Assembly (NCBI RefSeq): GCF_035285525.1
Contig: NZ_JAYKGW010000187.1
Coordinates: forward strand, 1-32,000
Length of the DNA stretch: 32,000 bases
Direction of reading: 5' to 3'
From: Okeania sp.
GTDB lineage: Bacteria > Cyanobacteriota > Cyanobacteriia > Cyanobacteriales > Microcoleaceae
The notes under the pieces are model-generated. The model did no database searches, had not been told where the DNA came from, and saw only the letters and a program-made list of their open reading frames with translations. Of the stretch, positions 1 through 32,000 are shown piece by piece; positions within the stretch are counted from its first letter, which is position 1, and every line of letters begins with the position of its first letter. The position numbers and the translations under genes were made by a program.

Positions 1-275
<275 letters not shown>

Positions 276-302
276 TTCTTAACTGATTGATTAATGAGAA
301 AA

Positions 303-331
303 AGCTCTCCAAAAATGGAGGGCTTTTTTTT
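303..331 (+). terminator. Rho-independent terminator of psbA
   Basis: 8-bp stem agctctcc (303-310) / ggagggct (317-324) with one G-U pair and loop aaaaat. A run of 8 T follows, 28 nt after the psbA stop. Confidence 0.8.
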
Positions 332-577
332 GATCAAAAGTATATGAATCTTACCACTTGCAAAAAAAGTTGTCATACTTGAGGTATATAAAATTACTAT
401 AAAATTCTTAAATTATTATCAATTGATACAGCGATCGCCTACTTTCTATGTAGTAACTTAATTCAAGAATAATTTTCTTAATACCCCTTTGCAAATCGAA
501 AGACACTAGCTATTCTATTGAATAAAGGTCTATATTAATCTAGTAATTCTGTAAGCTTTATGAATTTGAGGTAAGTT

Positions 578-1177
578 ATGAATAAGCCTAGTAGTCTTGT
601 CACGACGGTAATCCTAACATCTATGATAGCTATCAGTGTTAATGTAGTGGGTAAAGCTCAAGAATCTGCTCAATTTGAGTGTATTCAAAAGTATACTAAT
701 CTTGGCGTTTCTCCTGATACTGCAGTTTCTGAGTGTAACAAACAGATTGTTGGTAATTGTATTCGCAAATTAATTGGGCAAAGAGTAGTTGCTACATCTA
801 TTCTTTATTCAGAAGAAGAAGGCTATTTAATCGATCTTGGTAATGAGGACTCTAGTTGGTTAGAAGGTGGTAGTTGGAAAGATAAGGGATGTGTGGCAAA
901 TACAGTTGGGCCTTACAAAAGACAAAGTGATCAACGACGAACATTTTGGAACAATCAAAGGTCTTATGAATGGTTTCGTCAAGGTTGGTGTCAAGAACCA
1001 GAAATAGTTCTTGATAAAACTTACTCTCCTGATGAGGCAAAAATTTTATGCGAGGCTGGATATACAGGTAGTAATACAACAGAAAATCAACCTACAGAAA
1101 GTACCTTTCCAGATAACTCTACAACAGAAAATAAATCTACAGAAAGTAACTTCCCAGACGACTCTAAATCGGACTAA
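578..1177 (+). CDS. Secreted cysteine-rich hypothetical protein with a C-terminal tandem repeat
   Basis: 199-aa ORF. The N-terminus has a hydrophobic signal-like segment (LVTTVILTSMIAISVNVVGKAQ). About 8 Cys. The C-terminus has a duplicated ~15-aa unit (TTENQPTESTFPDN / TTENKSTESNFPDD). I do not recognise the family. Confidence 0.65.
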   Translation: MNKPSSLVTTVILTSMIAISVNVVGKAQESAQFECIQKYTNLGVSPDTAVSECNKQIVGNCIRKLIGQRVVATSILYSEEEGYLIDLGNEDSSWLEGGSWKDKGCVANTVGPYKRQSDQRRTFWNNQRSYEWFRQGWCQEPEIVLDKTYSPDEAKILCEAGYTGSNTTENQPTESTFPDNSTTENKSTESNFPDDSKSD

Positions 1178-1262
1178 AACATATTCGTATTTAATACTAT
1201 TGAAGAAGCATTTTCTCAGAGTTAGTTTTAACCATTTTGATTGACAAAAAAATCTGGTTTTT

Positions 1263-1406
1263 ATATCAAATCGACTGACTACGGTTCCGTAAGAAATCGG
1301 TAATATAAGAAACCGGATTTCTTCGAGGTAAATGTTACTATTTTAAGGGATTTGAGACAAACCCGGTTTCTCTGCTTTTTTATACCGATACTACCGGATT
1401 TGATAT
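1263..1406. mobile_element. MITE-like element with a perfect 10-bp TIR
   Basis: atatcaaatc (1263-1272) versus gatttgatat (1397-1406). The interior carries the recurrent acggttcc...aaatcgg core. The subterminal segment tataccgatactaccgg recurs inverted at about 15704-15720. Confidence 0.5.
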
Positions 1407-1437
1407 TATATCATTTTCGGTTGAATAGTTATCATTA

Positions 1438-1557
1438 GATATCTCCAGAAAAGAGGTAATAGACAATAGGCAATAGGCAATAGGAAAAAATAATTGATAA
1501 TTTCTTGTCGTGATAATTGATTTGATTTTTGATTTCTGGAAATGTCTATTAGGAATA
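1438..1557. mobile_element. MITE-like element, family ATCTCCAGAAA / TTTCTGGAAATGT
   Basis: Imperfect TIR agatatctccagaaa versus tttctggaaatgtct (13/15). The interior has caatagg heptamer repeats and gataattgatttgat. It is related to 15934-16030. Confidence 0.5.
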
Positions 1558-2023
1558 GATGGAAGAGATATCTCAAACCCCTAATATTCATTCCTATCCT
1601 TACCGAAGAATTAAATAATTAAATAATTAAATAATTCACGCCTTGAAGCCTCCGCTTTAAAAGGGAAAAAAATAAATTTTTTCCTTTTATTCAATCCTCT
1701 TCCTTTTACAGAGAGGTCATTACAAATTATTAATTCTTGAAGGAATGTTGTGCATTCATATCGTGAAGCTTTAGCGGAGTTTTGCATGAGCAAAACTTTC
1801 TATTCCGTTCCAGTCGCAATGATTTTATAGTTAGTATTTATCCGAATATAATATTATAGTTGTTTAACTTAAAAATGAGACATTTTTTTTATGTGAAACT
1901 TCGTCAGATCAAGAAAGCTTTGTCTCAATCTAAAGTTAAATGACAATATATTCTATTTTCAGAATTCATGGTTAAGTTTATGCTAAAAAATAAGACATTA
2001 AAAAATATATAAACTGAACTTCT

Positions 2024-3004
2024 ATGGAATCTACTGTCAATTTTCCCATTAAAGAAAAAATACCAGAAAAGTTACCAGTAATAGAAACTACTAACTTAGG
2101 TAAATCATACCGCACTGGCTTTTGGATGAATCAAAAAATAGAGTCTCTGAAAAACTGTAATTTGACAGTTTATCAAGGAGAGACTTTTGGGCTTTTAGGA
2201 CAAAATGGTGCAGGTAAGACTACTCTACTTAAAACTTTACTAGGAATTATCCGCCCTACCTCTGGGGAAGGAACATTATTAGGGCAACCAATAGGCGATC
2301 GCTTGGTTAAGGAAAAAATTGGTTATTTGCCAGAAAATCCTTATTTTTATGACTATTTAACTGGATGGGAATTTTTGGAGTTTGTAGCTGGATTATTTCA
2401 AATATCTAAATCAATACAAAAACAAATAATACCGGAGTTACTTGATTTAGTTGGATTATCTAAATCGGCAGCTATAAAAAAACAATTACGTCAATATTCT
2501 AAAGGAATGTTGCAAAGAGTTGGGATGGCGCAAGCTTTGATTAATGACCCAGAATTAGTGTTTTTAGATGAACCAATGTCAGGTTTAGATCCAATGGGGC
2601 GTTATCAAATCAGAGAAATTATTGTTTCTTTGAAGGAAAAAGGAAAGACTATTTTTTTTAATAGTCATGTTTTATCAGATGTGGAAAAAGTTTGTGATCG
2701 GATAGCTATTCTTGTAGCTGGAGAATTAATTTGTATTGGTACTTTGGATGAAGTATTAGGCATAAATGAAACCTATTATGTTAAGGGTAAAAGTGGTAAT
2801 ATTCAGATCCTTAAACAATGGATTCCAGATTTAGAATTTGAGAATAATTTTTGGCAAGGTCATTTACAGGGAGACCCTCAAGAATTTTTAGTTAGTCTGG
2901 GATTAATGAAAGCTACACTAATTAATATGAACATTGAAAAGATTAGTCTAGAAGAATATTTTATGCAGAAATTACGAGAACGAGGAATTTTTGCTAGTAA
3001 TTAA
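2024..3004 (+). CDS. ABC transporter ATP-binding protein
   Basis: Walker A GQNGAGKTT, ABC signature YSKGMLQRVGMAQAL, Walker B LVFLDEPMSGLD, H-loop NSHVL. About 100-aa C-terminal accessory domain. No adjacent permease. Confidence 0.93.
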   Translation: MESTVNFPIKEKIPEKLPVIETTNLGKSYRTGFWMNQKIESLKNCNLTVYQGETFGLLGQNGAGKTTLLKTLLGIIRPTSGEGTLLGQPIGDRLVKEKIGYLPENPYFYDYLTGWEFLEFVAGLFQISKSIQKQIIPELLDLVGLSKSAAIKKQLRQYSKGMLQRVGMAQALINDPELVFLDEPMSGLDPMGRYQIREIIVSLKEKGKTIFFNSHVLSDVEKVCDRIAILVAGELICIGTLDEVLGINETYYVKGKSGNIQILKQWIPDLEFENNFWQGHLQGDPQEFLVSLGLMKATLINMNIEKISLEEYFMQKLRERGIFASN

Positions 3005-3043
3005 TAAATACTTCCAAAAAAGAGCGAAAAATCTTAGTTTATA

Positions 3044-3162
3044 TAGGGTTGGGAGACCAAACCCCGACGGTCTTAAATTCTACTATGGTTTGGTTTAGAA
3101 ACCAAAATCCTATTTTTATTTATCCTCAAGCTTCCCACCTTCTGCTTTTTCAGCAAATCCTA
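3044..3162. mobile_element. Short MITE of the TAGGG...CCTAAT family
   Basis: Starts tagggttgggagaccaaacccc and ends tttttcagcaaatcctaat. Carries an internal accaaacccc/ggtttggt inverted repeat like the one at 23202-23266. Abuts the next element. Confidence 0.5.
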
Positions 3163-3375
3163 ATTAGGGTTGTCTGAAAAAGTATGAAAGTATTAACATT
3201 CTAAAGTTTTAACCTTTTTATGTAGGGAAAAAGTACCTGGTTTTGAGCTGCTTAATGCACGATTCCCGAAAAATCAAAAATTTACCATCTTCGCTTCATC
3301 GTTGGGAAAAAAAATTACTTTCCTACTCCTCTACTCCCCTACTCCTGAAAAAAGACCTTTTCAGCAAACCCTAAT
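3163..3375. mobile_element. MITE, ATTAGGG...CCCTAAT family
   Basis: TIR attagggttgtctgaaaaag versus cttttcagcaaaccctaat. TA on both flanks (3161-62, 3376-77). The interior holds the cacgattcccgaaaaatcaaaaattt core and ctactcc repeats. It ends 3 nt from the GT2 stop codon. Confidence 0.72.
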
Positions 3376-3378
3376 TAA

Positions 3379-4308
3379 TTAAAATCTGCTTCCGTAAATT
3401 TGCTTTTTTTTTAGCTTTTTTCGAGAAAAAATTGCCTCTAAAAAAATTAGCCAGGCTTGAGGATAAAAAGCTGCTGGCAATAAGATATTTAAAGCTGTTA
3501 AAAATTGTTTTTGTTTGACAGCTATCATGCCCCAATGTAAATTCATATATCGTCTAATATTGCTAATATCTGGAATGAAATTTTTGTGCTTTTTATTCAC
3601 TCTGGCATAAATTTTTTCTTTCATTAAAATATTAGTATCACAACGTTTTTGTATAGGAATTTTTTGGTCATAACCTCCAGACCAAACAGTACGAAAAACT
3701 AAACATTTATTGATAAAAATAGCATCACCTAAATCAGTAATTCTCACCCAAGAATCAATATCATCACAACTTGTTAAATTAGTATCCCATCCACCACACT
3801 CTAAAAAAGCATCTCTACGAAAAGCCACTTGAATAGTAGTACCAAAAGGCACTAATTCTAGTAACATTCCATAATGAACATCTTCTTGAGAAATATAAAA
3901 TGCTGTTCCCGGTCCAGTTTTTCTAGTACGACTAATTTCTACCTCATTAATATCAACTTGTGCTGCTTGACAAGAAAGAATTACTGATTCAGGATGAAGA
4001 GTAATTACTTTAGTCATTTCTTCCAGACAATTAGGTGCTAAATAGTCATCATCATCTATAGGTTTTATCCAATCTCCCTGAGCATTTTGAACACCTATAT
4101 TCATTGTAGCTGCATGACCTTGATTAGAAGTAGTACGATAATAAGTCAGGCGATCGCCAAAACTTTTCACATATTCTTCTGTACCATCTGTCGAACAATC
4201 ATCAACTACAATTATTTCACATTCTATTGCTTGTTCTAAAGCGGAATTAATTGCCCGTTTTAATAAATTTAAACGATTATAGGTTGTAATTACAACACTA
4301 AATTTCAT
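3379..4308 (-). CDS. Family 2 glycosyltransferase
   Basis: The N-terminus FSVVITTYNRLNLLKRAINSAL...VVDDCSTDGT and a downstream DDDD acidic motif are typical of the GT-A/GT2 fold. 309 aa. Confidence 0.92.
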   Translation of the reverse strand: MKFSVVITTYNRLNLLKRAINSALEQAIECEIIVVDDCSTDGTEEYVKSFGDRLTYYRTTSNQGHAATMNIGVQNAQGDWIKPIDDDDYLAPNCLEEMTKVITLHPESVILSCQAAQVDINEVEISRTRKTGPGTAFYISQEDVHYGMLLELVPFGTTIQVAFRRDAFLECGGWDTNLTSCDDIDSWVRITDLGDAIFINKCLVFRTVWSGGYDQKIPIQKRCDTNILMKEKIYARVNKKHKNFIPDISNIRRYMNLHWGMIAVKQKQFLTALNILLPAAFYPQAWLIFLEAIFSRKKLKKKQIYGSRF

Positions 4309-4398
4309 CTATAAATTTTCCTCCATATTTTTTGAGCGATCAGAAGAAGAAATAACATAGGAAGAAGTAAAAAGGCAAACCAATATTTTGATTTAGAT

Positions 4399-4776
4399 TT
4401 ATTGTTGCAGATTTTGTAACTTTGATTGATATTTTGGGCAAAAAGAAATTACGCCTGATGCTATTACTTTACCTGTATAAAGAGCTGCCGTTTGTAATTG
4501 TTCTTGTGTTAAACCTGACTGTAATAGTGAAATAGCTGCCTGGGTTGAAACTTCTTCCACAGAAGAACCTTTTTCTAAAGAAATACAAGTATTACGAGCT
4601 AATTCTAATGCTTTTTTTTCACCTATAATATTATGTATTTCTACTTCTGCTGGAGTTAATGAACTTCCTAATAAGTCTTCAAATGATTCTGCTTGAGCAG
4701 GACTAGATAATAGTAGGTTTAATAGTATAGTTATACTAATACTTAAACTTTGACGTATTCTATTATTTTTTTTCAT
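4399..4776 (-). CDS. Small secreted hypothetical protein
   Basis: 125-aa ORF with signal peptide (SISITILLNLLLSSPAQA-ES). Same strand as the GT2 gene and 90 nt upstream of it. No recognised domain. Confidence 0.6.
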   Translation of the reverse strand: MKKNNRIRQSLSISITILLNLLLSSPAQAESFEDLLGSSLTPAEVEIHNIIGEKKALELARNTCISLEKGSSVEEVSTQAAISLLQSGLTQEQLQTAALYTGKVIASGVISFCPKYQSKLQNLQQ

Positions 4777-4807
4777 TTTCTTATTTCTTCAGATAAGAAT
4801 ATTTAGA

Positions 4808-5508
4808 TAGGGTTGGCGCTCAAAAGTTCGATCGTGGACGTAGGGAGTAGGGAGTCAATCCACCCCTAATACCTCCCAAGAGCTATCCTTTATTAAGGAA
4901 CTCCTGAAACCCTTGTGGAGGAAAAGGTAGACAAGGTAGACAAGGAAAAAGCATCTCAAATGAGAGGAGCATAATTTCTTACTAATGTCTGCGTTTTATG
5001 TTAAGAAAGATGTTTATAAAGCATAGCTTCCAGGAGGGGGAGTAGTTAAGAGTTAAGATAAATAGAAGTTACAGAGGAGTTGGCCACAAAAAGAGTAAGA
5101 GTGATTATTTTATCATAGTTAGCCAAAAATGCTCAATTTTTGATTTTTCGGGAATCGTACCTCAGTAGCCTAAAAGTTCCCACTTTCTTGATACCTAAAA
5201 ATCATAAAACCCTTATCTATCAATCCTTCTATATTTATTCAGACAGCCCTAGATAGGGTTTGCGTATGGAAAGTTTTTTGGTAGGGTTAGAAGTCAACCC
5301 ACCCCTAACCCCTCCCAACCCACTCCCTACTCCCTACTCCCCCGTTCCCGTAGGAACGTTGCATGCAACGTCCCTACCCTTCACAACAAGACTGAAGAAG
5401 CGCAAACCCTAATTATTACAGAAAAACTAAAGGGAAATTATGAATGACCTTTTCTAGAACTTTCCTAAATCCTAACTCTTAACTACTCCCTACTCCCTAC
5501 TCCCTTAA
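4808..5508. repeat. Intergenic region filled by abutting MITE copies (about 4808-5251, 5254-5413, 5414-5508)
   Basis: tagggttggcgctcaaaag...ttcagacagcccta, then tagggtttgcgtatggaaagt...gcgcaaaccctaat, then a segment matching 31700-31815. Contains gggagta repeats, the tttttcgggaatcgtacc core and the palindrome gtaggaacgttgcatgcaacgtccctac. Confidence 0.55.
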
Positions 5509-6522
5509 CTAAAGCGATACATTTTTTAAATAACTACGAGGATCAAAAGTACGATTAGCCTTAATTTTCTCATAACATTCCCTTTCTAGAGAACTAATAT
5601 TTTTGGGAGCAGTAATAATAATTCTTACTAACTGATCGGTACGTTCCCCAGATTTAGGTTTAGGCCATCCCTTACCTCGCAAACGCAAAGACTGACCAGA
5701 ACGAATACCCGCAGGAACATTAACATTAACCATACCATCTGGAGTAGGAACATCTATCGAAGTTCCTAAAACAGCTTCATCGGGAGTTACTGGTACTTCA
5801 CATAATAAATTATCTCCCTCAAATTGATAAAAAGAATGAGGCTGAATTTCTACCTTCAAATATAAATCTCCCCTTTGTTGAGTATATGGATCTAATTGAC
5901 CTCTACCTTTAACTCTGATTTTGCTTCCTGGTTTTACTCCAGAAGGAATTGAAACTTCTCCACCACCCACACGCCTTTGCGTCCCATTAAAAGCTTCTGC
6001 AAAAGTTAGAGTAATATCAGCTTCTAAATTTAGGGAAGTTGCCGACTTACGACTATCAAAACCAGAACGACCATCAAATCCATCACTAAACCCTCCTGGC
6101 CAACCTGTATTGGTTTTGTAGGTGTAAGTTTGTCGCCCACCACGATTACTACTACCAGGACTACCACTACGTCCTAATAAAGTATTGATAAAGTCATCAA
6201 AGCTGGCATACTGACTAAAGTCAAATCCACTAAAATCTACAGTAGTACCACTTGCACCACCAGACCATCCACCGCCACTAGAACCTACCTGTTTCCAATA
6301 TTGACCAAATTGGTCATATTTTTGGCGTTTTTCTGGGTCTGATAAAACTTCATAAGCTTCGTTAACTTCTTTGAAACGAGCTTCAGCTTTGCGATCGCCA
6401 GGATTCATATCTGGGTGATATTTTCGAGCTAATTTACGATAAGCTTTTTTTATTTCTTCTGCACTAGCAGTTTTAGTTAAACCTAAGATTGAGTAATAGT
6501 CTTTAAAATCTGTTGTCGCCAT
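5509..6522 (-). CDS. DnaJ-family co-chaperone (J domain plus DnaJ C-terminal domain, no zinc finger; CbpA-like)
   Basis: J domain [36 protein letters not shown] with the HPD motif, followed by a G/S-rich linker. The C-terminal substrate-binding domain reads GDLYLKVEI...RLRGKG. No CxxCxGxG repeats. Confidence 0.93.
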
Positions 6523-6875
6523 TTATTCTCCTCTTGATATTATATTTTTGAGCAATTACATTAATGTTAATATATGATTATTTTTGAGTTTTGGAATTGT
6601 ATAGGATTATTGGGAAATAGAAATAATTTTGATTTTGATGGTGTTTTTTTTGTAGGTATTTAGCTATTAGCAAGTCACCTCAAGCGCAATAAAAATGAAT
6701 TAAACAAGCATTAACTTGAATGCTGATAATATATGTTTTCAGTTATTATGATAATAATTCATCTTTGACTTTCATTAGAACTTATCCTGAAACAAGTTTA
6801 ATTTAAAATAGTAAATTTTGTCAGAGAAAAAAACAATAAATTAGGGCGATAAACCGAATTGATTTTTAAGTTTTG

Positions 6876-7117
6876 GTAAGCATTCAGCAGTCAGCTATCA
6901 GGCATTATAAGAGTGCTTTTGGCTTCTGATAAAAGCTTTATTATACGGTTCCGGATAAATCAGAATTTTTTTTACTATAAAAGCGAGTTTTCGACTCTAT
7001 ATTTGTTGAAATATTCTCCTCAAGCTTGAGGTTTTTATTAGCTGAATAGGAGCGCATTCCGGAGGAAAAGCTGATAGTTAATAGCTGTTTGCGCAGCATT
7101 CTTCAGGAAATGCTTAC
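6876..7117. mobile_element. MITE, GTAAGCATTCAGC family (copy 1)
   Basis: Starts gtaagcattcagc and ends caggaaatgcttac. The flanking 8-mers aagttttg / aattttgg match 6/8. Confidence 0.62.
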
Positions 7118-7144
7118 AATTTTGGTGTGTCACTCCTGCTCCTA

Positions 7145-7391
7145 ATTAGAGCTTGCTAAAAAAGTCTTTTAGTAGCGGGGAGGAGTCAGAATCGAGCAAT
7201 CCAGCAATCCGTATAGGAATAACAGTTATAAAGGAATTAGCTGGAAGAATTTTCTCTTAATTTTTCTCTCCTACTAAACTTTTTCTGCTAACTTTTTTCA
7301 CCTTTTTGACCTAAAAGCTGATACTTTTTCCAGACATAAAATTGCTACTTTATCTGTCAATGGTTTCATCTTTTCATACGCAAACCCTAAT
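7145..7391. mobile_element. MITE, ATTAG(G/A)G...CATACGCAAACCCTAAT subfamily
   Basis: TA|attagagcttgctaaaaaagtc ... ttttcatacgcaaaccctaat|TA. The interior is colinear with 29906-30189 (tctcttaatttttc..., ctgctaactttttt..., tttttgacctaaaa...). Confidence 0.65.
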
Positions 7392-7785
7392 TATTAGTAA
7401 GTTGTTTTTTTACAAATTATCAAAATTAACTATTTAGTTAAGTTCGGTTATTTCTGAAAAACTAATGGCAATTGCCGTACACATTTTTTTCTGTTGTTAG
7501 TAACTGGCTTGCTTGTTTAATCAATTTACAATTACTTTAAAGAATTAGTTAAAATTATGAATTTATCTAAAAATTACAATCATTTAAAATTAAAAAATAA
7601 ACAGTAAAACCTTGATTATTTCAGATTAAAAATTTCAAAATAAATATAGCGCTACTTTTAGGGAACAGGCAACAGGGAACAGGTATGGAGAAAAAATGAA
7701 TAGCTGATCATATAAGGTTTTTAGCTATTGAACACCTCCTGCAATTTGTAAATATTAAGTCCGCACATTGCTATATCCTATAACT

Positions 7786-7931
7786 GTAAGCATTCAGCTA
7801 TTAGCAATGAATAACTATTTTTGAGCTTTGGGAAGACAGTTTCGATAGTAACTTTTTATTGTTTTTCAACTTCAACGGTTATTTGATCTTCTTCACAATT
7901 AATACCTAATAGCTGAGAGCTGAATGCTTAC
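7786..7931. mobile_element. MITE, GTAAGCATTCAGC family (copy 2) with a perfect 8-bp TSD
   Basis: Perfect 14-bp TIR gtaagcattcagct / agctgaatgcttac. Direct repeat ctataact sits immediately at both flanks (7778-7785 and 7932-7939). Confidence 0.85.
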
Positions 7932-8230
7932 CTATAACTTAACAAAAAAAAGATTATTTATTTGTCATAAATAATGAATTTTGCTCAAACAATCCTAAGT
8001 ATTCATTCTGCATCGTCAGCTAGCCTCCTGGGTCGGAACTACGTTAACAACTATTGATTTTAGTTGGAAATAAAAGCTTTATTAATTGAAGTAAATATAA
8101 TTTTACTGTAAAAACTGACTTTATAGGTTATTTTCATTTAAAGCTTTTCCTTAAGGTTTGGATATTATTGCTGAATGGGAGCGCATTCCGCAGGAAATGA
8201 TGATAGCTAATAGCTGAATCCTTACCAATC

Positions 8231-8692
8231 TTATTCAGTAATTCGTTTTACTTCATCAAATCCTTCCGCACAACTTGGGGGAACATCTATTAATTGTCGA
8301 GACATTTTCATAATTACTTCTTCTGGTACTTGGCGCTGTCGTTGTTTATTTCTTTCTAAGCATAATTGTAATGATTTGTCAACCCATAAACCTATTATCT
8401 GACTAAATCCAGTTTCTCTAGCCTGGTCAATTACTTCTCTTCTTCCCCGACGTTGGGTATTAGTAGCATCATATATAGCCAGAGATGTTTGGTTGACAGC
8501 TTGGTGAAACTGTTGCTGTACTTCCTGCCACACCTTTAACCAAAGCCCCTGAATTGTTTCATCACCAAATAATTGAGCGCGAATAGCATCAGTAGAAATT
8601 AATTGACACTGAGGATATCTAGAGACTATTTTCCTGGCTAGAGTAGATTTGCCACTCGCTGGAAGTCCAATGAGAATAATTAATCTGGTCAT
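8231..8692 (-). CDS. P-loop kinase / AAA_33-type ATP-binding protein
   Basis: 153 aa with Walker A GLPASGKST near the N-terminus. The size and layout resemble small nucleotide or polynucleotide kinase-like proteins. The gene is isolated between repeat-filled spacers. Confidence 0.8.
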   Translation of the reverse strand: MTRLIILIGLPASGKSTLARKIVSRYPQCQLISTDAIRAQLFGDETIQGLWLKVWQEVQQQFHQAVNQTSLAIYDATNTQRRGRREVIDQARETGFSQIIGLWVDKSLQLCLERNKQRQRQVPEEVIMKMSRQLIDVPPSCAEGFDEVKRITE

Positions 8693-8980
8693 TTCAGTTA
8701 TCAGTTATAGCGCTGTGCCCAGGCAATAGGCAACAGGTAATAGGCAATAAGGGGAATAAATTAGTGATAAGATAAAAATTTTAGCTATTTATTACTCTGC
8801 TGAAAAAGTCCGAAAGTATTGAGCCTTTTTAGGTAGGAAAAAAGTACCTGGTTTTGAGTTGCTTAATACACGGTTCCCGAAAAATCAAAAATTTACCATC
8901 TTCGGCTCATCGTTGGGCAAAAAAAATTACTCCCCTACTCCCCTACTCCCCTACTCCCCTACTCCCCAACTCCCCTACGC

Positions 8981-9205
8981 CTTAAAAAAGACTGAAGAAG
9001 CGCAAACCCTATTTAGCCCCTCCAGCAATTTGTAAATATACCAGCGCTTATTGCTATGTCAGTTATTAATACTGACTCTCGTAAGAACGTTGCATAAGGG
9101 CGTCCCTACCCTTAAAAAAGACTGAAGAAGCAACCCTATTTAGCCCCTTCGGCAATTTGTAAATATACCAGCGCTCATTGCTATGTAAGTTATTAATACT
9201 GACTG
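8981..9205. repeat. Tandem duplication, period 130 bp (about 1.7 copies)
   Basis: cttaaaaaagactgaagaag...ccctatttagcccc...gcaatttgtaaatataccagcgct.attgctatgt.agttattaatactgact occurs starting at 8981 and again at 9111. It lies next to a MITE-like segment at about 8797-9012. Confidence 0.8.
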
Positions 9206-9400
9206 CTGAAGGATAATGAATTTTGCCTAATAACTTTTTCAGAAATTTTTTCTACAGTTTGAGAAATTATATGGTATAATTACCTCTACTTTTTGAACAA
9301 AAGAACAATATTTATAAATTAATGGGACATTAAATCCCACTAATTTACCGTTGATTTCAATAAGTCAATTATGCAAAGATTGTGTAAAGCTAGGAATTAG

Positions 9401-10687
9401 CTAGATTTCTGTGTTATCTGGGATAGTAGCATTTTTCAAGACCACAACAATACCACTACGAATGATGAACCCTTCATCCTCCCGTTGAGCCTCTTCTATC
9501 CTGTCCTTATTGACTATTTGGACATTACGACCAATGCGGGCATTCTTATCAATAATTGCTCCACGAATTGTCGTGTTGGCACCAATACCCAAAGGTACAT
9601 GACCCTCTTGCAGGCCAGATTGACGTTCAGCAAAAGGTTCATAATAGTCTGAACCCATCAGTAGAGAATCTTGAATTAAACAATCAGCTTCTACACGAGA
9701 CCGCACACCTAACACACAATGGTCAATCTGACATTTTTTCAGAATACAACCTTCTCCCACAATTGACTCTGTAATTTGGCAGTCCAAAACTTTACTTGGA
9801 GGTAAGTAACGAGAGCGAGTGTAGATAGGAGCTGTTTCATCATAGAAACTAAACGGAGGTTGAGGCTGTTGAGTCAAAGCCAAGTTAGCATCATAGAAAG
9901 ACTTGATAGTTCCGATATCTTCCCAATAACCTTGGAATGGGTAAGCTTGAACATTATACTTATTAGCTGACTTGGGTAAAATTTCCTTACCAAAATCTGT
10001 ATGGTCTGATTCTTCTATAAGTTTGATCATTACATCTTTATTAAAGACATAAATCCCCATAGAAGCAATATAAGGTTGTTCTTTAGCTATTTCTGGACTA
10101 ACTCCTAAGATGGAGGTATCAACTGCCATAGCTTTGAGGGCATCACCTTTAGGTTTTTCACTAAATTCAATAATCCGACCTGAGTCATCAATTTTCATTA
10201 AGCCAAAGTCGGAGGCCCGTCCTTCATCAATGGGTAAAACGGAAAGGGTAATATCTGCCTTAGTGTCAATATGGCGTTGGACAAACTCTCGGTAGTCCAT
10301 GCGGTAGAGATGGTCTCCAGAGAGAATTAGGTAATAGTCAATATCCCACTCTTTAAATAACCAAATGTATTTACGGACAGCGTCGGCTGTTCCTTGGAAC
10401 CATTCTGGATTATCTTTAGTTTGTTGGGCTGCCAGAACTTCGACAAAACCTTCACTGAAACCTGGGAAGTTATAGGCACGAGTAATATGACGGTTAAGAG
10501 AAGCTGAGTTAAATTGGGTCAGAACATAGATTTTTTGGATATCTGAGTTGATACAGTTACTGATGGGGATATCTATTAAACGATATTTACCAGCTAGGGG
10601 GACTGCTGGTTTGGCCCGCAGTTTAGTTAAGGGATAGAGGCGAGTGCCTGCTCCACCACCTAAAATTATACCTAATACATTTTTCAC
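9401..10687 (-). CDS. glgC: Glucose-1-phosphate adenylyltransferase
   Basis: The N-terminus [45 protein letters not shown] and the full 428-aa length are typical of cyanobacterial GlgC. Confidence 0.97.
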
Positions 10688-10761
10688 AGTTGAACCTCAA
10701 TATTTATGATATTCACATTCTTAGTGTCCAATGGTTGGGGATCATTGGCAAGAGGATAGTA

Positions 10762-11070
10762 AAAGTCAAAATTCAAAATTCAACAGTTAGAAGTTAGAAA
10801 TTTTGAAGTCAAAATTCAAAAGTCAACAGTTAGAAGTAATTTTTGTTTGTTTATGGGTTGGCGATCGCTGTTTATTGAGATTAGAAGGTAAAAGTTAGAA
10901 ATTTGGGGGGTATAGTTCAAGTCAAAATTCCAAAGTCAACAGTTAGAAATTTTGAAGTCAAAATTCCAAATTCCAAATTCAAAAGTCAGAAATTTTGAAG
11001 TCATGCATTCAAAAGTCAAAAGTTAGAAGTAATTTTTGTTTGTTTTTGTTTATGGGTTGGCGATCACTGT
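10762..11070. repeat. Compound tandem repeat in the glgC upstream region
   Basis: Two large units both end in agttagaagtaatttttgtttgtt(t)...tatgggttggcgatc(g/a)ctgt (about 10762-10870 and 10918-11070). Each is built from short sub-repeats agtcaaaattc(c)aaa and agttagaaatttt. Confidence 0.75.
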
Positions 11071-11104
11071 ACAAGTCCTAGATACTACTAAGAATTAAAT
11101 TTTT

Positions 11105-13075
11105 TTATAAGCCAAGAAGTGTAGTGAGAGTTGGTAGACAATTTTTGAGAGTAGTTGCTAGTTTGCTAGCGTCTGTCATCGTTGCCGTTAGACCTTTAAG
11201 AGCATTCAAAGCCATTGAACAAAGCTTGAGGATACGTTCTCCTGGTGTTTTTTTGGCTTCTTCGGCTATGGTTTCTACAGCTTCAAGGGCTTCCTTTTTT
11301 TGGCTTTCTGAAAGTGTAGAATCATTATTAATTGATTCTTGTAAGGCAGTTAAAATAGTTGCTAAATCTGCGCCTTTTTCTGTTTTAATATCCTGAAGTT
11401 GTTGGATAGTATTGTTAATTTGACCATTGAGATTTACCAATGCCATACTACCAGAATTTGTGAGACTAACGTCACTTAGATGAACATCTCCAGATGTGGT
11501 TTTATCTCCACTAACTAGATCGCCACTAATTTGAGGATTTTCATTTTTGTTTTCCATAATTTCTACCTTTTCTGACGGGTTTAATAATATATTAGCTTTA
11601 TTACCTTGAATTGATAATTCATTATAATAATAATTTGTAATACTCTGATGAATTGCTGGTTTATCTGCAGTTGGTGAAACAGCAATTTGTGCAAGAACAA
11701 CATTTTCGTCTTTTTGTTCTATTTTCCAGCGACTTTTTTTTATTCCTTGATATTTATTTGCTGTTTTATCTAGAGCAGTACCTAGAGCTTGCCAACCGCC
11801 AAAATCAAAATCGTGTAAAAGTACATCTACAGTTTCTTGAAGTTCATCTATCCATCTTTCAAATTCACTATTTTGAAATTCTCCACTGTCTGGTTTAGGT
11901 TCTAAAAAACCGTGTTTGCCTTGTTTAATATAAATTCTTTGACAATAAACATCTTTAAAGCAAGTACGACTATTTATACTCCAATCTTCTATACAAGTTT
12001 CTGTTAGATTAGCTCTGGAAAAATCTACATCTAATAGTTGAGCTTTAGATAAATTTGCTCCTTCTAAATTAGCATCTGTTAAATTAGCACCATTTAAGTT
12101 TGCTCCTATGAGAATAGCTCCTGCTAAGTTTGCTCCTCTTAAGTTAGCACCACTAAGATTTGCTCTAGTATAATCTTTGCCAGCGCCATCCTCTGGATTT
12201 GTAAGTAGCTTTCTTACATGAGGATTTTCTAAAATCGTATCTTGCAGTCTAGACAATTCTAACCCTGTAACATTTTTAAAACTAGCGCCGGTTAATATAG
12301 CTTTTCTAAAATCTGTATGGGGTAAATGTGAATTATCGAAGCAAACATTTGTTAAATCAACACCGTAAAAAGATGTTCCACCTGTGGCAGATAAAAATAT
12401 AGCTATTTTTTTTATCCATGCAAATTTTGGTGAGCCTATGATCGCTTTTTTGGAAATAATATAACCTGTAAAAATCGTAGCTATTATTAAGATGTTTATG
12501 AAAACATCTTCTAGTAAAACTTTTTCTTCCTTAGTTAAAACTATCGCTGCAAAGACGACACTAGCTAAAGTTAAAAATTGACTTAAAGTTCCACTGGTAG
12601 TATATACAATATTTATCAGTAATGCAATAATTGTTGTACCTAAATATGCTAAAGTAATACTAAATCCAAGGAATGGTAGGCATTGAATAATTATATTAGT
12701 TTTATCTCCGCTGATAAATAAGAATATATTAGGAACAATGGTCAATATAAAAATTATAGAAATTCCAACTTTTGTAAAACCATTAATTGCTATATAATAT
12801 AGGGAAAAAAAATAGGGTATTGAAGTTATTAAGATAGCTTCCTTTGTGTTTATATTAAAATCACCTATCTTTTGTAGTTCTCTCAAAACTTGACTTGCTA
12901 CAAAACCTGAAACTAGAGGTATCAAACTTGATAAAACACCCACTAATATTCCCCATAGTGTTATTAGTAACTTATAAATGTTTTTATGTCCTGCAGATGC
13001 ATTACTAAATCCTTTATTTTGAATACTACCTTTAAAAGTAATACTACGAATATTCCTTGAGTCATAATTATTCAT
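11105..13075 (-). CDS. Membrane-anchored pentapeptide-repeat protein
   Basis: 656 aa. The N-terminal ~230 aa contain about 5-6 hydrophobic helices. A central pentapeptide-repeat block reads ANLSGANLRGANLAGAILIGANLNGANLTDANLEGANLSKAQL. The C-terminal ~280 aa belong to no family I recognise. Confidence 0.9.
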   Translation of the reverse strand: MNNYDSRNIRSITFKGSIQNKGFSNASAGHKNIYKLLITLWGILVGVLSSLIPLVSGFVASQVLRELQKIGDFNINTKEAILITSIPYFFSLYYIAINGFTKVGISIIFILTIVPNIFLFISGDKTNIIIQCLPFLGFSITLAYLGTTIIALLINIVYTTSGTLSQFLTLASVVFAAIVLTKEEKVLLEDVFINILIIATIFTGYIISKKAIIGSPKFAWIKKIAIFLSATGGTSFYGVDLTNVCFDNSHLPHTDFRKAILTGASFKNVTGLELSRLQDTILENPHVRKLLTNPEDGAGKDYTRANLSGANLRGANLAGAILIGANLNGANLTDANLEGANLSKAQLLDVDFSRANLTETCIEDWSINSRTCFKDVYCQRIYIKQGKHGFLEPKPDSGEFQNSEFERWIDELQETVDVLLHDFDFGGWQALGTALDKTANKYQGIKKSRWKIEQKDENVVLAQIAVSPTADKPAIHQSITNYYYNELSIQGNKANILLNPSEKVEIMENKNENPQISGDLVSGDKTTSGDVHLSDVSLTNSGSMALVNLNGQINNTIQQLQDIKTEKGADLATILTALQESINNDSTLSESQKKEALEAVETIAEEAKKTPGERILKLCSMALNALKGLTATMTDASKLATTLKNCLPTLTTLLGL

Positions 13076-13100
13076 TTAGCTAATTCAGAGGTATTTTTGA

Positions 13101-13604
13101 TTAACAACCAAAGTTACAATATTTACACCATACAGCTCTGTAATTTGAACGTGAATAAACATTATTAGTTCTCGATCCTGTAATAAGATAAATGTCTATG
13201 TACTGAGTTCTCAGTAAATCTATAAATTCTGCTGAAGTACCTGTCTGTTGAATAAATTCAGCTTCAGTTTTATATTTTTTCCTAATATAAAAGTCTATAT
13301 CAAACTTAAATAGAGGTAAATCTACTTCTCTTTTCTCTAGAGTATCAATATTACAATTTAAAGCAGTACAAATTTTGTCAAGTTGTTTCTTAGTAGATGG
13401 CTCTTTTAATTTTTCTTTACTTATAGGTTGAGTGCTATAAAAAGTTAATACTGATATATCTATTCGAGATTTTTTACTCAACTCTTCCAAACTTTTATCT
13501 GTATCACTATCTGGATATAACTCTTCTAACCTATATAATATCTTAAGTTGAATTGCTCCTCTTTCAATACTTTGTGGCTCATCCTCATTATTAGAAATAA
13601 TCAT
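13101..13604 (-). CDS. Hypothetical protein with HTH-like segments; the 5' end is uncertain
   Basis: 167-aa ORF ending 25 nt upstream of the pentapeptide gene on the same strand. SLEELSKKSRIDISVLTFYS looks like an XRE-type HTH. The frame stays open 147 nt upstream of this ATG with no start codon (see findings). Confidence 0.6.
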   Translation of the reverse strand: MIISNNEDEPQSIERGAIQLKILYRLEELYPDSDTDKSLEELSKKSRIDISVLTFYSTQPISKEKLKEPSTKKQLDKICTALNCNIDTLEKREVDLPLFKFDIDFYIRKKYKTEAEFIQQTGTSAEFIDLLRTQYIDIYLITGSRTNNVYSRSNYRAVWCKYCNFGC

Positions 13605-13904
13605 AGTTTTTGGCGCATCTGCACCCTCAAACCATCTTGTTGGAAATTCTTCTATCCAATCTTCTGTAGGGTTATTTGGATTAGATTCAACTTTAACTTC
13701 TTCTATCGACTCATTACTATTTTGCTCCTTTAATTGTAAAGCTTTTTTTTGTCAGTTTTAGCCATGTCATAGTTATCTATCCTCAAACTAATTAATTTCA
13801 CTCATTCTACTAAGCTTTAATATAGAAATATATAAATAGCGAATATTGTTACATAATTTTACAACAAGTTCAATATCTGGTAACTTTGAATAGAACAACT
13901 TAAC

Positions 13905-14151
13905 GTAAGCATTCAGTTATTAGCATTCGGCTATCAGCTTTTTGAAGAATCAAGCTAAAGACTAAGGTTAGCTGACAAAAATGTTTCATTTCCTTTCCTT
14001 TCATTCGGAATACTTGGCAAACAGAATGCTTGGCAAACGGAATGCTTCACAAACATAACTTTTAATTCGCCTTGACTACTAATTCCTTCTTACAATATAG
14101 TAAGTTAATAACTCATAGCTGATAGCTAATAGCTGATAGCTGAATGCTTAC
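13905..14151. mobile_element. MITE, GTAAGCATTCAGC family (copy 3)
   Basis: gtaagcattcag...gctgaatgcttac. The flanking 8-mers aacttaac (13897-13904) and aacttaaa (14152-14159) match 7/8. It ends 22 nt before the GH13 start codon. Confidence 0.8.
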
Positions 14152-14173
14152 AACTTAAATCAAAAGTTTATCT

Positions 14174-15652
14174 ATGCAAATTCAAACACCAGAATGGGTA
14201 AAACACGCTGTATTTTACCAAATTTTCCCAGACCGTTTTGCTAAAGGTCAACCACCCACCCAGGTCAAAAAAGGAATAGATAAAGGTTGGTATCCGAGTA
14301 CCCTAGAATCTTGGGATGAACCTCCTACTCCTCAAGGTTACAAAGGTGGCAACCTCTGGGGTGTCATCGAAAAACTTGATTATATTCAAGACCTTGGTGT
14401 TAATGCCATTTACTTTACACCAATTTTCCAATCCACTTGTAACCATCGCTATCATACCCATGACTATTATCGAGTCGATCCAATTTTAGGCGGTAATGAA
14501 GCTTTAAGAATATTAATAGATGCTGCTCACGCTCGGAATATAAAAATTGTTCTGGATGGAGTTTTTAACCACGCTAGTCGGGGTTTCTATTTCTTCAACG
14601 ATATTTTGGAAAACGGTCCTCATTCTCCCTGGTTACATTGGTTTAAAATAGAAGACTGGCCTCTATCTGCTTATGATGGTAGTTTACCTGCTAATTATGT
14701 GGGATGGGTAGGCAACCGTGCTTTACCTGTATTCAATCACGATAATCCAGAAGTGAAAGAATATATTATGGAAATTGGGGAATATTGGTTAGAATTTGGT
14801 ATTGATGGTTGGCGGTTGGATGTACCTGCTGAGGTGACGACTCCTGGGTTTTGGCAAGAATTTCGCGATCGCATCAAGGCTATTAACCCGGAAGCTTATA
14901 TTGTGGGTGAAGTCTGGACTGACTGTGTACAATGGTTGGATGGTACTCAGTTTGATGGGGTGATGAATTATTTATTTACTGGTCCGACTATTGCTTTTAC
15001 GGCAGGCGATCGCGTAGATTTTGACCAAGTGAAAGGCCGTGACTATGTAGCTTATCCAGCTATATCTGCTGCTGTTTATGGTCAAAAAATGCAGGAGTTG
15101 TTGCAACTATATCCTTGGGAAATTCAATTAACTCAACTTAATTTATTAGATAGTCACGATACAGCTAGAGTTTTGAGTATTGCTCAAGGAGATAAAGCAA
15201 GTGTGGAATTAGCTACTTTATTATTGATGACTTTTCCGGGAGCGCCGAGTATTTATTATGGTGATGAAGTAGGTTTACTAGGGAAGTTAGACCCTGACTG
15301 TCGTCGTGGTTTTCCTAATAATGAAAAATGGGATATTCAAGTTCTAGAATATCATAAAAAATTAATTGCTATTAGGAATAAATATTCTGCTTTGCGTACT
15401 GGTAATTATGAAGTTTTATTTGCGGAGGGAAATGTTTATATATTTGCTCGAATTTTAGGAAATGAAGAAATTATTATTGCCGTTAATATTGGTATAGAAA
15501 AAACTAAGGTAAATGTTAGTATTAATCAGCTAAAATCTCAACCTAATACAATTATTTATGGTAGTTGTGAAATTTTGCAAAGAGGAAATAAAGTTAGTCA
15601 ATTAGAGTTAGATTTACCAGGAAGAAAAGGCTGTATTTTAATGAATAATTGA
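14174..15652 (+). CDS. GH13 alpha-amylase-family glycoside hydrolase (neopullulanase/alpha-glucosidase-like)
   Basis: GH13 conserved regions are present: DGVFNH, GWRLDVPAEV, VGEVW, LLDSHD. 492 aa. Confidence 0.94.
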   Translation: MQIQTPEWVKHAVFYQIFPDRFAKGQPPTQVKKGIDKGWYPSTLESWDEPPTPQGYKGGNLWGVIEKLDYIQDLGVNAIYFTPIFQSTCNHRYHTHDYYRVDPILGGNEALRILIDAAHARNIKIVLDGVFNHASRGFYFFNDILENGPHSPWLHWFKIEDWPLSAYDGSLPANYVGWVGNRALPVFNHDNPEVKEYIMEIGEYWLEFGIDGWRLDVPAEVTTPGFWQEFRDRIKAINPEAYIVGEVWTDCVQWLDGTQFDGVMNYLFTGPTIAFTAGDRVDFDQVKGRDYVAYPAISAAVYGQKMQELLQLYPWEIQLTQLNLLDSHDTARVLSIAQGDKASVELATLLLMTFPGAPSIYYGDEVGLLGKLDPDCRRGFPNNEKWDIQVLEYHKKLIAIRNKYSALRTGNYEVLFAEGNVYIFARILGNEEIIIAVNIGIEKTKVNVSINQLKSQPNTIIYGSCEILQRGNKVSQLELDLPGRKGCILMNN

Positions 15653-15933
15653 TAATGAAAATATAGCAATCAGCCCTTATGTTTTCACAATTAAAAAATT
15701 AGAAATAAACTCCGGTAGTATTGGTATACAGAGGTTTTCACTTCGATAAACCACAGTAGGGGCGCCCCTACAGAGTTCTTGGTTATGACGGTGTGGTTCA
15801 TTAATCTGAAAAGCCCTGTAATTAAAGCTCCGTATCAGTTTGGAAACTAAAATTTGTAGGAGTTTAGTTTTTGCTCTTTTCTGATGGTAGAACCTTATTC
15901 ACCAAAGCAAGAGAATTTGATATTACCCATTAA

Positions 15934-16030
15934 ACATCTCCAGAAAATAGGGAGTGGGGAGTAGAGGGAAAGAATAGATAATTTCTGTCTGATAATTATA
16001 ATTGATTTAATTGTTTATTTTTGGAGATGT
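15934..16030. mobile_element. MITE-like element, ATCTCCAGAAA family (second copy)
   Basis: acatctccagaaa versus tttttggagatgt (12/13). The interior has gggagt repeats and gataattataattgattt, related to 1438-1557. Confidence 0.5.
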
Positions 16031-16315
16031 CTATTATCTTGTTCATGCTTTTAAAACCCCTACAATAATCAGATACGCTTACAGCACTTTCGGATTTAGT
16101 GAGCTACAAAATTTTTTTTTGTTAAAAACTGGAAGTCTGTTAGTAATGATTGGTAACACAACCTTCTAGGTTGTTACAGCAAACGAAGGCTGTGGTACAA
16201 AGATTAATATCTATCTTTAAAGTTTACCTCACTATCGTCATGCATTGCTGTAAAAATAGCTGATCCAATTTATTTGAGAGAGCTTTATTTATCATTTTTC
16301 TCCTTTTTTATATAA

Positions 16316-16341
16316 GTAAGCATTTTCTGCGGAATGCTTAC
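16316..16341. repeat. Minimal 26-bp GTAAGC...GCTTAC element (TIRs only)
   Basis: gtaagcatt ttctgcgg aatgcttac forms a 9-bp stem. Flanks are ttatataa / ttatattt, with the first 6 nt identical. Confidence 0.55.
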
Positions 16342-16464
16342 TTATATTTTTCCCTATTTTTCCTTCTTTCTTCTTTCTTCTTCCTTGCTTCTACAATCTG
16401 TAAGAAACATTTATAAAATTGGTATAATCAAGCAGACTAATGAATAACAAATGATTATTATATA

Positions 16465-16620
16465 ATGGGAAAAAATAAATCTAAATCTGACTTACCAACA
16501 AAAATATGCCCTGTCTGTAACCGCCCTTTTTCCTGGCGAAAAAAATGGGCAGACTGTTGGGATGAAGTCAAATATTGTTCCGAAAGATGTCGGCGACATA
16601 AATCAAAAATTGACAAATAA
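16465..16620 (+). CDS. DUF2256-type small zinc-ribbon protein (51 aa)
   Basis: Below the ORF-track cutoff. Reads MGKNKSKSDLPTKICPVCNRPFSWRKKWADCWDEVKYCSERCRRHKSKIDK. The CPVC...YCSERC pattern matches the conserved DUF2256 family. It ends 57 nt upstream of the next gene. Confidence 0.8.
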   Translation: MGKNKSKSDLPTKICPVCNRPFSWRKKWADCWDEVKYCSERCRRHKSKIDK

Positions 16621-16677
16621 ACTGAGACGTAATAGTATATATAGGCTAAATTATTCTGTAATTAATCACAAACAAAA

Positions 16678-17601
16678 ATGCAGCCAAAACTTATTATTCA
16701 CGGTGGTGCAGGTAGTTCCCTTGAGGAAAAAGGAGGATTAGAAATTGTTAGAAAATCTCTCCATCGCATTGTAGATGAATTATACAACTTGCTTCTAGCT
16801 GACACCGCAGCTTTAGATGTAGTAGTCCGTGGTTGTCAACTGTTAGAAGATGATCCAATTTTTAATGCTGGCACTGGTTCCGTACTCCAATCTGATGGTC
16901 AAATTCGGATGAGTGCTTCCTTAATGGATGGTTTGAATCATCGGTTTAGTGGAGCGATCAATGTCTCCCGAATTAAAAATCCCATTGACTTAGCTAGAGC
17001 ATTGCAAGAATCACCTGATCGTGTATTATCAGATATTGGAGCTGCTGAATTTGTGCGAGAATTGCAAATGCCAGTTTATAACCCTTTGACAGATAAACGA
17101 TTAAATGAATGGCTGCAAGATCGTCAACAAAATTTTAGTAGAAAAATGGCTAACGTGATTGCCGAATCTCCAGGTACTGGCACTATTGGTGTAGTAGTTT
17201 TGGATAAAGAGGGGAGATTAGCCACCGGCACTTCTACTGGTGGCAAAGGTTTTGAAAAAATTGGTCGAGTCAGTGACTCGGCGATGCCTGCTGGAAACTA
17301 TGCTACTGGTAGTGCTGGGGTAAGTTGTACTGGCATTGGAGAGGATATTATTGATGAGTGTTTGGCTGCAAAAATTGTGATTCGAGTAACGGATGGTTTT
17401 TCTATGAAGGCAGCTTTTGAACGTTCATTTGCTGAAGCTCACGAACATAAACGGGATTTGGGAGCGATCGGTATTGATGCTAGTGGTATTATTGGTTGGG
17501 GAAAAACTTGCGATGTAATTTTGGCAGCTTTTCACGATGGGCAGAAAATTGGTGATAGTTTGGAAGCCGATAAGGGAACACTCGTTTTTACTGCTGAATA
17601 A
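16678..17601 (+). CDS. Isoaspartyl peptidase / L-asparaginase (Ntn hydrolase)
   Basis: IIHGGAG N-terminus, FNAGTGS motif, and the autoprocessing site GTIGVVVLD...GTSTGG. 307 aa. Confidence 0.93.
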   Translation: MQPKLIIHGGAGSSLEEKGGLEIVRKSLHRIVDELYNLLLADTAALDVVVRGCQLLEDDPIFNAGTGSVLQSDGQIRMSASLMDGLNHRFSGAINVSRIKNPIDLARALQESPDRVLSDIGAAEFVRELQMPVYNPLTDKRLNEWLQDRQQNFSRKMANVIAESPGTGTIGVVVLDKEGRLATGTSTGGKGFEKIGRVSDSAMPAGNYATGSAGVSCTGIGEDIIDECLAAKIVIRVTDGFSMKAAFERSFAEAHEHKRDLGAIGIDASGIIGWGKTCDVILAAFHDGQKIGDSLEADKGTLVFTAE

Positions 17602-18252
17602 TATCAATACAGTGCTTTCCTTTGCCCTTAGAGATTAGGGGAGGAGGAGAGTAGGGAGTAGGGGAGAGATTTAAACGCTAGTATTAACTTGAGAGATGCG
17701 ACCTTTGCAAGACCCGTCAATGCCTGTGGGCGGAGTGCTGCCGACAGTTCCTGTGGAAACAGGAAGTAAACATTAAAATCTCAGTTGTTCTTACGTTTTA
17801 TATCGGTTTTATGAAGCAGAAATAAACTCGCGCGAGCAAGATGCACGGTTCCCGAAAAATCGCACTATACTCCCTGGCTTTCTGGCTTGTACTACAAAAC
17901 TTTCACCATTTACCTTGTACATCATTTGCCCGAAATATATATGTATAGATAATTTAGGGTTGGCGCTCAAAAGTTTGTTGGTGAAGGTAGGCAATAGGTA
18001 TAGGGGCAATAGGCAATAGTGACAGACCTTAATTGTTCTAAATTTTTCCAAGTTTTGTGATCAAAAATCTAGAGTTTTTCAGGTTAACTTAATAGTTTGT
18101 TGATACTTTATTATTACCAGAAAAAGCCTTTAAACTTTGTCTGTTAATGCTTTTATATTTAATCAGCAGAGCAATAATTTAGTCATCTTTAGATGACTTC
18201 AGCTATTAGCTAAAGATTAAAATCCTTGGCTTGGTGAGTTTGGCGGGCTTGG

Positions 18253-19065
18253 TTACGAAAGTATTTCAATTTCAATCCAGACTCCTGTTTTTTTAGTATT
18301 AGGAATATATTCAATAGTAAGCTTGGGAATACAACTCAGGCGATCGTCCTGAAGCACCCCCGCCCCATTTAATGTTAAAGCATCAAGACAGGCTCCTGCT
18401 AAATTATCTAAATCAGAATTAGTGCGATGTTTTCCACAAAAACTAATATAAATAGCTGCTCTTTTTATTGGTAAATTTATCTCTAAATTCAGTTCAGAAA
18501 TTTGACGGTAAATTTCTACTTCTGCTTGATTTCTCCAGGCACGATATTGAGGTGGTAAATAAGTACCATTAGCAGTAACTCGCGGACGTGCTTTAGGAAC
18601 TACTTTCCCTGGAAGATAGAAATGAATTGTTGGAGAATTTTCAGATTCTTTAGATTTAAGGGGAGAAGTTGTATAATTCTTAGAATTATCCAAGGACAGA
18701 ATATTTTTGTTAATTTGGGTCTCTAGTTTTTCTGGCAAATTATCTTTTGGCTCCAAAGTAGCAAATTGCATTTGATATTTATCCTCTGTAGCAGATAAAT
18801 CAACTTTTCTATAAGTATCTAATTGTTTCCGGAAGCTAGGCCAACTTTTAGCTATTTGTAAATAAGTCTCTGCACAGTTGGTTGAGAAATGACAATTCTT
18901 TTGGAACCAAGTTTGCCATTCAGTAGGTGAAAATAAAGTTTTAATTTCTAATAATAATTGACCCAAAGAATAAGCATAAGCCATAGAATTTTTTGGGTCA
19001 TTTTGGCATTTTTGATGTTTGAAATTAATATCATTTATTAAGTTTTTCCAGTTAATTAATACCAT
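18253..19065 (-). CDS. RusA-family Holliday junction resolvase fused to an N-terminal DUF3102-like domain
   Basis: The C-terminal ~130 aa read PKARPRV...YRAWRNQ...SDLDNLAGACLDALTLNGAGVLQDDRL, matching the RusA D-x-D-N...DAL...DD pattern. The N-terminal LGQLLLEIKTLFSPTEWQTWFQKNCHFSTNCAETYLQIAKSW resembles DUF3102. Confidence 0.85.
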   Translation of the reverse strand: MVLINWKNLINDINFKHQKCQNDPKNSMAYAYSLGQLLLEIKTLFSPTEWQTWFQKNCHFSTNCAETYLQIAKSWPSFRKQLDTYRKVDLSATEDKYQMQFATLEPKDNLPEKLETQINKNILSLDNSKNYTTSPLKSKESENSPTIHFYLPGKVVPKARPRVTANGTYLPPQYRAWRNQAEVEIYRQISELNLEINLPIKRAAIYISFCGKHRTNSDLDNLAGACLDALTLNGAGVLQDDRLSCIPKLTIEYIPNTKKTGVWIEIEILS

Positions 19066-19314
19066 CTTAAATAGGGAGTAGGGAGTAGGGAGTAGAGGTT
19101 AGTGATTAGTTATTAGCTAAAGGAGTAGGGAGTAGGGGTTAGTTATCAGTTATTTAGTTACAGCAGATTCCAAGTATATCAAGTACAAATATTAATAATT
19201 ACAGGACTTACAGAAAACCAATATATCTAGCCATTTATTCCTACAAATAGGGAGTAGGGAGTAGAGGTTAGTTCAGGACTTACGCAAGACACTATATATA
19301 ATGTCTATTAATTT

Positions 19315-19348
19315 AGGCGATCGCTCTCTTAATAGAGAGCGATCGCCT
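19315..19348. repeat. Perfect 15-bp-stem palindrome containing two HIP1 sites
   Basis: aggcgatcgctctct taat agagagcgatcgcct. Confidence 0.9.
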
Positions 19349-19732
19349 GAATGACAAAATTCTCACCATATAAAGACATGATGATATAATTTATTTTTAT
19401 AATTAGGACTTAGACAAAACAACCTATTTCTGTCATGGCGCGACTCGCAGCACAAGCGACAGCGTTATGCGGAGCGCAAAACCCACGTTAATGCTGCGCA
19501 AACAGCTATTAACTTTCAGTTGTCAGCTAGCCTCCTGGGTCGTAACTTCGCAATTCAGCAATAAAATTCTGTCTTTAAAGCTATCCATTATAAATTTTTA
19601 TATCAAGAGAGATGTTTATAAAGTATAGTCTTAAAGGAAGGGTTTAAATCTCAAACCAAAAACAATAGCTGAATTGGGCAGTTCCGGCCATAGGAGGCTA
19701 ACAGATAACAGATAACAGATAACTGATAACTG

Positions 19733-20608
19733 TTAACGGCCTTTTCTACTGCCAAAACCACCACTCCGACGTGAAGGTGATAACCCACCGCTACCAAAAC
19801 TACGACGTTGTTGAGGAGGTTTTGCTGTATCTGAGCGACGCAAGTCACTAGCACCAACACCGCTTCCAGTAGAACGATTTGTATTTTGTTGTTGTTTACG
19901 AGTTCTGCTGCTGCCAGTAGAATTAGTTACACCTGTGGAACGCAAAGTTTGACGGTTTTTTACTGCTGCTGGTGGAGCTTGATAACGTTCTTGATATCGG
20001 TTAATAGCTTGGTTGTAGCTAGTTCCATATCCACCATACCCATTCATTACTCCACCTGCTTGATAAACTGGTGGTACATAATATTGAGGGGTGAACAACA
20101 TACTACTAATTGCTCCACCAACTACTTGACCTGCTACTGCTCCAGCAAAAGGTGCCCAGAAGTTAGACTCCCGACGCACAACAATAGTTTCTTGTCTACC
20201 AGTTTCTGGGTTAGTTTGGGTTTCGGTTACGTTGTGTACATATTCAATTTTAAAGTCAGATTTAATGTGTAAACTAGCTTGATTACTATTAATTTTGGCA
20301 TAGTTACTTTTGCCTTCCTGAATTTCCTCTTCTGTTAAACTTGCCATTTGCAAGTCTGTAGTGGTATAAATTGGAGGTTTACCTGAAGGAGTATTCAGTA
20401 ACATGAGGGAATATTCACCATTAGCATCGTTATAGGTTGCTTGTTGTACAGGATATTCTCCTTCAGTTACTTGGTTACGGTTGGGATTAGATGTAGATGA
20501 GATATTGAGATTTGAGTTTTGAGATGAGGTTGTACTGGAACTGCCACAGGCAACTGTTGTCCAAGACAATATTAAGCACATAAACAAAACGGTTAATTTA
20601 CGCAGCAT
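19733..20608 (-). CDS. Putative lipoprotein with a basic S/G/R-rich C-terminal tail
   Basis: Signal plus lipobox-like MLRKLTVLFMCLILSWTTVAC-GSS. 291 aa with a low-complexity tail. The stop abuts a gataaca heptamer array (19699-19732). Confidence 0.72.
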   Translation of the reverse strand: MLRKLTVLFMCLILSWTTVACGSSSTTSSQNSNLNISSTSNPNRNQVTEGEYPVQQATYNDANGEYSLMLLNTPSGKPPIYTTTDLQMASLTEEEIQEGKSNYAKINSNQASLHIKSDFKIEYVHNVTETQTNPETGRQETIVVRRESNFWAPFAGAVAGQVVGGAISSMLFTPQYYVPPVYQAGGVMNGYGGYGTSYNQAINRYQERYQAPPAAVKNRQTLRSTGVTNSTGSSRTRKQQQNTNRSTGSGVGASDLRRSDTAKPPQQRRSFGSGGLSPSRRSGGFGSRKGR

Positions 20609-21008
20609 ATAATGATAGCTCCTAAAATAACTTTGAGTGATTTTTACTTACTTATTCTACCTTGATTTTGCTTTTGAATATGTAAGGTAGTGAAATATTT
20701 TATCCCTTAGACCTCTCCAAAAATCAAACTTAAAATCAATTATCCCATACGAAATTATCAATTATTCTTCCCTGTTCTCACATATCTAGTGTTCCCTGTT
20801 CCCTCTTTTCTAGAGATGTCTCTTGATTTTTCTCCCATAGTCAGCAAAAAATGCTAAATTTTTGATTTTTCACCGATTTATCGGGAACCGTACCGTACCT
20901 GAGAGACTTAAAAGCTGGTAATTTTTCCAGAGATAAGAATGCTAAAACATTTACCTGTCAATCCTTTGATATTTAATCAGCCAGCCCTAATTATCCATTA
21001 TGAATTTA

Positions 21009-22958
21009 CTACTCTCCTTTCCCTGAATTCAAAACCTTCACAGCCGCTCCATCATTCAACTTCTGTAAACCTGAAACAATCAACTTATCCCCAGACACCA
21101 AACCCGACACCACCTCAGTCATATCACCCTGAACCAAACCCAACTCAATTATTTGACGTTTTGCCTTTTGCTGTTCACCTTCTCCCTCCAATAAATACAC
21201 AAATCGTGTCTCCCCTTCAAAAACTACTGCCGTCATTGGTACTACTACTGCTTGACGCTGTTCCCAAATCGCATTAACTTGCACAAACTGACCATCTTTT
21301 AAATTTCCAGCCCTATTATCCACATCTACTTTAACCAAAACAGTTTGAGAATCACTAACAGTAGGAGAAATAAAACTAACCTTCCCAACTCCCAAAATCT
21401 TATCTTCAGAACTCCTAATCTCCACAGGTAAACCCAGTCGTAAATCCTCTCGTCTCTCCAAAGGAATTGGTAAATTTACATCTAATACCTGATTTTCGGT
21501 CACAGTAGTTATAGTGTCACCATCATTAACAAAATCTCCTATCTTTACAACCATATCTCCAATCACACCTGCAAAAGGAGCAACAACCACCATATTGTCT
21601 AACTCAGCCTCCCAATTTTCTACCTCCGCTAAAGCTGCTCTTACTTCCGCCTCTGCCTGAGCAATTTCTTCCGAGCGAGTACCATTTTGCAACTCCTCTA
21701 AATTACTACGAGTCTCTGCTACCTCTGCCTCTGCTCTGGCAATCTCTTCCGGACGAGTACCATTTTGCAGTTCCTCTAAATTACTACGAACCTCTGCTAC
21801 TTCTGCCTCTGCCTGAGCAATTTCTTCCGGGCGAGTACCATTTTCTAGTCTTCTCAATATCTGGCGTTGTTGTTCTAATGCTGCTTCTAATGTTTGAATT
21901 GTAGATTCTCGATTTCTCTGTAACTGAGTCACTCGTTTTTTTGCTTCTTCTAATCTGGCTTTAGCTGCTCTCTCTTCCTGAAAAATTTCCTGAAAAGTTA
22001 ACTCAGCGATCGCTCCTTCTGCTCTTAAATTTTGGTTTCGCGTGACTTCTTCACTAGCTAATTCTAATTCTGCTTTTTGTACTTCTATTTGTGCCTCAGC
22101 TTGAGCAATTTCTTCTAAAAGACTACCCGTTCTGGCATTTTCTAGTCGTACTTTTGCCTCTTGTAATTCTGCTTTAGCTTCGGCAATCTCTTCCTCACGA
22201 GTACCAGCCCGGAGTTCAGCCAAGTTAGCTTGAGATTGTTGGAGACGTGCTCTAGCTGCGGCAATTTGTTCTGGTCTGGCTCCTGTTTTTAGTTGTGCCA
22301 AAGTAGCTTGAGATTGTTGGAGACGTGCTTTAGCTGCAGCAATTTGTTCTGGTCTGGCTCCTGTTTTTAGTTGTCCTAAACGTGCTTCTCTTTGCTGAAA
22401 GTTAGCTTTTGCTCTCCTTAAGTTAGCTTCCACATTATCACTTTTGAGTTTAGCGATCGCCTGCCCTTCAAAAACAAAAGTTCCTTCTTTTACTAAAATT
22501 TGGACTACCCTTCCATCTATTTCTGGTTTAATACTAACTGAGCGTTTGGCTTCCATAGTTCCTACAAATTCTGAAGTTTCTTGGAGGGAGGTAATTTTTA
22601 TTGGTATTACTTTAACTAAGGGAGTTCGTCGTCTACTTGGAGCTGTTTTTGCTGGTTGGTTTGTTGTTTGGTTAATATTAGATTGTCTAGATTCCCACCA
22701 TTGTCCTCCTAGAAATCCCAGTCCGAGAGTGGCAATAATTACTGTTACCCAAAGTACAACAGAAAAATTCTTTTTTTCAGACTGAGACGATTGAGGAATA
22801 GTATTTATTTGCTCTTCATGGAATTCTGTTTTAGTATTTTCTTGTAGATTTTCTATCGGTTTAGGTTTTTCTTCAATTACTGAGTTTGATGAATTATTAT
22901 TTAGCATTTTTTGACTTTTATTTTTAATTTTTTTGACTAAAGTTATAGTAATTCTCAA
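21009..22958 (-). CDS. HlyD/membrane-fusion-family periplasmic adaptor with an expanded coiled coil
   Basis: N-terminal TM helix (VVLWVTVIIATLGLGFLGG). Barrel-sandwich motifs are present (GTMEAKRSVSIKPEIDGRV..., APFAGVIGDM). About 8 copies of the G(A/T)RPEEI-A-A-A hairpin repeat. An alternative start lies at 22907 (MLNNNSS). Confidence 0.9.
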   Translation of the reverse strand: MRITITLVKKIKNKSQKMLNNNSSNSVIEEKPKPIENLQENTKTEFHEEQINTIPQSSQSEKKNFSVVLWVTVIIATLGLGFLGGQWWESRQSNINQTTNQPAKTAPSRRRTPLVKVIPIKITSLQETSEFVGTMEAKRSVSIKPEIDGRVVQILVKEGTFVFEGQAIAKLKSDNVEANLRRAKANFQQREARLGQLKTGARPEQIAAAKARLQQSQATLAQLKTGARPEQIAAARARLQQSQANLAELRAGTREEEIAEAKAELQEAKVRLENARTGSLLEEIAQAEAQIEVQKAELELASEEVTRNQNLRAEGAIAELTFQEIFQEERAAKARLEEAKKRVTQLQRNRESTIQTLEAALEQQRQILRRLENGTRPEEIAQAEAEVAEVRSNLEELQNGTRPEEIARAEAEVAETRSNLEELQNGTRSEEIAQAEAEVRAALAEVENWEAELDNMVVVAPFAGVIGDMVVKIGDFVNDGDTITTVTENQVLDVNLPIPLERREDLRLGLPVEIRSSEDKILGVGKVSFISPTVSDSQTVLVKVDVDNRAGNLKDGQFVQVNAIWEQRQAVVVPMTAVVFEGETRFVYLLEGEGEQQKAKRQIIELGLVQGDMTEVVSGLVSGDKLIVSGLQKLNDGAAVKVLNSGKGE

Positions 22959-23147
22959 AAAGAATGAGGTACAAAATTCCTAATTTTTAGGCAATAGGAA
23001 ATAGGAATTATCGTTATGTGGGAATAGGAAAAAAACTGTACCTCAGTTACTTGAGAAACGTTATTATTTCGAGTTACTACTCATTTTTTATACTTTCTTA
23101 GATCGAGAATTTATCAATTATAATTCTCCTCTGAATTAAATGATTTT

Positions 23148-23379
23148 GTAAGCATTCAGCTATTATAGCAATCAGCAATGAGATGTGAGAAAAAAACTGT
23201 AGGGGTTTGGTCTCCAATTTCTCGGGAACCGTACCCAAGTGTTAAGGGATTTAGAAACCAAACCCCGCATTTATAAAATCTTACAACCTATTTCAGATTG
23301 CTATAGCTGATAGCTGATAGCTGTTTCGCTTGCTTCGCTGCCCATTCATGTCGCGCAGCATTCGGCAGGAAATGCTTAC
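23148..23379. mobile_element. MITE, GTAAGCATTCAGC family (copy 4) carrying a nested small inverted-repeat element
   Basis: gtaagcattcagc...cggcaggaaatgcttac. The flanks atgatttt / gttatttt match 6/8. The interior has ggggtttggt (23202-23211) / accaaacccc (23257-23266), which copies 1-3 lack. Confidence 0.7.
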
Positions 23380-24060
23380 GTTATTTTTTATTCTATTTTT
23401 AATTAGGGCTGAATGATTAATTATAAAAACATTTATATCATCAGGACTTACGCAAAGGTACTTACTATATCTATATGTAGATTTAAAAAACTATTTCGTA
23501 ATAGTTTTAAGTACTATATCTAGGGTTGCTGCGTAAGTCCCGATCATGTTCGTTTGAATACTTAAACTTTGCAGGAAGTAAGGCACAAGACAGAAAGCAG
23601 AAGGAAAGAAAAGGTAACTATGGGAGAAATTTTTTTTTATAACTGATTATCTGAAAATGATATTACAGGTAAAAGATTGATACTTCTTAGATTCGCAAAA
23701 AGTGCTAGATAAAGAGTTTAAAACCTGCAAAAAATTAGCATTTTAGACTAACTAAGGACAGAAAAATTGAGAGGCAATTATTACTCCTACTTTTTCTAAA
23801 TTACCTGTTTGTCCTGACTCCTAACCCCTACCTCTACCACTCATACTTTCCATACGCAAACCCTAATTACTTTTGACTTCCGTAAAATTGAATAACCCAT
23901 AAAAAGAAGTATTCGAGCGGATGAAATATATCGTAACAAATAATCAGTTAGTTTTCAATATTTCTTAATATTTGTCCAAATTTATTTAATCCTTTGTCAT
24001 GTTATGGTAGTAACTATGTTAAAATTTTGATAATTAACAAAAACTATAACGTTATAGTTA

Positions 24061-24350
24061 TGACGGAATTATTAGTAAGTACAACGGAAGCACCTTTGAA
24101 AAACCTAGCCAATCCTAGACATTTTTAGGAATTGTCTCTTCATTGGTTGCAGATTAAGTCAAAACTGACTACGTTGGCAGGTCACGACCACTATAAGTGA
24201 ACTCCAGCTTATATCCAGGTCGCTCTAAATTAAGGAAAGCGTTTAGTAGCGCCAATCGGAAGTAGGTTTTGTACCGATAGTGTTTAGAGTATGGACAAGC
24301 CTGGCCAACATAATCGAGGAACACTTTACTGAAAAGGACTAGACGCCAAA
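24061..24350 (+). ncRNA. Putative IscB omega RNA (HEARO-type guide/scaffold RNA); ends are approximate
   Basis: Sits immediately 5' of iscB on the same strand and is less AT-rich than surrounding spacers. Nested complementary segments: 24173-24183/24299-24309, 24186-24197/24208-24221, 24223-24229/24283-24289, 24255-24259/24274-24278. No ORF and no match to the local MITE families. Confidence 0.55.
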
Positions 24351-25655
24351 ATGTCTAACACTAATTACGTTTTCGTCATAGATACAAACAAAAAACCATT
24401 GCCACCCTGTAAGCCAAGTGTAGCTCGTAGATTGTTAAATTCTGCTAGAGCTGCTGTATGGCGACGCTTTCCGTTTACTTTAATTCTCAAAAAAGCTGTA
24501 AAAAGAGTTACCAAAATAACTTTAGTTCTGAAAATTGACCCAGGCTCAAAATTCACAGGTATGGCTTTATTAGAAGGAAATAAGGTGATATGGATGTTAG
24601 AAATTCAACATCGAGGTTCATTAATTTCCGAAAAACTGCAAAAGCGTTCTCAAAGAAGGAGAGCGAGAAGGACAAAAAATCTGAGATATCGTAAACCAGG
24701 ATTACCTAATAAAAAGAAACATACTGGTTGGTTAGCACCTTCTCTCATGCACAGAGTTGAAACTACTATGACTTGGGTGAAACGATTAATGAAGTTTTGT
24801 CCTGTTCAATCAATCTCAATGGAGCTGGTTCGCTTTGATACTCAATTGATTCAAAATCCAGAAATTTCTGGCACTGAGTATCAGCAAGGGGAATTAGCAG
24901 GGTATGAGCTGAGAGAATATTTATTAGAAAAATGGGGTCGTCAATGTGCTTATTGTGGTCAAACTGATACGCCACTAGAGATAGAACATATTCGCCCTAA
25001 GTCAAAAGGAGGTTCAGACCGAGCATCTAACTTAACAGTGGCCTGTACTAAATGCAATCAACTAAAGAGTAACCAAGATGTTAAGGACTTCTTATCTGGA
25101 AAACCAGAATTATTAAAGCGAATACAAACCCAAGCCAAATTGCCTTTAAAAGATGCAGCAGCGGTTAATTCTACTCGGTGGAAATTGTTCAATGCGTTAA
25201 AAACTACAGGTCTGGAAGTAACTACAGGTAGCGGGGGACAAACAAAATTTAACCGAAGAAAACATAAACTGCCAAAAGCGCACTGTATAGATGCTGCTTG
25301 TGTAGGTGAAGTTCGGGAGTTAAACTTTCATACTACCCAAGCTTTAGTTGCTATTTGCAAGGGGCAAGGAGGTAGACAGAAAGCAGCGGTAAATAAATAT
25401 GGATACCCCATAAGGTACAACCCACTAAAACCGATAAAAGGTTGGAATAGTGGAGACTTAGCTTTGAATATGGAAACTGGAGTTGTAGGTAGAGTTAATC
25501 CTCGCTCAAAATCAAATAGTTTTAATTTCACAGTGCCTGGGCACAAAGCCAAAAGTGTTCATGTAAGGAAATTAAAAATTGTACACAAGAAAGACGGTTA
25601 TGCCTATACATTTAGTCCACAGTTGTCCATAGATGTCAAGGAAAATGCCGTCTAA
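24351..25655 (+). CDS. iscB: IscB RNA-guided endonuclease (RuvC-HNH, OMEGA system)
   Basis: 434 aa. PLMP-like N-terminus (VFVIDTNKKPLPPCKPSVARRLL), RuvC-I LKIDPGSKFTGMA and an Arg-rich bridge helix RSQRRRARRTKNLRYRKP. Then RuvC-II WLAPSL...SMELVRFD, HNH CAYCG...LEIEHIRPKSKGGSDRASNLTVACTKCNQLK and RuvC-III HCIDAACVG. A C-terminal ~100-aa domain follows. Confidence 0.93.
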   Translation: MSNTNYVFVIDTNKKPLPPCKPSVARRLLNSARAAVWRRFPFTLILKKAVKRVTKITLVLKIDPGSKFTGMALLEGNKVIWMLEIQHRGSLISEKLQKRSQRRRARRTKNLRYRKPGLPNKKKHTGWLAPSLMHRVETTMTWVKRLMKFCPVQSISMELVRFDTQLIQNPEISGTEYQQGELAGYELREYLLEKWGRQCAYCGQTDTPLEIEHIRPKSKGGSDRASNLTVACTKCNQLKSNQDVKDFLSGKPELLKRIQTQAKLPLKDAAAVNSTRWKLFNALKTTGLEVTTGSGGQTKFNRRKHKLPKAHCIDAACVGEVRELNFHTTQALVAICKGQGGRQKAAVNKYGYPIRYNPLKPIKGWNSGDLALNMETGVVGRVNPRSKSNSFNFTVPGHKAKSVHVRKLKIVHKKDGYAYTFSPQLSIDVKENAV

Positions 25656-25787
25656 AACTTAACAGGTAGTCGTGGCCCTGAAGGAACTTGGAACAAAAAT
25701 AAGCGTAAAGCGAATACTTTTGTTCACGTTCTACGCAAGACTATTGATTATAACAGAAACAACGGAACTTCTCATCCTGCAATTGCC

Positions 25788-26075
25788 GTGAAAGTCGGAA
25801 ATAAAAAGGATTATTGTCACGCTTTGAAAATTCACGGACCCTGCGTAATAGTCTATCAACCCCATCAACCCAATACAAGTCAAGCTGGGGGAGCGCGCTT
25901 GTGGATGGAAGTTGAACCGCAACATAGAGTAGAGCGAGTATATTTTTCCGATGGAGATTATGGTCTGCCTCCAGAAGTGGTTCAGCAAAGACAGACATTT
26001 AAAAAGAAGAAATCAAAAGTCAAAAAGGGAAAACTGAAACCGAAGGGTAAGAAGGGTAATAAAAGAAGAAATTAA
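25788..26075 (+). CDS. Hypothetical protein with a lysine-rich tail; possibly a degraded gene
   Basis: The first canonical start is GTG at 25788. The frame is open and protein-like from 25710 (ANTFVHVLRKTIDYNRNNGTSHPAIA...). The C-terminus is KKKKSKVKKGKLKPKGKKGNKRRN. Two antisense ORFs overlap it, so coding status is uncertain. Confidence 0.4.
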   Translation: MKVGNKKDYCHALKIHGPCVIVYQPHQPNTSQAGGARLWMEVEPQHRVERVYFSDGDYGLPPEVVQQRQTFKKKKSKVKKGKLKPKGKKGNKRRN

Positions 26076-26511
26076 ATAATTTATACAAATAATTAGTCTG
26101 AGAAAGAAGATTTTTGAGCAGTGTCTATTTTCTGTTCTATTTTTTGCTGTCTAATTTTGACGGCTTATAATAAAGAGGTAGCGATCGCCAAAATAATTAT
26201 CAATTTTATACTTCATTTTATGTTTTACCTTACGAAGTTAATAATTCTAGTTAAGAAATAATTTTAAAGAAGCAAAAATCCCAGAGCATAACTATATTGT
26301 TTAGTCTGGAAATGTCAAAGGAGCCGACTTTTTGCATCTAAAATATTGAGATATTAATATTCAAAGCCAAAAGTTTTACCTACTGCTAAAATTTGATAAT
26401 TGATGTTTTAATTTCAACTTGCTCTGTTGATTCTGAATTGTCTAGTAAAAAATCACCAAGCATGATCGCTACCTCATAGTAGTTCTAAGGATCAGATAGA
26501 ATAGACCACTA

Positions 26512-26726
26512 AATAGGGTTTGCTGAAAAAGTATTTTTAAGGGGATGGGGAGATAGGGTGATGGGGTGATGGGGAGTAATTTTGTGACCCAACTCTTCCC
26601 CAAAATATGCTCCTTTTTGATTTTTCAGGAACTGTACCAAAGCTACCCAAAAAGTTGCACTTTTTCCTTACCTAAAAAGGTACTTATATATGTCAAATTT
26701 TTTAGATTTATTCAGCAAGCCCTAAA
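26512..26726. mobile_element. MITE, TAGGG...CCCTA family, complete copy
   Basis: tagggtttgctgaa (26514-26527) versus ttcagcaagcccta (26711-26724), 13/14 as an inverted repeat. TA on both flanks. The interior has gatgggg repeats and the tttttgatttttcaggaactgtacc core. Confidence 0.75.
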
Positions 26727-26857
26727 TATCTAAATTCATCCCTAATTTTAGTACATCAAAACTTATTTTGACAGTTATTTTATAGATTCACTATAATCCC
26801 TTCAAGAATTAGCTTTTCTAGTAAAAATTGATACTCAGGCTGGATGATAAATATATC

Positions 26858-27118
26858 TAGGGTTTGCGTATGGAAAGTCTGATGGTTAAAGGAGGGAGTA
26901 GGGAGTATGTAGTTGCATGCAACGTCCTTACAGAGTTAAGATTTAAGGGAGTTGTAGAAGAAGTGGTTATTTATAATCTCCCCTTAGTTTTTCTGTCATA
27001 ATTACCCTAAAGTCCTCACTTTTTCCCTCCATCAACCCAAAAGCTGGTACTTTTTTAGCATCTAAAATTATTCAAACGTTTATCTATAAACGCTTTCATA
27101 TTTAATCAGCAACCCCTA
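26858..27118. mobile_element. MITE-like element of the same superfamily
   Basis: tagggtttgcgtatggaaagtc ... tttaatcagcaaccccta. Contains gggagta repeats and the ttgcatgcaacgtcc palindrome fragment. Confidence 0.5.
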
Positions 27119-27205
27119 TATATATTAGACATATCCAATAATAAAAAATTAATCAATTAGGGGTAATCATTAATTATTTCCCTCTACTCCCTACTCCCTC
27201 TTTTC

Positions 27206-28360
27206 CTACAACTTCAAACTTAACTGTTCATCCGGCGGACTAAAGCCCAAATGCTTCCAACCTGCGGAAGTCACAACCCTACCACGAGGAGTACGTTGCA
27301 TAAACCCAATCTGCATCAAATATGGCTCATAAACTTCCTCAATAGTTTGAGCATCTTCCCCCGTCGCTGCTGCCATAGTCTCCAAACCAGCAGGCCCGCC
27401 ATTATAATTCTCTATCATAGTCCTCAATAAATTACGGTCAGTCCAATCTAAACCTAGAGGATCGACATTAAACAACTCTAAAGCTTCCCCTGCAACCTCA
27501 GCATTTATCGGACTTAACTTTTTGACCTCGGAATAATCTCTCACCCTGCGCAGTAAACGATTAGCGATTCGAGGCGTACCCCGGGAACGACGGGCAACCT
27601 CTTCAGCACCATCCTCTGTAATATCCATATTTAAAAGTTTTGCTGCTCGCATAATAATTAAACTCAGTTCATCAACCTCATAAAACCGTAACCTCTGAAT
27701 AATTCCGAAGCGATCGCGCAGAGGAGAAGTTAAGGAACCAACTCTAGTAGTTGCTCCTACCAAGGTAAAAGGTTTGAGAGGAATACTTTTAGTTTTAGAT
27801 GCTTTACCTTGACCGATTGTAATATCTAATCGAAAATCTTCCATGGCTGGATATAGAATTTCTTCGGTCATTTTGGAAAGGCGATGAATTTCATCTATAA
27901 ATAAAATATCTCCTTTTTGTAAACCTACTAGCAAGCCAACTATATCTCTAGGTTTTTCAATGGCAGGTGCAGTAGTAATTTTACAATTAACTTCCATTTC
28001 GGTTGCCAATATTAGAGACATTGTAGTTTTGCCTAACCCCGGAGGACCATACAATAGTAAATGGTCTAAAGATTCTTTTCTAGATTTAGCCGCCGAAATC
28101 GCAATATTCAATACTTCTTTAAGGTCTTTCTGTCCAATATATTCAGCTAACCTTTGAGGTCGGATTTTTTCTTCATTTTGATTACCGCTTTTTTCTTCAG
28201 TAGTTGCCTCTGCTGCTAATAAAGCTTCTACTTCGGCTGTTTCAGTTTGAGATTTTGATTTTTTGGTTTTATATGAAGTTCTTTTTTCGGAGGCTAAGAA
28301 AATGTTTTCATCTGGCCTTTCTGGTTGAGGAGATTGTTTTTTAGAAGAAAATATGGCCAT
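27206..28360 (-). CDS. ruvB: Holliday junction branch-migration helicase RuvB (with a ~65-aa K/E-rich N-terminal extension)
   Basis: [11 protein letters not shown], Walker [14 protein letters not shown], Walker [11 protein letters not shown], sensor [17 protein letters not shown], and a C-terminal winged helix. 384 aa. Confidence 0.96.
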
Positions 28361-28429
28361 AACTGGAAAATTACAGATAACATCCTTATTATCATATTAG
28401 ATAGTCTATTTAATAATTGTCCCAGATTT

Positions 28430-28966
28430 ATGAAATCCTTATTATCAGTACCAGAAAATATAACGTTTGAAGAGGCGATCGCCTTAACTCAAGAAATTAT
28501 GTCTGAGATGGAAACAGGCCAGTTATCAGAGTCTCAAGAATTAACATTAATTGGAGATTTAGTCAAGAGTAAAAATGGTGCGAGAGGATTTTTTGTTAGT
28601 TATCTTACAGACTCTAGACCTGTAGCGGATAATCCATCACCATCGATATTTAAAGCTTTAGAATCAGCTCCAGAAATAGTTGTAGAACTGTTAGTCAAAA
28701 ATCTGGCCATGTCTTCGGCAATGGTAGTCCACCATCAGCGAAACCAAGATGAGGAGACAGCTAATGGCTCAAAAAGAGTGCGAGTGAGAACTACGAAACT
28801 AATAAAAAGTGTAAATATACCGAGTTTACGCGGTAATATTCAGGAATTATATCAAAGTACAACTACTGGCCAGGGAAATTACAAAGATTTTCTTAAACGT
28901 TGGGGTTATGATACTGAGCAGTTAAAGGCTATTGAACAAGCGATAGAACCTTTACTGAATGGATAA
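28430..28966 (+). CDS. Conserved hypothetical protein (178 aa from the internal ATG)
   Basis: The ORF track starts at 28325, which would overlap the ruvB 5' end by 36 nt and add a junk-like N-terminus. The ATG at 28430 (MKSLLSVPENITFEEAIALTQEIM...) gives a clean divergent arrangement. Confidence 0.68.
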   Translation: MKSLLSVPENITFEEAIALTQEIMSEMETGQLSESQELTLIGDLVKSKNGARGFFVSYLTDSRPVADNPSPSIFKALESAPEIVVELLVKNLAMSSAMVVHHQRNQDEETANGSKRVRVRTTKLIKSVNIPSLRGNIQELYQSTTTGQGNYKDFLKRWGYDTEQLKAIEQAIEPLLNG

Positions 28967-29258
28967 TTGATAATGGATAATTAATAATTAATAATGAAAA
29001 CTATCTTTAATTAGGGTTTACTAATTAAAGATAAAAGCATTTACAGATAAAGGCTAAAGTCTTTTTATATTGAAAAAACTGAACTTGTTTCAATTTTAAA
29101 AAAACTCAATATCTTAGCATTTTCGGGAATAAATAATTGGCAACAAATTACTTACCGAAAAATTAGGCTATAAATTCTCTCTATTAATGGAGAAAAAAAT
29201 TTCTTTTAGCTAATCCTATTATTTATAAAAGTAGGTGATTATTAGTTATTGATTATTA

Positions 29259-29521
29259 ATTAGGGCTGGCTGAATAAATATGAAAAGATTGATAGATAAA
29301 AATAAAAGTTTAAACCTTTTCATGTCTGGAAAAAGTACCTGGTTTTTAGCTATTCATGGTGAAAAAGAAGCGTATTTTAGTCATAGAGTATGGGGAAAAT
29401 TAATGGAGAATTCTTCTGACTACCTCCTCTATAATTATCCTGAATTATGGATTCTTGATTCTGACTTCTATCCTGAAAAAAAAAGACTTTTACGGCTCCC
29501 GATAAATCAGCAAACCACAAT
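29259..29521. mobile_element. MITE, ATTAGGG...CC(A/C)(C/T)AAT family
   Basis: TA|attagggctggctgaataaat ... ttacggctcccgataaatcagcaaaccacaat|TA. It shares aaaaagtacctggtttt with 3163-3375 and 8797-9012. It fully contains the 84-aa ORF 29280-29534. Confidence 0.6.
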
Positions 29522-29905
29522 TAGGGTTTACTGATTAAATACCAAAGCTTTTACACATAAAAATTAAAGGCTTTTTCTGGTCACAATAAAGTGCAAAAAA
29601 ATTACTAAATTAATCTTTAAAATTCTGAATCTTTCCTCATAAAAATTGGAAAAATCTAGAAAAATTAATACCTGTAACTATTGCCTATTCTCTACCTTCA
29701 CCAAAAGACTTTATTCATCCAACCCTAATTATTGAAATGCTCCTTAGAAATACTTTTTCAGCACACCCTAATTATCAAATTATTAATTACCTATACTTAA
29801 AACAGAGAGGATTGAATTAAGTACGGAAATATCCTAGCACTTTATTTTTCCTGAAAAGGATAGGCTTGAAATCTCTATAGATTAATTATCAATTATCCAT
29901 TCTTA

Positions 29906-30189
29906 ATTAGGGCTGGTGTATCGAAAGTCTGGTGGTTAAGGTAGGGAGTAGGGAATAGGGAGTAGGGAATAAACCCACCCCTAGTCCCTCCCAAGAGGGG
30001 AATTTAGGAGGAATGAGAGTTATAGAGAAATTAGTTGTCAGAATTGTCTCTTAATTTTTGTTTCCTAGTGAGGAATTTACTGCTAACTTTTTTAATTTTT
30101 TTGACCTAAAATATGGTATTGTTCCCGACTTAAAGTTCCTAAAAGCTTTATCTTTGAATGGTTTTATATTTCCATACGCAAACCCTAAT
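29906..30189. mobile_element. MITE, ATTAGGG...CATACGCAAACCCTAAT subfamily
   Basis: TA|attagggctggtgtatcgaaagtc ... atttccatacgcaaaccctaat|TA. The interior is colinear with 7145-7391. It ends 49 nt upstream of the ABC-2 permease start. Confidence 0.7.
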
Positions 30190-30238
30190 TATCAATTATC
30201 CATTATTAATTATTAATTATTAATTATCCATTATTCAG

Positions 30239-31090
30239 ATGAAAGGAATTGTCCGCAAAACTAGCAGGGTTAGCAATTGGTTGACCAAGGTAAATATTCA
30301 TTGGTTAGTTAACTTAAACCTATTATTCACATTAGTAAGAAGAGATTTAGAAGCTAGATATAAAGGCTCAGTTTTAGGCAACTTATGGCCACTACTTAAT
30401 CAACTATCTCAACTTTTAATTTATACTTATGTCTTCTCGATTATTCTGAAAGTTAAGCTTGACCTCAAAGGATTACCAGCAGATAGTAAACTAACATTTG
30501 GATTATGGTTATTTGCTGGATTAATACCTTGGTTAGCTTTTACGAGTGGATTGACTCAAGCTTCTGGTTCTGTAATTACACAGCCTAATTTAGTTAAAAA
30601 ATTAGTTTTTCCCCTTAGTTTATTACCCTTAGTTCCGATTCTTTCAACATTTATAGAAAGTACATTTGGATTAATAGCTTTAATAGTAATGTTTTATATA
30701 TCATCTGGGGCAATAAATCAAACATTATTCCTGTTACCTTTAGTGGTTATACCTCAACTTTTATTAACAACAGGTTTAGGATATTTTACTGCTGGATTAA
30801 CGGTATTTTTGCGAGATATTCCACAGACTTTAGGAGTAATTATTAATCTTTGGTTTTATGTTACGCCAATAGTATATCCGGCATCAGTAATTCCAGAAAA
30901 TTGGCGAATTTGGGTGTTTTGGTTTAATCCTTTAACAGCGATCGCTGAAGTATATCGTGACTTGGTTTTAGTAGGAGAAATTAAGCATTGGGGAGAGTTA
31001 GGAATTTCGGCTTTGATATCTCTACTAATTTTTTATTTTGGCTGGTGGGTTTATCAAAAATTACGTCCTGCTTTTGCTGATGTTTTATAA
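30239..31090 (+). CDS. ABC-2 type transporter permease (polysaccharide/glycan exporter type, Wzm/TagG-like)
   Basis: 283 aa. The N-terminus RRDLEARYKGSVLGNLWPLLNQL is typical of ABC-2 permeases. About 6 TM helices. No ATPase follows within the remaining 900 nt. Confidence 0.92.
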   Translation: MKGIVRKTSRVSNWLTKVNIHWLVNLNLLFTLVRRDLEARYKGSVLGNLWPLLNQLSQLLIYTYVFSIILKVKLDLKGLPADSKLTFGLWLFAGLIPWLAFTSGLTQASGSVITQPNLVKKLVFPLSLLPLVPILSTFIESTFGLIALIVMFYISSGAINQTLFLLPLVVIPQLLLTTGLGYFTAGLTVFLRDIPQTLGVIINLWFYVTPIVYPASVIPENWRIWVFWFNPLTAIAEVYRDLVLVGEIKHWGELGISALISLLIFYFGWWVYQKLRPAFADVL

Positions 31091-31095
31091 GAAGT

Positions 31096-31157
31096 AAGAA
31101 GGAAGAAGGAAGAAGGAAGGAGGAAGGAGGAAGAAGGAAGGAGGAAGAAGGAAGAAG
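31096..31157. repeat. 62-nt uninterrupted polypurine (GAAGGA-type) tract
   Basis: aagaaggaagaaggaagaaggaaggaggaaggaggaagaaggaaggaggaagaaggaagaag contains only G and A on the + strand. It starts 6 nt after the permease stop. Confidence 0.92.
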
Positions 31158-32000
31158 TCAATAATTAATAATTACCAAAAAATGAGGTATAAAGCCTCCT
31201 CTTTGAAGGAGATGAAAAAATATTTAACACGGTTCCCGATAAATCAGTATTTCCAGCCTTCGACTTTAGTCGGAGCTTCGCTGATAACTGATAACTGAAA
31301 TGACCTCTTCTTATAAAGAAAATGATTAGCTAAAAGGATTTTTTTCTTATTTATCCATGAATGGAGAGACTTTATACTTTAATTTTTTCGTAAGAAGAAA
31401 GAAGGAAGAAATATTCAAAAAAAATTTAAAATTATGTACATCTCCAATGTAATTACTCCCCCTACCTAACTCCTAAATTCTAATTGGTATCGAAATCTTA
31501 GAACTTAAAAATCATTGATAAATTATAATAAAAAACTCTAATATGCTGAAAAATATAAGTAATTAATATGCAGGATTTTCCAAGTATTAAATGAATATTT
31601 AGCTTGACTAAAAGATACTAATTTTGGATTCAGTAATTAAGGCTTGCTGATTAAATATCAAAGCATTTATAGATAAAGGTTTGAACAATAAAAGTAAGGC
31701 TCAATTATGAATTAACAGTTATTCTAGAACTCCTCTAAATCCTAACTCTTAACTACTCCTTACTCCCTACTCCCTACCATAGCAAAAAGATTTTCCATAA
31801 GCAAACCCTAATTAATAATTACTCTTAAAAAAATTGAGTATTAGTTCGGAGTGACTTATTTTCTTTTTTTCTCCCTAAAAAGAGAAGCTTTAAACCTTAA
31901 AACTTTGGTATATTTGTATTTTTCCTAGATTTTTAAATTGCTTTTTCCTGCTCCATTCTGAAATAGCTGATGACCTAATACTTATGAAAAAAGATTAATT

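Follow-up and report, generated by a model that had tools for sequence, protein, structure and literature searches.

Positions 24091–25665 (+) of the window, i.e., of the whole 32,000-nt stretch of DNA analysed, are very probably occupied by a single ISC-type insertion element (IS200/IS605 superfamily) that is non-autonomous and made up of an omega-RNA module and an IscB module. The element is 1,575 bp long, including a conserved 3′ terminal ...AACAG, and was delimited by blastn comparison with 79 related loci. It is inserted 31 nt downstream of the ATG of a multi-copy HTH-like host gene (188 aa), with which it is co-oriented. An earlier sequence-only reading of the window had recognised an IscB locus here and let it start at 24042. 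That position coincides with no feature boundary, since 24042–24090 consist of a host palindrome and the first 10 host codons, and the element starts at 24091. The locus is a routine member of a well-known IscB element family in a Trichodesmium/Okeania-type cyanobacterium.

IscB protein

The iscB ORF (24351–25655, +) starts with ATG and encodes 434 aa without a frameshift. Along the protein, a PLMP-like N-terminus, RuvC-I, an Arg-rich bridge helix, RuvC-II, HNH, RuvC-III and a C-terminal domain follow each other, the last of these (about residues 320–434) being presumably TAM-interacting. The NCBIfam equivalog guided_IscB (NF040563; cut-off 175 bits) matched residues 7–319 with 446.9 bits, and Pfam assigned RRXRR (1.3e-65, 220.9 bits) and HNH. 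The best phmmer matches in the PDB included TbaIscB (4.6e-39) and OgeuIscB (7xht/7utn; about 7e-24), and the catalytic residues aligned to those of the solved IscBs. In an alignment of 26 diverse IscBs, the RuvC residues D63 (IDPG), E158 (ELVRFD) and H311/D314 (HCIDA), as well as the HNH/zinc-finger residues C199/C202, H213 (EIEH), N227/N236 and C232/C235, were all present and fell in invariant columns. Residues 4–50, the PLMP domain, aligned with the N-terminal domain of TbaIscB (...NPLMPTHP... vs. ...KPLPPCKP...), and P19 was invariant in the 26-sequence alignment. The identification as IscB, the domain order and the intact catalytic residues proposed from the sequence were thus borne out.

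Compared with five intact relatives, iscB had Ka/Ks values of 0.09–0.15 at Ks values of 0.46–0.87, and the sequence comparisons firmly support a complete IscB under purifying selection. At least 8000 homologues were present in databases, many of them, the nearest included, already named "RNA-guided endonuclease IscB"; the exact protein sequence was not found in any database record, and the closest recorded protein was at most 90–91% identical. By analogy with its relatives, the protein is predicted to cleave double-strand DNA in an RNA-guided and TAM-dependent manner.

Omega RNA and its guide-adjacent stem

The region directly upstream of iscB (24091–24350, +) was assigned to a HEARO-type omega RNA scaffold, with an SD-like AAGGA near 24334–24338 (+). 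Rfam RF02033 matched 24108–24329 (+) over its full length (model positions 1–211 of 211) with 59.7 bits and E = 6.7e-11. The omega/HEARO RNA postulated upstream by the sequence-only reading was therefore recovered as a full-length match, but below the gathering score of 83 bits: at the gathering threshold Rfam gave no HEARO match, and the match appeared only with E-value reporting. Three sister copies scored 41.7–58.8 bits and eight more distant cyanobacterial IscB loci 125–164 bits. By Rfam's own criterion, the window RNA is best described as a divergent subfamily with a HEARO-homologous architecture.

In the 30-copy alignment (A1), the fold was supported by 11 compensatory pairs and 98.5% of cells were paired; none of 500 shuffles reached this covariation, and slid controls fell to 29–40% paired. 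Scaffold identity was 81–92% across copies, and 88–92% for the closest, despite the ORF Ks of 0.46–0.87. Covariation thus firmly backs a predicted HEARO-type fold of the 260 nt upstream of iscB. The single-sequence thermodynamic fold of the 276-nt RNA was no better than those of shuffles (z = −0.07). A pairing of the 5′ CCUUU with the SD region, proposed by RNAalifold, was rejected in favour of a HEARO-homologous local stem, S1 (P1); covariation cannot choose between the two because the columns are invariant. A promoter scan upstream gave no sigma-70-like candidate on the plus strand.

The 5′ strand of S1/P1 (ACCTTTGA, 24092–24099, +) pairs with TCAAAGGT in 28 of the 30 copies. In the window copy, the 3′ strand (24140–24147, +) reads TCATTGGT instead, with AA changed to TT at 24143–24144 and an extra T at 24139/24140. 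The two resulting U·U mismatches were unique to this copy among the 30, and the variant strand was absent from all 109 loci compared. The calculated duplex energy was −10.4 kcal/mol for the consensus vs. −6.4 kcal/mol for the window copy; an alternative register, pairing TAGCCAAT at 24106–24113 with ATTGGTTG, gave −7.5 kcal/mol. In the distant HEARO of locus L015, the stem equivalent to S1 is GUCAGC/GCUGAC. The locus had been called intact, which held for the ORF but not for the omega RNA, whose guide-adjacent stem carries a lesion not shared by the sister copies. With an intact ORF and a seemingly weakened S1 stem, the full activity of this copy is uncertain.

Element ends, copies and transposase

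When aligned with 29 copies found in genomes of Okeania, Trichodesmium and Dapis, the element showed sharp ends at 24091 (CACCTTTGA...) and 25665 (...CTTAACAG). Among the blastn matches in the 79 related loci, homology started at 24091, with a few HSPs starting at 24088–24089, and most matches ended at 25665. Flanks were unrelated in every one of the about 30 copies compared, among which neither a duplicated flank (TSD) nor a TIR was found, and two contigs of 1,573 bp each (L007 and L008) consisted of nothing but the element. The element is thus multi-copy, and its insertion sites in the genomes of these three genera are unrelated. Folds of both ends were no better than shuffles when screened for subterminal DNA hairpins of the imperfect kind that Y1 TnpA recognises (z = −1.1 to +0.6); a small AGACA...TGTCT hairpin lies at 24117–24137. 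A second match to the 5′ terminus, with 3 mismatches, at 27948–27965 (−), was judged to be due to chance and lies inside ruvB.

In the intergenic DNA of the window, direct repeats formed 52 families and inverted repeats 63, many of them with the ends TAATTAGGG.../...CCCTAATTA, and the earlier description as MITE-saturated is qualitatively true.

No Y1_Tnp or OrfB_IS605 domain was detected in any window ORF of at least 75 aa, in agreement with the earlier statement that a TnpA partner is missing. Beside the two closest relatives (P0001 and P0002), no TnpA or TnpB was found except for an unrelated TnpB fragment 2.4 kb away (L108). TnpA lies nearby in only about 1.5% of iscB (Meers et al. 2023, bioRxiv 10.1101/2023.03.14.532601), and ISC transposons are normally without it (Kapitonov et al. 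2016, PMC4810608). Absence of TnpA is the rule for iscB and not a special feature of this locus.

Interrupted gene, predicted guide and target motif

Upstream of the element, the 5′ stub of the host gene (24060–24090, +; the ATG, 10 codons and 1 nt, MTELLVSTTE) is co-oriented with iscB. Just upstream of its ATG and outside the element lies the palindrome CTATAACGTTATAG (24044–24057, +); the motif ACGTTATAG also precedes the ATG in the paralogs L043 and L080–L103. The stub aligned with the N-termini of intact 188-aa paralogs, e.g., L043 (MVMTLSYVSTTQAAF...) and L010 (MTHTDTVGTTEAAF...). Downstream of the element, the 3′ remainder (25666–26075, +), in which the frame resumes at 25668 (SRGPEGTWNK...) and which ends in a lysine-rich tail, was 76–88% identical at the amino-acid level to metagenomic paralogs (28 compared) and 86% identical to L043. 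The 135 nt replaced by the element between the two junctions were retained in all 28 paralogs checked (28/28), and the element was not found in any of these 28 paralog loci. As to the function of the host gene, only sub-threshold HTH_17/excisionase matches (E about 0.07) were obtained. The sequence-only reading had missed the interruption of this gene, the predicted guide at 24075–24090 and the mismatches in S1.

The conservation shared with the 29 copies stops exactly at 24091. Given the 16-nt guide length of characterised IscBs, and because the element sits inside the host gene, the guide of the omega RNA is predicted to be the flanking host DNA immediately 5′ of the scaffold, GTAAGTACAACGGAAG (24075–24090, +), which had a single match in the window. 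This placement follows the arrangement in IscB elements, where the sequence flanking the scaffold on its 5′ side, at the end of the transposon, serves as guide (Meers et al. 2023, bioRxiv 10.1101/2023.03.14.532601). At the 3′ junction, ACAG (25662–25665, +) is the probable target/TAM motif, the extent of which could range from CAG to AACAG. The 3′ CAG was nearly invariant across element copies, the host paralogs shown have ACC(A/T)G exactly at the 3′ junction, and the insertion sites of ISC elements lie directly 5′ of a 4-nt target resembling the 3′ end of the element (Kapitonov 2016, PMC4810608). Comparison of the joined flanks of 21 two-ended copies and of 15 single flanks with all loci yielded no empty site, so that both the TAM and the precise 3′ boundary rest on inference; the nested or rearranged copies L057 and L063 did not reveal the target.

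By analogy with characterised IscBs, read-through from the host-gene promoter would produce an RNA carrying at its 5′ end ~16 nt of host flank (24075–24090) as guide, the remainder of the transcript being the scaffold bound by IscB. The RNP would recognise a match to the guide and then the TAM, probably within the ...AACAG left at the 3′ junction, with HNH cutting the target strand and RuvC the opposite, non-target one. In nature, the substrate may be the "empty" donor joint formed after excision by a Y1 TnpA supplied in trans, and for movement to new sites the element would likewise need a TnpA gene located elsewhere in the genome. IscB elements have been reported to show an orientation bias, with which the co-oriented insertion agrees (Meers 2023, bioRxiv 10.1101/2023.03.14.532601).

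It is improbable that the loss of 131–135 nt of host sequence at the omega-RNA end was made by the transposition machinery itself, re-programming the guide to GTAAGTACAACGGAAG in one step. Two routes to such a loss can be envisaged: the guide-side end could have been transferred to a nearby second CAG/CTG target, or two insertions at two CAG sites could have recombined. The guide sequence matched the N-terminal coding sequence of the paralogs L080 and L097 with a single mismatch, followed by CAGC or CTGC. If true, guide re-programming could let the element home across the paralogous HTH gene family.

Alternative explanations

The copy could be dead or dying, i.e., a stranded relic with an ORF open by chance, an omega RNA crippled by the S1 lesion and no transposase available, which we regard as unlikely but deserving serious consideration. 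Such a relic would fit the AA to TT change and the extra T, which were found only here in an S1 3′ strand that is otherwise invariant and which cost about 4 kcal/mol, the frameshift, truncation or internal deletion seen in more than half of the close relatives, and the absence of TnpA from the window. However, the ORF is free of lesions and has all of its catalytic residues, and the Ka/Ks of the lineage is about 0.1. The S1 stem could still form as 3+3 bp or in the alternative 8-bp register, and the stem-loop that S1 encloses is dispensable for nicking in IsrB (Hirano 2022). Even with a defective RNA of its own, an intact IscB could use omega RNAs from other copies in trans.

Co-option of the nuclease by the host, e.g., for defence or regulation, with loss of mobility, would be compatible with the missing TnpA neighbour and with an intact ORF under purifying selection. 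It appears very improbable, since its sharp transposon ends recur in about 30 copies at unrelated sites and the locus disrupts a gene rather than taking a place in a conserved operon; moreover, the neighbours of its close relatives are unrelated housekeeping genes, and neither a CRISPR array nor a cas gene occurs within the window. Because the flanks differ in all copies, the element is considered mobile and not domesticated. The element had been described as "non-autonomous or domesticated", of which the former stands, whereas sharp ends, many different sites and many decayed copies speak against the latter. Finally, several homologues are annotated by JGI as "5-methylcytosine-specific restriction endonuclease McrA", and older records at NCBI call homologues "HNH endonuclease". 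The probability that the protein is a restriction or homing endonuclease of the generic HNH/McrA type and not RNA-guided is nevertheless practically negligible, as its HNH interrupts a split RuvC fold that has a bridge helix, the equivalog IscB model gave 447 bits, the best PDB matches were solved IscB structures, and a covarying HEARO/omega RNA is attached. A mobile, non-autonomous ISC-type element thus remains the preferred reading.

Significance and comparison with known systems

The locus adds one intact IscB from a clade whose four tested omega RNAs score below the Rfam HEARO threshold and which would therefore be overlooked by HEARO screens run at the gathering cut-off. The termini of the clade (CACC... 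and ...AACAG) hint at a TAM outside those catalogued for ISC elements, and an uncatalogued TAM could interest those mining compact editors. The locus also illustrates concretely how an IscB element can lie in nature just inside a gene and in its orientation, a position in which transcription by the host can provide the guide RNA. Its importance beyond annotation is little.

OgeuIscB and the other solved IscBs (PDB 7utn, 7xht, 9k30, 9k2z and 11hx) have the same domain order and catalytic residues as the window protein, to which they are only distantly related, with significant matches over residues 5–321. Because the PDB matches stop at about residue 320 and leave the C-terminal domain uncovered, the TAM is not transferable from these proteins. 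The RuvC-bridge helix-HNH core is held in common with Cas9 and Cas9d, for which the profile matches were weak and far below cut-off (Cas9d 1.1e-15, 57 bits vs. 375; Csn1 1.5e-4, 20 bits vs. 100). Unlike Cas9, the window IscB has no REC lobe, CRISPR array or cas genes, and no CRISPR repeat family was found in the window. The window RNA and RF02033 HEARO have in common the central stems, a long-range helix that follows CAG, and the conserved motifs ACGUU and CGAGG...UUAC; S1 and the hairpins that it encloses are rewritten, with ACCUUUGA/UCAAAGGU vs. GUCAnn/nnUGAC in the RF02033 model.

Similarly to GstIscB/ISGst of Geobacillus stearothermophilus (Meers et al. 2023, bioRxiv 10.1101/2023.03.14.532601), the window element has its omega RNA upstream of iscB, bounded by the transposon end beside the guide-encoding flank, lacks TnpA within the element and is co-oriented with an upstream gene. 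The role proposed for GstIscB, donor-joint cleavage retaining the element, is the model adopted here. The GstIscB TAM is TTCAT (written 5′ of LE), and host phylum and end sequences differ from those of the window element, which is known from sequence alone.

A close parallel in organisation is found in the ISC2/IscB transposons, known from cyanobacteria as well as from other bacteria (Kapitonov, Makarova & Koonin 2016, PMC4810608), which are likewise about 1.3–1.7 kb long, non-autonomous and equipped with IscB only. Like the window element, ISC transposons are multi-copy and have neither terminal inverted repeats nor a target-site duplication. They rely on Y1 TnpA in trans and have the target motif abutting the 3′ end in the iscB sense, as is predicted for the window element. 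The described ISC families have 5′-GTCA... termini and targets of N|ATGA, GT|GG or GT|RA, whereas the window element has the termini 5′-CACCTTTGA... and ...CTTAACAG-3′ and a target that appears to end in CAG.

IscB protein and absence of a transposase

The sole long ORF within 23000-26500 (iscB, 24351..25655, + strand, 434 aa) matched Pfam RRXRR (1.3e-65) and three HNH models in a profile search. It scored 446.9 bits against NF040563, the NCBIfam equivalog model for IscB (cut-off 175), confirming the identification made in the sequence-only reading. Among PDB sequences (phmmer), solved IscBs ranked first (TbaIscB, 4.6e-39; HfmIscB; OgeuIscB 7xht/7utn, ~7e-24), with IsrB, Cas9d or Cas9 below them. 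When the protein was aligned with 25 diverse relatives (48-90% identity), residues in invariant columns included D63, E158, C199, C202, H213, N227, C232, C235, N236, H311, and D314, covering the RuvC I/II/III acidic and histidine residues, the HNH histidine and asparagines, and both CxxC pairs. Every one of these catalytic and zinc-finger residues was retained in the window IscB; the motifs read earlier from the sequence were therefore correctly listed and the ORF is intact. The exact protein sequence had no database record, the best match being 90-91% identical.

No Y1_Tnp or OrfB_IS605 domain was found in window ORFs of 75 aa or more, in line with the earlier statement that TnpA is lacking within 32 kb, nor was TnpA found on the contigs bearing the two closest IscB proteins. 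This absence is expected, since tnpA lies near just ~1.5% of iscB genes (Meers et al., 2023, bioRxiv 10.1101/2023.03.14.532601) and ISC elements are mostly non-autonomous and mobilised in trans (Kapitonov et al., 2016, PMC4810608). The element is surrounded by ordinary chromosomal genes (glgC-like, DnaJ, ABC transporter, alpha-amylase, asparaginase, HlyD-like, ruvB). The HlyD-like ORF (21009-22958, minus strand, 649 aa) contains three to four tandem 78-nt (26-codon) repeats at 21636-21875 and 22082-22227. A possible prophage remnant is a 270-aa ORF (18253-19065, minus strand) in which a DUF3102-like N-terminus is joined to a RusA Holliday-junction resolvase domain.

Element ends and mobility

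A genome scan returned 79 loci, the closest of which (84-91% identity) belonged to Okeania, Trichodesmium, Dapis, and other Microcoleaceae assemblies. Aligning the copies (blastn), as had been proposed for defining the ends, gave sharp boundaries: homology started at 24091 (24088-24089 in a few HSPs) and stopped at 25665 in most matches (left CACCTTTGAAAAACCTAG..., right ...GTCTAAAACTTAACAG), and the flanks at the junctions examined were wholly unrelated in every copy. Two whole 1,573-bp contigs consisted of the element alone. Among two-ended copies, full ORFs were present in the window, L001, L002, L003, L004, and L005 (numbered homologous loci); many other copies were frameshifted or truncated, and some were internally deleted. 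The latter, ~440-720 bp long, retained the omega RNA and 3' terminus without iscB (L076-L079:4743-5183, a single insertion shared at orthologous positions by four Okeania assemblies; L062:4745-5298; L065:3264-3865; L063:4975-5691) and are candidate stand-alone omega RNAs acting in trans. The element had been proposed to be either non-autonomous or domesticated; exact ends and copies with unrelated flanks are those of a mobile ISC-type transposon and speak against domestication, while the same behaviour and the lack of a transposase domain in the window agree with a non-autonomous element.

In L057 (Okeania sp. KiyG1), a copy cut off at position 776 runs straight into a stub, 31 nt long, of a second 5' terminus (5492-5522); this insertion is either nested or rearranged. 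A 15/18 match to the element 5' terminus inside ruvB (27948-27965, minus strand; TGCCATTGAAAAACCTAG) is probably due to chance, with no further element sequence nearby.

The intergenic DNA, described earlier as MITE-saturated, was indeed crowded with short dispersed MITE-like repeats (ends TAATTAGGG.../...CCCTAATTA; 3156-3219, 23395-23437, 26509-26534, 29003-29066, 29252-29315, 29513-29576, and 31629-31692), some families being common to Trichodesmium and Okeania loci. Inverted repeat pairs were located at 23817-23881/26842-26906 and 18008-18166/29531-29689; the HTH-gene/IscB region as a whole lies between the arms of one of these pairs. Short arrays of tandem oligomers (CCCCTACT octamers, GGAGTAGG-type, and AAGGAGG purine runs) lie beside several genes (8916-8981, 19068-19154, 31089-31171).

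Insertion into a multi-copy host gene

The right flank of the element was homologous to three other loci, including L043, which carries an intact 188-aa ORF. The left flank (24060-24090, ATGACGGAATTATTAGTAAGTACAACGGAAG, same orientation as iscB) encodes MTELLVSTTE, the N-terminus of this family (MVMTLSYVSTTQAAF... in L043, MTHTDTVGTTEAAF... in L010), and the 3' remainder (25666-26075) resumes the frame at 25668 (SRGPEGTWNK...). Judging from these flanks, the element is inserted inside the host gene, co-oriented, 31 nt past the ATG; the sequence-only reading had recognised the IscB and missed this insertion. Immediately 5' of the element, the + strand showed no detectable sigma-70-like promoter, consistent with omega RNA made by read-through.

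A metagenome scan yielded 28 host-gene paralogs (76-88% amino-acid identity), each a ~600-bp unit in a different context and none containing the element. All 28 have 135 nt between the two points at which the window gene abuts the element (left ...ACAGAAG|C(A/T)GC..., right ...ACC(A/T)G|GTCGTCG...). On this comparison, the window copy is an insertion with a flush deletion of ~45 codons on the guide side. In the paralogs, both deletion end-points coincide with CAG/CTG, and the element has ...CAG at its 3' terminus; from this we infer, with low-to-moderate confidence, a target motif (TAM) ending in CAG. The deletion might tentatively be ascribed to a TnpA-type reaction that linked the guide-side end to another target close by, or to two insertions that recombined. 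The loci searched contained no genuine empty site.

The host-gene family (L043:5129-5695, minus strand; L010; L063; L080-L107) is dispersed and multi-copy, encoding ~188-aa proteins with a lysine-rich tail and a weak HTH_17/excisionase-like N-terminal match (E ~0.07). Okeania-type genomes and marine metagenomes carry its ~600-bp units in many different contexts, and these units may themselves be selfish. A perfect palindrome (CTATAACGTTATAG, 24044-24057) lies 2 nt 5' of the host-gene ATG; since its core (ACGTTATAG) is kept upstream of paralogs, the HTH protein may use it as an operator.

Omega RNA scaffold and predicted guide

When the 32 kb were searched against Rfam at gathering thresholds, no family matched. 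With E-value reporting, the HEARO model (RF02033) matched 24108-24329 (+ strand) over its whole length (1-211; E = 6.7e-11). The omega RNA predicted upstream of iscB was thus recovered as a full-model match, but its 59.7 bits fell below the gathering score of 83. Three sister copies scored similarly low (41.7-58.8 bits), and eight more distant cyanobacterial IscB loci reached 125-164 bits. One distant cyanobacterial locus with a strong HEARO match, L049, also carries three CRISPR-DR37 repeats (6028-6210; 45.4 bits each) ~3.1 kb downstream of its IscB.

Selection was evident on both modules. Ka/Ks between intact iscB copies was 0.09-0.17, and the scaffold remained 81-92% identical across copies (88-92% for the closest) despite a Ks of 0.46-0.87 in the adjacent ORF, so the non-coding scaffold must itself be under constraint. 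From an alignment of the 260 nt between element 5' end and ATG (window plus 29 related copies), RNAalifold reproduced the HEARO fold, with the central stems and the long-range helix that follows CAG among its parts. Under a HEARO-like structure with a local first stem, 98.5% of cells were paired and 11/53 pairs showed both-side changes, matched by 0/500 shuffles; sliding partners by 1-3 columns lowered pairing to 29-40%. Folding the single sequence gave no gain over shuffles (z = -0.07), a test that carries no information for an RNA scaffolded by protein.

IscB elements take their guide from the flank 5' of the scaffold (Meers et al., 2023). Since conservation stops at 24091, the guide is predicted at 24075-24090 (+ strand; GTAAGTACAACGGAAG), a sequence occurring once in the window. 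The first 9 nt of the scaffold, (C)ACCUUUGA, pair with UCAAAGGU right before the conserved GCAG in 28/30 copies, forming the guide-adjacent stem S1, the counterpart of the HEARO first helix (GUCAGC/GCUGAC in L015). Alone of the 30, the window copy has UCAUUGGU preceded by an extra U (24139-24147), producing two U.U mismatches, a variant absent from all 109 loci searched. Duplex energies were -10.4 kcal/mol for the consensus, -6.4 kcal/mol for the window in the same register, and -7.5 kcal/mol in an alternative register 17 nt downstream (UAGCCAAU/AUUGGUUG). In the portion of the IsrB study available (Hirano et al., 2022), nicking does not require the stem-loop that S1 encloses, a dispensability reported for that stem-loop and not for S1 itself. 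With S1 mismatched, the omega RNA of this copy is therefore possibly impaired, its ORF being intact.

Proposed mechanism and comparison with known systems

By homology with characterised systems (Kapitonov et al., 2016; Hirano et al., 2022; Meers et al., 2023), IscB would bind the omega RNA, the guide from the 5' flank would pair with DNA adjoining the TAM, and HNH and RuvC would each cut one of the two strands. The physiological target would be the donor joint left after excision by a trans-acting Y1 TnpA, and repair of the break from the sister copy would restore the element.

The IscB family is large (at least 8000 matches at E ≤ 1e-20), the nearest relatives already carry the IscB annotation, and the window element stays in the same category. 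Mildly new are the divergent omega RNA of the clade, which falls under the Rfam threshold; the clade's termini and its probable target ending in CAG, outside those catalogued in 2016; and the insertion-plus-deletion within a multi-copy HTH gene. The co-orientation with the host gene fits the reported bias of IscB elements relative to the upstream gene, from which read-through can make omega RNA (Meers et al., 2023), and the element behaves like the non-autonomous ISC-type transposons described by Kapitonov et al. (2016).

Follow-up and report, generated by a model that had tools for sequence, protein, structure and literature searches.

The RNA family HEARO (RF02033) is the omega RNA of IscB (10.1101/2023.03.14.532601, PMC9755519), and Goltsman et al. 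(PMC9755519), who reprogrammed the 5′ "spacer" region, found that 65% of these nucleases' 5′ UTRs contain an RF02033 match. In the omega RNA of OgeuIscB (7XHT, 7UTN; PMC9640706), a 5′ guide is joined directly to a guide-adaptor hairpin, and the scaffold contains a long-range closing ("nexus") stem, a central stem, and a loop that pairs with a segment just after the closing stem. The IscB element of Geobacillus stearothermophilus (10.1101/2023.03.14.532601) is a non-autonomous IS200/IS605-type unit with an omega RNA bounded by the transposon end, iscB downstream, a guide taken from the flank, and an insertion orientation that follows the upstream gene; its motif, TTCAT, and its partner TnpA are experimentally defined. 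Approximately 98% of iscB genes have no tnpA nearby (Meers et al., 10.1101/2023.03.14.532601). The TnpB omega RNA (reRNA) and the tracrRNA:crRNA of Cas9 likewise consist of a structured scaffold and a short guide for a RuvC-type nuclease, with the difference that TnpB has its RNA at the gene's 3′ end, with the guide in turn at the 3′ end of the RNA, and that Cas9 guides come from a CRISPR array.

The window analyzed here, a stretch of 32,000 nucleotides from Okeania sp., contains a locus that resembles the first three of these systems. Positions 24091-24329 of the plus strand, the strand of all features below unless noted, very probably constitute a HEARO-family IscB omega RNA scaffold located at one end of a non-autonomous IS200/IS605-type element of 1575 bp that carries only the RNA and iscB. 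An Rfam scan without gathering cut-off matched RF02033 at 24108-24329 on the plus strand, from end to end of the model (1-211), with 59.7 bits and an E-value of 2.2e-11, and alignment of the clade described below extends the start to 24091; 21 nt separate the 3′ end of the scaffold from the start codon of iscB, which is on the same strand, and position and orientation relative to iscB are as in a canonical HEARO. A default Rfam scan of the window gave no match, and the 59.7 bits fall below the RF02033 gathering threshold of 83 bits, which is an operational cut-off; Meers et al. (10.1101/2023.03.14.532601) accepted matches of at least 15 bits upstream of iscB. We consider the leader to be a divergent but ordinary member of the known HEARO/omega RNA family, and a previously unannotated guide RNA is now placed beside a gene already named IscB. 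Sequence and Rfam scan alike gave no match between the window RNA and either the TnpB RNA or the Cas9 RNAs.

The gene downstream (24351-25655, 434 aa) encodes a protein that, judged by its sequence, looks intact. It has Pfam matches to RRXRR (1.3e-65) and HNH (2e-12), in keeping with the IscB layout of a PLMP/RRXRR N-terminal region and a split RuvC with HNH inserted, the solved structures that it matches best are those of IscB proteins (E 5e-39 to 7e-24), and the exact protein is present in NCBI as WP_324238111.1, "RNA-guided endonuclease IscB [Okeania sp.]". Alignment with the 496-aa OgeuIscB extends over approximately 320 residues (E 7e-24) and places D63, E158, H214, H311, and D314 opposite D61, E193, H247, H340, and D343, the RuvC and HNH catalytic residues of OgeuIscB according to Kato et al. 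(PMC9640706); the PLMP motif of IscB reads PLPP in the window protein. The RNAs of the two systems are unalignable in sequence, and their helices, namely the hairpin joined to the guide, the closing stem, the central stem, and the loop paired just beyond the closing stem, correspond by topology only.

A scan of one genome per species yielded 79 related loci in two groups. The close group consists of Okeania, Trichodesmium, Dapis, and related MAGs, with IscB identities of 76–91% and HEARO scores of 42–69 bits, below the gathering threshold like the window copy, and the distant group consists of other cyanobacteria, with IscB identities of 44–57% and canonical HEAROs in the same position scoring 87–165 bits, above the Rfam cut-off. 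The difference in scores between the clade and the canonical HEAROs places the window RNA in a divergent HEARO subclade overlooked by standard annotation, so that a whole clade of omega RNAs from marine filamentous cyanobacteria has been passed over by routine annotation because it lies below the Rfam cut-off.

The first-pass annotation had read the iscB leader as an omega RNA scaffold from five pairings, and this reading is supported by the full-length RF02033 match, the iscB gene downstream, and covariation. All five pairings are present in the sequence and prove to be helices of the HEARO family. GTTGGCAGGTC (24173-83) pairs with GCCTGGCCAAC (24299-309) through six base pairs, a bulged G, three more base pairs, and then a G-U, and represents the central long-range stem P4 (24173-82 with 24299-309), which encloses P5, P6, and P7. 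GACC..TATAAG (24186-97) and CTTATA..GGTC (24208-21) form the hairpin P5 (24186-89 with 24218-21 and 24192-98 with 24207-13), the loop of which, 24199-24206, reads GAACUCCA. CTCTAAA (24223-29) and TTTAGAG (24283-89) lie in P6 (24222-30 with 24282-90), which encloses P7a and P7b, and ATCGG (24255-59) and CCGAT (24274-78) form the main part of P7b (24253-24280), together with the pair C24253-G24280, an A-A mismatch, and a 14-nt loop. TCCTA (24113-17) and TAGGA (24126-30) are included in P2 (24110-17 with 24126-34).

Several helices were absent from that initial list. The first stem, P1 (24091-99 with 24140-49), is the outer stem of a guide-adaptor hairpin domain (24091-24149) of which P2 is the inner hairpin. 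The closing ("nexus-like") stem pairs GAUUA at 24152-56 with UAAUC at 24311-15, the small hairpin P3 pairs AGUC at 24157-60 with GACU at 24167-70, and the clade-specific inserted hairpin P7a (24239-24252) pairs GCGU at 24239-42 with GCGC at 24249-52. A predicted pseudoknot would join UCC of the P5 loop (24203-05) to GGA of the 3′ tail (24318-20). The closing stem is the nested helix that RF02033 writes in square brackets; the reading of that helix as a pseudoknot was rejected, the real pseudoknot being that between P5 loop and tail, and a pairing of 24236-37 with 24280-81 was replaced by C24253-G24280, in agreement with the canonical family. The linker to the start codon (24330-24350) contains an AAGGA ribosome-binding-like motif at 24334-24338 and is conserved in the copies that retain iscB. 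On the minus strand, a 51-aa ORF at 24169-24324 was treated as spurious.

Other properties ascribed to the leader at first reading were that it is less AT-rich than its surroundings and unrelated to the repeats of the window, and both were confirmed: GC content is 0.42 at 24108-24329 compared with 0.30 upstream and 0.348 in the whole window, and a scan across the window found no similarity between the leader and window repeats. The MITE-like repeats of the window are situated downstream of the iscB leader, at 26547-27205. No second copy was found in the window. Folding of 24040-24370, which had been suggested as a check, recovered most of the quoted helices in the minimum-energy fold, with an energy that does not surpass that of shuffled sequences (z = −0.94, and −1.18 for 24108-24329), so thermodynamics alone is no proof of a real structure here.

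Compensatory change in homologous iscB leaders, the other check suggested, was looked for and is present. Two MAFFT alignments anchored on conserved blocks were used, A1 with 31 clade copies from Okeania, Trichodesmium, and Dapis, and A2 with 34 sequences, namely 10 from the clade and 24 canonical cyanobacterial HEAROs. In A1, 94.7% of cells were in standard pairs compared with 24–39% when partners were slid, and both-sided change was found at 15 pairs, in P2, the closing stem, P4, P5, P6, and P7a, with P1, P3, and P7b lacking informative variation inside the clade. In A2, 89.8% of cells were paired compared with at most 38% in slid controls, 34 of 44 pairs had changed on both sides, and the covariation score was 0.58 against 0.05–0.13 for slid controls, with observed values reached in 0 of 500 shuffles; the copies are related by descent and the structure was derived partly from the same sequences. 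The shuffle counts should not be read as probabilities, and stronger evidence comes from the slid-partner controls and from the number of distinct pair types. P3, P4, P5, P6, P7b, the closing stem, and the pseudoknot are backed by covariation in A2. Family membership and structure are demonstrated by these patterns, and all five of the pairings first quoted show compensatory change.

The changes are distributed over the scaffold. At pair 23-42 of P2, 12 copies have U-A and 8 have C-G. In the closing stem, 16 copies have U-A at columns 66 and 249, 9 have C-G, and 5 have U-G, and four of the five pairs of this stem are changed on both sides family-wide. P3 is invariant in the clade and has two of four pairs changed on both sides in A2. 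In P4, 98.4% of cells are paired within the clade, with compensatory change at two pairs there and both-sided change at 7 of 10 pairs family-wide. In P5, 14 of the 31 copies have exchanged A-U for U-A at 24196/24209, and 10 of the 11 pairs of this hairpin show both-sided change across the family; for P6 the corresponding figure is eight of nine, and four pairs have changed on both sides in the clade, including three adjacent swaps in L071 and L076-79. P7a changes from G-C to U-A in five copies. P7b has no compensatory change within the clade, but by position it is homologous to the terminal hairpin of canonical HEAROs, and in this joint comparison 21 sequences have G-C at 24255/24278, 11 have A-U, and 2 have U-A, so the compensatory change of the ATCGG/CCGAT hairpin is visible only when canonical HEAROs are included. 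The pseudoknot covaries in canonical HEAROs (UUUCC/GGAAA, UCGCC/GGCGA, UAGCU/AGCUA, UUGCU/AGCAA); in the clade just the 3 bp UCC/GGA are possible, and these bases never vary. The analogous loop-to-tail pseudoknot of the OgeuIscB omega RNA is functionally required (PMC9640706).

Compared with canonical HEAROs, clade members have the same order of elements, from a first hairpin domain, the invariant CAG, the closing stem, the small hairpin, ACGUU, and the central stem to a hairpin with a ...CCAG loop, the UUAA stem, a terminal hairpin ...AGUG, and a tail ACAU..CGAGG...UUAC, and the helices of the two covary jointly. They differ in the first stem, CACCUUUGA in the clade and GUCAGC in the canonical family, which in the clade is followed by a 10-nt linker, in the terminal hairpin loop of 14 nt instead of 4 nt, in a possible pseudoknot of only 3 bp, and in P7a, a 14-nt hairpin (24239-52) inserted in the last arm and absent from canonical HEAROs. 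P7a appears as an 18-column insertion in A2, and cmscan treated P7a and the enlarged P7b loop as one unaligned insert of 35 nt. In the 30 sister copies CACCUUUGA, the 5′ strand of P1, pairs with UCAAAGGUUG, the strand directly before the invariant CAG, giving a stem of 8–9 bp that is invariant among them; in canonical HEAROs the first bases likewise pair with the bases before CAG, and there the pairs covary (GUCAGC/GCUGAC, GUAAAC/GUUUAC, GUCAGG/CCUGAC). The first-stem position of the Rfam match, at 24108, was rejected because in the 30 sister copies the strand before CAG pairs with 24091-99 and not with GCCAAU; Rfam's position fits the window copy alone, owing to a mutation there.

The boundaries of the element are demonstrated by its copies. 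Similarity of the 31 copies starts abruptly at 24091 (CACCTTTGAAAAACC...) with unrelated flanks upstream, similarity of at least 25 copies stops exactly at 25665 (...GTCTAAAACTTAACAG), 10 nt past the iscB stop, and these sharp ends with unrelated flanks recur across 22–28 independent insertions. The element accordingly spans 24091-25665, its far end (25656-25665) reading AACTTAACAG, and two contigs of 1573 nt are almost exactly the unit of omega RNA and iscB. There is no inverted repetition between the two ends, CACCTTTG... and ...TTAACAG, and nothing longer than "AG" is common to the flanks; multiple sharp-ended copies without terminal inverted repeats or target duplication fit a non-autonomous element of the IS200/IS605 type. 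No Y1 transposase (TnpA) was found among the scanned window ORFs of at least 110 aa (excluding the overlapping plus-strand ORFs 19886-20272 and 20939-21277), and this is expected given the non-autonomous state usual for iscB (Meers et al., 10.1101/2023.03.14.532601). The Geobacillus stearothermophilus element differs in having a defined partner TnpA, for which no counterpart was found in the window. Neighbors of the element are housekeeping genes encoding a HlyD-like protein, RuvB, GlgC, and an amylase.

Since the scaffold starts at 24091, the guide would be encoded by the flank immediately upstream, probably at about 24075-24090 (GTAAGTACAACGGAAG at 16 nt), where host DNA directly adjoins the 5′ end of the element; the length of 16–17 nt is borrowed from OgeuIscB (PMC9640706). 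The first-pass annotation had placed the guide at the 5′ edge of an interval 24061-24350. In principle this agrees with the abrupt start of the copies and their unrelated flanks, and the predicted guide falls within that interval, but its literal edge, 24061, does not hold as the start of the scaffold and is corrected to 24091, where similarity of the copies begins. Flanks of the window copy end with GTACAACGGAAG on the left and begin with GTAGTCGTGGCC on the right. Two other loci (L043 and L063) contain an intact small gene whose 5′ part is homologous to the right flank, and when 24060-24090 and 25666-26075 are joined they make an in-frame ORF of 146 aa (MTELLVSTTE|GSRGPEGTWNK...) resembling the intact 136-aa ORFs of those loci; no Pfam family was found for the 146-aa ORF. 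Judging from this joined frame, the element is inserted in sense orientation within the first dozen codons of a small host gene, of which a 5′ fragment remains at 24060-24090 and the remainder at 25666-26075. This is in agreement with the orientation bias reported by Meers et al. (10.1101/2023.03.14.532601).

By the published logic, the target-adjacent motif would lie at whichever end of the element does not carry the RNA. Logos of the insertion flanks revealed no conserved motif in either flank, the right flank showing, instead of a strong motif, just a weak bias towards A at +4 and +5. It is possible that the last 3–6 nt of the conserved block (CAG or TAACAG) are the target-adjacent motif and not transposon DNA. 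By comparison with the paralogues, the host ORF is in frame with joins that keep 0, 3, or 6 nt, each equally possible. For the empty site, no spanning match was present among the 79 loci, and a metagenome scan gave 0 matches.

Transcription, guide length, motif, and nuclease activity are what we infer for this locus from its structure and from described systems. Sense insertion offers a possible source of read-through transcription for guide and scaffold, and the orientation suggests that transcription enters from the flank, probably via the promoter of the interrupted host gene; a sigma-70-type scan, which carries little weight for cyanobacteria, found no plus-strand promoter-like site in 23800-24350. 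Given the mapped boundary, the RNA would begin with approximately 16 nt of flank (24075-24090) as the guide, followed by the scaffold, which by homology would fold into the guide-adaptor hairpin, the closing stem, the central stem with its two arms, and the loop-tail pseudoknot, and would be bound in this folded state by IscB. If the element behaves as those of Geobacillus (Meers et al., 10.1101/2023.03.14.532601), the complex would cut DNA that matches the guide and carries the adjacent motif after the match, the sequence cut would be the empty donor site left after excision by a TnpA acting in trans, and repair from a sister copy would then restore the element.

Alternative explanations could be that the helices act in DNA, as sub-terminal hairpins of a transposon end recognized by TnpA on the single strand, or that the leader is a cis-acting 5′ untranslated region controlling iscB translation or stability without any role as a guide. 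We regard a role in DNA as highly improbable. Hairpins of this kind are known at IS200/IS605 ends (Meers et al., 10.1101/2023.03.14.532601), the structure starts exactly at the element end, and the first 60 nt or so could serve both roles, but approximately 240 nt of nested helices with a pseudoknot far exceed a TnpA end hairpin, and experiments have identified the RNA family matched by this region as the guide of IscB (PMC9755519). Moreover, there are many G-U pairs, several of them invariant, with 159 G-U cells compared with 33 A-C cells, and the plus-strand reading is 94.7% paired compared with 88.7% for the minus strand, which argues that the folded molecule is a plus-strand RNA. The same-orientation position directly upstream of iscB, with a 3′ tail 21 nt from the start codon and the ribosome-binding-like motif in between, would suit a cis-acting leader, an explanation we hold to be even less probable: the RNA is kept in derivatives that have lost most of iscB (L062, L065, and L076-79), some of which show compensatory changes, its 5′ boundary is the transposon end and it therefore has a different 5′ flank in each copy, and homologous RNAs are proven guides (PMC9755519, PMC9640706).

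The RNA could also be an omega RNA by descent of which the window copy is a decaying, non-functional relic, with a mutation in P1 that would block presentation of the guide. The window copy alone carries the change of TC-TCAAAGG to TCTTCATTGG, in a stretch invariant in the 30 other copies, and this creates U-U mismatches in P1 (U24095 with U24144 and U24096 with U24143). The P1 duplex is weakened from −10.4 to −6.4 kcal/mol and the guide-adaptor domain from −14.8 to −11.9 kcal/mol, and a competing fold, with the new AUUGG paired to CCAAU at 24109-13, lies at −11.5, just 0.4 kcal/mol above the minimum. Sister copies are often degraded, with iscB truncated or, in L006, with P6 broken. Against decay of the window copy, P1 is still part of its predicted minimum-energy fold, where the inserted U provides an extra A-U pair, the remaining helices are all intact, and iscB is a full-length open frame that has kept all of the catalytic residues. 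On balance a relic seems unlikely, and an omega RNA in an element with an intact IscB is the reading that we prefer.

For this omega RNA, the understanding of how IscB systems work is unchanged by the finding. The mapped scaffold, the position of the guide, and the 31-copy alignment could help to test the compact 434-aa IscB as an editing tool, and the alignment indicates which helices tolerate change and provides a natural variant of the first stem. We suggest, tentatively and with the expectation that it will rather prove otherwise, that the Okeania, Trichodesmium, and Dapis copies are a distinct omega RNA subclass missed by Rfam annotation, characterized by the inserted hairpin, the bigger terminal loop, the minimal pseudoknot, and the first stem with its long linker, and that the mini-elements without iscB, which four Okeania genomes (L076-79) retain at one shared site, could be stand-alone guides for IscB made elsewhere. 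If so, such mini-elements would steer that IscB to extra sites.

Among the loci retrieved in the scan for relatives, L076-L079, L062, L065, L070 and L071 have lost most of iscB and have kept the omega RNA together with both element ends. In four Okeania genomes (L076-L079, at about 2743-3183) an iscB-deleted version of 441 bp occupies the same site, and compensatory changes in the inner stems P5 and P6 and in the inserted hairpin P7a were found in the derivatives at L071 and L076-L079. These iscB-deleted derivatives could be stand-alone guide RNAs and are candidates for that role.

Two loci, L004 (226-443, minus strand, 157 bits) and L066 (3442-3717, 121 bits), carry a second, canonical HEARO alongside the iscB through which each was retrieved, so that two omega RNA subfamilies occur together in one genome. 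In the L046 copy (2720-2979) a 23-nt insertion separates the 3′ strands of the central and closing stems, and the closing stem is disrupted by it. The L006 RNA is probably degraded, because three neighbouring mismatches in its P6 stem (CUCCUUA versus UUUAGAG, columns 138-140 of the clade alignment) are left without compensation. The window copy has a private change of its own in the first stem, P1 (24139-24147), where AA became TT and one nucleotide was inserted; together these created AUUGG, the exact complement of CCAAU upstream (24109-24113), which is the pattern that a template-switch mutation within a quasi-palindrome would be expected to leave.

Close to its 5′ end, a small gene on the plus strand is split by the IscB element. 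When its two flanking parts (24060-24090 and 25666-26075) are joined, they encode 146 aa in a single ORF whose tail is rich in lysine and for which no Pfam family was found; its homologues are intact 136-aa ORFs in L043 and L063, both at contig ends.

Short dispersed repeats at 26547-27205 recur at seven further positions in the window (matches of 52-138 nt at 71-88% identity), consistent with the local MITE families mentioned in the first-pass annotation, and none of them touches the omega RNA. The Hsp17 RNA thermometer model matched weakly at 23543-23589 (17 bits, E 4.9), most likely by chance. On the minus strand at 18253-19065 lies a 270-aa ORF with a RusA Holliday-junction resolvase domain confined to its C-terminal half (residues 152-267), and RuvB is found 8 kb from this ORF.
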